From the NCBI GenBank assembly GCA_963796685.1, contig CAWCMR010000025.1, positions 640,001-704,000 on the forward strand: 64,000 bases of DNA. Direction: 5' to 3'. Shown here piece after piece: positions 1 through 64,000 of the stretch; position 1 is the first letter of the stretch; each line of letters begins with the position of its first letter. A program made the translations under genes and the position numbers. The DNA comes from an uncultured delta proteobacterium (lineage in GTDB: Bacteria; Myxococcota_A; Polyangia; Fen-1088). The notes under the pieces are model-generated. The model had not been told where the DNA came from. It saw only the letters and a list, made by a program, of their open reading frames with translations, and ran no database searches.

Positions 1-40
1 TTTGATACCAATTATTACTCACTATTGTCGCGAGGATGCC

Positions 41-1767
41 ATGCGGAATAGATCACGGAAGACCTCAGCTGTTGCCGGAAGCAAGTCGCCTGACCAGGGA
101 GCCGACGCCATCGCCGAATCGCGCCGAGGCTTCCTGATGCTGGGTGGTGCCGCAGTGGTCGCGGGCCTCGTCGATGCTTGCACGAGCACAACCACGGCTG
201 GTTCCGGCAGCGGAGGACGTCCCGGAGCGGGCGGAGCTGCCGCAGGAGGGACCGGGTCCGGCGGTGCAACCGGAAATGGGGGCACCTCTGGAAATGGGGG
301 CATCTATGGAAGCGGCGGCGCGTCCGCAAGCGGAGGCGCGTCTGGATCGGGTGGCAAGCCAGGATCGGGTGGTGCACCGGATCCGGAGGGACCTCCGCGA
401 ATGGCGGCTCGTCCGGAAACGGCGGTTCATCCGCAAGTGGTGGCGCACCTGGATCAGGCGGAAAACCTGGAAGTGGCGGCGCCCCAGGCGGCGGCGGCGC
501 ACCTGGAACAGGTGGCAAGCCGGGATCCGGCGGCGCATCCGGAAGCGGTGGATCCGGTGTGGGTGGAAGTGGCGGCCCGGATGGCGGCGGGGGTGGAACA
601 GCGAAGTGGCCCGCCGAGGATACCAGCGCGGGCGTCTGCACCGTCGGCACCGTTCCCTCCGTGAACAATGCCAAGCTCCCCGATCCGTTCATGCTCTTCA
701 GTGGGAAGAGGATCTCCACGAAGGAAGAGTGGACGTGCCTACGGGCCGAGCTCAGCGCCGCGTTGCAGAAGGGCGTCTACGGGCCGAAGATGCCTCCGCC
801 CGATACCCTGACCGCTACCTACAGCGGTGGCAAGATGACCGTCACCATGAAGGTCGGCAGCACCTCGGCCAACTTCAGCGTGACAATCACCGGCGGAGGC
901 AGCCAGGCTAGCCCGGTGCCTTGCCTCATTACCTGCGGCGGCTCGTCTCTGCCCAAGCTTTCTGGCGTGGCGCAAATCGACATGTCGAACAACAGCTTTG
1001 CCAGCGAGACGGACCTGAGCGGCATCGTCAAGAACCTGTATGGGAGCGCCTGCACCAAGAGCGGCGCCTTGATTGGTTGGGCGTGGGGATGTAGCCGCAT
1101 CATCGACGGGCTTGAGCTGTGCCCCGAAGCCGGGATCGACACGAAACGCCTCGCCGTCACGGGCTGCTCACGAAACGGCAAGGGCGCTCTCGCCATGGGT
1201 GCGTTCGACGAGCGCGTCGCGCTCACGCTCATGCAAGAGGGTGGCTCCGGTGGCAGCGCGCTGTGGCGCGTCTCCTCGAAGGAGAAGAGCTTGGGTGAGA
1301 ATATCCAAGAGTGCGGAGAAATCACCGGTGAGGCCAAGTGGCAGGGCAGCGATTTCAAGAGCTACTGCAGCACGACGTGCGCCACCTTGCCGTGCGATCA
1401 GCACTTCGCCGTTGCGCTCTGCGCCCCACGCGCGGTGCTGCTCATCGAGAACGACATCGACTGGCTGGGGCCCGTCGCGAGCTACGGCGGAGGCATCGCC
1501 GGGAGGGCGATTTTCGAGGGTCTTGGAATCAAGGACCGCTGTGGCGTGACCCTCAGGGGCAATCACTCCCACTGCGCGTTCCCGTCGAACCAGCAGGCCG
1601 ATCTCGATTGCTTCGTGAACCGATTCCTGAAGGGGCAAAACGTCACCACCAGCGTGGACGCGTTCCAGGCGACGAACACCAAGCTGGGCTCGTTCAAACC
1701 CGCCGATTGGATCGACTGGACCACCCCGACCTTGACCGGCAATCTCCCGTTCGACCCGTTCGCTTAG
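41..1767 (+). CDS. CE15 family glucuronoyl esterase, Tat-type signal plus Gly/Ser linker; 1-nt frameshift near 376
   Basis: N-terminus from ORF 2..664 (SRRGFL twin-Arg, hydrophobic stretch, VDAC) joins ORF 178..1767, which carries CE15 motifs VTGCSRNGKGA, QEGGSGG, DQH and HSHCAFP. Restoring one base in gca(a)ccgga makes the GSGG linker continuous. Confidence 0.85.
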
Positions 1768-1795
1768 GGCCGCGCGGAAACGGCCGCTCAGGCGG

Positions 1796-3406
<1,611 letters not shown>

Positions 3407-3454
3407 GCGGCCAACCTAGTTGTGGGCTGCACGTGGAGGTATCATACTCCGCCC

Positions 3455-4282
3455 ATGTTCCGCATTCTTCCTATCCTACTTGTCTTCGCAACATCGGTTT
3501 CCACGACGGTGGTTTCGTCGCCGGCATGGGCCGGCGGAAAGAAGAAGTCCGCCGGCGCGGCCAGCCTCGGCGAAAAGCAGCCCGATGCCGTCGACATAGG
3601 CGAGGCCAAGAAGGATCTGGTCGTGCTTTCCGACGGCAAGCAGCACTTCATCGTGGTGATCCCGTTCGGCGACTTCTACACCCACTTCTACTACGGTGAC
3701 GGCAAGCGCTTCTATGCGCAGCGGGTGACCGGCGGCGGCGCCAACGGCAAGGAATCGTGGGACCGGGTCTTCTGGGAGCCGCGGGTCGTCGAGCGCTGGA
3801 AGGCCGGCATCACCTTCGCCAAGGACCAGTACAAGGTGCAGTGTGGAGACCGGGCCACCGAGTTTTCGCCCGTCGACGGCGACCAGCGCGCCAAGATCCT
3901 CGACTCCGCGTCGTTTTTCAAGCCGCTGTGGCTGCACCAACCCTACTCGCTTTCGCGCGACAACAAGGGCAACTACTACTTCGTGGATCGGCTGCGCGAG
4001 CCCGAGAACAACAAGAGCTTCCGCCTCTACGCCGGGACACGCGGCAATCTCAAGTTGCTCCGAATGACCAACGTGGTCAGCGATTCCCAGGGCGACATCT
4101 TCACCACCAAGAAGGGCGAGCTGCGTCTGGTTCTCGACCGCAAGAAGTCGAGCTGGTTTCAGGGCAAGGCCGAGACCGACCTCATCAACCTGCCGCTCGA
4201 TGACAACCGGGTCATGATCTACACCGACCTCGGCGTCTATGCCGGCCAGCGCCTGGGCACGCCCTGCGACGATCTGCTGTGA
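3455..4282 (+). CDS. Hypothetical secreted protein
   Basis: Signal peptide MFRILPILLVFATSVST..PAWA, typical codon usage, stop overlaps trpB start. Confidence 0.75.
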   Translation: MFRILPILLVFATSVSTTVVSSPAWAGGKKKSAGAASLGEKQPDAVDIGEAKKDLVVLSDGKQHFIVVIPFGDFYTHFYYGDGKRFYAQRVTGGGANGKESWDRVFWEPRVVERWKAGITFAKDQYKVQCGDRATEFSPVDGDQRAKILDSASFFKPLWLHQPYSLSRDNKGNYYFVDRLREPENNKSFRLYAGTRGNLKLLRMTNVVSDSQGDIFTTKKGELRLVLDRKKSSWFQGKAETDLINLPLDDNRVMIYTDLGVYAGQRLGTPCDDLL

Positions 4283-5532
4283 TGTCCACATCCCTTTCTC
4301 CCGATAAAGCACGCGGCTACTTCGGCGATTTCGGCGGCGCCTACCTGCCCGAGATCCTGGTGGCGACCTTCCGCGACCTCGAGGCCGCCTTCGCCCAGGC
4401 GCAGGCCGACCCGGCGTTCTGGCGCGAATACGAAACTCTCATGGGCGAATACTCGTGCCGGCCGACGCCGCTCACCTTCGCCGAGAATCTGACCCGCCAC
4501 TTCGGTGGGGCGAAGATCTTCGTCAAGCGCGAGGATCTCAACCACACCGGCGCGCACAAGGCCAACAACGTGATGGGGCAAGGCTTGCTCGTGCGCCGCA
4601 TGGGCAAGCAGCGCGTGATCGCGGAGACCGGCGCCGGCCAGCACGGCGTGGCCACCGCGACCATGGCGGCGAAGTTCGGTTTCGACTGCACCGTCTACAT
4701 GGGCGAGGTCGACGTCGAACGCCAGCGCCCCAACGTGTTCTGGATGGAGCGCCTCGGGGCCGAGGTGGTGGCGGTGAAGGACGGCGCGCGCACGCTCAAG
4801 GACGCCATCAACGAGGCCTTCCGCGACTGGGCCGCCAACATGGACACCACCCACTACGTGCTCGGTACGGCGTGCGGACCGCACCCGTTCCCCACCATGG
4901 TAGCGTACTTTCAATCGATCATCGGCAAGGAGCTGCGCGGCCAGGTCTTGCGGCGCGCGGGCCGGCTGCCGCGACGGATCTACGCCTGCGTAGGTGGCGG
5001 CTCGAACGCGCTCGGCGTGTTCGGCGCTTTTCTCGACGATCCTGCGGTCGAGCTCGTGGGCGTCGAAGCCGGCGGCCGCGGTCTCGAGACCCACCAGCAC
5101 GCCGCGCGCTTGGCTTCGAAGGACGCAAGCGTGGGCGTTGCCCAAGGCTACCGCACCTATTTCCTGCAAAATCCCGATGGGCAAATGCTCGACACGCACT
5201 CCGTCGCCGCGGGCCTGGACTACATCGGCGTGTCGCCCATCCTGGCCCACCTGCGCGACACGGGGCGCGTGCGCTTCGAGGCCGCCACGGACAAGGAGGT
5301 GGTCGAGGCCCTGGCCCTCACCGTGCGCAGCGAGGGTCTCATTCCCGCCCTCGAATCGGCGCACGCCTTCGTGCAGGCCTTCAAAGAGGCACCTACGCTC
5401 GGGGCCGACGACGTCATCGTGATCAACCAATCCGGACGCGGTGACAAGGACATCTTCACCGTGGCCGAGGCCTTCGGCGACCCGGCCTGGGAAGATTTCA
5501 TTTGCCGCAAGGCCAACAAGTACACACGCTAA
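4279..5532 (+). CDS. trpB: Tryptophan synthase beta chain
   Basis: KREDLNHTGAHKANN (PLP Lys), AETGAGQHG, CVGGGSNA, AGLDY, ALESAHA, SGRGDKD. Confidence 0.97.
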   Translation: MMSTSLSPDKARGYFGDFGGAYLPEILVATFRDLEAAFAQAQADPAFWREYETLMGEYSCRPTPLTFAENLTRHFGGAKIFVKREDLNHTGAHKANNVMGQGLLVRRMGKQRVIAETGAGQHGVATATMAAKFGFDCTVYMGEVDVERQRPNVFWMERLGAEVVAVKDGARTLKDAINEAFRDWAANMDTTHYVLGTACGPHPFPTMVAYFQSIIGKELRGQVLRRAGRLPRRIYACVGGGSNALGVFGAFLDDPAVELVGVEAGGRGLETHQHAARLASKDASVGVAQGYRTYFLQNPDGQMLDTHSVAAGLDYIGVSPILAHLRDTGRVRFEAATDKEVVEALALTVRSEGLIPALESAHAFVQAFKEAPTLGADDVIVINQSGRGDKDIFTVAEAFGDPAWEDFICRKANKYTR

Positions 5533-5537
5533 ACACC

Positions 5538-6305
5538 ATGCTCGAAGCCCGAATCCGCGACGCACGCGCCAAGAAAGAGGTCCTGCTCATGACCCACATC
5601 GTGGTGGGTTATCCGAGCTTCGAGGCCTCGCTGCAAATCGTGGACGCCATGGTGGAGGCGGGCGTGGATCTGATGGAGCTGCAGATCCCCTTTTCCGAGC
5701 CCATGGCCGACGGCCCGGTCATCCTGGCCGCCAACCAGAAAGCGCTGGCCCAGGGCTCGACCGTCGAGCGCTGCTTCGACTTCGCCGCCAGGGTCACCCG
5801 TCGCCACGGCATTCCGTTTCTCTTCATGAGCTACTACAACGTGCTCTTCCACGCCGGCGTCGCCGGCTTCGTCGACCGAATGAAGGCCGCCGGGCTTGGT
5901 GGAGCCATCGTGCCCGACCTGCCGCCCGAGGAGGCGGGCACGTACTTGCCCGCCATGGAGCGCGCGGGGCTCGACCCCGTCTTCATCTACTCGCCCAGCA
6001 CCAGCGACGAGCGCATGCGCCTCATTGGCGACCAGGGCCGCGGCTTCATCTACTGCGTGGCCCGCAAAGGCGTGACCGGCGTGCACACCACGTTTTCCGC
6101 CGAGCTCGACGCCTACCTCGCGCGCTGTCGGGCCGCCACCCGGTTGCCCTTGGCCGTCGGCTTCGGCGTGCAAGCCGCATCCGACGTAGACTTCCTGCGC
6201 GGCAAGGTCGACATCGCTGTGGTGGGCTCGGCCACCCTGCGCCTGATCGACGAAAAGGGCGTCGCCGCCGTGGGCGACTTCATCCGCGGGCTGCGTCGGG
6301 GCTGA
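5538..6305 (+). CDS. trpA: Tryptophan synthase alpha chain
   Basis: ELQIPFSEPMADGPVI, YCVARKGVTG, AVGFG, VVGSA; directly after trpB. Confidence 0.95.
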   Translation: MLEARIRDARAKKEVLLMTHIVVGYPSFEASLQIVDAMVEAGVDLMELQIPFSEPMADGPVILAANQKALAQGSTVERCFDFAARVTRRHGIPFLFMSYYNVLFHAGVAGFVDRMKAAGLGGAIVPDLPPEEAGTYLPAMERAGLDPVFIYSPSTSDERMRLIGDQGRGFIYCVARKGVTGVHTTFSAELDAYLARCRAATRLPLAVGFGVQAASDVDFLRGKVDIAVVGSATLRLIDEKGVAAVGDFIRGLRRG

Positions 6306-6353
6306 TCGGAAATGGCAAGGCGCCACAGCGAGATGGTGCACGAAGGAGGCACC

Positions 6354-7292
6354 ATGCCCCGATCCATCGTCTTCGCCGGTTGGTTCGCGTTCACCCTGGG
6401 TTGCGGCGGCGGCAGCGACAGCGGCGCGCGGGACGGAGGGGGGAGCGGGTTCGGCAACGTTGCCATGCTGAGTGGCGATCCGGTCGGCCTGGGGTTGGAT
6501 TCGAGCGACAAGCTCACCCGCGTGATTCCCGCCGCCATCGGCGGTTCGGACGTCACCGGCACGGCGGCCGTCCTTGGCCGGTGGAGTGCCACGTCGACCT
6601 CGACCATGTTCATTGCGCTGGTCACCAACCGCGGCAGCCGCCGCCAGTGCTTCATCCAGACCAGCACCTACGAGCTGCTCGACTCCACCGGCGCCACCCT
6701 CGGCACGAACCCGGAGATGTTCGTCACCGGCTCGGTGGGCAAGCTCAAGGACGGGAGCATGTACACCGCGACCTGCCTCGACGTGGGGGAAGCCGGCTAC
6801 CTACTCGATCTCCCCGTGACCCCGGACTTCGGGGCGGTTGCGGGTGCGCGCATTACGCTGACCACCTCGACCAGCGACTGGGTGGCGCCGGAGACCGCCA
6901 TCATCCCAGTTTCCTACGCCGCCTCCGCGCGCAAGCAGGAATACACGGTCACCGTCGCCAACCGGGGCGCCGTGACCGGCACGGTGAACATGGGCACCGC
7001 CATCTTCTTCGACGACACCGACACCCCCGCCTTCTGGGATTTCCTCTCCCCCGGCACCGACATCAACGTCGTCCCCTACGACCTCGCCCCGGGCCTCACC
7101 CACCCACTGATCTCCATGGGGAGCAGCAACGTCTGGACCGGCAACTCGACCAGGCAACTGGTGCTGGTCGACTTCAACGTCCCTTCAACCGTGAAAGCCC
7201 TGACCCTGTCCCCGGATCCCGACGCCGAATCCGCCGCCGCCGAGGAGCGTTGGCGCGAAGAATTGGCGACGAAGCTCGCTGCCCGCAGATAG
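6354..7292 (+). CDS. Hypothetical lipoprotein
   Basis: AGGAGG RBS, signal peptide with lipobox TLGC, Thr-rich beta-type body. Confidence 0.7.
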   Translation: MPRSIVFAGWFAFTLGCGGGSDSGARDGGGSGFGNVAMLSGDPVGLGLDSSDKLTRVIPAAIGGSDVTGTAAVLGRWSATSTSTMFIALVTNRGSRRQCFIQTSTYELLDSTGATLGTNPEMFVTGSVGKLKDGSMYTATCLDVGEAGYLLDLPVTPDFGAVAGARITLTTSTSDWVAPETAIIPVSYAASARKQEYTVTVANRGAVTGTVNMGTAIFFDDTDTPAFWDFLSPGTDINVVPYDLAPGLTHPLISMGSSNVWTGNSTRQLVLVDFNVPSTVKALTLSPDPDAESAAAEERWREELATKLAARR

Positions 7293-7391
7293 CCCACGGA
7301 CACGGGCAGCGCGAGAAGCTGCTCTCGAAGAAGACGGCGAGGCGCCCGAGATCCCGGCGACTGGTGCGGAACTCCGTGGTAGCACGTCGGC

Positions 7392-7877
7392 ATGGCCCAT
7401 CGGATCAGAAATGCGCGCGAGGAGGACCTGGCCACGGTCGGCCAGCTGGCCGGGCAGCTGGTGCGCATGCACCACGCCTGGGATCGCCAGCGCTGGATGA
7501 TGCCCGACGGGGTCGAAGAGGGCTATGCCCGATTCTTCGCCAGCCAACTCGACGATCCCGACACGGTCATTCTGGCCGCCGAGAACCGCCTTGGCGAAGT
7601 CGTCGGCTATGCCTACGCTGCCCTCGAGCCGCGCAGTTGGGCCGACCTGCGCGAGGCATGCGGCAAGCTGCACGACGTGTTTGTGGCCACCCCTGCGCGC
7701 CGCCAGGGCATTGGCGGGGCGCTGGCCCGCGAAGCCATGGCGCGCCTGCGCGACCTAGGCGCGCCGCGCGTGGTACTGACCTCGGCCTGGCAGAACCACG
7801 AAGCGCACGCTCTCTTCCACGCGCTCGGCTTTCGCGAAACCATGATCGAGATGGCCAAGGAGCTGTCAGGGAATTGA
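7392..7877 (+). CDS. GNAT family N-acetyltransferase
   Basis: VFVATPARRQGIGGAL acetyl-CoA motif; NHEAHALFHALGF. Confidence 0.9.
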   Translation: MAHRIRNAREEDLATVGQLAGQLVRMHHAWDRQRWMMPDGVEEGYARFFASQLDDPDTVILAAENRLGEVVGYAYAALEPRSWADLREACGKLHDVFVATPARRQGIGGALAREAMARLRDLGAPRVVLTSAWQNHEAHALFHALGFRETMIEMAKELSGN

Positions 7878-7899
7878 GGGAAGGGCTGGCGGCGGGCGT

Positions 7900-8088
7900 T
7901 CAGCGTTTCTCGGCCTGGTGGCGCAGCACGGTCTTGAGCTTTTCGGGCGCGCTCCGGCGCGGATCGCCGAGATAGATTTCGTGGTGCTGGTTGGCAAGCA
8001 AATATCCGTGGTCCTGTGCGAAGGCCTGCATGCGCTCCACGGTCGCCTGCTCGGCACTGTAGGGGCCGATGTCACTTGCCGCGCGCAC
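7900..8088 (-). pseudogene. C-terminal remnant of a GyrI-like small-molecule-binding protein
   Basis: IGPYSAEQATVERM..HHEIYLGDPRRSAPEKLKTVLRH matches the GyrI-like C-terminus; no N-terminal part upstream. Confidence 0.7.
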
Positions 8089-8494
8089 CCCAGAATGTGT
8101 CTGGATCGATCCTTCGTCAACCAGCCGCTGGGGCGAAGGGAAGAACCTTTGGCACCCACCGACTACTGGCGCCGACTACCGCCGCATCGAGCCGTCGCGT
8201 CGCGCTGTAGAAGCCATTGCCGGCGAGCGGCATCGCCGGTAACCCTGCCTTTCCAAGTGCCATATCTCCCTGAATTCCTGTGAGCATTTCGGCGATCACG
8301 TTCCGAAAAGCGCGGGGTTGGCTGGGATTCGCAGACTGGGTCCCGCACCGCCAGTGTCACCGCCGCAACGTTCGGTTTCGCTCTCACGGATCGAGTTCTT
8401 CCGACAGCCAACGCTGGGAATGGTATATTCGCCTGCTACTGGGCCTGCCAAGAATCGGCCATGTTCGGTTTACCTGTTGTTCGAAGGAGCGCTC

Positions 8495-9655
8495 ATGACA
8501 TCGTCGTCTCTTGACCGCAGAGTATCCTCGTCGACCTCCATTCTCGGGCCAGCTCTGGCGCTCCTGCTCGCAGCGGGTTGCTCGAGTGGGGGAGGAACCA
8601 TCAACGGCGCTGGTGGCACCGCTGCCGGCGGCGCCACCGGCAGCGGCGGCTCCTCCACGCTTGGTGGGGCTGGCGGAACCGGCGGCGCAAACCCCTCCGG
8701 AGGAACTCCCGGCGCTGGCGGAACCACCGGAAAAGGCGGAACCACCGGCAGCGGCGGCGTCCCATCCTCGGGCGGAGTCACCGGCTCTGGCGGCACTCCT
8801 GGCAGCGGCGGCACACACGGCAGCGGCGGCACTCCTGGCAGCGGCGGCGTCCCTGGCAGCGGCGGCGTCCCTGGCAGCGGCGGCACCGGGAAAGGTGGAA
8901 CCACCGGCTCGGGTGGCAACGCCGGCAGGGATGGTGGCGCCGGAAGCGGCGGCGCCCCTGGAACCGACGCTGCGGCCACGACGGACGGCGGAAGTTGCTC
9001 GACCACCATGCCGAGCGGCGGTCAGACGTGCAGTGGAGGCAATTGTAATGGCACGGCCGACGGCCTGGGCTATGGCATCTGGGAGAGTGGAAGCGGGGGC
9101 AGCATCACGTACTTCACCAATGCTCACGCGTTTTCCGCATCTTGGACCGCCAGTAGTGCTGACTTCCTGGCCCATCTCGGCCTGGATTTCAGGCCCGCCA
9201 AGGCTTCCACCGCCTACGGAACGATTGTGGCCGATTTCTCCGAGGTCAAGAAAGTCACGAGCAATCCTCCCTGGTCATCCATTGGAATGTACGGATGGAT
9301 GAACAGTCCATGTATTGAATGGTACATCAATGAGGATTCGTTCAATGGTATGGGCGGGCGGGGCAGTGTCACCGCCACGATTGATGGAGCTACCTACTAC
9401 TTGTCCACACAACAAACGACCGGAACCGGAGGCGCCAATGCTTGCGAATCCGGTCACACGGGCAGCTGGACTCAGATCCACAGCACTCGGTCCGCGGCTC
9501 GCCAATGCGGAACCATTACCGTCAGCGACCACTTCAAGGCGTGGGCGGCGCAGGGCTGGAGCCTGGGAAGCCTGACCATGGTTCATATCAATGTGGAAGT
9601 GGGGGGCGGCGCCGGAACGATTGACTTCCCGGTGGCGAACGTTACGGCGAACTGA
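8495..9655 (+). CDS. GH11 endo-1,4-beta-xylanase lipoprotein with Gly-rich linker
   Basis: Lipobox AAGC; GH11 motifs YGWMNSPCIEWYINE, GTITVSDHFKAW and NVEVGGG (both catalytic Glu present). Confidence 0.85.
   Translation: MTSSSLDRRVSSSTSILGPALALLLAAGCSSGGGTINGAGGTAAGGATGSGGSSTLGGAGGTGGANPSGGTPGAGGTTGKGGTTGSGGVPSSGGVTGSGGTPGSGGTHGSGGTPGSGGVPGSGGVPGSGGTGKGGTTGSGGNAGRDGGAGSGGAPGTDAAATTDGGSCSTTMPSGGQTCSGGNCNGTADGLGYGIWESGSGGSITYFTNAHAFSASWTASSADFLAHLGLDFRPAKASTAYGTIVADFSEVKKVTSNPPWSSIGMYGWMNSPCIEWYINEDSFNGMGGRGSVTATIDGATYYLSTQQTTGTGGANACESGHTGSWTQIHSTRSAARQCGTITVSDHFKAWAAQGWSLGSLTMVHINVEVGGGAGTIDFPVANVTAN
8745..8890 (+). repeat. Imperfect 18-bp coding tandem repeat (GSGGxP linker)
   Basis: Recurring ggcagcggcggc(act/gtc)cct units inside the GH11 linker. 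Confidence 0.7.
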
Positions 9656-9666
9656 GGCTCTGTTCC

Positions 9667-10761
9667 CTACCACCGCACAATCGCCCGCAACATCGTCAGC
9701 ATCAGCTTCCACACGGGCTCGATGACTTTGGTGAGCACCGGGCTGCGAAAATCGGGAAAGTCGATGACCGCGGTGAAGTGGCGCAGGATCTCGCGGTCGG
9801 GAACCCGGCGCATGCGCGCGACGTCGCGCCGGCCGCGCCACAGGTAGCGCCACGCCGACGGGCGCAGGAACCAGGCGAGCGAACGGACCTTGGCGCCGAG
9901 CCAACCCGCCTTGGCCGCCATCAGCAGAAGCCCGCAGTCGGCCACCAGCATGGCCGGCAGGAGCAGCAGCAGGGTGGCCAAACGGTAGTTCTTCAGCACC
10001 ACGATCCAGCGGTTGCGCTCCATCCAGTACCATTTGGACGAGGCCCGCGAGAACTCGTAGAAGTGCCGGCACACGCTCTTCGGGGCGATGAGATTGCGAA
10101 AGCCGGCCAGGCGGATACGCCAGCCCAAGTCCAGATCCTCGTGATAGAGCCACAGGGTCTCGTCGAGAAGACCGACCTTGCGCAGGACTTGCGCCGGCAA
10201 GAGCACGCACGCCCCCGAGGAAAAGGCGATGTCGTGCGACTCGCGCGCAACCTCGGCGCGCGCGCCCCGGTAGCCGCCCACGTAGCCGAAGCCGAGAAAG
10301 TGGATGTGGTTGCCGCTGGTGTTCACCACCTCGGGCTCGTCGCCCAGCACCAGCAGCGACTGCACCGACCCGACCTCGCGCGCGCTTTCGGCCACGCCCA
10401 CGATTTCCTTCAAAGCCGCGGGCTCGAAGGTCGCGTCGGGATTGAGAAGGAAGCAATAGTCCACACCGCGTTCCAGGGCCGCGCGCAGGGCGATGTTGTT
10501 GCCCACGGCGAACCCCAGGTTGGTCCCCGGTTCGTGGATCACCACCGCGGGCAGGCTCGCGCCCAGACGCTCGATCTCGCTCTTGGCGGCGGCCAAGCTG
10601 CCGTCGCCGGGGCCATTGTCGACCAAGTGGAGCTCGAGGCGATCGCGCGGATAGTCCACGAGCGCCAGGCTCTCCATCAGCCCACGCATGAACTTTCCGC
10701 AGCGGTAGATGACCGTTACCACGGCCACGCGAGGAGGAAGAGCAATCGCGTTGGCAGTCAA
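9667..10761 (-). CDS. Glycosyltransferase family 2
   Basis: VDNG, NLGFAVGNN, LLNPD, SGACVL, LYHEDLDLGWR. Confidence 0.9.
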   Translation of the reverse strand: MTANAIALPPRVAVVTVIYRCGKFMRGLMESLALVDYPRDRLELHLVDNGPGDGSLAAAKSEIERLGASLPAVVIHEPGTNLGFAVGNNIALRAALERGVDYCFLLNPDATFEPAALKEIVGVAESAREVGSVQSLLVLGDEPEVVNTSGNHIHFLGFGYVGGYRGARAEVARESHDIAFSSGACVLLPAQVLRKVGLLDETLWLYHEDLDLGWRIRLAGFRNLIAPKSVCRHFYEFSRASSKWYWMERNRWIVVLKNYRLATLLLLLPAMLVADCGLLLMAAKAGWLGAKVRSLAWFLRPSAWRYLWRGRRDVARMRRVPDREILRHFTAVIDFPDFRSPVLTKVIEPVWKLMLTMLRAIVRW

Positions 10762-10768
10762 TGCCGGC

Positions 10769-11992
10769 CTACTTGCGCGAATCCGGAGGCGCGTCGGCGG
10801 CCGCGAGCTCGGCCAGCACGTGAAGCGCGGCCTCGCGCTTGGCCCGCTTGCGCGACTCGGGGTCTTTCATGTTGGGCACGTGCCCACCGGGAGGGGTGGG
10901 CGGAACGGCCATCCTGGGCATTTCGGCGCTGGAGCGGCGGGCGCCCCCACCTTCTCGCCGGCGTGAAAGAGGCACGGGCGGCGGGGTGCGCACCGGCGCT
11001 GGCGTGGCGGCTGCGCGGAACGACGGCAACACCTCCTTGAGAAAGCGCTCGCGCTCGGCGGCCTCCTCGACCATGGCCTTGCCGTAGATGGCGTGCATGA
11101 GCTCGGACACACGCGCGGCGTCGGTGCGAGGCGCCGCCTCGGCGATGGCGTCCGAGAGCGCGAAACGAAACTCCTCGGCGTTGGCGAAGCGCTTGCTGCG
11201 GTCCGGGGCCAGGGCGCGCATGAGCACCTCGTCGAGGGCCGGTGTCACCCACGGCGCGCGCGTCGACGGCGGCATGGGCTTGGGGTGGCGGACCATGGCC
11301 AACGCCGCGGCGGGATCGAGACCCGAGATCTGCAGGTACTGGTGCCCGGTGAGAAGCTCCCACAACACCACCGCCAGCGAATACACGTCGGTGCCGGGAT
11401 CGGCAACCTCGCCACGCGCCTGCTCGGGGGCGAGGTACGCCGCGCGGCCGAACACCACGCCCGGCTGGGTGTGCTCTTGCTTGAGCGCGCTGCGGGCCAG
11501 ACCGAAATCGGTCAGCTTCACGTCGCCGTTGTAGGCCAGCATGATGTTGGGCGGGGCCACGTCGCGATGGACCAGGTTGAGCTCACCGTAGGTGTGCACG
11601 TAGTAGAGCGTCCTGGCCAACTCGCGCGCGACGTGCAAGGCCACCTCGATGGGAATGCGGTGACGGACGCGCACGCAGCGATTCCACACCTCGCGCAGAT
11701 CCTTGCCCTCGACCATTTCCATGGCGATGTAGAACTCGCGCTCGACCTGGCCGGCGTCGAAGGTGTTCACCAAGCCCGAGTGGGCGAGCCGCAACACGAC
11801 CTTGGCCTCGTCGAGGAAGCGCTTGGCCTTGCCCTCGTCGGACTTCTCCGGAATGACCTTCTTGATCACGCACAGCTTGTCGAAGCCGTCGATTTGCCCG
11901 AGCGCCGCGACGTAGATCTCGCCCATGCCGCCCTTGGCCAGCGGTTTGAGCAGGACATATTTGCCGAACTGTCGCGGGTAACTGACAGCCAT
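10769..11992 (-). CDS. Cytoplasmic Ser/Thr protein kinase
   Basis: AKGGMG, VIKK, HRDVAPPN, DFG, YLAPEQ; no TM segment. Confidence 0.9.
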   Translation of the reverse strand: MAVSYPRQFGKYVLLKPLAKGGMGEIYVAALGQIDGFDKLCVIKKVIPEKSDEGKAKRFLDEAKVVLRLAHSGLVNTFDAGQVEREFYIAMEMVEGKDLREVWNRCVRVRHRIPIEVALHVARELARTLYYVHTYGELNLVHRDVAPPNIMLAYNGDVKLTDFGLARSALKQEHTQPGVVFGRAAYLAPEQARGEVADPGTDVYSLAVVLWELLTGHQYLQISGLDPAAALAMVRHPKPMPPSTRAPWVTPALDEVLMRALAPDRSKRFANAEEFRFALSDAIAEAAPRTDAARVSELMHAIYGKAMVEEAAERERFLKEVLPSFRAAATPAPVRTPPPVPLSRRREGGGARRSSAEMPRMAVPPTPPGGHVPNMKDPESRKRAKREAALHVLAELAAADAPPDSRK

Positions 11993-12123
11993 CGTTCTCC
12001 GAAGCAAAGACTCTGGGGGGTTCTTTCGAGCCCCCGCGAGGGACGCCCCCGGGCAAAGCCCACCGGCGCCCACGCGAGCGTAGCTTATCAGCGCCGGGCG
12101 CACGCGGACAGTCGGCGGTAGCG

Positions 12124-14947
<2,824 letters not shown>

Positions 14948-15096
14948 GTAACAGCGTGCTGCTTGTTGATCTTACGGGAACGGGCGCAAGATTCCTAGAG
15001 ATCTGGCCCGCGTGAAGGCCAAACCATACACCGATCTGTTCCCTGGGACAGCCCAGAAGGTGCGGGATTCCGCCAGGTTCGCCGCCTGCCGCCGGG

Positions 15097-16080
15097 TCAA
15101 GGGCAGGCACGGGTGCTGGCGTTGCACGACGTTCCCGCGTTGCAGGATCCTGTGCCCGCGCAGGAAACCTGGCAGGAGGTGCCGCTGCAGCTCACCGGCC
15201 GGGCGCACGAGCTTCTGCCCGAACAGGTCACGATGTTGGCGGCCGCGTAGGTCGAGACGCCCCCTCCGCACGAGCGAGAGCCCGAGCAGTCGGTGTTGCA
15301 CTGGTTGCCCGAACAAGTAACCCCCGCGGCGCAGCTGTTCTGGCCGCTGCACGTGATCCGCGAGGTGGCGGCGTTGCTGGAGACGCCCCCCGAACAAGAG
15401 GCACCCTCGGCGCAGGTGACCTGGCACTCCTTGCCGCCGCAAAGGATCGCACCGGCGCAAGAACCGGCCTGGCCGCAGGTGATATCGCAGGTCTTGCCTT
15501 GCGAGCAGTCAACGCCGAGCGGGCATCCGTCAGCCCCGCAGGTCACCTGGCAGGCCTGGTTGTCTGGACAAGTCACCACCGCCAAGCACGTACCCGAAGC
15601 GCTGCAGTCGAACACGCATCCCGTCGTTCCGTATTGGCCGCCGTGCTCTTCGCAAATCGAAGCCGGGGTAACCTCCGGCCCTGAATCGTGGGGCGCGGCA
15701 TCCACCGGCTCTCCTCCGTCCGCACCGGGCAGCCCTCCCGTGCCGGGCAGCCCTCCCGTACCAGGCAGTCCTCCCGTGCCGGGCAGTCCTCCCGTGCCGG
15801 GCAGTCCTCCCGTACCCATGGCACCACCGGTCCACACCAGGCCGCCGCTCGTCGAGACGCCGCCGCTGCCGATGGCGCCGCCTGCCGCGCTGCCAGTCCC
15901 CAGGGCATCCGCCCCGCCGGCCCCCGCGTCTGTCCCAAAGCTCTCGCCTCCTGTGTCCCCGATGGTTGTACCCCCAGCTCCAGCGGGGCTCGCGACCCCC
16001 AGTCCGGACTTGTCCACTTGGCAGGCGAGCGGGCACAACAGTGCTGCTGCCAAGAAAAACCATCCTGTTGTCGTGCGCAT
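15097..16080 (-). CDS. Cys-rich repeat lipoprotein
   Basis: Lipobox PLAC, GTGGLP repeats, C-terminal (V/I)TCSGxxSCxxGV repeats. Confidence 0.75.
   Translation of the reverse strand: MRTTTGWFFLAAALLCPLACQVDKSGLGVASPAGAGGTTIGDTGGESFGTDAGAGGADALGTGSAAGGAIGSGGVSTSGGLVWTGGAMGTGGLPGTGGLPGTGGLPGTGGLPGTGGLPGADGGEPVDAAPHDSGPEVTPASICEEHGGQYGTTGCVFDCSASGTCLAVVTCPDNQACQVTCGADGCPLGVDCSQGKTCDITCGQAGSCAGAILCGGKECQVTCAEGASCSGGVSSNAATSRITCSGQNSCAAGVTCSGNQCNTDCSGSRSCGGGVSTYAAANIVTCSGRSSCARPVSCSGTSCQVSCAGTGSCNAGTSCNASTRACP
15725..15814 (-). repeat. 18-bp tandem repeat, five copies (GTGGLP)
   Basis: cc(g/a)ggcag(c/t)cctcccgt(g/a) repeated five times. Confidence 0.85.
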
Positions 16081-16316
16081 TGTGCTCCAGCTAGCGGCCA
16101 CGGCCATCAGCGCCCCCCCCGAGTCCCTCGTCGAACGGCGTCCCCGGCCGTGGAGAAGACGGGGCCCCCGGTAATTGTGATGCCACTGGCTCGAGCGTAC
16201 AAGCGAGAAACAGACTGTAAGGAAGGTTGCAACGCATTGCCAACAAAAAGCAAGTGCGCCGAGCCAGGTCCCCGGTCGTCACCCCATTCGAACCCGTGCC
16301 CCGATGACCGATTTCT

Positions 16317-17057
16317 TCACTGCTTGAACAGGCCGGTCTGAAGAACGCCCATCTTGCTCAGGCGGAATTGTAGGGCCGTCCACAGGCAGCCAAGGCCGTA
16401 GCGCATGCTGCGGAGAAAGTTGATCGATGACGCCTCTTCGAAATACTTCGCGGGGCAGGTGACCTCGGCGATGTTGAAGCCGAAGTAATGGATCTGCGAC
16501 AGCATTTGATTGTCGAACACGAAGTCGTCCGAGTTGCGGTCGATGGGCACGGTCTCGAGCACCTTGCGCGTGAAGGCGCGATAGCCGGTGTGGTACTCGG
16601 AGAGCTTGGCGCCCATCAAGACGTTCTGGGCCATGGTGAGAAAGCGGTTGCTGATGTACTTGTAGAGCGGCATGCCGCCCTTGAGCGCCTGCCCGCCCAG
16701 GATGCGCGAGCCCAACACGACGTCGTAGAGCCCCGATTCCAGGATGTAGGCCATGGCCGAGACCAGCTTGGGCGTGTACTGGTAGTCGGGGTGAAGCATG
16801 ATGACGATCTCGGCGCCGGCTTCGAGCGCCGTCTTGTAGCAGGATTTCTGATTGCCGCCGTAGCCCCGGTTGCGCGGGTGCACGATGGTCTTGAGCCCCA
16901 ACTCCTTGGCCACCGCCACGGTCTCGTCGCGGCTGGCGTCGTCGACGAGGATGATCTCGTCCACGATATCCATGGGAACTTCTGCGCACGTGGTACGCAG
17001 GGTCTTGCCGGCGTTGTAGGCGGGCATGACAACGACCACTTTCTTCCCACGTATCAC
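16317..17057 (-). CDS. GT2 glycosyltransferase, DPM-synthase-like
   Basis: VVMPAYNA, VDDASRD, NRGYGGNQK, HPDYQY, GYRAF; GTG start after GGAGG. Confidence 0.9.
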   Translation of the reverse strand: MIRGKKVVVVMPAYNAGKTLRTTCAEVPMDIVDEIILVDDASRDETVAVAKELGLKTIVHPRNRGYGGNQKSCYKTALEAGAEIVIMLHPDYQYTPKLVSAMAYILESGLYDVVLGSRILGGQALKGGMPLYKYISNRFLTMAQNVLMGAKLSEYHTGYRAFTRKVLETVPIDRNSDDFVFDNQMLSQIHYFGFNIAEVTCPAKYFEEASSINFLRSMRYGLGCLWTALQFRLSKMGVLQTGLFKQ

Positions 17058-17184
17058 GGCGGCGAACCTCCTCGGGAGATCTGAGAAATCGGATGACCAG
17101 GCCATGATCCAGCCCATCGGGTCGAAGGACAAGCCTCTCGGCGCATAAATCGGCCTGGGCCTACGGGCCCGTTGCCGCACGTGG

Positions 17185-17876
17185 TCACTTCTCGAAGTGT
17201 TGGTAGTCCTTCATCGAATCCCAGGCTCCGCCCCAAAGCCAGCCGCGGCGGGCGAACGCGCGCACCGCTTGGTCGCCGGCGCGCAGGATTCCGGGCGCCT
17301 TCTTCTCCCTGTCCAAGAATGCCGAGCCGGCGGGAGGGAAAACCTGGCCGTCCATGACCATGGGATTGGTGCGCGGATTGATATCGATGGCGCGGCCGAA
17401 GCTGTGCTTGGAGAAGACGCCGGGCTTTCCCGCTACGAATCGGCAGTTGAAGGCCGAGGTGTTGTTGTCGGCCATGGAGGCATCGTCGTCGCCTTGGTAG
17501 TCGTCGATGACCTTCATCTTCTCGATGGCAAATCGCCGGGCGAAGAGCACCTTGAAGATGGCCAAGACGTCGCTGACCACATCCTTGTGCACCACGGCTC
17601 GCCCTCGTGGACGGCCCCGTCGTAGCCATAGTGAGCGAGGCGGACATAGACCAAATCGGCGATGGGCGTGGGGCACTCCGGTCGCCACGAATGCTGGCGC
17701 ATGCGCCTGGCAAGCGATTCGGGAACGGGGCCTTGCGTGAGGTGGAAAGACGAAGGGGTGGTACGGCCCACCTGGGGCGCGTCGGCCGCTTCGGCCGCTC
17801 GAAGCCCTTGCGGCGCACGCGGCGCATATGGATCGCTGGCCAGGATGAGCAGCAGCGCTATCCCGAGCGCGCTCAC
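17185..17876 (-). CDS. M15 family metallopeptidase; frameshift near 17598
   Basis: SWRPECP..HYGYDG in 17514..17876; NNTSAFNCR, SKHSFGRAIDINP and WGGAW..KDYQHFEK in 17185..17688. Confidence 0.85.
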
Positions 17877-18064
17877 GACCGTGATTTCCTTCTGGCCAGC
17901 GGGCTCATGGCTAGATCAGCAGCTTGTTTCTCCTGGGGCGTTTGTCAAATTCGGTGCGGCAGACCTGGACTTTTCGAGGCACGATTCATCAGAATTCTGA
18001 AGCCGTGCACCCCGTTCGAGGCACAACGCCAAGTAGATAAGCCTATTGCGTGGCGACGAACCGC

Positions 18065-18080
18065 TGGCACGCAAGATGCT
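18065..18080 (+). promoter_or_regulatory. Sigma-54 (-24/-12) promoter
   Basis: TGGCACGCAAGATGCT has GG-N10-GC spacing, 45 nt before the ATG at 18126. Confidence 0.65.
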
Positions 18081-18125
18081 GTGCTTGAGGCGGTAGCCCA
18101 CCAACCCGAGTCAAAGGAACACGTC

Positions 18126-19262
18126 ATGATGCTTGCGAAGCCACTCCTGGGGATTGCCTCTTTGGTCACGGTTCTTGCCCTCCCAGGGCTCGCCGCCGCG
18201 CAGACTTGTGCCAGCGATAGCGACTGCGCCAAGGGTCTGACCTGCCAGGCCAGCCCCGTGGCGCCGCCCCCCACGCCGGCGTGCCCGGCCGGGACCGACT
18301 GCCTTCCAACCGGCGTGGCCCCTTCGCCGTCCATGAGCTGCCTGCCCGCTCCCTGCCAGACGGACACCGACTGCGGCCAAGGGATGGTCTGCCACAGCCA
18401 AACGAGCTCCGTGTGCAGCGGCGGAACGGCCGTCGCGGTCAAGTGCGATCCCAACACGGTGTGTGACCCCGCGCCCCCCACCGTGCCCCCCGTGTGCACC
18501 GATACCACGACCTCGCAATGTGTCTACAAGTCGAGCCTGCCCTGCAACGCCGACGCTGACTGCGGCGACGGCTTCGTATGCCAGCCGTCGACCGTGGGCA
18601 CTTGTTCCGGCTCATCGGGTTCTGCCTCGGGCGGCTCGGCGGCCTCGTCGTCGGGGGCCGGGGGCGGAACTGGCTCGGGCGCGTTGCCGCCCACCCTGGC
18701 CACGCCGGATGGAGGCGCCACGACCACGTGCACGACCGTGACCTCCTATCCGGGTTCCTGCCAGCCGAAAGTGACTATCTGCAACGCGGACTCGGACTGC
18801 CTCCCCACTTGGAAGTGCGTGACGACCATGGTCTCGAATACCGCGACCGGCGCCCCGATGCCGGTCGACGGCGGCGGCGCGTCCGCTCAGCCCCCCACCA
18901 TCACGGCCACTGAGACCTCGACCGCGACGTCGGTCAGCACTTGCCAACCCCCCACGTCGTATCCGCCACGTACCGTCGGAGGCACCGAGGGTGGAACGGG
19001 AACGGGAACCACGCAGACGACGAACACGGCCCCTGCGACTCCCGATGCCGGGGCCACGACCAAGGGCGCGACCACGCCGCCCACCACCGCAACGCCTGGT
19101 GGTGGCCCCACCTCGACCGACACCAAGACCACCGCCGCGGCGACAGGTGGCGGTGGCGGCTGCTCCCTGGGCGCTGGCACGCCCTCTCACGGCTCGGCCG
19201 TCCTGCTGGGCCTGTTCGGGGCCTTGCTCGCCCTCCGCGCTCGACGGGGACGCCAGGGGTAG
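18126..19262 (+). CDS. Secreted Cys-rich protein with MYXO-CTERM-type sorting signal
   Basis: Signal peptide, CxxDxDCxxGxxC repeats, Thr-rich linker, C-terminus GGGGCSL..hydrophobic..RARR. Confidence 0.85.
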   Translation: MMLAKPLLGIASLVTVLALPGLAAAQTCASDSDCAKGLTCQASPVAPPPTPACPAGTDCLPTGVAPSPSMSCLPAPCQTDTDCGQGMVCHSQTSSVCSGGTAVAVKCDPNTVCDPAPPTVPPVCTDTTTSQCVYKSSLPCNADADCGDGFVCQPSTVGTCSGSSGSASGGSAASSSGAGGGTGSGALPPTLATPDGGATTTCTTVTSYPGSCQPKVTICNADSDCLPTWKCVTTMVSNTATGAPMPVDGGGASAQPPTITATETSTATSVSTCQPPTSYPPRTVGGTEGGTGTGTTQTTNTAPATPDAGATTKGATTPPTTATPGGGPTSTDTKTTAAATGGGGGCSLGAGTPSHGSAVLLGLFGALLALRARRGRQG

Positions 19263-19392
19263 CCTATCCCGGTAGGTACCCAAACTCGATGCCGCACGGC
19301 GCGGGACGTGCAGGCTACCGTCGATTCAAAGGGAGCAATGTTGTCCTGTCCCGTATGCAGGAGCACGGTGTTACTGACAGCGAAATTCACGT

Positions 19393-20592
19393 TCAAGGCG
19401 ACTTCGACCCGTAGACCATCGTGGATGTGGTGTTACTCCTGCCATCGGGAACGAGCGACAGCTCTGTTGTCTCCGATTTCTCCAGGCTTGCAGGCGATGA
19501 GGTTGGAAAAGCGATGCGGCTCGCATTGGGGTGGGCCGACGTTGCAGGCGAGCAGATGCCGGTGGCGTACGACGACCCGAATACCGAGGGGGCTCCCGAC
19601 GATGTATCCATCTCTGCGCGGAACACCATGTTGGCGCCGGCGGATATGGTCGGGTAGGTACCGGAAGCGACGGTTGTGTTTCCGTCCATCAGGGACAGCG
19701 ACACGTTCGTGCCGCTTGGGATGGATGTACATGCCCCGATCGGCGAACAGCTCCCACTCATGGCGGAAAAGCTCGCGCCGCCAACATTGAGCGTCAAGAG
19801 GAAGTCCTTATTGCTCTTCTGGAGGAAGTTGCAGAACTTGGCCATGGTTCCCGCCGTGCCGGTTCCACCCGAGCAGATCCCCCCGGCTCTGTTCGACTCG
19901 AACGTCGGTGAGCTGCTGCTATCGAGAATCGCTCGTATCAGCAGCTCAGTCCCGGCAGTGAGGTCGATGGTGCCCGAGGAAAGCGTTGTCGAACCGTTCA
20001 TAAGCACGAATGGGGTTGCGGCTCCAGCTGGAACCGCAAGGCAGTAGCCTACAGGCTCGCAATTGCTTGATGTCGCCGAGATCTTGGTGCCGTTGACGCT
20101 CAGGGTGAGGGTTAGCGACTCTCCACCCGAGGCGGAGAGCTGGTTGCAGAACTTGACATTCGCGGAGTCCGAGGATGTACCTGTGCTTCCTCCGCCTCCA
20201 GTCGTTTGGCCCCCCGAACCAGCCTCTCCCCCGCTTCCTCCCGTCCCTGCGCTGGTACCGACCCTGGTACATTTATCGGAGTTAGAGCAATCGGGAACAT
20301 AGCCTTCGCTCACGCAAGCCGCGGCGCCATCCGCACAGTTGACAACCGTGTCACAGGCCACTTGTGAAGCCCAACAGGTAGCCGACCCAGGGCAGTAGTA
20401 GGCAGGCGCAGAGGGGCAGGTGGTTTGGCCAATTTCGTAGCACACGCTCTGTGAGCCGGTATAACTGTCGTCACCGCATACAAAGCCGCTGGGGCATGTT
20501 CCGGCGGGGGAACACTTCGTGCTTCCGCTTTGGTAATCGGGGCTGCAGTTCACTAAGATCGCGACAATACTGACCAGCACAAATCGACTCAT
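19393..20592 (-). CDS. Lipoprotein with Cys-rich N-domain and two tandem ~100-aa domains
   Basis: Lipobox LVNC; two KFCNxL...GICS units. Confidence 0.75.
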   Translation of the reverse strand: MSRFVLVSIVAILVNCSPDYQSGSTKCSPAGTCPSGFVCGDDSYTGSQSVCYEIGQTTCPSAPAYYCPGSATCWASQVACDTVVNCADGAAACVSEGYVPDCSNSDKCTRVGTSAGTGGSGGEAGSGGQTTGGGGSTGTSSDSANVKFCNQLSASGGESLTLTLSVNGTKISATSSNCEPVGYCLAVPAGAATPFVLMNGSTTLSSGTIDLTAGTELLIRAILDSSSSPTFESNRAGGICSGGTGTAGTMAKFCNFLQKSNKDFLLTLNVGGASFSAMSGSCSPIGACTSIPSGTNVSLSLMDGNTTVASGTYPTISAGANMVFRAEMDTSSGAPSVFGSSYATGICSPATSAHPNASRIAFPTSSPASLEKSETTELSLVPDGRSNTTSTMVYGSKSP

Positions 20593-20607
20593 GACGTTGG
20601 GTCTCCC

Positions 20608-21762
20608 TTAGTATGTGTAGTGAACTACGGCGCCCACGGTGTCGGGACGAACGACTGGTGCGAGCGCTATGGAGGATTGTTGATGATCCTTCATCGCCAT
20701 CATGATGACGGCCGTGACCACACCTGCAGCGCCCACCCCATAACAAATTCCCGAGAGGTCGGCGTAGGTCTTTCCCGAGCTCTCTTTGCTGGAATCGTAT
20801 TGCTTGACCGTGTCGGAAAAGGCGCTTTGCGACAGGTAGGTAAAGACCCCGCCCGTCGCGAGCACCGCAACGCCAAGACCGCCGACGAGCCATGCGGCAT
20901 TGTTGTTCGTCGCTTGTGCCTGGTGCCCGCTGTCCGTGCCCACGTAGGCGCTAGGGGCACTTTGACTTTGACTCGGGTAGGGTGACGAAGAAGGGCTGGC
21001 AGATTGATTCGGGTACGGCTGTTGGACAGGCCCCGAAGCAGGAGGATAGCCCTGAGCGTAGCCGTAGCCGGCCGCTGGAGGCAAAGCGGTTGGAGAGCCG
21101 GGAGGCGCGCTGTAGGCCTGCGGAGGGAATCCGGCGGTTGGAGATTGACCCGGGTCTACGGGTTGCGGTGTACCCGGCGGCGGTCCGACAGGTGGGGCCG
21201 GGGCGATGGGATAACCTGGGCCATAGCCATACCCCGGCGCACTGGTCGCGGGTGGCGGAACAGCCGCCGTTCCGTAGCCCTGCGGTCCGGTGTTTGGAAG
21301 TCGACCAGGATCCGCCGCAGGTTGAGCAGCAGTTGGGGAGGAGATGCCTGTTGGGCCGGGGACCGTTGGGCCGGGGACAGGAGCGTTTTGATCCCGCAGC
21401 TTCTCCATCTCCGAGATCCATCCTTCGACCTCCGTGCGGTCTTCGGCAGTTATGCGCTTTTGCGTATGCAGGTAATCTCGCAAATTGCTCAGTGCTGGTT
21501 CTGCCCGTTGCAGATAGTAGTAGCAAGCTCCGGCATTGCGGGAGAAGACCGGAAAATCCGGGTGCGCCGCACTTAGGCGAGAGAAGATTTCGGCCGCCTG
21601 CTCATATCTCCCGCTTTTGTATAGGCGCTTGGCTTCCTGAAGCTCTCCGGCCGCTTTGTCGTCCAGTCCCGCGGCCAGTGCGCGCCCGGTGCTCCACACG
21701 GGTATTGCTACGACGAAAAGGAGAAGTCCTCCGATAGTCAAGTTCCTCAACGTGCAGTTCAC
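20608..21762 (-). CDS. Secreted TPR protein with Pro-rich linker and C-terminal membrane region
   Basis: EAKRLYKSGRYEQAAEIF..RNAGACYYYL TPR; ends in hydrophobic helices plus IALAPVV..GAVVHYTY. Confidence 0.8.
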   Translation of the reverse strand: MNCTLRNLTIGGLLLFVVAIPVWSTGRALAAGLDDKAAGELQEAKRLYKSGRYEQAAEIFSRLSAAHPDFPVFSRNAGACYYYLQRAEPALSNLRDYLHTQKRITAEDRTEVEGWISEMEKLRDQNAPVPGPTVPGPTGISSPTAAQPAADPGRLPNTGPQGYGTAAVPPPATSAPGYGYGPGYPIAPAPPVGPPPGTPQPVDPGQSPTAGFPPQAYSAPPGSPTALPPAAGYGYAQGYPPASGPVQQPYPNQSASPSSSPYPSQSQSAPSAYVGTDSGHQAQATNNNAAWLVGGLGVAVLATGGVFTYLSQSAFSDTVKQYDSSKESSGKTYADLSGICYGVGAAGVVTAVIMMAMKDHQQSSIALAPVVRPDTVGAVVHYTY

Positions 21763-21819
21763 TTAAGTCCCCTCTCTTCCTCGTCTGGTCTTTTGTTGTC
21801 AAGCCGAGCGAATTGTTTG

Positions 21820-23259
21820 CTAATGGGCAAGCCACCGTTCATCCGAGTTCCATTCCTTGATGCTTGTTGGAGAAGCCATTTGACCTGCGGCCTGATGCTT
21901 GCGCTTCGCAGGTTGGGTCCTTGCAGATGGTGCGGTCTTCGGCCGCTTCGTCGCGGGTAACTCGCCCTCCCCCTCCACCGGCAGCAAGGTATGAGGATCG
22001 TTGGCGGCCTTGCTGGGCATGGCGACCTGTTCCGTTGCCTCCGCCTTCTGCAATGCTACTTCGCGAACTGGCACACTCGGGGGGGCGATTGCAACCGAGC
22101 CGGCTGCAACCCTTCCGGTGTCCGCAATCGGACGGGTCGCGGAATCGCGCTTTGGCCGTAGCATCAGCAGCATTGCAATAGCAAGGATAGCTACGGCACC
22201 TAGCGCAAAAGCCGGCCAACGCCTGTTTCGTGTCACTGCCAGCATTTCCTCTTCAGTCTCGGGAGATTCCCCAACCTCCCCAGTGGCTCTCGAAAGGGTG
22301 GTACTTCTCGATGACATTGCCATCCGATTCAAGCCCGCGTCGAGAGTTGGACCTGTTGCCGAAAGAACCTGTGCCGGAACGCTCGGGCCCGGCGCTGGCG
22401 AGTCCAGGCCCCCGCGCAATGCGGCCACGAAAGATTCCACGCTGTCGAATCGGTCTTCACGGTCCCTTGCAAGACCGCGCATAATTGGGGCCTCGATGCT
22501 CACCGGTACGCGAGGAGCAAACTCACGCAACGATGGGGGCGTCGTGGTGAGGTGCATGAACAGTAGCTCGGTGCCGGACGCCGCCACGTGCGGCGTTCTT
22601 CCCGCCAGCATTTCGTAAAGAATGGTCGCGAAAGAATACACGTCAGAGCGCACATCGACGTCCGCGCTGTCCTTGCACTGCTCCGGCGACATATATGCCG
22701 GGCTGCCGATGATCATTCCGGTGCGCGTCCGAACCGTTCCACCCGTGCCGCCACCGAGGCGAATCTTTGCGATGCCGAAATCCAAAACCTTCACCCGCTC
22801 GCCACTGGGCACCCCTGTATCGGGCACCAGAAACAGGTTTTCTGGTTTCAAATCCCGGTGGACGATACCGGCCGCGTGGGCAGCTACCAAGGCAGAGCCT
22901 GCCTGGTTTGCAATGTCCAGGACTTGTCGCAGAGCGAGTCGACCTCGGTCCGCCAACCGCTTCTGCAACGACACCCCTTCGAGAAACTCCATGAGAATGT
23001 AGGGAGCGCCTTCGGGAGTTCCCCCAGCGTCCAACACTTCGACGATGTTGGGATGACAGATAGCGCTCGCCGCACGCGCTTCGTTGAGAAACCTTCGGAC
23101 CAACTCCGCGTCCTGCGCCAGCGCCGGGTGCAGTACCTTCACGGCGGCTCGACGTTGGATCAATTCGTTTTCGACCAGGTAGACTTCCCCGAAGCCCCCC
23201 TCGCCAATCAGCCGGACCACACGGTAGTTCCCGAAGCGTTGTCCCGCCTGCAGCGTCAT
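21820..23259 (-). CDS. Membrane Ser/Thr protein kinase
   Basis: [35 protein letters not shown] helix, tail WNSDERWLAH. Confidence 0.93.
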   Translation of the reverse strand: MTLQAGQRFGNYRVVRLIGEGGFGEVYLVENELIQRRAAVKVLHPALAQDAELVRRFLNEARAASAICHPNIVEVLDAGGTPEGAPYILMEFLEGVSLQKRLADRGRLALRQVLDIANQAGSALVAAHAAGIVHRDLKPENLFLVPDTGVPSGERVKVLDFGIAKIRLGGGTGGTVRTRTGMIIGSPAYMSPEQCKDSADVDVRSDVYSFATILYEMLAGRTPHVAASGTELLFMHLTTTPPSLREFAPRVPVSIEAPIMRGLARDREDRFDSVESFVAALRGGLDSPAPGPSVPAQVLSATGPTLDAGLNRMAMSSRSTTLSRATGEVGESPETEEEMLAVTRNRRWPAFALGAVAILAIAMLLMLRPKRDSATRPIADTGRVAAGSVAIAPPSVPVREVALQKAEATEQVAMPSKAANDPHTLLPVEGEGELPATKRPKTAPSARTQPAKRKHQAAGQMASPTSIKEWNSDERWLAH

Positions 23260-23568
23260 GTGTCAGACCTGGGCATATGGTACGCCGATCTGCGTTGTGG
23301 ACAAGCTAATTGGGTACCTCTTTACCTATTTAGCTGGCAATCGAGCTCCAGCATGATAACGGCACGCCGGCACAATGCGTTGTCGCCTTGGCTCACCCAT
23401 CACTTTCGCGCTCTTGCGGCAGGTTTTGCCGAGTAGAAAATGCCGAGCACGGGCCGCGAAGCTCACGGCTTCGCCATCACCAGTGCGGCACAGGGATTGC
23501 TGGTTTCGAGATGTGAATCATCCACACGGTAGATGCTCTTAACCAGGTGCGCTATTGCGGAGTCACTC

Positions 23569-24180
23569 ATGAACATCAGCACTATCAACAGCACGAATTC
23601 CACGGATATCTCGCCGTTTGTCGTGATGGCGCAGCTCCGTCGGCTGCGGCGGAGCGATCCGATTCGATTCAAGGCGGTCCTCGCGAGCATCTCCAGCGCC
23701 GTATTCTCGGAAGACACAACCCTTCCTCATGCCGCTGAAGCTGTTGGGAAAACTAGCGAAACCGATAGGACGTTTCTGATGGCGACTCGGTCTCGGCGCT
23801 GGCCGGTTGCCACGTTCGGAGGGATGGCGCTGGTCGGTGCTGTAACGCTGATTCTCCTTCGGCCAAACGAGCACGTCGTGGCGCATCTGGTAACGGCTGG
23901 GGGGAACACTGCGGTAGCGCGTACCATCGTTCCGGTTCGAGAGGAAGCGGTCAAGAAGACCGAGCCGAGAGTCGCAGTTGCTGCTAGCAAGACAACGGCC
24001 GGGCCACTGACCGAGTTAGCGCCTTTCGCCGGAACGTTGCCCATCCCAAAGCGGCTATTTCCCACGACCACATCTCAAACAACCGAAGACGCGAAGCGGA
24101 GTCAGCACGGAACACGCCGGACAACCTTGTCGCCAGCCACCAAGGACTGGAGTCCAGAAGAACGATGGCTTGCGCACTAG
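23569..24180 (+). CDS. Single-TM protein homologous to the C-terminal half of the adjacent kinase
   Basis: TRSRRWP-TM-LRP..VPVREEAVKK..WSPEERWLAH is colinear with the kinase tail; GGAG RBS before 23569. Confidence 0.7.
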   Translation: MNISTINSTNSTDISPFVVMAQLRRLRRSDPIRFKAVLASISSAVFSEDTTLPHAAEAVGKTSETDRTFLMATRSRRWPVATFGGMALVGAVTLILLRPNEHVVAHLVTAGGNTAVARTIVPVREEAVKKTEPRVAVAASKTTAGPLTELAPFAGTLPIPKRLFPTTTSQTTEDAKRSQHGTRRTTLSPATKDWSPEERWLAH

Positions 24181-24333
24181 TTCTTCGTTCTTGGAGTCGA
24201 GTGCACCAGTAATCACCTCCGAGCGATTCTGCCAAGCGGTAGTTCAGGCAGCCACGACCTCGGCGATGCCTCCGTGGCTGTTCCATGTCGATGGGGACTC
24301 AAAGTGAGTCATTGGGTGATACCCACGATGACT

Positions 24334-26331
24334 TCAAAATTCGATCTGCGCGCCGATCTCGACCACGCGATTGGGCGGAATGGCGAAAAAGTCGGTGGCC
24401 GATCGGGAGTTGCGCGACAAGAAGCGGAACAGGAACTTGCGCCAGTCCGCCATGCCCTTGCGGCTGTGCTTGATGATCAAGGTCTCGCGCCCAAGGTAGA
24501 AGCTGGTGTCGGCGACATCGGTCTCCAACCCGCGGGCGCGGCACCGGCGCAAAATGTCCGTCACGTCCGGGCTTTCCATGAACCCGTAGTGCGCGGTCAC
24601 CGCCCAGAAGCCCAGCTCGAAACGTTTGAGCCTGATCTTCTGCTGGTCGGGAACCTCGGGGACCGCGTCGGTGGTGACCGAGAGGATGACGACCTGTTTG
24701 TGCAGCACCTTGTTGTGCTTGAAATGGTGCAGAAGCACGCTCGGGGTTCCGCGCCGGGTAGAGGCCAGAAAGACCGCGGTGCCGGACACGCGGTAGGGCT
24801 TTGTTGCCACCACGTCGGCCACGAACACCGACAGGGGCAAGGTGTCGGCCGCGATCTTCTCGCCGAGCAGCGTGCGGCCTCGGTTCCAGGTCACCATCAC
24901 GCTGAACATGCCGCCCGCCAAGGCCAAGGGGACCCAGCCCCCATCGGCGATCTTGACCGAGCAGGCGGCGAAGAAGGACAGGTCGATAGCGAGGAGGAAC
25001 AACAACATGCCGCCCGCGCGCAACACGCTCCATCCCCAGCGATCGCGGGCCACCCAGTACGACAAGATCGACGTGATGGCCATGGTGCCGGTGACGGCGA
25101 TGCCGTAGGCGGAAGCCAGGTTGCTCGACGCGCGGAAATTCAGGACCAGGGCCACGCACACCACCATCAGCATGCGGTTCACCTCGGGTATGTAGATTTG
25201 GCCTTCGGTCTTGCCCGAGGTGTGCACCACCGTGACGCGAGGAAGGTAGCCGAGCTGAACCGCCTGGCGGGTCAGGGAAAAGGCGCCTGAAATGAGGGCC
25301 TGCGACGCCACCACCGTGGCCGCGGTGGCCAGCCCGACCATGGGATAGAGCCACCCCGACGGCACCATGGCGTAGAAGGGATTGCTGACCGCGCCGGGGC
25401 GTTCGAGAAGAAGCGCGCCCTGCCCGAAGTAGTTGAGCAAGAGTGCGGGAAACACGCAGACGTACCAGGCGAGCCTGATGGCGCGCGTGCCGAAGTGTCC
25501 CATGTCCGCGTAGAGGGCCTCGCCCCCGGTGACGCATAGAACCACCGAGCCGAGCACGAGAAATCCGTGCTTGCCGTGGGCGGCGAAGAACCGCACGGCG
25601 TGAATGGGATTGATGGCGCCCAAGATCGCGGGGTGGCGAAGCACCCAGGCCAGGCCCGTGGCACCGATGGCAATGAACCAGCACAGCGTCACCGGGCCGA
25701 ACACACTGCCGATGCCGCCCGTACCCCGTTTCTGTACCCAGAACAGGGCGACCAGAATCACGCAGGTCAAAGGCGCGACCACGGGCGTGAACGCGTGGGT
25801 CGCCACCTCCAGACCTTCCACCGCGGATAACACCGAGATGGCGGGCGTGATGACGCCATCGCCGTACAGCAGCGCGGAGCCGAAAAGCCCGAGCATGATG
25901 AGCACGTATTTCGCGCGCTTGACCTCCTGCCAGCTTGCGCGTTTGGGTCTTTTCCCTTGCTCGCTTCCGGTGAAGTCCCTCGGCTGGCCCACGCGCGCCG
26001 CCAGGGCCATGAGCGCGAGCACGCCGCCCTCGCCGTTGTTGTCGGCGCGCATGACGTAAAGAATGTACTTCACCGAAATGACGAGCGTGATGGACCAGAA
26101 GATCAGGGAGAGCAGACCGAGGATGTTCTCCGCCATGGGCGACACTCCGTGTGGAAGCGTCACGCACTCCTTGAGCGCGTAGAGGGGCGACGTCCCGATG
26201 TCGCCGTACACCACGCCCAGAGCCCCCAGGGCCAGCTTGGCGGTGTCCGAGCTGTGCCTTCTTTCCGTCTTGCCACTGTCCTGCATTTCGGGGGATACGC
26301 CGGCAGGAGTGGTCGCTTTGGCTTCGTTCAT
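24334..26331 (-). CDS. kup: KUP/HAK/KT potassium transporter
   Basis: GVVYGDIGTSPLYA, ADNNGEGG, GDGVITPAISVLSA, GGEALYADMGHFG. Confidence 0.96.
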   Translation of the reverse strand: MNEAKATTPAGVSPEMQDSGKTERRHSSDTAKLALGALGVVYGDIGTSPLYALKECVTLPHGVSPMAENILGLLSLIFWSITLVISVKYILYVMRADNNGEGGVLALMALAARVGQPRDFTGSEQGKRPKRASWQEVKRAKYVLIMLGLFGSALLYGDGVITPAISVLSAVEGLEVATHAFTPVVAPLTCVILVALFWVQKRGTGGIGSVFGPVTLCWFIAIGATGLAWVLRHPAILGAINPIHAVRFFAAHGKHGFLVLGSVVLCVTGGEALYADMGHFGTRAIRLAWYVCVFPALLLNYFGQGALLLERPGAVSNPFYAMVPSGWLYPMVGLATAATVVASQALISGAFSLTRQAVQLGYLPRVTVVHTSGKTEGQIYIPEVNRMLMVVCVALVLNFRASSNLASAYGIAVTGTMAITSILSYWVARDRWGWSVLRAGGMLLFLLAIDLSFFAACSVKIADGGWVPLALAGGMFSVMVTWNRGRTLLGEKIAADTLPLSVFVADVVATKPYRVSGTAVFLASTRRGTPSVLLHHFKHNKVLHKQVVILSVTTDAVPEVPDQQKIRLKRFELGFWAVTAHYGFMESPDVTDILRRCRARGLETDVADTSFYLGRETLIIKHSRKGMADWRKFLFRFLSRNSRSATDFFAIPPNRVVEIGAQIEF

Positions 26332-26479
26332 TCGGTGGCTCGCCACGCCCACGGGGTGGTCGCGGGAGATTATGCCAAAGAAAGTCTTTCTGCGACGTTT
26401 CCGTCCTATAGCATCGCCGTAGATTCTTCCGGCGGCGGCCCAAGTGCTGCTAACCTATGGACTTCAAAGGAGCCTACCC

Positions 26480-26686
26480 GTGCCTCTGTATGAGTATGTG
26501 TGTCGCAAGTGTTCGCGTCAGTTCGAGGAGCTGATCTTCGGAGACGCCAAGCCGTCTTGCCCGGCCTGCCAATCGAAGGATCTCGAGCGGGTCATGTCGG
26601 TGGTGGCCGTGGGTAAGGGCCAGCCCGACCTGCCACCCGGCCCGTGCGGCTCGTGCAGCCGCCGCGGCGGTTGCGGAATGAACTAG
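26480..26686 (+). CDS. FmdB-family zinc-ribbon protein
   Basis: PLYEYVCRKC..FEEL..CPACQS..LERVMS; AAGGAG RBS. Confidence 0.85.
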   Translation: MPLYEYVCRKCSRQFEELIFGDAKPSCPACQSKDLERVMSVVAVGKGQPDLPPGPCGSCSRRGGCGMN

Positions 26687-26708
26687 CCGGACCAGCCGGA
26701 AGAGCACG

Positions 26709-28553
26709 ATGACCATCACCTCCATGCGCGAGTGCGCCCTCGATCTCGCGCGGGCCGGTCATCTGCTCCGCGTCGAAAGCGAGGTCGACCCGAACCTCGA
26801 AATGGCCGAGATCCACCGTCGCGTCTTCCGTGCGGGCGGACCGGCGCTGTACTTTGCCAAGGTGCGCGGGTGCCGCTTCCCCATGGCGAGCAACCTCTTC
26901 GGCACCATCGAGCGCGCCCGCTTCATCTTTCGCGACTCGCTGGAAAAGGTCCGCCGGCTCATCGAGCTGCGCGTCGATCCATCGGCGTCGTGGAAGCGCC
27001 CGCTGCGCTACACGTCGGTGCCATGGACCTTGCTGCGCACGCGTCCGCGCAAGGTTGCGGGCGGGCCGCTCTTCGCCAACCAAACCTCGGTCAGCGAGCT
27101 GCCGCCGCTCAAGTGCTGGCCCGACGACGGCGGCGCCTTCATCACCCTGCCCGAGGTCTACACCGAGGACCCCAATCACCCCGGACACCGGTTCTCGAAT
27201 CTTGGCATGTACCGGGTGCAGCTTACGGGTGGCAGCTACGAAAAGGATCGCGAGGTCGGGCTGCACTACCAGCTCCATCGCGGCATCGGCATCCACCACG
27301 CCGCCGCGCTCGAACGCGGACAGCCCCTGCCCGTGAACATCTTCGTCGGCGGGCCGCCCGCCCTCGCCATCGCGGCCATGATGCCCTTGCCCGAGGGCAT
27401 GTCCGAGCTGGCCTTCGCCGGTGTCTTGGGGGGACGGCGCGTTCGCCTCACCGAGCAAAAAGGCTGGCCGCTGCCCATCTGTCCCGACGCCGACTTCTGT
27501 ATCCTGGGCGAAGTCCATCCCGGCGAGCTCAAGCCCGAAGGACCCTTCGGCGACCACCTTGGCTACTACAGCCTCAAGCACGATTTCCCGGTGCTGCACG
27601 TCCGCCGCATCTACCATCGCAGCGATGCGGTCTGGCCCTTCACCGTGGTCGGCCGCCCTCCCCAAGAGGACAGCGTCTTCGGCCAGCTCGTGCACGAGCT
27701 GACCGGACCCCTCATCCCGGCGCTGCTTCCAGGCGTGCGCCAAGTCCACGCCGTGGACGCTGCCGGTGTACACCCGCTTCTGCTCGCTATCGGCAGCGAG
27801 CGCTACGTTCCCTTCGCCGAGCGTAGCGAACCGCAAGAGCTGCTCACGCAGGCCAGCGCGCTTCTGGGTCAGGGACAACTTTCACTCGCCAAGTATCTCT
27901 TCATCGTGGCCGAGAACGACGATCCCGCGCTGCGAGCGGCCGAGATCCCGGCGTTCTTCCGCCACCTGCTCGAACGGGTGGACTGGCAGCGCGATCTGCA
28001 TTTTCACACCCGCACCACCATCGACACGCTCGATTATTCGGGCTCGGGGCTGCACCGAGGCTCGAAGGTCGTGGTGGCGGCGGTGGGTGCAAAGCGGCGC
28101 GCACTGCCCACGACGGTACCCGCCGATCTTCACCTGCCGGGTGGCTTTTCAGAGCCGCGGGTCACGCTTCCCGGGGTGCTGGCCGTGCGCGCGCCTACCC
28201 ACGTGACGAGCAGCGACGGAGTCGCGGCGGATCTGGGCGCCTTCTGCGCTGGTTTTGCCGCGACGAACGCCATCAACGCCTTTCCCCTCGTCGTGCTTGT
28301 CGACGACAGCGAATTCGCCGCGCGGACCCTGGACAATTTCCTGTGGGTGACCTTCACCCGCTCGAACCCGGCGCTGGACCTCGACGGCATCGGCGCCTCC
28401 ACCTTGCACAAGCACTGGGGCTGCACGGGCGCGCTGGTCATCGATGCCCGGCAAAAGAGCCATCACGCGCCGCCGCTGATCGAGGATCCTTCCATCAAAG
28501 CCCGCGTCGACGCCCTGTTCGCCGAGGGCGGCCCGCTGGCCGGAATCGAGTAG
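26709..28553 (+). CDS. UbiD family decarboxylase (long form)
   Basis: WPDDGGAFITLP, NLGMYR, EGPFGDHLGYYS, VVGRPPQED, DTLDYS. Confidence 0.9.
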   Translation: MTITSMRECALDLARAGHLLRVESEVDPNLEMAEIHRRVFRAGGPALYFAKVRGCRFPMASNLFGTIERARFIFRDSLEKVRRLIELRVDPSASWKRPLRYTSVPWTLLRTRPRKVAGGPLFANQTSVSELPPLKCWPDDGGAFITLPEVYTEDPNHPGHRFSNLGMYRVQLTGGSYEKDREVGLHYQLHRGIGIHHAAALERGQPLPVNIFVGGPPALAIAAMMPLPEGMSELAFAGVLGGRRVRLTEQKGWPLPICPDADFCILGEVHPGELKPEGPFGDHLGYYSLKHDFPVLHVRRIYHRSDAVWPFTVVGRPPQEDSVFGQLVHELTGPLIPALLPGVRQVHAVDAAGVHPLLLAIGSERYVPFAERSEPQELLTQASALLGQGQLSLAKYLFIVAENDDPALRAAEIPAFFRHLLERVDWQRDLHFHTRTTIDTLDYSGSGLHRGSKVVVAAVGAKRRALPTTVPADLHLPGGFSEPRVTLPGVLAVRAPTHVTSSDGVAADLGAFCAGFAATNAINAFPLVVLVDDSEFAARTLDNFLWVTFTRSNPALDLDGIGASTLHKHWGCTGALVIDARQKSHHAPPLIEDPSIKARVDALFAEGGPLAGIE

Positions 28554-28558
28554 TCAGG

Positions 28559-29485
28559 TCACTCGGCGTGGCCATCGTTCGGGATTCCGGGAGCTAGATC
28601 GACGGGGCGAGGCAGAGCATCGAGCCCGAAGACCGGCAGGGCGACCTCCGACCGAAGCGGCAAGGCATCGACCTTGATGATGACCGATCCGAGATCCGAG
28701 GTCACGTGGGCGTCGGGCTTGTAGGGAGCGGCGTCCGGGGTTTGCGGAGCGATCGGCCCGGCGTCGAGCTTGCTGGCTGCCGCGCCACCCGCGCCACCGG
28801 CACCAAGGTAGCCGCCCGAGCCGCCCGCCGCGGCATAGCCACCCGACACCCCTCCGCTGCTCGCTTCACCCGTCGAAGAGGAGCAGGCCGTTTGCGGCGG
28901 ACAATTGAACGCGCTCACGCAGGCGTAGAGGTTGAGCAAGCAGGTCGCGCAAGGATCGGACATGGCGTAGTTCATCAGGCAAGCATCCTCGCACGCGGAC
29001 TTGCCCGCGTCGCACGGGCAAGAAAGCATGCACGTGGCATAGGACTGACATTTGCCGCCCGCGGCTTTGGACATCCCGTCGGAGTAGTAGCAGGCGACAA
29101 GATTCGTCGTGCAGTTGTCTTCGACACAGGCCAGGTAGCTGCCCGAAACCGGGCAGGTACCACCGCTGGTCGAGACGCACTGGGTGGTCGCGAGGTCGCG
29201 CGTTCCCCCGGTGACGCGGACGGTTCCGCCGAGGATCGAACCGCCCGCGCCGCCCGAGCCTCCGAAGGAAAGAGTGACGCCGCCACCCGAGCCCCCGTCG
29301 TAGCCGACCTGACCAGACAATCCCTGTCCGCCCTGTCCGCCCTGTCCGCCCTGGCCACCGGTGCCGCCAGATGGCTGCCCGCTCCCCACGCCGCTGTCAT
29401 TCCACACCGACATGAGTGCGCTGGAGTCGCCACAACCGACGACAGCAAGAGATCCGGTCACGAGGAGGTAGGCTAAAGAACGCAT
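28559..29485 (-). CDS. Cys-rich lipoprotein
   Basis: Lipobox VVGC, Gly-rich linkers, CxxCxxxC helical Cys domain. Confidence 0.7.
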   Translation of the reverse strand: MRSLAYLLVTGSLAVVGCGDSSALMSVWNDSGVGSGQPSGGTGGQGGQGGQGGQGLSGQVGYDGGSGGGVTLSFGGSGGAGGSILGGTVRVTGGTRDLATTQCVSTSGGTCPVSGSYLACVEDNCTTNLVACYYSDGMSKAAGGKCQSYATCMLSCPCDAGKSACEDACLMNYAMSDPCATCLLNLYACVSAFNCPPQTACSSSTGEASSGGVSGGYAAAGGSGGYLGAGGAGGAAASKLDAGPIAPQTPDAAPYKPDAHVTSDLGSVIIKVDALPLRSEVALPVFGLDALPRPVDLAPGIPNDGHAE

Positions 29486-29614
29486 GATTCACCTTGGGCG
29501 AGAGGGCCTGCGCTTCGAGTGTGAGCACCGCGGGCGATTCTGTCAAACCGCGCACGGCCCGGGCGTCAACGCGCTGTGATGGCGATCCCATGCCAGCCCG
29601 CGGATTGCCCGTGC

Positions 29615-31312
29615 TCACGGCACCGTTGACTGTTGCGAAACCTGCGTGCCGGCGTGCAAGCCGGGCGCGGGGTCGACAATGATGTGGTCGCCCGCATCCA
29701 GGCCCTGAACCACGACGGCCTCCGCGGCGTCGCGCTCCGCAATGGTCACGGGGCGCGGCTCGACGCGCGATTGAGCCGAGACCAGGAGAAGCTCATCCCT
29801 GCTCCCGGTGCCCACGATCGCCGTCAAGGGGACCACGTACGCGCCCTCGAATCGGGCGCGGGCCAGGCGCGCCGCCTTGCCAACCAGCGAGTGGGGAAGC
29901 GAGGCGATCTCCACACTGAGGTGGGTCGCGTCGCCAGCGTCTTGGATGCGCGAGCAGTCGAAAATATAGCCGCCCGATTCGACCTGGCAGAACCCGAGCT
30001 TGCGCGCCTGCGTTGCCTGCTGGCGCGAGAGCTCGAAGGTGGCGCGAAACCCCACGGAGCGCAGGCGCAAGGCCGGGCTGCCCGCCTCGACGGTGTCCCC
30101 CTCGCGCGCGAAGGTCTCGTCCACCACGCCCGAGGCGTCCATGACCACTGCCACGCCGGCCAAGGCCTGCAAGGTCTTGGCGATGCTGGCGCTGCGGATC
30201 TCGGCCTTGGCAGCTTGCTGCTCTTCTTCCTTGGAGTTGCCGACCTGGTGCATGGCCTCGGCCATCTGCTGGTAGTAGGCCAGGCGTTCGCGCTGGCGTG
30301 CAAGTTGGTCCTGCAAGGGCTTGGCGCTGGCCACGGCCGCCGCCACGTCGCCGGTGGCGAGGGTGCTGCCCACGCTCGCCATGCGGGTGACCTTGCCCGC
30401 GGCCGGGAACTTCAGGGTCAACCCGGGCACGGACTCGACGACGCCCGCGCCGTCGAAGTAACGCAGAACGGTCGAAGGCGCCGCGGTCAACGTTCGCACC
30501 CTGGGCCGCGGTGGCTCCGGTCGGGAGAAGAGAAACGGCAGGACCAGGGCAAGAATAGCCGCCGCGGCGAGAACGCCGAGGGAGCCAAAGAGTATCAGCG
30601 AACGGCGCAACCGTTTGCGCGTTGACGGTCGCTCGACAATAGGTCCGAAGGTGACCGGCACGGGCGTCATCAGCGGCCTCGGTGTCGCCCACGGCGGTGG
30701 GGCACTCGGCGGCGACGCCTCGGGCACCGGCACCCACAAGACGGGCGCAGGCAGCACGGGAAAGGCGGTCGAGTCCGCTGCGACGGTCGGGGGCGAACCG
30801 GTTTCCGACGCGGCGCCGTCCTCGAGCTTCGTGGCCGCGACCGCGATGATTTCCCCCGCCTCGCCGGCGGCGGGTAGCGGGCTCGGCTCGGAGGGCGACA
30901 CGCCCGGCTCGACGGGTGGCGCCGCGAAAACATCGTCGCCTCCCGCGCTTGGCTGCGCCAGCGCCTCGCCGGTCTCGGGCGACGCGGGCGGCCCCGCGAG
31001 CTCGACGACTTCACCTTCTTCGAGAGCCGCTACCTCTTCGATGGCTCCTTCGAGAAACCCCAGCTCTTCCAGGCGCGCTGCGAAGGCCTGCAGCTGCTCC
31101 ACGCTCAGCTCCAGCCCGGTCGAGAGCCTCACCCAAGGGACCACCTTGTCGAGGGCCAGGCCATCGAAGGCAAGCGCCACGCGGTACTCGAAATCGTAGA
31201 AAACGAAGGTTCCACCCGTGCGAGGATCGCGAACCTCGACGTAGCGCTCGCCATCCGCCTCCAAGGGAACGGCTTCGAGATCGTGGCGAAAGCTCGGTCT
31301 TTCCAGGGACAT
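29615..31312 (-). CDS. Membrane-fusion (HlyD/RND adaptor-like) protein with N-terminal PqqD/RRE-like domain
   Basis: TM helix, AAGKVTRM..G lipoyl half, coiled coil, ASGVV..EGDTVEAG, VVPLTAI..VVQGLDAGD; N-terminal RHDL..VRDPRTG..EY..DG..F..L..LGFLE. Confidence 0.7.
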   Translation of the reverse strand: MSLERPSFRHDLEAVPLEADGERYVEVRDPRTGGTFVFYDFEYRVALAFDGLALDKVVPWVRLSTGLELSVEQLQAFAARLEELGFLEGAIEEVAALEEGEVVELAGPPASPETGEALAQPSAGGDDVFAAPPVEPGVSPSEPSPLPAAGEAGEIIAVAATKLEDGAASETGSPPTVAADSTAFPVLPAPVLWVPVPEASPPSAPPPWATPRPLMTPVPVTFGPIVERPSTRKRLRRSLILFGSLGVLAAAAILALVLPFLFSRPEPPRPRVRTLTAAPSTVLRYFDGAGVVESVPGLTLKFPAAGKVTRMASVGSTLATGDVAAAVASAKPLQDQLARQRERLAYYQQMAEAMHQVGNSKEEEQQAAKAEIRSASIAKTLQALAGVAVVMDASGVVDETFAREGDTVEAGSPALRLRSVGFRATFELSRQQATQARKLGFCQVESGGYIFDCSRIQDAGDATHLSVEIASLPHSLVGKAARLARARFEGAYVVPLTAIVGTGSRDELLLVSAQSRVEPRPVTIAERDAAEAVVVQGLDAGDHIIVDPAPGLHAGTQVSQQSTVP

Positions 31313-31479
31313 GGTCAGATCATCACCAGGCCCACAGACTATCGCCAAACTCGATTGACCGCGAGCTAACCGATGTCTAGTTGACGGCATCCATAAACAT
31401 GGATAAATGAGTCGCGTTCGACCCGGCGTAGGGTCTCCGCCAGTCGGCGGAGGTTCCGCGCCGTAAAGAAAGGTGCACC

Positions 31480-32466
31480 ATGGCTGACTTGAAGACGACG
31501 TATATGGGAATTCCGCTCGCCAATCCCCTGGTGGTCGGCGCGTGCTCGCTGTCGAAGACTGTCGACAGCATCAAGGCGCTCGAGGCCGCCGGGGCCGGAG
31601 GGCTGGTCATCAAGTCCCTGTTCGAGGAGCAGGTCCAGATCGAAGAAGAGGACTTCGAGCGCAAGCTCGCCGCGCACGACAACACCGACTCGGAGGCGCA
31701 GTCGTTCTTCCCCCAGCTCCGCCATGGCGGTCCCAAGGAGCACGTCTTCTGGGTGAAGGAAGCGCGCAAGGCGGTCAAGTTCCCGCTCTTCGCCAGCCTG
31801 AACTGCATCAACGGCGGCTCGTGGATCGAGTACGCCAAGCAGCTCGCCGACACCGGTGTCAACGGGCTCGAGCTGAACTTCTACTCGCCGGCCCTGAGCC
31901 CCGAGGTACTGTCGAGCGACATCGAGAAGGCGGAGGCGGACGTGGTCGCGCAGGTGCGGGCCGCGGTCAAGCTGCCCATCGCGGTCAAGCTGCATCCCTA
32001 CTACACCAGCCTGATGAACGTCGCGGCCCGATTCGAAAAGGCCGGCGCCGGGGCCCTGATTCTCTTCAATCGTTTGTTCGAGCCCGACATCGACGTCGAC
32101 GCCGTGGCCAAGAAGGCGGGTTTCCGCCCCAGCGAATCGCACGACTCGCTGGTGGCCCTGCGCTGGATCGGTCTTCTGGCCAAGCGGAGCAAGGCCGATT
32201 TGGTGGGCAGCACCGGCGTGAGCAGCGGCAAGGACGTCGCGCGTCTCATTCTGGCCGGCGCCAACTCCGTGCAAGCGGTGAGCGTGCTGCTCAAGAACCA
32301 CGGCGCGGGCGTGCAGAAGATCCTGGGCGAGCTCGACGCTTGGATGACCGAGCACAAGTTCGCCAACCTGGCTGCCTTCCGTGGCAAGCTGGCCGGCGGC
32401 AAGGACAGCGATGCCTGGTCCTACGAGCGTGGCCAGTACATCAAGGCCATCGTCGGGATAGAGTAG
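31480..32466 (+). CDS. Dihydroorotate dehydrogenase-like flavoprotein
   Basis: LKTTYMGIPLANP, KSLFEEQ, LELN, PIAVKL, LFNR, ALRWI, GKDV, YERGQYIK. Confidence 0.85.
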   Translation: MADLKTTYMGIPLANPLVVGACSLSKTVDSIKALEAAGAGGLVIKSLFEEQVQIEEEDFERKLAAHDNTDSEAQSFFPQLRHGGPKEHVFWVKEARKAVKFPLFASLNCINGGSWIEYAKQLADTGVNGLELNFYSPALSPEVLSSDIEKAEADVVAQVRAAVKLPIAVKLHPYYTSLMNVAARFEKAGAGALILFNRLFEPDIDVDAVAKKAGFRPSESHDSLVALRWIGLLAKRSKADLVGSTGVSSGKDVARLILAGANSVQAVSVLLKNHGAGVQKILGELDAWMTEHKFANLAAFRGKLAGGKDSDAWSYERGQYIKAIVGIE

Positions 32467-32502
32467 AGGGGAGATCGGAATTCCCCGACCTCCGGCGCCG
32501 AT

Positions 32503-33804
32503 CTACGGAATCGGCGCGGAGGAAATGCAACAGCCGCTGACACACGACGCGCCCGAGGGGCAGCTCACGATGGCGCCCTCGGCGCCGATTTGGCCACAAG
32601 GATACGAGTCGACCGGGCACGTGAGGGTGGTGCAGCAGCCGTTCAGGCAGCTCTCACCCTCGAGGCAGGAGGCATACCCTCCCCCTTCGGCCATGCCCTC
32701 GCCGCAAGTCGCGGTGTTGTCGGGGCAGGTGGGTGGCGGCGTCGTGTTCCCTCCGGCGCAGAACACGATGCACGCCTCACCGCAGTCGCCGCCGGACTTG
32801 TTCTGATCGCCGTCGTGAACGATGACCTGCAGGCGATACGAGTGCCCCGGCTGGAAGGTCACCCCCCACTTCACCTCCGCGCTCCAGCCTTCGTCCTTGA
32901 TTCCCGATGGAACCGGGTCATTGATGCCGAGGTTCCAGTCGTTCTTCGCCGGATCCGCGTCGGGTGTCACCGACACGATCGCCGGCGAGGCGGTCTTGTC
33001 GACGGTGCGAACCGCGGACTTCCAGGAGCCGTAGACGGCGTTCGGATTGATAGGCCGCCCCCCCATCTGCCAATCGCCGGCGCGGCTCTGTGGATTCTGG
33101 GTCACGTCGGTCACGTACAACACCGGCCACAGGGGGCGCAACGAAGGATCGAGTCCGGTGTTGTCACCGGTCAAGGCGTTGGTTCCCGTTTGCGGATTGA
33201 GCACGCTGCTGGGGCTGGCTGGCAACACGGACACCGGGTAATCGGTGCTGGTGCTCCCTGTCGCGGTCTGCACCACGACCTGGCGCACGCCCAGGGTCAT
33301 CGCGTGCTCGTCGTTGTAAAGCAGGGTGACGATCCCGCCGGCTGCATCGATGGAAGGTCGGATAGCGCGCAGGACCTCGCTCTCGTTGAACGCGACGCTG
33401 GTAAGGGCAACGTCGCTGGCATAGGGATAGCCGCACCCCGTGACGATGGCACCGACCACGCCCGGCGCGCAGGTCACGCTGGCGCCGCCATCGCTGCCGC
33501 TGCCGGCTGCCGCGCCGCCACTGCCGCCCGCGCCGTTCTTTCCGGGGCCTCCGGGTCCACCCGGACCACCGGGACCGGCAGCCCCGCCATCGCCGGTGAC
33601 CACCCAGGTTCCTCCTTGGTCGCCGCCGAAACCTCCAAGGGTCCCGACTTGGACGTCCCCACCGCTTCCAAGAACCCCCCCGGCTCCGATGAAGACACCG
33701 GTTCCTCCCCCGCCGGGGGTCCCTCCGTCGCCAACGCTGCCCGAGCTGCAGGCGCACGCGAGTACCAAGTTGATCCCGATGAGCAGCTTGCTGATCTTCG
33801 ACAT
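32503..33804 (-). CDS. Hypothetical lipoprotein with Gly-rich linker and Cys-rich C-terminus
   Basis: Lipobox ACAC; central FNESEVL..YNDEHA..HDGDQNK domain. Confidence 0.75.
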   Translation of the reverse strand: MSKISKLLIGINLVLACACSSGSVGDGGTPGGGGTGVFIGAGGVLGSGGDVQVGTLGGFGGDQGGTWVVTGDGGAAGPGGPGGPGGPGKNGAGGSGGAAAGSGSDGGASVTCAPGVVGAIVTGCGYPYASDVALTSVAFNESEVLRAIRPSIDAAGGIVTLLYNDEHAMTLGVRQVVVQTATGSTSTDYPVSVLPASPSSVLNPQTGTNALTGDNTGLDPSLRPLWPVLYVTDVTQNPQSRAGDWQMGGRPINPNAVYGSWKSAVRTVDKTASPAIVSVTPDADPAKNDWNLGINDPVPSGIKDEGWSAEVKWGVTFQPGHSYRLQVIVHDGDQNKSGGDCGEACIVFCAGGNTTPPPTCPDNTATCGEGMAEGGGYASCLEGESCLNGCCTTLTCPVDSYPCGQIGAEGAIVSCPSGASCVSGCCISSAPIP

Positions 33805-33919
33805 GACGATTCCCCTTCTGTCCATGTAGTGGCAAGGAGGATCGAAAAAGTAAGGTGAGCCGGCGCGTGCTCGCGCCCTGGCCAACTTGACAAATCGCGC
33901 CAGCACGAAGCGGAGTACC

Positions 33920-34882
33920 ATGGAACCTTCGATGCCTTTTCGTTCAGGTTGGGTGGCGATCCTCTGCGCGCTCGCTGGCTCGGCACAGGGTGCCACCTTG
34001 CGCGTGTCGGCCGAGCCGCCTCTTTCGGGAGAGCGCTTGGGCGATGCTTTGCGCAGCTATCTCGATGGCGCGGAGGTGACAGTCGAGCCACCGCCGGGTG
34101 CCACGGATGGCGCAAGCGCCGGGTCGCTCCAGCCCACGGCGCTGCTCATCACGTTGCGAAGAAGCCCCGGGGCCGGGGAAGACGCCGAGGTGGTGCTGGT
34201 CGACGGCGAGGAGACCATTGTCGCGCGTTTGCCGGGCGCGCTTCGCACCGAGGATCTCTACCGCGCGGCCGCCTTGAAGGTGCAGGCGCTCTTGCAACGA
34301 CGGAATGCGGCCATCCCTCGTGCAACGACGATGGGCGCGCTCGACGCGCGAGCCGAGCCTCAACCGTCATCGGACAGGACGCCTCTCTTGCTCGACGCGG
34401 ATCTCGCCGTGATGGCACCCAGCAGCGGCCCGTCACGCGAAGCCCTGCGCCTCGGGGCCGGTCTTCAGCTCGGCGAACGCTGGCGCCTGGGTCTCGGCGC
34501 CTACTTGGAGCCCCGGCAGTCCTCCGATTCCCAAGGAATCCACGTGACCTCATGGGAGATGCCCGTGTCCTTGTCATTGGGTTACGCCTGGCACGCCGGT
34601 ACCTGGCAAGGTTGGCTGGAGGCGGTGGGACACGTCGCGATTCGCAGGTTTTCCGCCGATGCCGCGGAAGTCGTTTCCACCACTGACACCACCTTGGTAC
34701 CCAGGGCAGGGGCGGCGTTGGCCGCCGCGGTCTCCATCGCGCCGGGTTTGCGTGCCCTCGCGCGGGCATCGGTGCTGGCCGTGCTCTCCGACGAGCGCTA
34801 CCACGTCGACGGCCAGGTGGTGTGGCCGGTCGCGCGCGCGCTCGTGCTGGTCGAGCTGGGACTTCAATACGGAGGCCGCTAG
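33920..34882 (+). CDS. Hypothetical secreted protein, possible C-terminal beta-barrel
   Basis: Signal peptide; alternating hydrophobic strands ending VELGLQY; first gene of the ECF cluster. Confidence 0.65.
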   Translation: MEPSMPFRSGWVAILCALAGSAQGATLRVSAEPPLSGERLGDALRSYLDGAEVTVEPPPGATDGASAGSLQPTALLITLRRSPGAGEDAEVVLVDGEETIVARLPGALRTEDLYRAAALKVQALLQRRNAAIPRATTMGALDARAEPQPSSDRTPLLLDADLAVMAPSSGPSREALRLGAGLQLGERWRLGLGAYLEPRQSSDSQGIHVTSWEMPVSLSLGYAWHAGTWQGWLEAVGHVAIRRFSADAAEVVSTTDTTLVPRAGAALAAAVSIAPGLRALARASVLAVLSDERYHVDGQVVWPVARALVLVELGLQYGGR

Positions 34883-34962
34883 TGCCGCGAATTCCCGGTT
34901 TCTTGCCTGGCGACCTTACCTTTGCGGCTGACCTGTCCACATTACCGTATGTGGAGCCCCAG

Positions 34963-35559
34963 ATGGACTTTCACGCCACCGGAGGCGAGGATGATCCGAG
35001 CGCTGCCCACGTGCGCCTGGCGCAGGCCGGAGATGCAGAGGGCTACAAGCAGCTCTTTCGCCTGCACGTGCGGCGGTTGCATCGTCTGGTGGCCCGCCTG
35101 GCTGGTCCTGGTTGCGATGTGGAGGATCTGGTGCAGACCATCTTCGTCGAGGCTTTTGCAGCGCTTCCCGGCTTTCGCAGCGATTCGTCTTTCTTCACCT
35201 GGCTCGGGCGCATCGCCATCCGCATCACGCTGCGCCTCTCCAAGCAATCGCGCTATCGGCCCTTGCCAGTCGATGACGGACGGGATGCCGTCGTGGGGAT
35301 TTCGCCAGAGGGCGCCTCCGACGCGCGGCGCGCGCTGGCGCGCTTCGACGCTATTCTCGACTCGCTCTCGGACAAGCGGCGCGCGGCTTTCGTGCTGCAC
35401 GTTCTGCAAGGCCATAGCCTGGAGGAAGTGGCCGCACTGCTCGATGCCAAGGTCGGCGCCATCAAGGTTCGCGTGCATGATGCGCGCGTGGAAATCGAAC
35501 GCCAGGCGAGGCGCGATCCCTACCTTGCGCGCTACCTGCAATGGGAGATCAGACCATGA
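34963..35559 (+). CDS. ECF RNA polymerase sigma factor
   Basis: VEDLVQTIF..FFTWLGRIA (region 2); LSDKRRAAFVL..GHSLEEVA..VGAIKVRVHDAR (region 4). Confidence 0.9.
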   Translation: MDFHATGGEDDPSAAHVRLAQAGDAEGYKQLFRLHVRRLHRLVARLAGPGCDVEDLVQTIFVEAFAALPGFRSDSSFFTWLGRIAIRITLRLSKQSRYRPLPVDDGRDAVVGISPEGASDARRALARFDAILDSLSDKRRAAFVLHVLQGHSLEEVAALLDAKVGAIKVRVHDARVEIERQARRDPYLARYLQWEIRP

Positions 35560-36902
35560 ATGCGTGTAAGAAGACGCAGTCCTTGCTGTTCGAGAAAGCC
35601 GACGGCCGGCTTTCGGCGGACGTGTGCGCCGAGATGGAGTCCCACCTGGCCATCTGTCCCCACTGCAAGCAAACCTTCGCGGCGTGGACCTCTGCCCTGC
35701 CGCGTCTGCGTAGCCTGGACGCCGAGGAGATCTCCGCCGTCAGCCTGCGCCGCATGGAGAGCGAGATCTTGCGCGATCTGCACGGCAGCGTCCGGCCCCG
35801 TTCGCGCCGCAGGCTGGTTTTCGCGCTGGCTGCCGCCCTGATCCTGGCCGCAGGCGCCGGGCTGCTGGCGATCCGATCCGCGCCGCCGCAGCCGTTCGCA
35901 CGCATTCAGAGCCTGTGGGGCAAGGTCACGCTTTCGGGCGTAGCCATGAGCAAGGGCGCGACCGTGGGGCCAGGTGGGGTGCTCGAAATCACCTCGGAGG
36001 GCGAGGCCGACTTCCTCATCGGCCGGGGCGCGGAAGCGCGACTGATGGGACCTGGGCGCGTGGCCTTCGACGGCACGACCAAGGCTCCTCGGCTTCGTCT
36101 CGACAGCGGTCGCGTCTTCGTGCAAGTGGCCCATCGGCAACCGGATGAGAGTTTCCGCGTGACCACCGCGGATGGCCGGGTGGAGGTGACCGGCACGCGC
36201 TTCGTGGTGGGGTACGACGCGCAGGGATCCTACGTCCACGTGGACGAGGGCCAGGTGCTGGCCTATCGCCAGGGCGAGCCCGAGCCATGGCCAGTCGGAT
36301 CCGGCTCGACCTTCTCGCTCAAAGCCGAAAAACCGCCGGGGGGGAACCCGCTGCCCGCCGTGGAGCCGGTGCCCGACGCGCGGGCATGCGCGGGGTCGGC
36401 CTGCGCCGAGGAGGGCGCGCGCGCGCGCAAGGCCATGCGCGCGGGCAATCCCTTGCGCGCGGTCAACATCGTGGACGAGACGCTGGCCAAGCTCGAAGAC
36501 TGCTCGCCGGCGTCGCGCTGTCTCGACGAGCTTGGCTATCTGCGTGCCGAGGCCTTGCGCCAGGCCGGCCGCCTGGACGGCGCGATCGCGGCCTACAAAT
36601 CGCTCAATCGCGCCGGGGCAACGCGAGCCATGCGACAGAACGCGCTCTACGCCGCGGCCCAGTTGGAGCGCAAGCTCGGCCGGAACGAGGACGCGCGACA
36701 AAGCCTGGAACGCGCCTACACCGCCTATCCTGACGGCGCGCTTTCCGAGGAGGCCCTGGCCGGGCTCTTGGATGTGCAGCAAGCCACGGGCGCGGGCGCG
36801 CGGGCCGCCGCCGAGCGATACCTGGCTCGCTTTCCGCAGGGGATCTCGGCGGCCCGGGCTCGGCGTATCCTGTCGGGTGCGCCATCGGCTCGGCCCCGCT
36901 GA
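35556..36902 (+). CDS. Anti-sigma factor: zf-HC2 + TM + FecR + TPR
   Basis: HLAICPHC, TM helix, VEVTGTRFVV..VDEGQV FecR motif, TPR ending YPDGALSEEA..YLARFPQG. Confidence 0.85.
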   Translation: MNACKKTQSLLFEKADGRLSADVCAEMESHLAICPHCKQTFAAWTSALPRLRSLDAEEISAVSLRRMESEILRDLHGSVRPRSRRRLVFALAAALILAAGAGLLAIRSAPPQPFARIQSLWGKVTLSGVAMSKGATVGPGGVLEITSEGEADFLIGRGAEARLMGPGRVAFDGTTKAPRLRLDSGRVFVQVAHRQPDESFRVTTADGRVEVTGTRFVVGYDAQGSYVHVDEGQVLAYRQGEPEPWPVGSGSTFSLKAEKPPGGNPLPAVEPVPDARACAGSACAEEGARARKAMRAGNPLRAVNIVDETLAKLEDCSPASRCLDELGYLRAEALRQAGRLDGAIAAYKSLNRAGATRAMRQNALYAAAQLERKLGRNEDARQSLERAYTAYPDGALSEEALAGLLDVQQATGAGARAAAERYLARFPQGISAARARRILSGAPSARPR

Positions 36903-38083
36903 TGTCCTCCTGCTCGTCCTTTCGAGTCGTCGCTTCCGGCGCGCACAGCGCGACGATCTTCGCGCTGTTGGCCGGGCTCGTGGCCCCCACGGGTTGCGTT
37001 CGCGACGTGGAGCTGGCGAGCGCGCCCGTGCTCGTCCATTGCGCAGGCGACGGTGAGACCTGCGCAAGCGACGACCTGTGCTGCTCGGGCACCTGTGCGG
37101 CGGGGGCCTGTGCTCACACGCTTTGCCTCGACGAGGGCTTGGCCTGCCAGCGCCCCGAAGACTGCTGCTCGTACCTTTGTCAGCAGGACGGCAGCGGGCA
37201 GCTTTCCTGCGCCTCGGACCTGGGCTGCGCCGGCCCGGCAATGCCGTGCGGCCGGGCAGCGGCATGCTGTGGCCTCGGCTGCGCCGAGACCGGCACCTGC
37301 GGAGGAACCCTCTGTGCCGAAAGCGGCGCGGCCTGCACCGTGGCCAGCGATTGCTGTGGTGGACGCTGCGACGCCGGCAAGTGCGCGGCGCCCGGGCCAG
37401 GCTGTCATGTGGCGGGCGAAGCCTGTGCCAGCGGGGATGAGTGTTGTGGCGGCCAATGTGGATCGGTCCTCGAGGGCGTCAGCGGATGTCTTCTCTTGAC
37501 CGGTTGTCGGGTGGCCGGCGAAACCTGCGGCAACGCCACCGATTGCTGCTCGGGATTGTGCCAAGTGGGCGCCGATGGTGCGGCCAACTGCAAGGCCCTC
37601 CCTGGTTGCAAAATCATCTCAGAGCGATGCGCGACGGCCAAGGACTGCTGTTCGGGCGCGTGCGGAACGGACGGGCGCTGCCAGGGCGCCGGCGGATGTT
37701 TTCCAAAGGACGAGCGCTGCCAATCCAACGACGATTGCTGCTCGGGTGCCTGCCACACGGTCCCTGAAGGCGTTCTCCGCTGCGCGGACGTCCCGGGTTG
37801 CAAGGCCGCCGGGGTATCGTGCAAGAAATCCGCCGAGTGCTGCGATACCGCTGCCGTGTGCAATGGCGACGGGCGTTGCCAGGTGACCAGCGTCTGTCGA
37901 GCCGGAGAGCGACCGTGCTCCCTGCCCGCCGATTGTTGCTCGGGCGTGTGCACGCCCAGCCTCACGGGCAAGCTGGCCTGCCGCGACTCATGCGCCCCCG
38001 CGGGCGCCCCGTGTACGGGCGCGGCCGACTGCTGCACGGGAAGCTGCGGCGGCTTTCCGGCGCGCTGCCTGCCGGTTCCGTAG
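36902..38083 (+). CDS. Lipoprotein of 11 tandem C-C-CC-C-C modules
   Basis: Lipobox PTGC; repeats such as CRVAGETCGNATDCCSGLC. Confidence 0.8.
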   Translation: MSSCSSFRVVASGAHSATIFALLAGLVAPTGCVRDVELASAPVLVHCAGDGETCASDDLCCSGTCAAGACAHTLCLDEGLACQRPEDCCSYLCQQDGSGQLSCASDLGCAGPAMPCGRAAACCGLGCAETGTCGGTLCAESGAACTVASDCCGGRCDAGKCAAPGPGCHVAGEACASGDECCGGQCGSVLEGVSGCLLLTGCRVAGETCGNATDCCSGLCQVGADGAANCKALPGCKIISERCATAKDCCSGACGTDGRCQGAGGCFPKDERCQSNDDCCSGACHTVPEGVLRCADVPGCKAAGVSCKKSAECCDTAAVCNGDGRCQVTSVCRAGERPCSLPADCCSGVCTPSLTGKLACRDSCAPAGAPCTGAADCCTGSCGGFPARCLPVP

Positions 38084-38106
38084 CGATTCTAGGTGGCAGC
38101 CAATCT
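37141..38106 (+). repeat. Direct repeat copy A (966 bp)
   Basis: Aligns with 45841..46797 from ggcctgcca to ccaatct. Confidence 0.92.
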
Positions 38107-38514
38107 GCCGACCAGTTGACACTCGACCATCTGGCCAATGCCTCCGTGCAAGGCCTGGTCGCGACGGGGCCGCGCCGAGGCCGCCGCGTGTTGCGTCTGG
38201 GAGGTCGCGGCGAGGATGCCGAGGCCGCAATCATAGGCAAGCGATGCGCGGAGGTCGCGGGTTTCAATGTGCACGCGAACGTACGCGTGGGTGCCAACGA
38301 TCGCGACGGCCTCGAACACTTGTGTCGCTACCTTGCCAGGCCGCCCATTGCCAACGACCGCCTACAAGAACTGCCCGACGGCCGGCTTGCCTTGCGCTTC
38401 AAGCGAGTTTGGCGGAACGGCACGACGCAGATCGTATTCACGCCGCACGAGCTGATAGAGAAGCTGATCCCGTTGATTCCCCGACCTCGTTGCCATCTTG
38501 TCCGATAACACGGG
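38107..38514 (+). pseudogene. IS91/ISCR-family (Y2) transposase fragment
   Basis: GFNVHA..LEHLCRYLARPP..FKRVWRNGTT..IPRPRCHLVR*HG; no 5' part, cut at the RIT end. Confidence 0.85.
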
Positions 38515-38705
38515 TTATGCAGAGCACCGCATAAGCCATGTTATGCGGAGCGCTCGATTATGCGGAGTGCCGCGATGTGCCCGTCACGATCCCTGCGTGT
38601 CGGCGGGTAGTTGACCGCGTGGCGCGCCCTAGACGGCTCAGCATAACGGAGGTGTCCTCCTCTCAGGGCCGGGATGATCCCGACCCGTCCACCGAGGAGG
38701 AAACA

Positions 38706-39947
38706 ATGTTGGAGTACTTTCTGCGATCGGCGTACTGGCTCGCGCGAGCTCGATCGAGTCCCGTTGGGTCGTATCTCGACGGCTTCGCCACTGCTCTACG
38801 CGAGATCGGCTACTGCAAGCGGATTGGCACATGGTGCATCACCTACGCCGTGCATCTCGGCATTTGGGCCACTGCTGAGGACGTGCGAATCGGGGATTTG
38901 GACGAGGAAACTTTGAGCGCATTCTTGGCGCACCTGTCTCGATGCCGTTGCCCCGGAAACCGCGCCGGTTTTCATGCAGTCGCCCGTCCGCGCACGTGGG
39001 TCTTCGTGCAGTACTTGCGCACAGTGGGGGTCGTTGCGGTTCCGGGGCAGCAGGCGATAGCAACACCGGATCTGGTGACGGGGTTTTGCGAGTGGATGCG
39101 GCGCCAGCGTGGCGCCACAGATACGACCTTGCGCCACTACAGGCGCGTTGCCATCGCACTCCTGGAACACCTCGGTGACGACCCCGCTCGCTACGGGGCG
39201 GGCGTGCTTCGAGCGGCGGTGCGTGAGGTAGTCGGTGGACATGGCGCCGCAACGGCGAAGCAAGTTACGACCGTCGCACGCGCATTTCTGCGCTACCTCG
39301 CACTGGAGGGACGGTGCCGACCTGGTCTTGATGCGGCCGTCCTGCCAGTGGCGAGTTGGAGTTTGGATTCGCTGCCGAGGTACGTGTCCGCCGAAGTCGT
39401 GCAGCGGATCATCGACGCGTGCGATTCGAGTCGACCGGACGGTGCGCGCGACCGCGCCATCCTGCTGCTCCTCGCCCGGCTCGGACTACGGGGCGGCGAC
39501 ATCGTCCGGATGCGCCTAAGCGACATCGACTGGGCAAACGCTCGCGTGCAGGTCGCGGGCAAGGGGCGCCGCGAGGTGCGGCTGCCGCTCCCCCAGGAAG
39601 TCGGAGATGCGATCCTCGCCTACTTGCGCGCCCGGCGCGCTGTTGTCGGATGTGACCGGGTTTTTCTGAGATCCCGTGCACCGTGGCGGCCGTTGGCGGA
39701 AAGTTCCTGCGTTTCCTGCATCGTCAAGCGCGCCATCGCCCGTGCGGGCGCATCCACCCCGACCCGGGGCGCTCATCTACTGCGTCACTCTGCCGCGACG
39801 GCGATGCTACGTGAAGGCATCTCCCTTCCTTCGATCGGAATAGTGCTCCGGCACCGATCTGTCGAGACGACCTCCCACTACGCCAAGGTCGATGTGGAGC
39901 TTCTGCGTTCAGTGGCGCAGCCGTGGATCGGAGGGGCGTCATGCTGA
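38706..39947 (+). CDS. ritA: Tyrosine recombinase, RitA-type
   Basis: GLRGGD, GKGRR, HLLRHS, LRHRS, HYAKVD. Confidence 0.88.
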   Translation: MLEYFLRSAYWLARARSSPVGSYLDGFATALREIGYCKRIGTWCITYAVHLGIWATAEDVRIGDLDEETLSAFLAHLSRCRCPGNRAGFHAVARPRTWVFVQYLRTVGVVAVPGQQAIATPDLVTGFCEWMRRQRGATDTTLRHYRRVAIALLEHLGDDPARYGAGVLRAAVREVVGGHGAATAKQVTTVARAFLRYLALEGRCRPGLDAAVLPVASWSLDSLPRYVSAEVVQRIIDACDSSRPDGARDRAILLLLARLGLRGGDIVRMRLSDIDWANARVQVAGKGRREVRLPLPQEVGDAILAYLRARRAVVGCDRVFLRSRAPWRPLAESSCVSCIVKRAIARAGASTPTRGAHLLRHSAATAMLREGISLPSIGIVLRHRSVETTSHYAKVDVELLRSVAQPWIGGASC

Positions 39948-40660
39948 TGACACTCATCGATACCTGGCTGGCCACGCGGCGAGCAAGCGGTTTCGCGCTC
40001 AGAAAATACGAGCGGCACCTGCGTCGATTCGCCGAGTTCGCCGCCGCCCGCGGCGAGGACCACGTTCGCGCCGAAACCGCCCTCGCGTGGGCATCGCACG
40101 CGGCCACACCTGGCCAGCGGTGCCGGCTCTTCCAGCGGGTCGTTCAACTCGCCCGCTATCTCCACGCCGAAGACCCCCGCCACGAGATTCCCCCGGATCG
40201 CCACTTCTCGGGAAAGCGGCATCGGCCGGTTCCGTACATCTACACCCCGGACGAAACGCGCCGGCTCGTCGAGGTCGCAGCGCGGCTCGGACCAGCAAAG
40301 TCGCTCCGGCCGCTCACCGTGAGCACGATGCTGGCGCTGCTCTTTGCGACAGGGCTACGCATCTCAGAAGCACTCGCCTTGCGCATGGCTGACGTGACAT
40401 CGGACGGCCTGGTCATCCGCAAGACCAAGTTCGGCAAGACGCGTCTGGTCCCGCTCCATCCCTCGGCGCAGAGCGGGATCAAGCAGTATCTGGACCGCCG
40501 ACGTGCAGTGGCCGGCAGCGACGACCACGTGTTCGTGAGCATCAAAGGCACGCGTCTTTCCTACGGCGGCTTTCGCAAGGCATGGCTCACGGTGCTCCGG
40601 AAAGCTGGCCTGCCGGCGCGGTCGGGAGGACGCAAACCGCGCGTGCACGACATCCGGCAT
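39941..40660 (+). pseudogene. ritB: RitB-type tyrosine recombinase truncated at HDIRH
   Basis: PYIY, TGLRISEAL, TKFGKTRLVP, PRVHDIRH, then reads into the inverted repeat; catalytic Tyr missing. Confidence 0.85.
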
Positions 40661-40687
40661 TATGCCGAGTCCCCGGTTATGCCGAGT
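40655..40687 (+). repeat. Left 33-bp inverted repeat of inner RIT
   Basis: cggcattatgccgagtccccggttatgccgagt is the exact reverse complement of 44026..44058. Confidence 0.95.
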
Positions 40688-40800
40688 GAGCCTCTCGATC
40701 TGGCGCGATCAACGGCGATTTCCTCGGCAGGTGGGCTTGCGGACTCGGCATAACCAGGGCGTCGTCGTCTCCTTCTGGCCACCGGGCCGAAGGAGGACAC

Positions 40801-42033
40801 ATGCCCCGGATGCACGACGATTTTCTGAAATGGCAACGACTGCGCGCTGGCCCCTTGGGTCCGCACCTCGACACGTTTGCAAAAACGCTCACTGAGAGGG
40901 GATATCCGCCTGCGACCGTGGCGTGCAAGGTGCGCCTGGCAGCGAAGTTCGGAGACTGGCTTGGACGGCGAGGACTGACTGTCGAGGAGGTCGACGAGCA
41001 GGCCGTAGCCCGCTTTGTCCGGCGCCATCCCTGCGTACCCCGGCGTGGAGACGCAGCGACATTGCGTGATGTCCTTGAACGGGTCCGTTCCGCCGGTCTT
41101 GCGCCGCCAGCGCCCGTCAAGGTCGATGACACTGCGATCGGGCGGATCGTGAGTGAGTTCGGCCGGTATCTGTTGGTGGACCGCGGCTTGTCCGTCTTGA
41201 CTCAGATCAACTACCTGCCCATTGTCCGCTCGTTCCTCCTGGAGCGGTTCGACGGCAGGAGGGTGCACCTCAATGCGCTCGGGCCCCAGGATGCGGGTGA
41301 ATTTCTGGTCCGGCATGTTCACGTGGTCCATCCAAAGAGAGCCGCTCTGATGGTTACCGCCCTACGCGGTTTTCTGCGGTGGGTGCACGTGAAAAGAGCC
41401 CTGGCTGCAGACCTCGCGGCCACGGTTCCCGCGGTCGCCTGCTGGCGTTTCTCAACGGTGCCGAAATCGATCCCCGCGCGCGACGTCGAGCATCTGTTGC
41501 GCCGCTGTCGACGAAGAAACTCCGAAGCCGGCCTGCGCGACCACGCGGTCATTATGCTGATGGCACGACTCGGCCTCCGCGGTGGAGAAGTCGTGAGCCT
41601 GGATCTGGCAGACTTCGACTGGGCCGCAGGCACGTTGCGGGTCCACGGCAAGGGTGGGCGGCAAGACGTCCTCCCGTTGCCGTCCGATGTCGGCAAGGCC
41701 GTCGCCCGGTACTTGCGCCATGGCCGCCCAGCATGCTCGTGCCGGAGAGTCTTCGTCCGCGCGAGAGCGCCGCGGCGTGGCTTCGCAACCACGGGCGCGG
41801 TCTGTACGATCGTGAAGCGAGCGCTGGAACGCGCCGAACTGGACCCACCACGCAAAGGCGGGCACATCCTCCGCCATGCGCTCGCCTGCTCGATGCTGCG
41901 CCGAGGAGCGACCCTTACCGAGATCGGGCAGGTCCTGCGACACCGTCGAGCCGATACGACGACGATTTACGCGAAGGTAGACTTCCATGCGCTACGTGCG
42001 CTCGCTCCTGCATGGCCAGGAGGCAGGCGATGA
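40801..42033 (+). CDS. ritA: Tyrosine recombinase, RitA-type
   Basis: GLRGGE, GKGG, HILRHA, LRHR, IYAKVD; AGGAGG RBS. Confidence 0.9.
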   Translation: MPRMHDDFLKWQRLRAGPLGPHLDTFAKTLTERGYPPATVACKVRLAAKFGDWLGRRGLTVEEVDEQAVARFVRRHPCVPRRGDAATLRDVLERVRSAGLAPPAPVKVDDTAIGRIVSEFGRYLLVDRGLSVLTQINYLPIVRSFLLERFDGRRVHLNALGPQDAGEFLVRHVHVVHPKRAALMVTALRGFLRWVHVKRALAADLAATVPAVACWRFSTVPKSIPARDVEHLLRRCRRRNSEAGLRDHAVIMLMARLGLRGGEVVSLDLADFDWAAGTLRVHGKGGRQDVLPLPSDVGKAVARYLRHGRPACSCRRVFVRARAPRRGFATTGAVCTIVKRALERAELDPPRKGGHILRHALACSMLRRGATLTEIGQVLRHRRADTTTIYAKVDFHALRALAPAWPGGRR

Positions 42034-42965
42034 ATACGCTCCGCGAGGGCGCCGAGGAGTACCTGTCGCTGCGACGCCGTCTGGGCTACAAGCTCGACCG
42101 CTCGGGGCGGTTACTGCTGCAATTTGTGTCCTTCATGGAGCAGCGGAAGGCTCCGTTCATTACCAACGATCTGGTCGTCGAATGGGCCGTGCGGCCGACC
42201 AAGACCCAGCCCGTGTATTGGGCCAGCCGGCTATCGGCGGTCCGGCTCTTTGCACAGTATTGGCGCGCCACCGATTCTCGCACCGAGGTCCCTGCCCTCG
42301 GGCTCCTCCGGGCTCGGTATCAACGCAAGCGCCCCTACATATACAGCGAGGACGAGATCATGCGGCTGATGGATGCGGCGGCACGGCTCCCATCGCAGAC
42401 GGGGCTTCGTGCTCAGACCTACGTCACGCTGCTTGGCCTGCTCACCGTGGCCGGTCTGAGGATCAGCGAGGCGATCGCTCTCGACCGCGAGGATGTTGAC
42501 CTCGAAGGCGGGATCCTGACAATCCGCCGGACCAAATTCGGGAAGACCCGGCTGGTGCCCATTCATCGATCGACGAAACTGGCACTTTGCCGGTACGCAC
42601 GCTTCCGTGATCGCGTTCATCCAACACCACGGACGAGAAGCTTCTTCGTCGGCGAGACAGGTGCCCGGGTGGTGAAGAACACTGCAGAAGACACCTTCGT
42701 CCATCTGTCTCGCCGGATTGGGCTTCGTGGTCCTGAAGGTCGTCACGGTCATGGGCCGCGTCTGCATGACCTTCGGCATCGGTGGGCCGTGGACACCATG
42801 CTGCGCTGGTACCGGGCAGGAGTCGATGTGGAGCGGCACCTGCCGCAGCCGTCGACCTACCTCGGGCACACCCACGTCAGTGATACCTACTGGTACCTGA
42901 CCGCAGTGCCCGAGTTGATGAGCCTCGCCATGTCGCTCCTGGAGCGAGATAGGACGTCGCCGTGA
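42030..42965 (+). CDS. ritB: Tyrosine recombinase, RitB-type
   Basis: PYIYS, GLRISEA, TKFGKTRLVP, HDLRH, STYLGH, TYWYL; 4-nt overlap with ritA. Confidence 0.9.
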   Translation: MNTLREGAEEYLSLRRRLGYKLDRSGRLLLQFVSFMEQRKAPFITNDLVVEWAVRPTKTQPVYWASRLSAVRLFAQYWRATDSRTEVPALGLLRARYQRKRPYIYSEDEIMRLMDAAARLPSQTGLRAQTYVTLLGLLTVAGLRISEAIALDREDVDLEGGILTIRRTKFGKTRLVPIHRSTKLALCRYARFRDRVHPTPRTRSFFVGETGARVVKNTAEDTFVHLSRRIGLRGPEGRHGHGPRLHDLRHRWAVDTMLRWYRAGVDVERHLPQPSTYLGHTHVSDTYWYLTAVPELMSLAMSLLERDRTSP

Positions 42966-43960
42966 AGCCCTCCCACGGATTCCCTGCGCTGCTTGAGTCC
43001 TTCTTCGTGGACCATCTCCTGCGCCAGCGTCAAGCAAGTCCACATACAGTGCAGAGCTATCGCGATACCTTCCGCCTACTGCTGGCCTTCACGAAGCAGC
43101 ACCTGAAGAAGACTCCCTCGGCGCTCGCACTGGACGACCTCGACACACCAACGATTGGCGCGTTCCTGGATCACATCGAGAAGGACCGCGGCAACTCTCC
43201 GCGCACCCGCAACGCCAGGCTCGCGGCGATCCACTCCTTCTTCCAGTACGCCGCCCTCCAGGCGCCCGACTACAGCGCCGTCATCCAGAGGGTTCTGGCC
43301 ATGCAGGGCAAGAAATACGATCGCGAGCTCGTCCACTTCCTGTCCCGGCCCGAGATCGACGCACTCCTCGAAGCTCCCGACAAGGCCACATGGTCCGGCC
43401 GGCGCGATCGCGCCATGCTCCTTGTGGCCGTTCAGACCGGGCTGCGCGTATCCGAGCTGGCCGCGCTCAACGTGCAGGACGTGGTCCTCGGACCCGGCGC
43501 GTACGTTCACTGCCTCGGCAAGGGCCGCAAGGAACGTTGCACGCCCCTGCGCAAAGAGGCCGTCTCGGTCCTCCGGGCGTGGCTGCGCGAACGTGCCGCC
43601 ACCGGGACCGAGCCCCTCTTCCCCAACGCGCGGGGCGGTTTCCTCAGTCGCGACGGCGTCGAGTACCTGCTCGCGAAACACGTGCAGGTCGCTCGGATCC
43701 GCTGCCCCTCGCTGAGGGAGAAGCATGTGTCTCCGCACGTGCTGCGCCACTCGACGGCAATGGATCTCCTTCAAGCCGGTGTCGACAGCTCGGTGATCGC
43801 GCTCTGGCTTGGTCACGAGTCGGTCGAGACCACGCAGATCTACTTCGCTGCCAGTCTCCAGCTCAAAGAGCGAGCGCTGGCCAAGACAGCACCCTCGGCA
43901 GCGCGACCTGCTCGCTTCCACCCCGACGACAAGCTCCTCGCCTTCCTACAGAGCCTTTGA
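42962..43960 (+). CDS. ritC: Tyrosine recombinase, RitC-type
   Basis: SPHTVQSYRDTF, TRNARLAAIHSF, GKGRKER, PHVLRHS, WLGHES..TTQIY. Confidence 0.9.
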   Translation: MKPSHGFPALLESFFVDHLLRQRQASPHTVQSYRDTFRLLLAFTKQHLKKTPSALALDDLDTPTIGAFLDHIEKDRGNSPRTRNARLAAIHSFFQYAALQAPDYSAVIQRVLAMQGKKYDRELVHFLSRPEIDALLEAPDKATWSGRRDRAMLLVAVQTGLRVSELAALNVQDVVLGPGAYVHCLGKGRKERCTPLRKEAVSVLRAWLRERAATGTEPLFPNARGGFLSRDGVEYLLAKHVQVARIRCPSLREKHVSPHVLRHSTAMDLLQAGVDSSVIALWLGHESVETTQIYFAASLQLKERALAKTAPSAARPARFHPDDKLLAFLQSL

Positions 43961-44025
43961 TTATGCCGAGTCGCGCACGTAAGCGAACCCGAAGTCCCCG
44001 TGATTCCTGCATGCAATGGCGGGCA

Positions 44026-44058
44026 ACTCGGCATAACCGGGGACTCGGCATAATGCCG
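44026..44058 (-). repeat. Right 33-bp inverted repeat of inner RIT
   Basis: actcggcataaccggggactcggcataatgccg. Confidence 0.95.
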
Positions 44059-44080
44059 CTTATGCCGAGCACGGCATAAG

Positions 44081-44173
44081 CGGCACACATGCGCGTTGGA
44101 CACGCTCCGGGCCACCGGGGATCTCCGCAAGGTGTCGCTCTGGCTCGGACACACGAGCCAGTCGACCACCGAG
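44081..44173 (+). pseudogene. C-terminal fragment of a RitC-like recombinase
   Basis: Manual translation RHTCALDTLRATGDLRKVSLWLGHTSQSTTE; homology stops just before the catalytic Tyr. Confidence 0.75.
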
Positions 44174-44379
44174 AAGTTCTCAGGAACAGATAGGGAAATG
44201 AACGTCTTCTCGATTGCCGCCTCCCTCTTTGACGGCACAACGGCCTATATCTGGCTCTCCTGACATCTTCGTAAAGGGAGATCTCGTAGGTGCGACGCAC
44301 GTCGTCGACGGAGATGTGGGCGGCATGAGTTTCGGGTGAGGTGGAGACGAAGTGCGCACGGGCACCTGGGGGTGCCCGT

Positions 44380-44433
44380 GTATAGGGGATAGATCGAGGA
44401 GGCTGACGTGTGGGTCTTTGTAGTTGACGTAAG
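44380..44433 (-). repeat. 54-bp repeat copy 1, oriIS-like (ends CCCTATAC on - strand)
   Basis: Matches 45602..45654 except for one indel and one substitution. Confidence 0.8.
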
Positions 44434-44746
44434 AAATAGCGATTTGCGGGAGTCGAGCGGAGCCGGAGGCGGAGCTTGCATTCCCGCAAACATGAGTTGG
44501 ACGGAGCCGCTTGCACGGCAGCTTGGCGGCTATGCGCCTATGCAATCGTCGTCCGGCTGCTGCGCCTGCGAGCAAAGCCGACGGTGACTTTTGAGAGGAT
44601 GCCGGACAAGGCAGTGAGCAAGATCTTGGTTGCGAAGATGGTGTAAATCGTCGGGACGCCACTGGTTGCACCAAGCACTGGCAGATGCGGACAGACGGGT
44701 GGCCACGACGTCACGAAGACGGGAGAGATCGTGCTGTTCAGGACGG

Positions 44747-45601
44747 TCATGCAGTACCAGCCTTGCGTGGGGGAGCGCGAGTTGGCGGTAGTAGTTGACG
44801 GACTATTGTGCGTTGCTGACAGCGAGGGCAGAGCAGGACATCTTTTCCCGTGAGCGCAAGCAGCAACTCTGGCCAGGGAAGATTTGGATCGACCCCGCCG
44901 ACGGATGCAAGACCGTCACCATCATCGTAGCCATCATGCTGAGCGTCGGCAGATGCGGTGGCGGGCACGAGGTCGGCAGCGTGCTTCAGCCTGGTGTTGA
45001 CGTTGCCGGAGGCCATGAGTCCGAAGTGGCGAATCTTTACGAATTGGTTGGGTAGGATGTGTTGAAGAAATCTCCCGATGAATTCGGTCGGCGACAATGA
45101 GGTGGTGTCGCTGCCGTGGGTACGGAAGACGACCGCCTGGTCGTCCACGCTGACCAGGCGAGCGTTGCTGATGGCCACGCGATGCGTATACCTGCCGAGA
45201 TAGCGAAACACTTGCTCGGGACCACCGAAGGGGCGCTTGGCGTAGACGACCCAGCTTGTCTTGTACAGGCGCTGCCTGCGGCGACGGGCAGCACGGTCTG
45301 GGACATCGTCGTGCAACTCGCCTTTGTCGAGCAGCTGTTGCAGGCCGGCCATGAACTTGCCCCGAAAGAGAGCGCCCACGACATGGACGGGAAATAGAAA
45401 GTCGCGTGGCGCCGGTACCCACTAGCTCTGGTCGCGCGCAAGACCGCCGCCGGTGACGATACAATGGACATGGGGATGAAACAGGAGGGCGAAGATCTTG
45501 GCTCTGTTGTTGCGGGCGAGACTGTGCAACTCGCTGGGAATGGTGAAGACGATGTGGAAGTAGTGGACTGGCAAGATGCGCTCAAGGCGACCCTCGCCCG
45601 G
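44747..45601 (-). pseudogene. IS91-family (Y2/HUH) transposase pseudogene
   Basis: ERILPVHYFHIVFTIP..HPHVHCIVTGGG, in-frame TAG at ~45422, WVVYAKRPF, RYLGRYTHRVAISNARL, KIRHFG, CPRC; 5' truncated, and the segment before HPH appears deleted. Confidence 0.88.
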
Positions 45602-45654
45602 GTATAGGGATAGATCGAAGAGGCTGACGTGTGGGTCTTTGTAGTTGACGTAAG
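45602..45654 (-). repeat. 54-bp repeat copy 2 (53 bp), oriIS-like, at the transposase truncation point
   Basis: gtatagggatagatcgaagaggctgacgtgtgggtctttgtagttgacgtaag. Confidence 0.8.
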
Positions 45655-45840
45655 CTTCTTACCGGACATTTACTCCGGATGCGTTTCGGTGAAGGAAAGA
45701 GAGGCGCTCAAAACAACTACGCTCATCCGAGCACGAGGCTGCTATCCCGCCCAACACGCCCGGACGGCTATTGTACCGATTACAAGCTTCTGCGGCGGCT
45801 CTACTTCAAGCACCGCAGCGGCGGCAGCTGGCGAGGACAC

Positions 45841-46797
45841 GGCCTGCCATCGTCCCGAGGACTGCTGCTCGTACCTTTGTCAGCAGGACGGCAGCGGACA
45901 ACTTTCCTGTGCCTCGGACCTGGGCTGCGCCAGCTCGGCGATGCCGTGTGGTCGCGCGGCGGCATGCTGTGACCTCGCGTGTGGCGGCACGGGGACGTGC
46001 GACGGGCCGATCTGCGCCCAAAGCGGCGCGGCCTGCACCGTGGCCAGCGATTGCTGTGGCGGACGCTGCAACGCCGGCAAGTGCGCGGCGCCCGGGCCAG
46101 GCTGCCATGTGGCGGGCGAAACCTGTGCCGGCGGGGATGAGTGTTGTGGCGGCCAATGTGGGTCGGTCCTCGATGGCGTCACTTCTCTTGACCGGTTGTC
46201 GGGGGCCGGCGAGACCTGTGGTAACGCCACCGATTGCTGCTCGGGATTGTGCCAAGTGGGCGCCGATGGTGCGGCCAACTGCAAGGCCCTCCCTGGTTGC
46301 AAAATCATCTCAGAGCGATGCGCGACGGCCAAGGACTGCTGTTCCGGTGTGTGCGGAACGGACGGGCGCTGCCAGGGCGCCGGCGGATGTTTTCCAAAGG
46401 ACGAACGCTGCCAATCCAACGACGATTGCTGCTCGGGTGCCTGCCACACCGTCCCTGAAGGCGTTCTTCGCTGCGCGGACGTCCCGGGTTGCAAGGCCGC
46501 CGGGGTATCGTGCAAGAAATCCGCCGAGTGCTGCGATGCCGCTGCCGTGTGCAATGGCGACGGGCGTTGCCAAGTGACCAGCGTCTGTCGAGCCGGAGAG
46601 CGACCGTGCTCCCTGCCCGCCGATTGTTGCTCGGGCGTGTGCACGCCCAGCCTCACGGGCAAGCTGGCCTGCCGCGAGTCATGCGCCCCCGCGGGCGCCC
46701 CGTGTACGGGCGCGTCCGACTGCTGCACGGGAAGCTGCGGCGGCTTTCCCGCGCGCTGCCTGCCGGTTCCGTAGCGATTCTAGGTGGCAGCCAATCT
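45841..46797 (+). repeat. Direct repeat copy B (957 bp): 5'-truncated duplicate of the Cys-rich gene plus the malQ 3' end
   Basis: Same protein text (RPEDCCSYLC..FPARCLPVP) with substitutions and 8-nt + 1-nt deletions; no signal peptide. Confidence 0.9.
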
Positions 46798-48375
46798 CCG
46801 CGATTCCGCCGAGAGGCGGAACAGCCGCTCGCTCGTCGCCCGATCGGCGCACAGGGTGTCCACATCCATCGGCATGCGATAGGTCCAGTTGTGCTCGTTC
46901 ACCGAGCCGGGCACGTTGACCTGCTCGCGCGTGCCGAGCAAATCCTGGAGCGGTACCAGGCACAGATCCGACGCTGCCCCGAAGAGCACACGCAGAAGAG
47001 CATCGCGAACGCCATCGTCGAAGCCACGGTTCACGTCGAGGCCTTCGAGGCCCGGAATACGCGCGAGGTAGCCGCGATGCTCGGGCGAGAGACCGTCATA
47101 CCACACCGCCTGCGTTTCGGTGTCGTGGGTGCCCGAAGTCGCCACGGAGATCTCCGGCCACTTGGCGGGATCGCGAAAGAACTGTTGCATGTGTCCGTCG
47201 CGCCACAGGTCCTCCTTCTCCCAACGCAACACCCGGTAACCGGGCAAGCGCAGGCGCGCCAGCGAGGGACGCAGGAATTCCGGCACCATGCCGAGGTCCT
47301 CGGCGATGACCTCGCCGTACTCGTCCATGATGGCAAGCAGGGTTTCGCCCAGGCGAATCTGCGCATCTTCGTCGGAGGGCGAGAATCCGGACTTCTTGCC
47401 GTCGGCCGAGCGATAGTAGGTGCGGTACATGCCGATGACGTGGTCCACACGGTACAGGCCAAACAGACGGCCATTGCGCTCGGCACGCCTGCGCATCCAT
47501 TCGAAGTCGGTCCGCTCCATGGCGCGCCAGTCGAAAAGGGGCAGCCCCCAATCCTGGCCTTCGGCGCACAGGGCGTCCGGCGGTGCGCCCACGCGCAGTC
47601 CAGGGCGAAACAGCTTACGCTGTTTCCACACGTCGGCCGAATCCTCGGCCACGACGAAAGGCAGATCGCCCATCAAGTCCACGCCCAGCGCCGCGGCCTC
47701 GGCACGCGCCGCCCGCCACTGCTCGTCGAGCTGCCACTGCTGCCAGGTGACGAAAAGGATCTCCTGGGCGTGTTCCTTCACCGCGCGGGCCAGGGCGGCC
47801 GGGCGGCGATCCGCGAGACCATCGGGCCACTTGCGCCAGTGCCTGGCGAACTGGTCATGCAAGACCGCGAACAAGGCGTAGTCCTCGAGCCAGTCGCGGT
47901 TCTCTTCGTGGAATCGGGTCAGCTGCCGCGCGCGCTTGCTCCGTCGGCGCCAGTCGTGGTTGCGAAACCGGGCGAACGCCAGGCGCATCCCGCGTTCCTT
48001 GAGCGGCCGCAATCGGTTCCACGGCACGCTCGGCGCGGCGGAGACGTCCCCGAGCAGCCTACGATCCGCGTCCGACAACGCATCGCGCCCTCCGGCGGCC
48101 ACAAAATCCTCGCAGGCGTCCAGGCCGAGGTACACGGGATCGATCGCGAAGGCCGTCGAAGCCGAGTAGGGGCTGGTCTCGCCGCCGCTGACCGCGCACA
48201 CCGGCAGCATCTGGATCACGCGAATCCCGGCCTGTGCCGCCCACTTGGCCATGGCCGCCACATCAGGGATCTCGCCCAGCCCCCATCCCGCCTTCGTGCG
48301 CACCGAAAAAAGCGGGATCAGCACGCCGGCGCGTCGCCGTCGCAGTCGCGGTCTTGGCCTGTTCTTGTCAGGCAT
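46780..48375 (-). CDS. malQ: 4-alpha-glucanotransferase (GH77)
   Basis: SPYS, GDLPF, DSADVW, GAPPD..GQDWGLP, RVDH, AEDLG, GTHD, NVPG..NWTYR. Confidence 0.93.
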   Translation of the reverse strand: MPDKNRPRPRLRRRRAGVLIPLFSVRTKAGWGLGEIPDVAAMAKWAAQAGIRVIQMLPVCAVSGGETSPYSASTAFAIDPVYLGLDACEDFVAAGGRDALSDADRRLLGDVSAAPSVPWNRLRPLKERGMRLAFARFRNHDWRRRSKRARQLTRFHEENRDWLEDYALFAVLHDQFARHWRKWPDGLADRRPAALARAVKEHAQEILFVTWQQWQLDEQWRAARAEAAALGVDLMGDLPFVVAEDSADVWKQRKLFRPGLRVGAPPDALCAEGQDWGLPLFDWRAMERTDFEWMRRRAERNGRLFGLYRVDHVIGMYRTYYRSADGKKSGFSPSDEDAQIRLGETLLAIMDEYGEVIAEDLGMVPEFLRPSLARLRLPGYRVLRWEKEDLWRDGHMQQFFRDPAKWPEISVATSGTHDTETQAVWYDGLSPEHRGYLARIPGLEGLDVNRGFDDGVRDALLRVLFGAASDLCLVPLQDLLGTREQVNVPGSVNEHNWTYRMPMDVDTLCADRATSERLFRLSAESRRLAAT

Positions 48376-48414
48376 CGAATACCAGTTCGGTTATGATACG
48401 GCGTCTTGTCACCC

Positions 48415-49401
<987 letters not shown>

Positions 49402-49410
49402 GATGGAAGC

Positions 49411-50367
49411 ATGAGCGAGATCGTCCTGCGCGCCGACGAGCTGGCCAAGACGTTCCATCTGGGCTTCTTCCGCAAACGCGTCGAAGCGGTGAAGCATGCC
49501 ACGTTCGACGTTCGGCGTGGCGAGGTGTTCGGCTATCTCGGACCCAATGGCTCGGGCAAGACCACGACGCTGAAGATGCTGATGGGTTTGGTCTTCCCGA
49601 CGCGCGGACACGCCGAGGTGCTGGGCCGGGCCGTGCCGAATCGCGAGGCCAAGCGTCGCCTCGGTTACTTGCCCGAGAGCCCCTATTTCTACGAGTACCT
49701 CTCGCCCGAGGAGTTCCTGGATCTCGTGGGCTCGCTGTGCGACGTGCCCCGCGCCGAGCGGCGGGCGCGTGCCCGCCGGCTCATCACCCGGGTGGGGTTG
49801 GACCACGCGCGCGGCCGGCCCCTGCGCAAGTTCTCCAAGGGCATGCTCCAGCGCATCGGCATCGCGCAGGCCCTGATGGGCGACCCCGAGCTGGTGGTCC
49901 TCGACGAGCCCATGACCGGGCTCGATCCCATCGGGCGCAAGGAGATCCGCGACCTCATGCTCGAGCTCAAGCGCGAGGGACGCACCGTACTATACTCGAC
50001 GCACATTCTGCCTGACGTGGAGATGACCTGCGATCGGGTGGCCATGATCTTCGCGGGCAGCATTCGCAACGTGGGGCCGCTTTCCGAGCTGCTCACCGCG
50101 CGTCTGCTGTCCACCGAGGTTTGCCTGCGCCACGACGTGGGCGAGATTCCCTCCCTACCCGAGGGCGCCAAGGTTCGCCGTACCCCGGACGGCATGCTGG
50201 TGGACCTGCCCGAGGGCGCGGATGTGGACGCCTTCCTGCGCGCGGCCCTCGGCGCCAAGGCCAGCGTCATTTCCGTCACGCCACGGCGCGAATCGCTGGA
50301 GGATCTCTTCGTGCGCGAGGCCGGCCAGACGGAATCCACGGGCACCTCGCAAAAGGGGGCGGCATGA
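49411..50367 (+). CDS. ABC transporter ATP-binding protein (myxobacterial PilH-like)
   Basis: GPNGSGKTT, FSKGMLQR, LDEPMTGLDP, STH. Confidence 0.92.
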   Translation: MSEIVLRADELAKTFHLGFFRKRVEAVKHATFDVRRGEVFGYLGPNGSGKTTTLKMLMGLVFPTRGHAEVLGRAVPNREAKRRLGYLPESPYFYEYLSPEEFLDLVGSLCDVPRAERRARARRLITRVGLDHARGRPLRKFSKGMLQRIGIAQALMGDPELVVLDEPMTGLDPIGRKEIRDLMLELKREGRTVLYSTHILPDVEMTCDRVAMIFAGSIRNVGPLSELLTARLLSTEVCLRHDVGEIPSLPEGAKVRRTPDGMLVDLPEGADVDAFLRAALGAKASVISVTPRRESLEDLFVREAGQTESTGTSQKGAA

Positions 50368-51149
50368 ATCGCATCACCGCCATCGCCTGGAACACCTTTC
50401 GCGAGGCCGTGCGCAACAAGATCCTCTACAGCCTGCTCTTCTTCGCCGTGCTGATCATCCTATCGGCACTGGCCATCGGCAACCTCACCCTGCATGAAGA
50501 GGTCCGCACCGTCCGCGACGTCGGCTTGTTCGGCATCGACATCTTCGGCGTCATCATCGCCATCTTCGTGGGCGTGAACCTGCTCTACAAAGAGCTCGAC
50601 CTCAAGACCGTGTACACCATCCTGCCCAAGCCGCTGTGGCGCTGGGAGTTCGTGCTCGGCAAGTGGCTGGGCATGCTGCTGACCTTGGCCGTGCAGATGG
50701 CGGTGATGGGCGCGGTGTTGGCCCTGGTGCTGGCCAGCCAGGACGCGCACTTCGACGTGCCCATGGTCAAGGCGGTGTGGTTGCTCTTCGTCAACGTGAT
50801 GCTGGTGACCTCCATCGCCGTGTTCTTCTCGGCCTTCTCCAGCCCGTTCTTGTCCGGGTTCTTCGCCCTCGGCTGTTTCGTGGTCGGTCGCTCGGTCCCC
50901 GACATCCGCGCCCTCGGCGAAAAGATGGGACCAGGCGCCAAGGCCACCCTCGATCTCTTCTGCAACCTGGTGCCGAATCTGCATCTCTTCTATCCCTCTG
51001 GCGCCATCGTCGGCGCCGAGGAGCTCTCCGTGCACCGCCAATTCGTGGGCGCCGACTACATCCTCTCGGCCACGGGCTACGGAATCGCCTACTCGCTGGT
51101 CGTGCTCGTGCTGGCCATGCTGATCTTCCGCAAGCGGGATTTCGTGTAA
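50364..51149 (+). CDS. ABC-2-type permease (PilI-like)
   Basis: IAWNTFREAVRNK, TILPKP..EFVLGK, about six TM segments, FRKRDF. Confidence 0.88.
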   Translation: MNRITAIAWNTFREAVRNKILYSLLFFAVLIILSALAIGNLTLHEEVRTVRDVGLFGIDIFGVIIAIFVGVNLLYKELDLKTVYTILPKPLWRWEFVLGKWLGMLLTLAVQMAVMGAVLALVLASQDAHFDVPMVKAVWLLFVNVMLVTSIAVFFSAFSSPFLSGFFALGCFVVGRSVPDIRALGEKMGPGAKATLDLFCNLVPNLHLFYPSGAIVGAEELSVHRQFVGADYILSATGYGIAYSLVVLVLAMLIFRKRDFV

Positions 51150-51793
51150 TGCGAGGGATCCGGCGCCAGGTGGTCATCGTCCTCCTGGGCCTCGCCGCGG
51201 CCCTGGCGGTGATCGTCGTGCGCCTTCTCCTCGACGCGCGTAGCGCCTATCGCAACGGCGTCGCGGCGGAAGAGCGCGGCGAAACCAGCGAGGCCATCCG
51301 CTGCTTCCTCGAGGCGGGGCGCCTGTACGTGCCCGGCAGCCCCTTTACCCGCAACGCGCTCGACCGACTGGACGCTATCGGAGTTTCCCAGGTCACCAAG
51401 GGCGACTACGCCACCGCGCGCGCGGCCTTCGAGGCGGAACGCGCCGCCCTGCTCGGCACGCGCTCGTTCTACACGCCCTACGCCGAACGCCTGCCCAATC
51501 TCGAACGTCGGCTATCGCGCTTGTTGGCGGCAGCGGAAGATCGCGCCTCGATGGCAACCTTCGAGGAGCGCGCCAAGTGGCACGCCGAGCGGCTCGCCGA
51601 GCGACCACGACCGAAAACCTCCATGGTTTTGCTCGCCTTACTCGGCCTTTCCCTGTGGGTGGCATCGGCGGTGACGTTCTTTCGCAAGGGTGTGGACATG
51701 AATCTTGTGCTCAAGCGGACACCTGCCATGCTTGCAGGCGCGGGATTCCTGGTCGGATTGGCACTCTTCTTGATTTGCCTTCGCCTGGCATAG
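51149..51793 (+). CDS. Hypothetical membrane protein
   Basis: N-terminal TM, helical TPR-like middle, RSFYTPY, two C-terminal TMs; coupled to the permease. Confidence 0.75.
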   Translation: MRGIRRQVVIVLLGLAAALAVIVVRLLLDARSAYRNGVAAEERGETSEAIRCFLEAGRLYVPGSPFTRNALDRLDAIGVSQVTKGDYATARAAFEAERAALLGTRSFYTPYAERLPNLERRLSRLLAAAEDRASMATFEERAKWHAERLAERPRPKTSMVLLALLGLSLWVASAVTFFRKGVDMNLVLKRTPAMLAGAGFLVGLALFLICLRLA

Positions 51794-51869
51794 CGAGGTG
51801 GATTTCGGGTACAGTCGATGCTTGCGCTCCGGCAAGGAGTGCTAAGAATAAATCCTTAGGCTAATTGCG

Positions 51870-53183
51870 ATGGATGTTCGTTGCGAACGCTGCCAATCGG
51901 AATACCAAGTCGAGGACGCAAAGGTCAGCGACCGCGGCACGGAAGTGCAATGCAGCGACTGCGGTCATCTATTCGTGGTCAAGCGGCCTGGTAACGCGGC
52001 GAGCCTGACGGAAGCTGGCGGCGGGAACGCGGGCGAGAACATGGGCACATGGATCGTGGAGACCACGCAGGGCAAATCGCTGCGCTTGCGCGACATGACC
52101 GCGCTGCACAAATGGATCATCGAGCGGCGGGTGAGGCGCGAAGACCGTCTTTCACGCGATGGCGCACCTTGGCAGCGTTTGGGCGACATGGGCGAGTTGA
52201 CCGTCTTTTTCGATATCGTGGATAGCGCCGAGCGGGCACGCACCGCGGACACGCCGATGCCCGCCCCTCTGCCGGCGCCGCTTGCGGTCCCGGCGCTCAC
52301 GCCACCCGTGCCCGCTCCCCAGCCCTCTTCGCCCGGCCCAAGCGGTTTCGAGTCGACCATCGTTCCCGCATCTTCGGCGCAGCCGTTGCTGGCCTCCATG
52401 AAAGCCCAGAGCAAAGCCCAGAACCGCGTGGCCACCGCGGCCCTCCCCTCTTCCTTGTACGACACGGATGCGGACGAAACCGTGATCGTCAGCCTGGAGC
52501 CTGCCAAGAAGCGTGGCTTCTTGAAGTTGGGCATCATGGTGTTGGTGGCTGGCGTGGTGGCCTGCGCGGGCATCCTTTGGCAGCACCATCGCCTCGGCTC
52601 GACTCCAAGCTCTTTCTCGACGACCAGCGAAAGCGCGAGAGCCCCTCATGCACCCGCCGTGGGGGTGCCTGCTCCCGCTCCCGTGTTGGGCCAGAAGGAC
52701 CACGCCGCCGAAGAATCAGAAGAAGAAGGGCGCGCGAAGGCGGGCAATCCGGTGGTCGGGCCTATTGGCGGCAGCGATTCGTTGGAGGACGTCCAGCTTT
52801 TGGGCAAGGGTTCGAGGCACGCCTCCGCGGTCCGGCCCGCCGCCGGCCGCAGGGCAAAGCTACCGTCCCCGGCGAGCGAGCGAGCGCATCGAAGCCGCGC
52901 GAACGCGGCCAAGCCCAACGCACCCCAGTCCCTGGCCGCTCAAGGGTACGTGGCCTTGGACCATCGTCAGCCCTCGCGCGCCATCTCGCTGTTCAAGCGG
53001 GCGTTGGCCGGCACCCCGAACAACGGCACCGCGCTCTTCGGTTTGGCCGAAGCCCATCGCGAGGCCGGCCAAAGCGCCCTCGCACTGCAGGCCTACCGCC
53101 GCTACGTCGAGCTCCTGCCCAGCGGCCCCGACGCCGGCTCCGCCCGCCACCACATCCGCGTCCTCGAAAGCAAGAGGCGCTAG
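51870..53183 (+). CDS. Zinc-ribbon (MJ0042-type) + TM + TPR protein
   Basis: CERC..CSDCGHLF; GYF-like segment WIIERRV; TM; ALFGLAEA..YRRYVELLPSG TPR. Confidence 0.8.
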   Translation: MDVRCERCQSEYQVEDAKVSDRGTEVQCSDCGHLFVVKRPGNAASLTEAGGGNAGENMGTWIVETTQGKSLRLRDMTALHKWIIERRVRREDRLSRDGAPWQRLGDMGELTVFFDIVDSAERARTADTPMPAPLPAPLAVPALTPPVPAPQPSSPGPSGFESTIVPASSAQPLLASMKAQSKAQNRVATAALPSSLYDTDADETVIVSLEPAKKRGFLKLGIMVLVAGVVACAGILWQHHRLGSTPSSFSTTSESARAPHAPAVGVPAPAPVLGQKDHAAEESEEEGRAKAGNPVVGPIGGSDSLEDVQLLGKGSRHASAVRPAAGRRAKLPSPASERAHRSRANAAKPNAPQSLAAQGYVALDHRQPSRAISLFKRALAGTPNNGTALFGLAEAHREAGQSALALQAYRRYVELLPSGPDAGSARHHIRVLESKRR

Positions 53184-53187
53184 CCGA

Positions 53188-53898
53188 TCATCCAACCGGC
53201 GTGGCGCGCGCTTGGGCGTCGATCATCATTTCTCGTGCGACCGCCTCCGCGATCTTCAGGACGAGATTGCGCATGCGCCTCCCCTTGACCTTGACCTGCA
53301 CCCCCTGCAACGCAGCCATGATCGCACCGATGCGGGCAGCGTAGCCATGCTCGCGCGTTCCTCCGTTGTAGCTTTGAAGATTCCTCTTGGTGGCAAGGAT
53401 CGCGGTTCCCACCGCGATGTTCGTCATTGGTTCCTGCAATCGTGCGACCGTGAATCCGCGTGCATGTCCATTGAGGCACTTGCAACGGTCGGAGGTTATG
53501 CAGCGAATGCCCATGAGACCGATATCGAATGCCCGTGCGCTTTCCGGCCACGCACGATCGTGGCGCGTGGAATGTGATTTGCCTGATTTGCCGTGGACGT
53601 TCCCACCCGGTCGTCGAGTGGGACGGGCCTCGGCCGAAATCACCCTGGGCCGAAGATCGGATTCATTAATGGCGATGGCCATCGTAAGGAGTGGATTCGG
53701 CGCGCGGTTGAACGCGTCCGCCAGGCGCTCGCAAGTGGCTCTCGACCACGCACCTTCGCGCCAACGAATGGCATTCTGCACCGTGCAAACAAGCCCTGCA
53801 GTGACTGTCTGGGGCCTCGCGACGCCGACAGCCTGGAGCTGGGCAGCATGCTGGGTGTAGGGAAGCAACCAAGCAAGGAAGAGAAGATTTGGATTCAT
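53188..53898 (-). CDS. Putative lytic transglycosylase (SLT/lysozyme-like)
   Basis: AIAINESD, DIGLMGI, NIAVGTAIL, SYNGG, YAARI in the expected order. Confidence 0.6.
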   Translation of the reverse strand: MNPNLLFLAWLLPYTQHAAQLQAVGVARPQTVTAGLVCTVQNAIRWREGAWSRATCERLADAFNRAPNPLLTMAIAINESDLRPRVISAEARPTRRPGGNVHGKSGKSHSTRHDRAWPESARAFDIGLMGIRCITSDRCKCLNGHARGFTVARLQEPMTNIAVGTAILATKRNLQSYNGGTREHGYAARIGAIMAALQGVQVKVKGRRMRNLVLKIAEAVAREMMIDAQARATPVG

Positions 53899-54209
53899 CG
53901 TCTTTTTCCGGGGATTGTGTTCCACGCAGATCTCTCGACCAACCCCGTGGGTCTGCATCCGCACAGTGCAGATTCAACAATGTCAGCGAGCCACCTGCTG
54001 AATCTATTGTCTGGAATCGAGGCGACGATCCCAGGTACCTCTCGAATATGAGACGTCAGCCTCTTGGTATCCGGAAGGATGCTTGGAAACCACGAAAGGT
54101 CACATGGATGATCTTCGGGGTACCCGTTCAGGCGCCCTACCGCACGAAGCCGAACCGCTCGGCGTGGCTGTCCCGGCCCTGGCAACTCGGCGGATCGGGC
54201 GGGGCTCGT

Positions 54210-56723
54210 CTACCGCAAACACACGGCCAGCACCTGCTTGAGGTCCGTCTTGCCGGCGATGGCTTTCTCGATGCCATCTTGAAGCAGGGTCGTCATGCCA
54301 CCGGCCACGGCCTGCCTACGGATCTCCTCGACCGGAGCGCGCTTGGCCACGGCACGCTTGATGGGCTCGTCGGCAACGAGCAGCTCGTGCAGCGCGATCC
54401 GCCCCTTGTAACCGGTCTTGCTGCACATCTCGCAACCGGACGCGCGCCACAATTTGAAATCGCCCCGGTCGATCCCGCGAGAGGCCGCAGCCTCTTCGCC
54501 GAAGGCCTGAACGATCTCGGCCACCTCGTCCTTGTCCGCCACGTATTGCTCGCGGCACTTCTGGCAAAGCCCGCGCGCCAAACGCTGTGCCAGCACCCCC
54601 AGCAGGGCGTCGGCGAAGGTGAAGGGGTCGAGGCCCATATCCACCATGCGGGTGATGGTCTCGGGCGCACTGTTGGTGTGCAAGGTCGAGAACACCAAGT
54701 GACCGGTGAGCGACGCCTCCACGCCCGTGCTGGCGGTCTCCTTGTCACGCATTTCACCGACCATGATGACGTCGGGGTCGGCACGCAGGAAGGAACGCAT
54801 CGCCGCGGCGAAATCGAATCCGATCTTGGGCTGCACCTGTACCTGGCGCAGACCGGGTTGCGTGATTTCGACCGGATCCTCGGCCGTCCAGATTTTCATG
54901 TCGGTGGTGTTGATAGAGCCCAGCGCCGAGTGCAACGTGGTGGTCTTGCCCGACCCGGTCGGTCCCACGCAAAGAATCAGACCGTAGGGTTTGGCGATGA
55001 TGGCGCGCATCTCGCGCAAGTTGCGTTCGCTCATGCCCATTCCATCGAGGGGAATGGGCTTGGACGCGGCCAGGATGCGCATGACCACATCCTCGTTGCT
55101 GTTTACGGTGGGCAAGGTGGCGACGCGCAGCTCGATGGTCCGGTCGCGCATGCGGAATTTGATCTTGCCGTCCTGGGGCTTGCGCTTTTCCGAGATATCG
55201 AGGCGGGCCATGATTTTGAACCTGGCCACGAGCGGGTTGCGAAAGATCGCGGGAATCTCCTGGTAGGCAATGCAATCGCCGTCGATGCGGAAGCGGATAC
55301 GCGTGTTCTCTTCCTTGCCATAGGGTTCGATGTGAATGTCGGAGGCGCCACGCTGGAAGGCATCGATGATGACCTGGTTGGCGAGCTTGATGATGGCGCT
55401 GTCGGATTCCTCTTCCTCGCCGGCCTCGTCGTCGTCGCCCGCGTCCTCCACGGCGCCCGTGCTCTCGTCGGCGGACAGCTCTTTGATGAGGACGTTGACG
55501 TCGGACTTGAGCCCATAGGAATGCTCGATGCATGCCATGATCTCGTCGCGGAAACCGACGTGAATGGCGATCTCGCGATCGGTCTCTACCGAGCGGAGGG
55601 CATCGGCGCGCTGGATGTCGTGGGGATCGTCGATGACGACGACAAGTCGCGGCCCGCGGCGCTCGATCGGTACCGCGCCGATGCGGCGCAGGAATTCCAC
55701 GCGCAGACGCTGGCGGAGATCGTCCGGAATCGACTGCTGGGGCGTGAAGCGATAAAAGGGCACGCCATAGTAGGCGGATATGGCCTTCTCCACGTCGGTG
55801 CGGGCGATGCCGACTTTTTCGATGAGGAAGCGGCCTGGATCGATGGTCAACGACTCGGCCGAGGCCAGCGACCTGGCGAGCTGTTCGGGCTGCATGATCC
55901 CGGCCTGCACCAGATGGTCCCACTTGCTCGCGGGCCGCGACGACGGCCGTTCTTTCGTGGCATCGCGACCGGTGGCGGGTCCGGACGTCGCCGGCCGTGA
56001 GCCCACCTGCGGGGGCGGCGTGGCCGGCCGATTCGAGGTCGGGGTCGGCAACGTGGAAACGGACTCCTGCGAGGTGGAGAGACGACTGGCTGGCTCGGGG
56101 GCGAGCCTGGCAACGACCGGAACGGGCGCGGGCTCGACCGAGGTGCGCAGACCGAGCTGGGCGGCCAGGCTGCCCGCGACGACCTTGGCCACCTCGCCAG
56201 CATAGGCCACGTCCCGCGCCGGAAAGACGCTGGGCTCGTCGGTGCGATTGGCCACCAGAAGCACGCCCACTTCGTGCTCGCGGTCGAAGAGCGGCGCCAT
56301 GATCGCCGAGCGTAGGCGCAGGCCTAGCCACTGGTCGAGGCGATCGTCCGGACGCAGGCGGGGATGCAATCGCACCAGCTCGGCCAGATCCCACACATTG
56401 CGGATGCTGGCAGGCGCGCGCGCGGCCGCGGCCCAACCCACGAGGTTTGCGGGATCGCGCGGCAGGCGCAGCTCGCGTACGGAGTCGGCGACCCACGCCA
56501 CGGCCCGGAGGTGATTGTCGAGATCGGGGATGAAGACCGCCGCACGCTCCGCGGTGAAGAAGGCCGCCACGCGCTCCATTCCCTCGAAGAGCAGACTGTC
56601 GAGGGAGTCCAGCCCGGCCAGCGCGTTGCACAGTCCGGACAGCTGCGTGCGCTTCTCCGCCTGTGCGGATTCACCGCCAACCTGGCGCAACCACGTCGCG
56701 GCGTCCATGCTCCAATTCTCCAT
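54210..56723 (-). CDS. GAF-domain PilB/GspE-family secretion ATPase
   Basis: N-terminal GAF; ASDIHIEP, GPTGSGKTTTL, EDPVE, LRADPDVIMVGEMRD, STLHTN, CQKC..CEMC. Confidence 0.92.
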   Translation of the reverse strand: MENWSMDAATWLRQVGGESAQAEKRTQLSGLCNALAGLDSLDSLLFEGMERVAAFFTAERAAVFIPDLDNHLRAVAWVADSVRELRLPRDPANLVGWAAAARAPASIRNVWDLAELVRLHPRLRPDDRLDQWLGLRLRSAIMAPLFDREHEVGVLLVANRTDEPSVFPARDVAYAGEVAKVVAGSLAAQLGLRTSVEPAPVPVVARLAPEPASRLSTSQESVSTLPTPTSNRPATPPPQVGSRPATSGPATGRDATKERPSSRPASKWDHLVQAGIMQPEQLARSLASAESLTIDPGRFLIEKVGIARTDVEKAISAYYGVPFYRFTPQQSIPDDLRQRLRVEFLRRIGAVPIERRGPRLVVVIDDPHDIQRADALRSVETDREIAIHVGFRDEIMACIEHSYGLKSDVNVLIKELSADESTGAVEDAGDDDEAGEEEESDSAIIKLANQVIIDAFQRGASDIHIEPYGKEENTRIRFRIDGDCIAYQEIPAIFRNPLVARFKIMARLDISEKRKPQDGKIKFRMRDRTIELRVATLPTVNSNEDVVMRILAASKPIPLDGMGMSERNLREMRAIIAKPYGLILCVGPTGSGKTTTLHSALGSINTTDMKIWTAEDPVEITQPGLRQVQVQPKIGFDFAAAMRSFLRADPDVIMVGEMRDKETASTGVEASLTGHLVFSTLHTNSAPETITRMVDMGLDPFTFADALLGVLAQRLARGLCQKCREQYVADKDEVAEIVQAFGEEAAASRGIDRGDFKLWRASGCEMCSKTGYKGRIALHELLVADEPIKRAVAKRAPVEEIRRQAVAGGMTTLLQDGIEKAIAGKTDLKQVLAVCLR

Positions 56724-56894
56724 CGGTAACCTGAGGGTGAAACTGAAGGCCGCGTCGTTAGCGCATATGCAACAACCATCTGACGCAGGCCTACACTGGC
56801 AAGCCGGCGTAGGTTTTCCCTCGCATGCGTTGTCCCGCGACCACGGCCCGTTGTAGACTTCCCCGCCACTCCGGGTGAAAGGGAGCCACGGCCG

Positions 56895-58127
56895 ATGTCA
56901 GGAGAGACCATACTCGTCGTCGACGACAGCCCGACCATTTGCAAGCTCGTGGAGCTGTCGTTGACCAAGGCCGGCTTCCGCGTGGAAACCGCACGCACCG
57001 GGGAAGGCGGTATCGAGGCCGCGCAAGCCCACCCACCGGACCTCATCTTGCTCGACTTCCTGCTGCCGGACTTGAAAGGCGACGACGTGTGCCGCGCCAT
57101 CTCGGCCAACATGACCCTGGAAAAGATACCCGTGGTCGTGATGAGCGCCAAAGGCGAGGACATCGGCGAGTGCTTCGCGGTCATGACCAACGTCAAGAAC
57201 ATCATCTCGAAGCCTTTCTCGCCCGAGGCTCTCTTGGCAGTGGTCGGCCACACCCTGGAGAAGGTCGTCAAGAAACCGGATTCGTCCGAGGTCGAGACCG
57301 GTTCGGACAGCCGCATCGATCTGGCGACGTTGATCCCGGGGGAAGCCAAGGACGAGAGCCCGCCGCGCGCGCAACCGGATTTTGCCGCCGCCCTGGCCGG
57401 CGATCTCGCCATCGTTTCCGTCGCCGACGTGCTCCTCCTGCTGCAAGACCGCGGCTACACCGGCAGTGTGAATCTTTCGCACGGCCGTGCCCGCATGGAC
57501 ATCTACCTTGGCCAAGGTCGCGTGGACTTCGCCGGCGCCCAGGGTGTCGCCGAAGAATTCCTGCTCGGTCGCTTCCTGGTCAGCGGCGGGCACTTGGCGC
57601 CGGAGACGCTGGCGCAGGTCATCGAGGACAGGCGGCGCGACGGCAACACGCAGCTCCTGGGCGCCTACCTGTGCTCGCGCGGGCTGCTCGCGACCATGGG
57701 CTTGCGCAAGGCCATGGCCAAACAGACTGCGGCGCTGGTCTTCGAAAGCCTGCGCTGGGGCAGCGGCCGGTTCGCCTTCCGCCCCTTGACCGATCTGCCC
57801 GCGCAAGCGCGCGAAGCCGCCCTGTCGCTGCCGGTGGACGGCCTGATTCTCGAGGGCTTGCGCCGCGTGGAGGAATGGCGGGTCATCGAGCAGGAGATCG
57901 GCGACTTCGACATGACCTTCGTTCGTAACGAAGACAAGCTGGCGAGCTTCGGCCGCGGGCAACTGCTGCGCGAGGAAGCTGCCATCGCCGATCTGGTCAA
58001 CGGCCGCAACACCGTCCGCGACGTCATCCAGATTTCGAAACTGGGATCCTACGACGTCACCCAAGTGCTGTTCCGCCTGCTGCGTAGCAAGCTCATTCGC
58101 CGTCGGGTAGCGCCCATGGTCGTGTGA
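56895..58127 (+). CDS. Response regulator with DUF4388-like output
   Basis: LVVDDS, LILLD, KPF; LAGDL..DVLLLL..G..W..GRFAF. Confidence 0.85.
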   Translation: MSGETILVVDDSPTICKLVELSLTKAGFRVETARTGEGGIEAAQAHPPDLILLDFLLPDLKGDDVCRAISANMTLEKIPVVVMSAKGEDIGECFAVMTNVKNIISKPFSPEALLAVVGHTLEKVVKKPDSSEVETGSDSRIDLATLIPGEAKDESPPRAQPDFAAALAGDLAIVSVADVLLLLQDRGYTGSVNLSHGRARMDIYLGQGRVDFAGAQGVAEEFLLGRFLVSGGHLAPETLAQVIEDRRRDGNTQLLGAYLCSRGLLATMGLRKAMAKQTAALVFESLRWGSGRFAFRPLTDLPAQAREAALSLPVDGLILEGLRRVEEWRVIEQEIGDFDMTFVRNEDKLASFGRGQLLREEAAIADLVNGRNTVRDVIQISKLGSYDVTQVLFRLLRSKLIRRRVAPMVV

Positions 58128-58131
58128 CCCG

Positions 58132-58620
58132 ATGGCGATGGCTGCCCCCCTCGACGTGGTCTTTTTCGAGCTGCGCGGCTTGCGTTGCGCGCTCCCGCTG
58201 GGGGTCGTGCGCAAGGTGCTGCCCATGCGTGGTGTGACGCCCGTGCCGCTGGCCCCGGCCGTGGTGCGCGGGATTGCCCCGTTGCAGGGGTTCATCATGC
58301 CCGTGCTGGATCTCGCCGTGTGCTTTCAGCCCGCTGGCGACGAAATGGCCGAAGGTTCGGCCTATCGTTTTCCCAAGGACAAGCTGCTGCTCGTCGAGAC
58401 CGCGCCGGATGCGGGCCGGGAGGCCGTGCGCGTGGCCCTCGCCGTCGAACGCGTGGTGAGCATCGGCACCGTGGACGAGCAGCACAGCCGCGTCCCGCCG
58501 CCGCGTCCGACATTCCTATCGGCCACCGTGCTCGACGCCAACGGCCCGGCGCTCCTGCTCGACATGGAGCGCACCATCGATTATGTGCGCGATGCCATCA
58601 GCGCGGTCATTGAATCATGA
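58132..58620 (+). CDS. cheW: CheW-like coupling protein
   Basis: ALPL..VRKV..VTPVP.AP..VRGI..LQG.IMPVLDL, LAVERV, LLLD. Confidence 0.85.
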   Translation: MAMAAPLDVVFFELRGLRCALPLGVVRKVLPMRGVTPVPLAPAVVRGIAPLQGFIMPVLDLAVCFQPAGDEMAEGSAYRFPKDKLLLVETAPDAGREAVRVALAVERVVSIGTVDEQHSRVPPPRPTFLSATVLDANGPALLLDMERTIDYVRDAISAVIES

Positions 58621-59441
58621 ACGAAAACGAAGAACTCAAGGAATTGCTCGCGACCCTGCGAGCGGCGGAGCAAGGCGATCTCACCGTCCGGGTCAAGCCG
58701 GGCACGGGCGCTCTTGGTGACATCGCGCAAGCGATCAACGGTCTTCTGACCAGCTTGGAAGCGCGGGCCATGCGGATTTCGTTCGCGTCGACCTCGATCA
58801 TGCTGTCGGCGGAGGCCGCGGGCGACGCCCTGCCCGAAATCTCCGAGGGCATGTCCCGACAACAGGCTGCCGTCGCGGAGATCGCCCGCAAGCTGAAGTC
58901 GCTCGAGGCGCGTTCGGAAGAGGTCGGTCAGATCGTCGAGATGCTCGACGATGTCACCTCGGAAACCAACATCCTGTCGCTCAACGCGGCCATCGAGGCT
59001 TCGCGCGCGGGCGCGCAAGGCAAGGGCTTCGGCCTGGTGGCCGAGGAGGTGCGCAAGATGGCCGAGCGCGCGGCCACGGCCACCAAGGACATCGGCGCCT
59101 ATCTCGAAACCATCGCCACCGCCACCGGCGACGCGACCCGGGCCATCGAGAGCGTGCGCACCATTGCGGACCAACTCGCCACGCTTTCCGCGCGGGCCAA
59201 CAGCGAGGCAGGCGCGCGCGCGGAAATGCGCAGCATGCTCACCGACGCCCTTACACAGTTTCGCTTCGCCGCGCAGGGCGAGGCCGAGATCACCCGCATC
59301 CTGCACGAGCGGCGCGGTGAGCTTGCACGCGCGCTCGCGCCCTTCGCCCCCCTGCTGGCCAGCACCAGCTCGCCTCTCGGCGAGTCGTTGCGAACCGTGC
59401 TGACCGCCCTGGGTGAGAAACCGGCCGGGACGAAGGCGTAG
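58617..59441 (+). CDS. Small soluble methyl-accepting chemotaxis protein
   Basis: HAMP-like GDLTVRV..GDIAQAIN; tip TNILSLNAAIEASRAGAQGKGFGLVAEEVRKMAER; no TM. Confidence 0.88.
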   Translation: MNENEELKELLATLRAAEQGDLTVRVKPGTGALGDIAQAINGLLTSLEARAMRISFASTSIMLSAEAAGDALPEISEGMSRQQAAVAEIARKLKSLEARSEEVGQIVEMLDDVTSETNILSLNAAIEASRAGAQGKGFGLVAEEVRKMAERAATATKDIGAYLETIATATGDATRAIESVRTIADQLATLSARANSEAGARAEMRSMLTDALTQFRFAAQGEAEITRILHERRGELARALAPFAPLLASTSSPLGESLRTVLTALGEKPAGTKA

Positions 59442-59453
59442 GATCCTTCCGCC

Positions 59454-61742
59454 ATGGCGGTGAAATCCGATAATGGCGAGGGCAGCGGCGAGCATGGGGC
59501 GCTGCCCGAGTGGAACTCGGGCGAAACCGAGATGCTGCGCAGCCTCTTTCTCGAGGAAGCCGAAAAACACCTGGGTCGCATCACCGACGCGCAGAAATCG
59601 CTGGCGCGCGCATCCTCGACCACCCTCGACATTTCGCCCGACGTGGTGGACGTGCTGTTCCGCCACCTGCACACGCTCAAGGGCTCGGCCGGCTCGGTCG
59701 GCTTCGACGCCGTGGCCCGCGCAGCGCACGAGCTGGAGGAGCTGTGCATCGAGATCAGGCGTGGCCAGCTCGCGCCCACCTTCGGCATTCTCGAACGCAT
59801 CGACGAAGGCGTGGCCGAGATCCGCGCCTTGTTGAGCAGCGCACGCCTGGCCGTGCCCCCGCCTCGGCCGAGCGGTCCACCCGAGACCGCGACCGTGCCG
59901 CGCGAACCGATGGACCGCCGCCGCCCCACGGACCGCCGTGCCGTGGCGGATCGGCGCACGGGCGGCGAAGGCATGCTGCGTGTCGAGGTCGAGCGTCTGG
60001 ACGCCCTGCTCGAGAGCGTCGGCGATCTCGTGATCCTGCGCACGCGTCTAGACCGTCGCGTGCACGAGATGCGCAGCGTGCTACGCGATTTGGGCTCGAC
60101 CCGGCATGGCCTGCGCGCGGCCCAGGGCGCCCTGGCCGCCGATCTGCCCGCGCCCGCACGGCTGGAGGAGCTCGCCCGTCTGCTCGATCGGCTGGGCGAG
60201 ATCGACGTGGAGTTCACCGACGCGTTGTCGTTTCTCGACCGCACGGCACGCCGGTTGGCGGAGGACGCCGATTCCATGCGCACGACCTCGGAGTACATCG
60301 AGGAGCAGATCCGCCAGGCGCGGCTCGTCCCCCTCGAATGGGCGTTCTCGCGTCTGGGCTCGGCCCTGCGCGAGCTGGAGCGCAGCTGTCACCGGCAAGC
60401 CGACCTGACGGTGCAAGGCGGGGAGGTCGAGCTCGACAAGGCCATCGTGGATCAGCTCGTGGATCCGCTGTTGCATCTTCTGCGCAACGCCATGGCCCAT
60501 GGAATCGAACCCGCCTCCGTGCGCGCCGAGCGAGGCAAGCCGGCGCGCGGGCGCATCACCATTCGCGCGGCCCAGGAGGCGGACTTCGTGTACCTCACCT
60601 TCGAGGACGACGGAGGCGGCCTCGATCGCACGGCCATCCGCCGTGCCCTGCAGGCCTCGGGACAGCTCGACACGGGTGGCGAAGGCAGCGACGAGGATCT
60701 GACGAATGCCATCTTCGAGGCCGGTTTCTCGACGCGGGCCCAGTCGGATGCGCTGGCCGGACGCGGGATGGGCATGAACATCGTCAAGCGCGCGGTGGTG
60801 CGTATGGGCGGCGAGGTCAAGGTCGAGTCGCAGGCGGGTGCGTTCACGCGCTTCAAGCTGACCTTGCCCCTCGCTGGCGCCATCACCCAGGGGCTGCTCT
60901 TCAAGATCGGTGGGCAGGTGTACGCCGTGCCCGCGGCCCACGTCATCGAGGTCCTGCCCATCGGACACAATGTTCTTGCCAGCACGACCCCGCCGGCCTC
61001 GAACTCCAGCGGCGAGTTGCCCGCCATCGGCGGCGTCAGCGTGCCCATCCTCAGACTGCACGCCCTGCTCGGGCTGGAGCTGCCGCCCGGCCGCCACGCC
61101 GCCGCCTTGCACGTACGCTACGCCGGCCGCAACTTCCTCATCACCTGCGACAAGGTGATTGGCCCGCGCACCATCGTGGTCAGGCCGCCGGGACCGCTCA
61201 TCGGTCTGATTCCCTTCTATTCCGGCGTCACGGCCTCGGGCGCGGGCAAGGCCCAGCTTGTCCTCGATCTCGGTGCCCTGGCCGACGTGGCCTATGCCGC
61301 CGAAGTGCCCACCCCGGCCGGCCCGCGCCGCGGCCAGCCCCGCGTCCTGGTGGTCGACGATTCCCGCCTGTCCCGCGATGCCGGGGTGCGCCTGCTCGCC
61401 ACCGCTGGCTACCAATCGGTGGCCGCCGAAGACGGATGGGAAGCCTGGGAGGTCCTGAGCGAGCGCCGCTTCGACGCCGTGGTCACCGCGCTCGAGATGC
61501 CGCGGCTCGATGGCTTTCAGCTCATCGCCCGCATCCGTCGCGAAGCCACCCTGCGCGGCCTGCCCATCATCGTGCTCTCGTCGCGCACCTCGCAAGCCGT
61601 GCGCGAGCGCGCCCTGGCCGCGGGCGCCAACGTGTTTCTGCCGAAAAGCCGGCACCGCCGCAGCCTGGTCGCCGCCGTGGCCGCCTGCCTGCAAGAGCAC
61701 GAGGAGGGCGGACCGACGGCCAGCGAGGACGGACAGGGATAA
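59454..61742 (+). CDS. cheA: Hybrid CheA (Hpt, dimerisation, HATPase, CheW, receiver)
   Basis: HTLKGSAG, HLLRNAMAHG, DDGGG, IFEAGFST, GRGMG, C-terminal receiver LVVDDS. Confidence 0.92.
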   Translation: MAVKSDNGEGSGEHGALPEWNSGETEMLRSLFLEEAEKHLGRITDAQKSLARASSTTLDISPDVVDVLFRHLHTLKGSAGSVGFDAVARAAHELEELCIEIRRGQLAPTFGILERIDEGVAEIRALLSSARLAVPPPRPSGPPETATVPREPMDRRRPTDRRAVADRRTGGEGMLRVEVERLDALLESVGDLVILRTRLDRRVHEMRSVLRDLGSTRHGLRAAQGALAADLPAPARLEELARLLDRLGEIDVEFTDALSFLDRTARRLAEDADSMRTTSEYIEEQIRQARLVPLEWAFSRLGSALRELERSCHRQADLTVQGGEVELDKAIVDQLVDPLLHLLRNAMAHGIEPASVRAERGKPARGRITIRAAQEADFVYLTFEDDGGGLDRTAIRRALQASGQLDTGGEGSDEDLTNAIFEAGFSTRAQSDALAGRGMGMNIVKRAVVRMGGEVKVESQAGAFTRFKLTLPLAGAITQGLLFKIGGQVYAVPAAHVIEVLPIGHNVLASTTPPASNSSGELPAIGGVSVPILRLHALLGLELPPGRHAAALHVRYAGRNFLITCDKVIGPRTIVVRPPGPLIGLIPFYSGVTASGAGKAQLVLDLGALADVAYAAEVPTPAGPRRGQPRVLVVDDSRLSRDAGVRLLATAGYQSVAAEDGWEAWEVLSERRFDAVVTALEMPRLDGFQLIARIRREATLRGLPIIVLSSRTSQAVRERALAAGANVFLPKSRHRRSLVAAVAACLQEHEEGGPTASEDGQG

Positions 61743-61789
61743 AGACTCCTCCTCGACACGACCTCGAAATCCTGACAGGCTGCTCCGTC

Positions 61790-64000
61790 GTGAAGAAAAT
61801 ATCGTTGGCATTTGCCTTACTGATTGGGGTTTCGGCCAATGGCTTGGCCTGGGCAGAGACCATCGAGATTCCCGAGGGCGGCGCGTCCGTGCCCCTGGGA
61901 AGAAATCGCGTGCTGTGCGGCACCCTACCGCAGGGATGGACGACCGACGGCGCCCGCAAGACCATTCGACCGCCCGCCAACGCCGGCGAGGCCGACCGCC
62001 GCGCCGACATTTCCGTGGCGGAAGACACTGGGGCCTGCGCGCACGCCGCGACCCCGCTCACGGTCATCGTGACCGCCGTCTGGCCCGAGATCGATCCCGC
62101 CAGCGTCACCTGGTACCCCGACGAAGGACGTATCGAATACAAGGGCCGTCGGCTCGACCAAAGCCAGGTCGCCTGGCAGTCGGACAAGCTCAGTGGACAG
62201 GAGAGCTGCCTCGCGCCCACGGTGGTCGGAAAGACCGAGTCGTGCACGGTCCCCATCCATCGCAACCTGCCCGCAGACACGGTCCTGCGCTTGTTGCCCG
62301 CAGGTGCGAGCGCGGACAGCGACGTCATCAGCTACGACGTGCACGGCCAGCGCGTGGACACAGCGGCCTCCATCCTGCATCCCGCAAGCATCGTGCTCGG
62401 ACAGGTCTTCCCCGCGACGGACACCTTGGACGTGTCGCAAGGAACGGGAACCATACCCATCCCGCATCCAGGCAGTCTCTCGAGCGTCGATTGCGGCCTC
62501 GCCCGCTGCGAGCTCGGAGATGCGGAGATCGTCGTGCGTAGCGTCCCCTCGTTTGCCAAACAGCTCACCATCACCGCCCATCTCGCGCCTCGCTTCAGCT
62601 TCGTGCACGGCGGGAAGATCGAAAGCGGCGCCAGCGCCAGCTTCGCTCTTCTGCGTTGCCCGCTGTCGGTGGTATCGGGACCCCCGGTGCGCGAGAGCGA
62701 CGAATCCCAGATCCTGGTGAAGATGGATTTGCGCTGCCGGGGCACAACCAAGGTGCGCTGGTTGGTCGGGCTCGAGCCCGCCGAGGTGGTGCGCGAGGTC
62801 CTCAAGGACGACGGAAATTACGTCCTCCTGCGCACCGGCGAGCTCCCGGGCGGAAATATCCCCATCACCGTTTCACGCGCGGATTCCCTGGGATCGGTCC
62901 TCGGCACCGTGATCACGCCCACCGCCGCCCCGGTCCGTCCCCAGTCCACGCTGGAGCTTCCCGGCCACGGCGCGATCAACTTCATCCCCACCAACCGCGA
63001 GGCCATCTGGTCCGTGGCCGGGGTTCCCCACGCGCGCCTCGTGCCGCTCGACCTGCCCGGCGCCTACACCGTACGGACCGAGAACGGAACCACCTTCGTG
63101 AAGGGAGACAAGAATGGCGGCGGGTTCGTCAGCCTTCGCTACGGCTACCGCCGAATCGACATGCCCAAGGAGTTTGCCAATGTGAACTTGGCGATCATCA
63201 CCGAATCGGTACAGCGACCCCTGCGCGAAGCCAGCGTTCCGGTGCCCTTCACGGCGACCGCCGAGCACAAACAACCACTTGCGGAATTCATCTGCGCGAA
63301 CGCCGCCGGTGTGCCCCACGCCATTCCCCCGGGCCATCCCGTGCGCATCCCGTTCTCGGCCCGCGCCACCTGTCACGTCGTCATCGAGCAACAGCACCTG
63401 AGCCCCGAAGACGGACAGCAAGAGATCGTCCTCGAAGTCGAGGTGACCAAGGCGGACGGGTCCAAGCGAAGCGATGCCAGCATCAACGAACGCATGATTC
63501 TGCACCCAGGGGGGGAGGCGCGCAGCTTCTATCTTAAAGATGTCACGGGGCAGTTCGACCAGATCACGGTTCGCATCTCCCATGTGGCGGACGAGGCCCG
63601 GTATGTTCTGAGCGCCTTGTCGAAACAAGGACCGCCCTCCGTGCAATGGTCGGCCATCCTGGAAGGTGGCTGGGTGCGCCTCTCGGTCAGCCTGACCATC
63701 CCGGCCGGCCTGTATCGCATGAACGACCCCGTGGCATCCATGACCTTGAACTTCGGCGTGCTCGGCCGACTCACCTGGCTCGATCGCCAGGGCAAGGAGG
63801 GTCTGTTCGGACTCGAGCTCGGTGTCCTGGGCGCGAGCCTCATCCCGCAGCAGGACAACGGCAACGCGGCCTTTCCACGCACCCTGGAAACCCTGGCGGG
63901 CGTTGGCCTGCGCGTGGACATCGGCCAAGGCGCGGCCGTGGGCGTGCACCTGTGGGGAGCCTATGAATTCCGGAACGAATACGCGTACGCTCCGGATCCG
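61790..64000 (+). CDS. Large hypothetical secreted protein, runs off the window end
   Basis: Manual reading from GTG: VKKISLAFALLIGVSANGLAWA-ETIEIPEGG...; typical codon usage, no stop noticed; absent from the ORF track, consistent with an open end. Confidence 0.75.
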   Translation, partial: MKKISLAFALLIGVSANGLAWAETIEIPEGGASVPLGRNRVLCGTLPQGWTTDGARKTIRPPANAGEADRRADISVAEDTGACAHAATPLTVIVTAVWPEIDPASVTWYPDEGRIEYKGRRLDQSQVAWQSDKLSGQESCLAPTVVGKTESCTVPIHRNLPADTVLRLLPAGASADSDVISYDVHGQRVDTAASILHPASIVLGQVFPATDTLDVSQGTGTIPIPHPGSLSSVDCGLARCELGDAEIVVRSVPSFAKQLTITAHLAPRFSFVHGGKIESGASASFALLRCPLSVVSGPPVRESDESQILVKMDLRCRGTTKVRWLVGLEPAEVVREVLKDDGNYVLLRTGELPGGNIPITVSRADSLGSVLGTVITPTAAPVRPQSTLELPGHGAINFIPTNREAIWSVAGVPHARLVPLDLPGAYTVRTENGTTFVKGDKNGGGFVSLRYGYRRIDMPKEFANVNLAIITESVQRPLREASVPVPFTATAEHKQPLAEFICANAAGVPHAIPPGHPVRIPFSARATCHVVIEQQHLSPEDGQQEIVLEVEVTKADGSKRSDASINERMILHPGGEARSFYLKDVTGQFDQITVRISHVADEARYVLSALSKQGPPSVQWSAILEGGWVRLSVSLTIPAGLYRMNDPVASMTLNFGVLGRLTWLDRQGKEGLFGLELGVLGASLIPQQDNGNAAFPRTLETLAGVGLRVDIGQGAAVGVHLWGAYEFRNEYAYAPDP

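Follow-up and report, generated by a model that had tools for sequence, protein, structure and literature searches.

A RIT element inserted into an older RIT element

The window, a stretch of 64,000 nt of bacterial DNA, contains a complete recombinase-in-trio (RIT) element of 3,420 bp (40660-44079), here designated RIT-I, which is nested within an older RIT element, RIT-O (Table 1). A preliminary description of this DNA had proposed such a nesting, and the finding of a complete RIT-I inside RIT-O bears it out. RIT-I consists of two perfect 28-bp ends, the genes ritA, ritB and ritC, a 6-bp spacer and a 20-bp palindrome. Each end is composed of two TTATGCCGAG arms that are 7 nt apart, and the palindrome, with arms of 14+14 nt, represents one further arm pair. 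When up to one mismatch is allowed, the TTATGCCGAG motif occurs 14 times in the window (2.27 expected), a number that was reached by none of 100 shuffles. Together, the spacer TGCCGC, the palindrome and the right repeat make up a full inverted core site. The inverted repeat that had been described as 33 bp long is indeed 33 nt in length and 100% complementary (40655-40687 and 44026-44058), its outer 5 nt being the junction letters CGGCA/TGCCG. Moreover, RIT-I includes the spacer and palindrome, which fill the 26 nt separating its right repeat from GCGGCA.

Table 1 Features of the nested RIT elements and their junctions in the window
Feature	Position	Strand	Remarks
IS91-family (Y2_Tnp) transposase gene, 3' part, target of RIT-O	38215..38514	+	PF04986 for ORF 37798-38508
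RIT-O palindrome and spacer	38515..38540	+	Palindrome TTATGCAGAGCACCGCATAA, 20 bp (38515-38534); 6-bp spacer GCCATG (38535-38540)
RIT-O left terminal repeat	38541..38568	+	Two direct TTATGCGGAG arms, 7 nt apart
RIT-O ritA	38706..39947	+	Intact, ~414 aa; PF00589
RIT-O ritB, 5' part	39941..40659	+	239 aa, cut after ..VHDIR(H); PF00589 positions 4-133 of 172
Left 6-bp junction CCGGCA	40654..40659	+	Arg-His codons of RIT-O ritB
RIT-I left terminal repeat	40660..40687	+	TTATGCCGAG, 7 nt, TTATGCCGAG, T; extra inverted arm 40744-40753
RIT-I ritA	40801..42033	+	410 aa; PF00589 and PF02899
RIT-I ritB	42030..42965	+	311 aa; PF00589; 4-nt overlap with ritA
RIT-I ritC	42962..43960	+	332 aa; PF00589 and SAM-like domains; 4-nt overlap with ritB
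RIT-I right terminal repeat	44026..44053	-	Perfect inverse of left repeat; extra inverted arm 43961-43970
RIT-I spacer and palindrome	44054..44079	+	Spacer TGCCGC (44054-59); 20-bp palindrome TTATGCCGAGCACGGCATAA (44060-79)
Right 6-bp junction GCGGCA	44080..44085	+	Arg-His codons of RIT-O ritC
RIT-O ritC, 3' remnant	44081..44174	+	RHTCALDTLRATGDLRKVSLWLGHTSQSTTE; PF00589 133-162

The assignment of RIT-I to the RIT elements is based on its genes and its ends. The three tyrosine recombinase genes are adjacent and slightly overlapping on the same strand, and they encode the three subfamilies of a RIT, namely a RitA of 410 aa, the longest and endowed with an additional N-terminal domain, a RitB of 311 aa and a RitC of 332 aa, as compared with about 315-410 aa in RITs generally. 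The terminal inverted repeats of about 28-34 bp, the overlapping palindrome and the length of about 3.5 kb are likewise those of a RIT element. For 25 related elements, blastp matched each ORF best with one of A, B and C, in the order A-B-C. All three RIT-I recombinases carry the predicted catalytic residues, R..HxxR..Y being readable in each translation (HILRH..TTIYAKV, HDLRH..SDTYWYL and HVLRH..TTQIYFA). NCBIfam contains no RIT-specific model, and five proteins gave only Xer/integron-type matches, all below the cut-off.

RIT-O interrupts an IS91-family transposase gene, which stops with ..RCHLVR*HG at the 6 nt CACGGG (38509-38514) and which, on contig C11 of the same genome, resumes past the right end of RIT-O. 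This right end is seen in contigs C10 and C11 and is missing from the window; in C10, the palindrome-spacer unit is located at the opposite end of RIT-O. Both contigs encode a protein 100% identical to RIT-O RitA, and C10 has an intact ritB gene (303 aa) that reads ..HDIRHTFAV.. past the break point. The ritC 3' part of C10 and C11 is identical to the remnant in the window and then continues ..TTEIYLQAD... In the window, the remnant was cut a second time after 44174, upstream of the catalytic Tyr codon, and the metagenome run X2 shows a loose end behind 44174. Beyond this position, a repeat that is present in at least 15 copies comes to its end. The region lies between two copies of a Cys-rich gene and harbours IS91 fragments, the two RITs and other repeats.

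Both junctions of RIT-I lie at Arg-His codons

At the left junction, nucleotides 40645-40659 read CAC GAC ATC CGG CA, and the first T of RIT-I (40660) completes the codons for H-D-I-R-H. At the right junction, the letters from 44081 onwards are CGG CAC ACA TGC, which encode R-H-T-C. Thus, the letters agree with the earlier placement of the two junctions in ritB and in a RitC-type gene. The right-hand fragment of 31 aa aligns with positions 133-162 of PF00589 (E 0.0023, weak alone) and its full 80-aa version with positions 133-170 (E 3.4e-5), as expected for a tyrosine recombinase. Moreover, the fragment corresponds letter for letter to the ritC 3' part that follows 100% identical RitA and RitB in two copies, which establishes that it is derived from the RitC of the outer element.

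The DNA between the break points had been described as missing. Indeed, the break points are 956-957 nt apart in intact RIT-O copies (counted to the end of GCGGCA), and the outer element is uninterrupted in contigs of the metagenome runs X2 and X4, where 950 other letters link 40659 to 44080. The joint in the contigs of the public runs places the inserted block at 40660-44079; these runs (assembled Logan contigs) cover at most 0.31 of the sampled words of the stretch. One contig of run X2 (side 31) has a joint from 40688 to 43973 between opposite strands, and a few further small joints were noted in the runs.

It may be argued that two RIT-I copies, located in one outer RIT or at separate loci, were collapsed over the 3.4-kb repeat, in which case the hybrid of ritB 5' and ritC 3' parts and the 950-bp deletion would be products of the assembler. 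The genome is a draft (26 contigs, 88.6% complete, 6.5% contamination), and copies 1 and 3, i.e. two of the five described below, are hybrids of flanks that are also found elsewhere; therefore, their hybrid junctions could be collapses or chimeras over the repeat. However, a third copy of the ritB 3'/ritC 5' segment is absent from the assembly, the window belongs to a 2.1-Mb contig, and unrelated assemblies also show hybrid flanks (two recombinase 5' halves at locus L080, two IS256 genes at L141). We consider such a collapse unlikely. As both junctions would lie at RH codons even then, homing stands in either case.

Copies of RIT-I and their targets in the genome

The genome contains five full-length RIT-I copies with 100% (rounded) identity, and the 28-nt end occurs five times in forward and five times in reverse orientation (control: 0). 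Not all copies are intact, since copies 2 and 3 are shorter by 1 nt each and tblastn shows their ritA to be split. The five copies have four different flank combinations and three targets, which are the ritA, ritB and ritC genes of two other RITs. In the window, RIT-I abuts RIT-O ritB at VHDIRH/TFAV (the slash marks the junction). On contig C12, the ritA of a third RIT was entered cleanly at GAHVLRH/TAATRMV, and both halves are present. On contigs C11 and C10, RIT-I is inverted and interrupts RIT-O ritC, also cleanly, at SPHTLRH/TCALDTL. The clean insertions have kept both halves of the target gene, with the 6-mer on either side. Copies 4 and 5 share flanks of only 388 and 869 nt and were counted as one insertion event. 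The remaining RIT copies found in this genome are all hit likewise.

Each RIT-I junction is a 6-bp (G/C)CG(N)CA, i.e. Arg-His codons, and in all three targets the 5' parts end and the 3' parts start at position 133 of PF00589. RIT-I thus shows independent insertions at one motif with both target halves recoverable, as is characteristic of homing, and it is apparently mobile as a unit, judging from the identical copies in different contexts. The genome has 55,456 occurrences of the target 6-mer by itself; a 13-base consensus derived from the three targets matches just five further, unoccupied positions, of which four are in recombinase genes. The target recombinase genes include ones whose proteins are only about 36-37% identical to RIT-I RitA, and there is little likeness between the target arms and the RIT-I arms.

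Relatives in metagenomes and other genomes

The preliminary description had also proposed that HxxRH codons are the target of this RIT, and the flanks support this. Besides the three independent targets of this genome, one was found in the soil metagenome run X3, in which an approximately 95% identical relative of RIT-I is flanked by ..HPHMLRH and RHCFATHMLEAG, another recombinase gene. Furthermore, a metagenome scan with the internal core yielded 15 loci with 16 matches and 15 readable palindrome-side flanks. Among these flanks, which share the same 6-bp core, ten belong to recombinase genes and begin with RH, representing eight distinct targets, and the other five are DUF222/HNH nuclease genes ending ..LC(R/G). 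All seven recombinase flanks tested by Pfam start at position 133 of PF00589, and at loci L154 and L156 the 5' halves are visible as well (..HVLRH/ and ..HSLRH/).

It is conceivable that RIT-I inserts at any (G/C)CGNCA and that only insertions in dispensable mobile-element genes persist. The 6-mer is very common, as stated above, and most Pfam-matched flanks are mobile-element genes, which are dispensable. Such survivorship predicts many positions, whereas the recombinase junctions are all found at position 133 of PF00589 (3/3 in the genome, 7/7 in the metagenome); moreover, the five copies are near-identical and thus recent, leaving little time for purging. We regard it as very improbable. 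Illegitimate or homologous recombination of paralogous RITs at the conserved RH box, without site-specific integration, could make use of the best-conserved DNA among these genes and of the microhomology provided by CGGCAT in the RIT-I end. However, the whole element was inserted cleanly, with the 6-mer on either side, in copy 2, in copies 4-5, at L100, L154 and L156 and in run X3, the junction is base-exact in all cases, and the low identity of some targets to RIT-I RitA and the wide differences among the metagenome flank peptides also speak against recombination, to which we give even less credence than to survivorship.

For more distant relatives, about 10 of 142 ends lie at RH codons, as compared with 3 of 10,222 control positions; the count is given as about ten because the RH calls for L070 and L071 are doubtful and L150 was missed by the regex classes, which left 84 of the 142 ends unclassified. 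H..RH was found at the junction of four of the 142 ends and at three of the 10,222 control positions. Mobile elements may accumulate in junkyard regions such as this one, with its repeats between the two Cys-rich gene copies, and the coincidence with RH codons would then be meaningless. Chance nesting of this kind is hardly credible in view of these counts, of RH at three of three independent targets in the genome and of RH at eight distinct targets elsewhere.

Recombinase genes are not the only targets. Where the 6-bp spacer differs, relatives are located at the codons for conserved motifs in further enzymes of mobile elements, for instance IS256 transposase, reverse transcriptase and TrwC. 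The targets that were read at the junctions comprise tyrosine recombinase RH, RitB KFxK, IS256 CxxH, reverse transcriptase YADD and PQGG, the D and E boxes of DDE integrases, IS110, an IS66 accessory protein, TrwC PKSVS and HNH LCR. Abutting L061, a close relative whose arm spacer is the same, is a frame read as a Sel1-repeat protein; in Pfam, Sel1 was matched in one member of its batch, which is not named. At L035, the element lies within a recombinase gene, but away from RH. As the choice of the longest open frame mislabels high-GC flanks, flank genes were classed by Pfam scans of all frames abutting the junctions. Natural mini-elements of 329-432 bp exist as well.

In a tree of RitA, RitB and RitC from 25 complete elements, five RH-targeters fall inside one clade of seven rows (SH-aLRT 92) and the IS256-targeters form a clade (SH-aLRT 100). 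The 14 target labels require 15 changes on the tree as compared with 18.6 in shuffles, and none of 200 shuffles was as low; the RH label needs three changes because of two unclassified rows within the clade. Target class tracks the phylogeny of the elements, and target choice would accordingly be heritable.

Proposed mechanism of movement

The palindrome occupies the right end of copies 1-3 but the left end of copies 4-5. Relative to the element, its orientation is constant and it always adjoins the 3' half of the target, the spacer-palindrome unit travelling with RIT-I to either end. Both permutations are also present for RIT-O, in IS91 transposase genes, and for the IS256-targeting relatives (L044 versus L113 and L141), and likewise for L100. 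The constant side of the palindrome in both orientations fits with a circle bearing two opposed core sites.

We suggest that RIT-I moves via a circular (or tandem) form, in which the right end, spacer, palindrome, reverse-complement spacer and left end would constitute a near-palindrome of about 48 bp that contains two complete core sites in opposite orientation. L098 has the predicted tandem joint, i.e. right end, spacer, palindrome, spacer and left end. One core would cross over with the target within the 6-bp spacer, some spacer mismatch being tolerated. Because the spacer is asymmetric, the core that is used would set the orientation of RIT-I, and the palindrome would therefore always come to lie on the 3' side of the target gene. 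In the window, RIT-I may have first entered RIT-O at one of its RH sites, and the 950 bp between the RH sites of ritB and ritC would then have been lost, either because a RIT-I end site recombined with the second RH target or through homologous recombination of two RIT-I copies that had both been inserted. The outcome would be a RIT-O element with ritB and ritC destroyed. We consider it likely that RIT-I is a recently active RIT transposon that is site-specific for HxxRH-box DNA and that the 950 bp of RIT-O were lost afterwards.

Wider significance

RITs are common in bacterial genomes. The targets described here suggest that RIT-type elements home to active-site codons of rival mobile elements. 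More tentatively, and with some doubt on our part, RITs may be specialised hyperparasites of mobile elements, in which the 6-bp spacer of a lineage, together with arm contacts, directs the element to motif codons of a rival's enzyme. The target class would then be heritable and could be re-set by spacer change, and insertion would disable the rival. A two-core palindromic circle would account for the orientation rule, and repeated recombination of ends with targets for the truncated RIT mosaics that have been known from plasmids for a long time. The hits on rival elements may instead be a by-product of a preference for targets that are conserved and dispensable.

The codon-level target, the minimal unit of ends, spacer and palindrome, and the mini-elements make a direct integration assay feasible, and the RIT-I system gives a handle on the need for three recombinases. 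It is a compact recombinase system whose target is seemingly set by a short carried sequence. If lineage-specific homing is general, RITs would be natural mobile DNA that disables mobile DNA, which bears on the control of element load, and homing would account for truncated RIT mosaics that lacked an explanation, for instance those on the plasmid pHG1.

Comparison with known systems

Like RIT-I, the 'res-site hunters' Tn5053/Tn402 and the IS1111-type elements prefer functional sites of other mobile elements. However, their transposases are of the DDE or DEDD type and their targets are recombination sites, whereas RIT-I enters codons of a protein's active site. A further parallel to RIT-I is offered by homing inteins and group I/II introns, selfish DNA that homes to the most conserved and least mutable coding stretches. 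They splice out and the host gene still works, whereas a RIT destroys the gene that it enters, a gene of another selfish element. The RIT elements of Cupriavidus metallidurans CH34, C. necator pHG1 and others were reportedly described by Van Houdt in 2009 and 2012 and by Ricker in 2013.

Tn554, SE and GInt also use several tyrosine recombinases jointly for site-specific integration. Unlike RIT-I, they lack RIT-type paired-arm terminal inverted repeats and have a fourth gene (TnpC/Srap/GinD) and cargo. Excerpts of one report describe their circular form as 'containing the 6 bp of the left flank' and, for Tn554/SE/GInt, make no mention of homing to catalytic-motif codons of other elements (PMC10214605).

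In the main texts of the literature on RITs and RitA/RitB/RitC, no statement on RH-codon targeting or on a target rule was found. According to excerpts of two reports, RIT movement has never been shown and target choice is untested (PMC3414803, PMC10214605), target specificity being listed as such in the latter (PMC10214605). The former mentions, in the part available, single RIT insertions in a transposase gene and in radC as well as 'complex combinations' with truncated rit genes, which were left unexplained (PMC3414803). As far as these excerpts go, the Cupriavidus RITs are similar to RIT-I in having three adjacent, slightly overlapping genes in the order ritA-ritB-ritC, a length of about 3.4-3.5 kb, a palindrome overlapping the terminal inverted repeats, which measure about 28-34 bp, and several identical copies per genome (PMC3414803, PMC10214605). 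RIT-I differs from the earlier RITs, as portrayed there (PMC3414803, PMC10214605), in that its target is defined to the codon, its palindrome moves between the ends and its nesting is explained.

The nested element and its junctions

The recombinase-in-trio (RIT) element RIT-I, which is nested in a second element, RIT-O, has the anatomy of an ordinary RIT. Its three overlapping genes all match the Pfam tyrosine-recombinase profile PF00589 and code for 410, 311 and 332 aa, and the inserted unit comprises 3,394 bp end-to-end, a 6-bp spacer and a 20-bp palindrome. RIT-O, in turn, splits an IS91-family transposase gene fragment (PF04986), its target being the transposase gene at ..HLVR*HG / ILGPAAKDRAKVVP (window 38215-38540; likewise on contigs C11 and C10 of the same genome). 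The left arm of this target (..CCGATAA) is similar to RIT-O's own arm (..CCGCATAA).

In the window, ritA of RIT-O is intact, while ritB, which starts at 39941, ceases after CAC GAC ATC CGG CA at 40659, confirming that the left junction lies at the Arg-His (RH) codons of the HxxRH motif. From 44080, GCGGCA C ACA TGC.. re-enters a recombinase frame, RHTCALDTLRATGDLRKVSLWLGHTSQSTTE, which is broken again after 44174. The preliminary description had called this right-hand fragment RitC-type; it is the outer element's own ritC, because the same 94 nt run on to ..TTEIYLQAD.. and a stop codon in C11 and C10, downstream of RitA and RitB proteins 100% identical to those of the window. The distance from the ritB RH to the ritC RH in these two copies is 956-957 nt (to the end of GCGGCA). 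Moreover, contigs from two other public metagenome runs (X2 and X4), which represent an uninterrupted RIT-O relative, join window position 40659 to 44080 via 950 other letters. Since the intact copies and the contigs of both runs keep this interval, the 3,420 bp of RIT-I replace about 950 bp of ritB-3'/ritC-5' in the window, and DNA is indeed missing between the junctions. Contigs of runs X1, X2 and X4 all diverge from the window at 44371. RitB of RIT-O has 274 aa in C11 versus 303 aa in C10; the C11 gene lacks the catalytic-Tyr region and is thus decayed, on top of the interruption of ritC.

A Cys-rich repeat-protein gene is present in two copies, 97% identical over the 300 nt compared, which bracket the mobile-DNA stack; the stack may lie in, or be the cause of, a segmental duplication.

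Features of the nested RIT locus (positions in the window)
Feature	Position	Remarks
Cys-rich gene, copy 1	36902-38083	brackets mobile-DNA stack
RIT-O left end, 20-bp palindrome	38515-38534	followed by 6-bp spacer
RIT-O left end, two TTATGCGGAG arms	38541-38568	7 nt apart
RIT-I, complete inner element	40660-44079	
RIT-I inverted repeat, 33 nt	40655-40687 / 44026-44058	perfect
RIT-I ritA box RHALA	41860-41880	
RIT-I ritB box RHRWA	42765-42785	
RIT-I ritC box RHSTA	43735-43755	
RIT-I spacer TGCCGC and 20-bp palindrome	44054-44079	3' of right repeat; one further arm pair
End of repeat	44253-44371	3' of ritC remnant; at least 15 copies in genome
48-nt direct repeat	44386-44433 and 45607-45654	98% identical; flanks IS91-family transposase fragment
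IS91-family transposase fragment	44747-45379	minus strand; between 48-nt repeats
Cys-rich gene, copy 2	45629-46774	brackets mobile-DNA stack

Targets of RIT-I in this genome

The genome contains five full-length copies of RIT-I with 100% (rounded) identity; in copies 2 and 3, each shorter by 1 nt, ritA is split (tblastn). Copy 1, in the window, is a hybrid with the 5' part of RIT-O ritB on its left and the 3' part of RIT-O ritC on its right. Copy 2 (contig C12) is a clean insertion into ritA of a third element, RIT-P (..GAHVLRH on the left, TAATRMV.. on the right), and copy 3 (C10) is again a hybrid, with RIT-P ritA 5' on the left and RIT-O ritC 3' on the right. Copies 4 (C11) and 5 (C10) lie cleanly and in inverted orientation in RIT-O ritC at ..SPHTLRH / TCALDTL.. 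and represent one insertion event because their flanks are common to both. There are therefore three independent targets, one ritA, one ritB and one ritC, and in Pfam alignments all three 5' parts end, and all 3' parts start, at PF00589 position 133. The bare 6-mer (G/C)CG(G/C/T)CA occurs 55,456 times in the 7.3-Mb genome. The consensus of the three targets is CAC-N4-T-S-CG-N-CACAC, of which only five unoccupied matches are left in the genome, four of them in recombinase genes. With all three genome targets, and the seven metagenome recombinase flanks tested (see below), falling at position 133, the proposed targeting of recombinase catalytic-motif codons holds, and homing of RIT-I to RH codons is supported.

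In the tblastn census, every RIT other than RIT-I was disrupted (RIT-O at three loci, RIT-P at one full and one partial locus), which is, for a small sample, consistent with a picture of element against element. A further trace, a RitC fragment with 89% identity, lies at the end of contig C3. The RH boxes of RIT-I itself differ from those of its targets (RHT/S/C-F/Y/C-A) directly 3' of the 6-mer; judged from the sequence, this difference could possibly reflect self-avoidance. No RIT-I nested in another RIT-I was seen.

RIT-I-like elements in other samples

Metagenome run X3 contains a relative of RIT-I (~95%) whose loose ends, ..KRVHPHMLRH before 40658 and RHCFATHMLEAG behind 44086, identify a target in a fourth, unrelated recombinase gene. 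When metagenomes were scanned with the 24-nt internal core of RIT-I, 16 matches at 15 loci were obtained; one match lies at a contig end, and 15 palindrome-side flanks are readable. Ten of these are recombinase genes starting with RH, eight of them distinct (L159, L162 and L164 share one target), and the flank started at PF00589 position 133 in 7/7 cases tested. The other five are genes ending in ..LC(R/G), so that no third gene class was found among the 15 flanks; of three such genes analysed with Pfam, one matched DUF222 and HNH (L161), one DUF222 (L153) and one had no match (L158). All five ..LC(R/G) loci (L153, L155, L157, L158 and L161) have the internal 6-mer of RIT-I with other palindrome centres and use the opposite strand of the 6-mer, in DUF222/HNH nuclease genes; L157 is apparently a clean full-length insertion (..LLCR / RHHRAIHEEG).

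At L154 and L156 the opposite half of the target is also readable (..HVLRH and ..HSLRH). Both are mini-elements of 365 and 432 bp, situated at HxxRH codons. Together with L052, L074 and L088, they form a set of gene-less units, 329-432 bp long, that have the palindrome and the two RIT ends and are likely non-autonomous (MITE-like) RIT derivatives.

Other spacers and other motifs in the wider RIT family

A wider scan for two arms separated by 7 nt (arm form TTATGCCGAG) in one-genome-per-species contigs gave at least 119 stretches. The listed stretches provided at least 150 ends, with a palindrome adjoining at least 49 of these. The preliminary description had proposed translating the flanks of genomic matches to the 33-bp inverted repeat and looking for HxxRH codons. 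Among the matches listed here, H..RH was located at the junction of 4/142 distinct ends versus 3/10,222 offset control positions. When 3' halves were counted by eye, about 10 recombinase RH ends were found among the matches listed (L059, both ends of L080, both ends of L100, L107, L127, L134, L147 and L150).

Different lineages have different 6-bp spacers and different conserved motifs as targets. Among the matches listed, these are QRCxx/H of IS256 transposases (15 ends), YADD (9) and PQGG (4) of reverse transcriptases, PKSVS of TrwC (3), KFxK of RitB (3) and LRLLT of AAA_22 (2), besides DDE integrase boxes (L084, L144), IS110 (L116) and an IS66 accessory protein (L079). A TTAACCGG-like non-coding word adjoins 11 ends, and the motif rules leave 84/142 distinct ends unclassified, both among the matches listed. 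Elements of an Acidobacteriota group (L037, L039, L051, L085, L090, L101, L128, L132, L133 and L135) have a short word similar to TTAACCGGCC beside them, in DNA that is apparently non-coding.

Pfam was applied to 333 junction-abutting frames from the 135 listed ends with enough flank (E <= 1e-5). The matches were Transposase_mut (16 frames), RVT_1 (11), Phage_integrase (10), TrwC (6), AAA_22, DDE_Tnp_1_4, HTH_Tnp_1, HTH_Tnp_ISL3 and rve (2 each) and DDE_5, DDE_Tnp_1, Recombinase, RepSA and IS110 (1 each), while clearly cellular families accounted for five in all (ankyrin 2, Sel1 1, PSCyt1 1, histidine kinase 1). The insertion L126 occupies a look-alike of the YADD site (..LVRLAD) in a putative histidine-kinase frame, which points to DNA rather than protein as the thing recognised.

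Target class and phylogeny

In a tree of concatenated RitA, RitB and RitC from 25 complete elements, target class is clustered. The five RH-targeters and two unclassified rows form one seven-row clade (SH-aLRT 92) and the IS256-targeters another (SH-aLRT 100). The 14 target labels require 15 changes versus 18.6 in shuffles, and 0/200 shuffles were as low. Because the tree was computed quickly, was rooted at the midpoint and contains some long branches, it was used for this clustering only.

Orientation rule and proposed mechanism

Clean insertions have the 6-mer on both sides of the RIT-I unit. Copies 1-3 carry the palindrome at their right end and copies 4-5 at their left end; its central AGCA keeps a constant orientation relative to the element, and in every copy the palindrome adjoins the target's 3' half. 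Both circular permutations are also seen for RIT-O, in two diverged copies of the IS91 transposase gene, and among relatives, where L044 is direct and L113, L141 and L100 are inverted.

In a circle or tandem, the right end, spacer, palindrome, reverse-complement spacer and left end would form a near-palindrome of about 48 bp holding two complete core sites in opposed orientation. Crossover in the asymmetric 6-bp spacer of either core would give two orientations with a constant palindrome side. The joint between two adjacent elements in L098 (353-404: right end, spacer, palindrome, spacer, left end) has exactly the form predicted for a circle or tandem. As the 6-mers flanking RIT-I (CCGGCA, GCGCCA, GCGTCA) can differ from the internal GCGGCA, and those of L141 differ at up to 3/6 positions, some spacer heterology is tolerated.

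The hybrid in the window would be expected from recombination of RIT-I's right-hand site with the second RH target, which lies 950 bp downstream, and equally from homologous recombination of two inserted RIT-I copies with each other. It may also be a collapse in the draft assembly, in which a third copy of the missing ritB-3'/ritC-5' segment was not found. Comparable hybrids in other assemblies (L080, L141) and in copy 3 suggest that rearrangements of this kind are both real and frequent.

Comparison with published RITs

RITs have been described as ritA/B/C trios of about 3.5 kb with variable ends, a 28-9 bp inverted repeat and an overlapping palindrome (Van Houdt et al. 2012, PMC3414803). The same study reported single insertions, one in a transposase gene and one in radC, as well as, on pHG1 and an Aromatoleum plasmid, 'complex combinations' in which rit genes are truncated or absent, for which no explanation was given. 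In the parts available of later papers, imperfect palindromes of 47-51 bp were described at RIT ends and a circular junction was not found (Nielsen et al. 2017, PMC5737581), RitA/B/C were classified only (Smyshlyaev et al. 2021, PMC8138268) and RIT target specificity was entered as not tested (Idola et al. 2023, PMC10214605). Homing to RH or other motif codons is unstated in the available text of these four papers. In anatomy, RIT-I and the published RITs are alike. Within this literature, neither homing that is precise to the codon and specific to the lineage nor the orientation rule of two cores was found in print.
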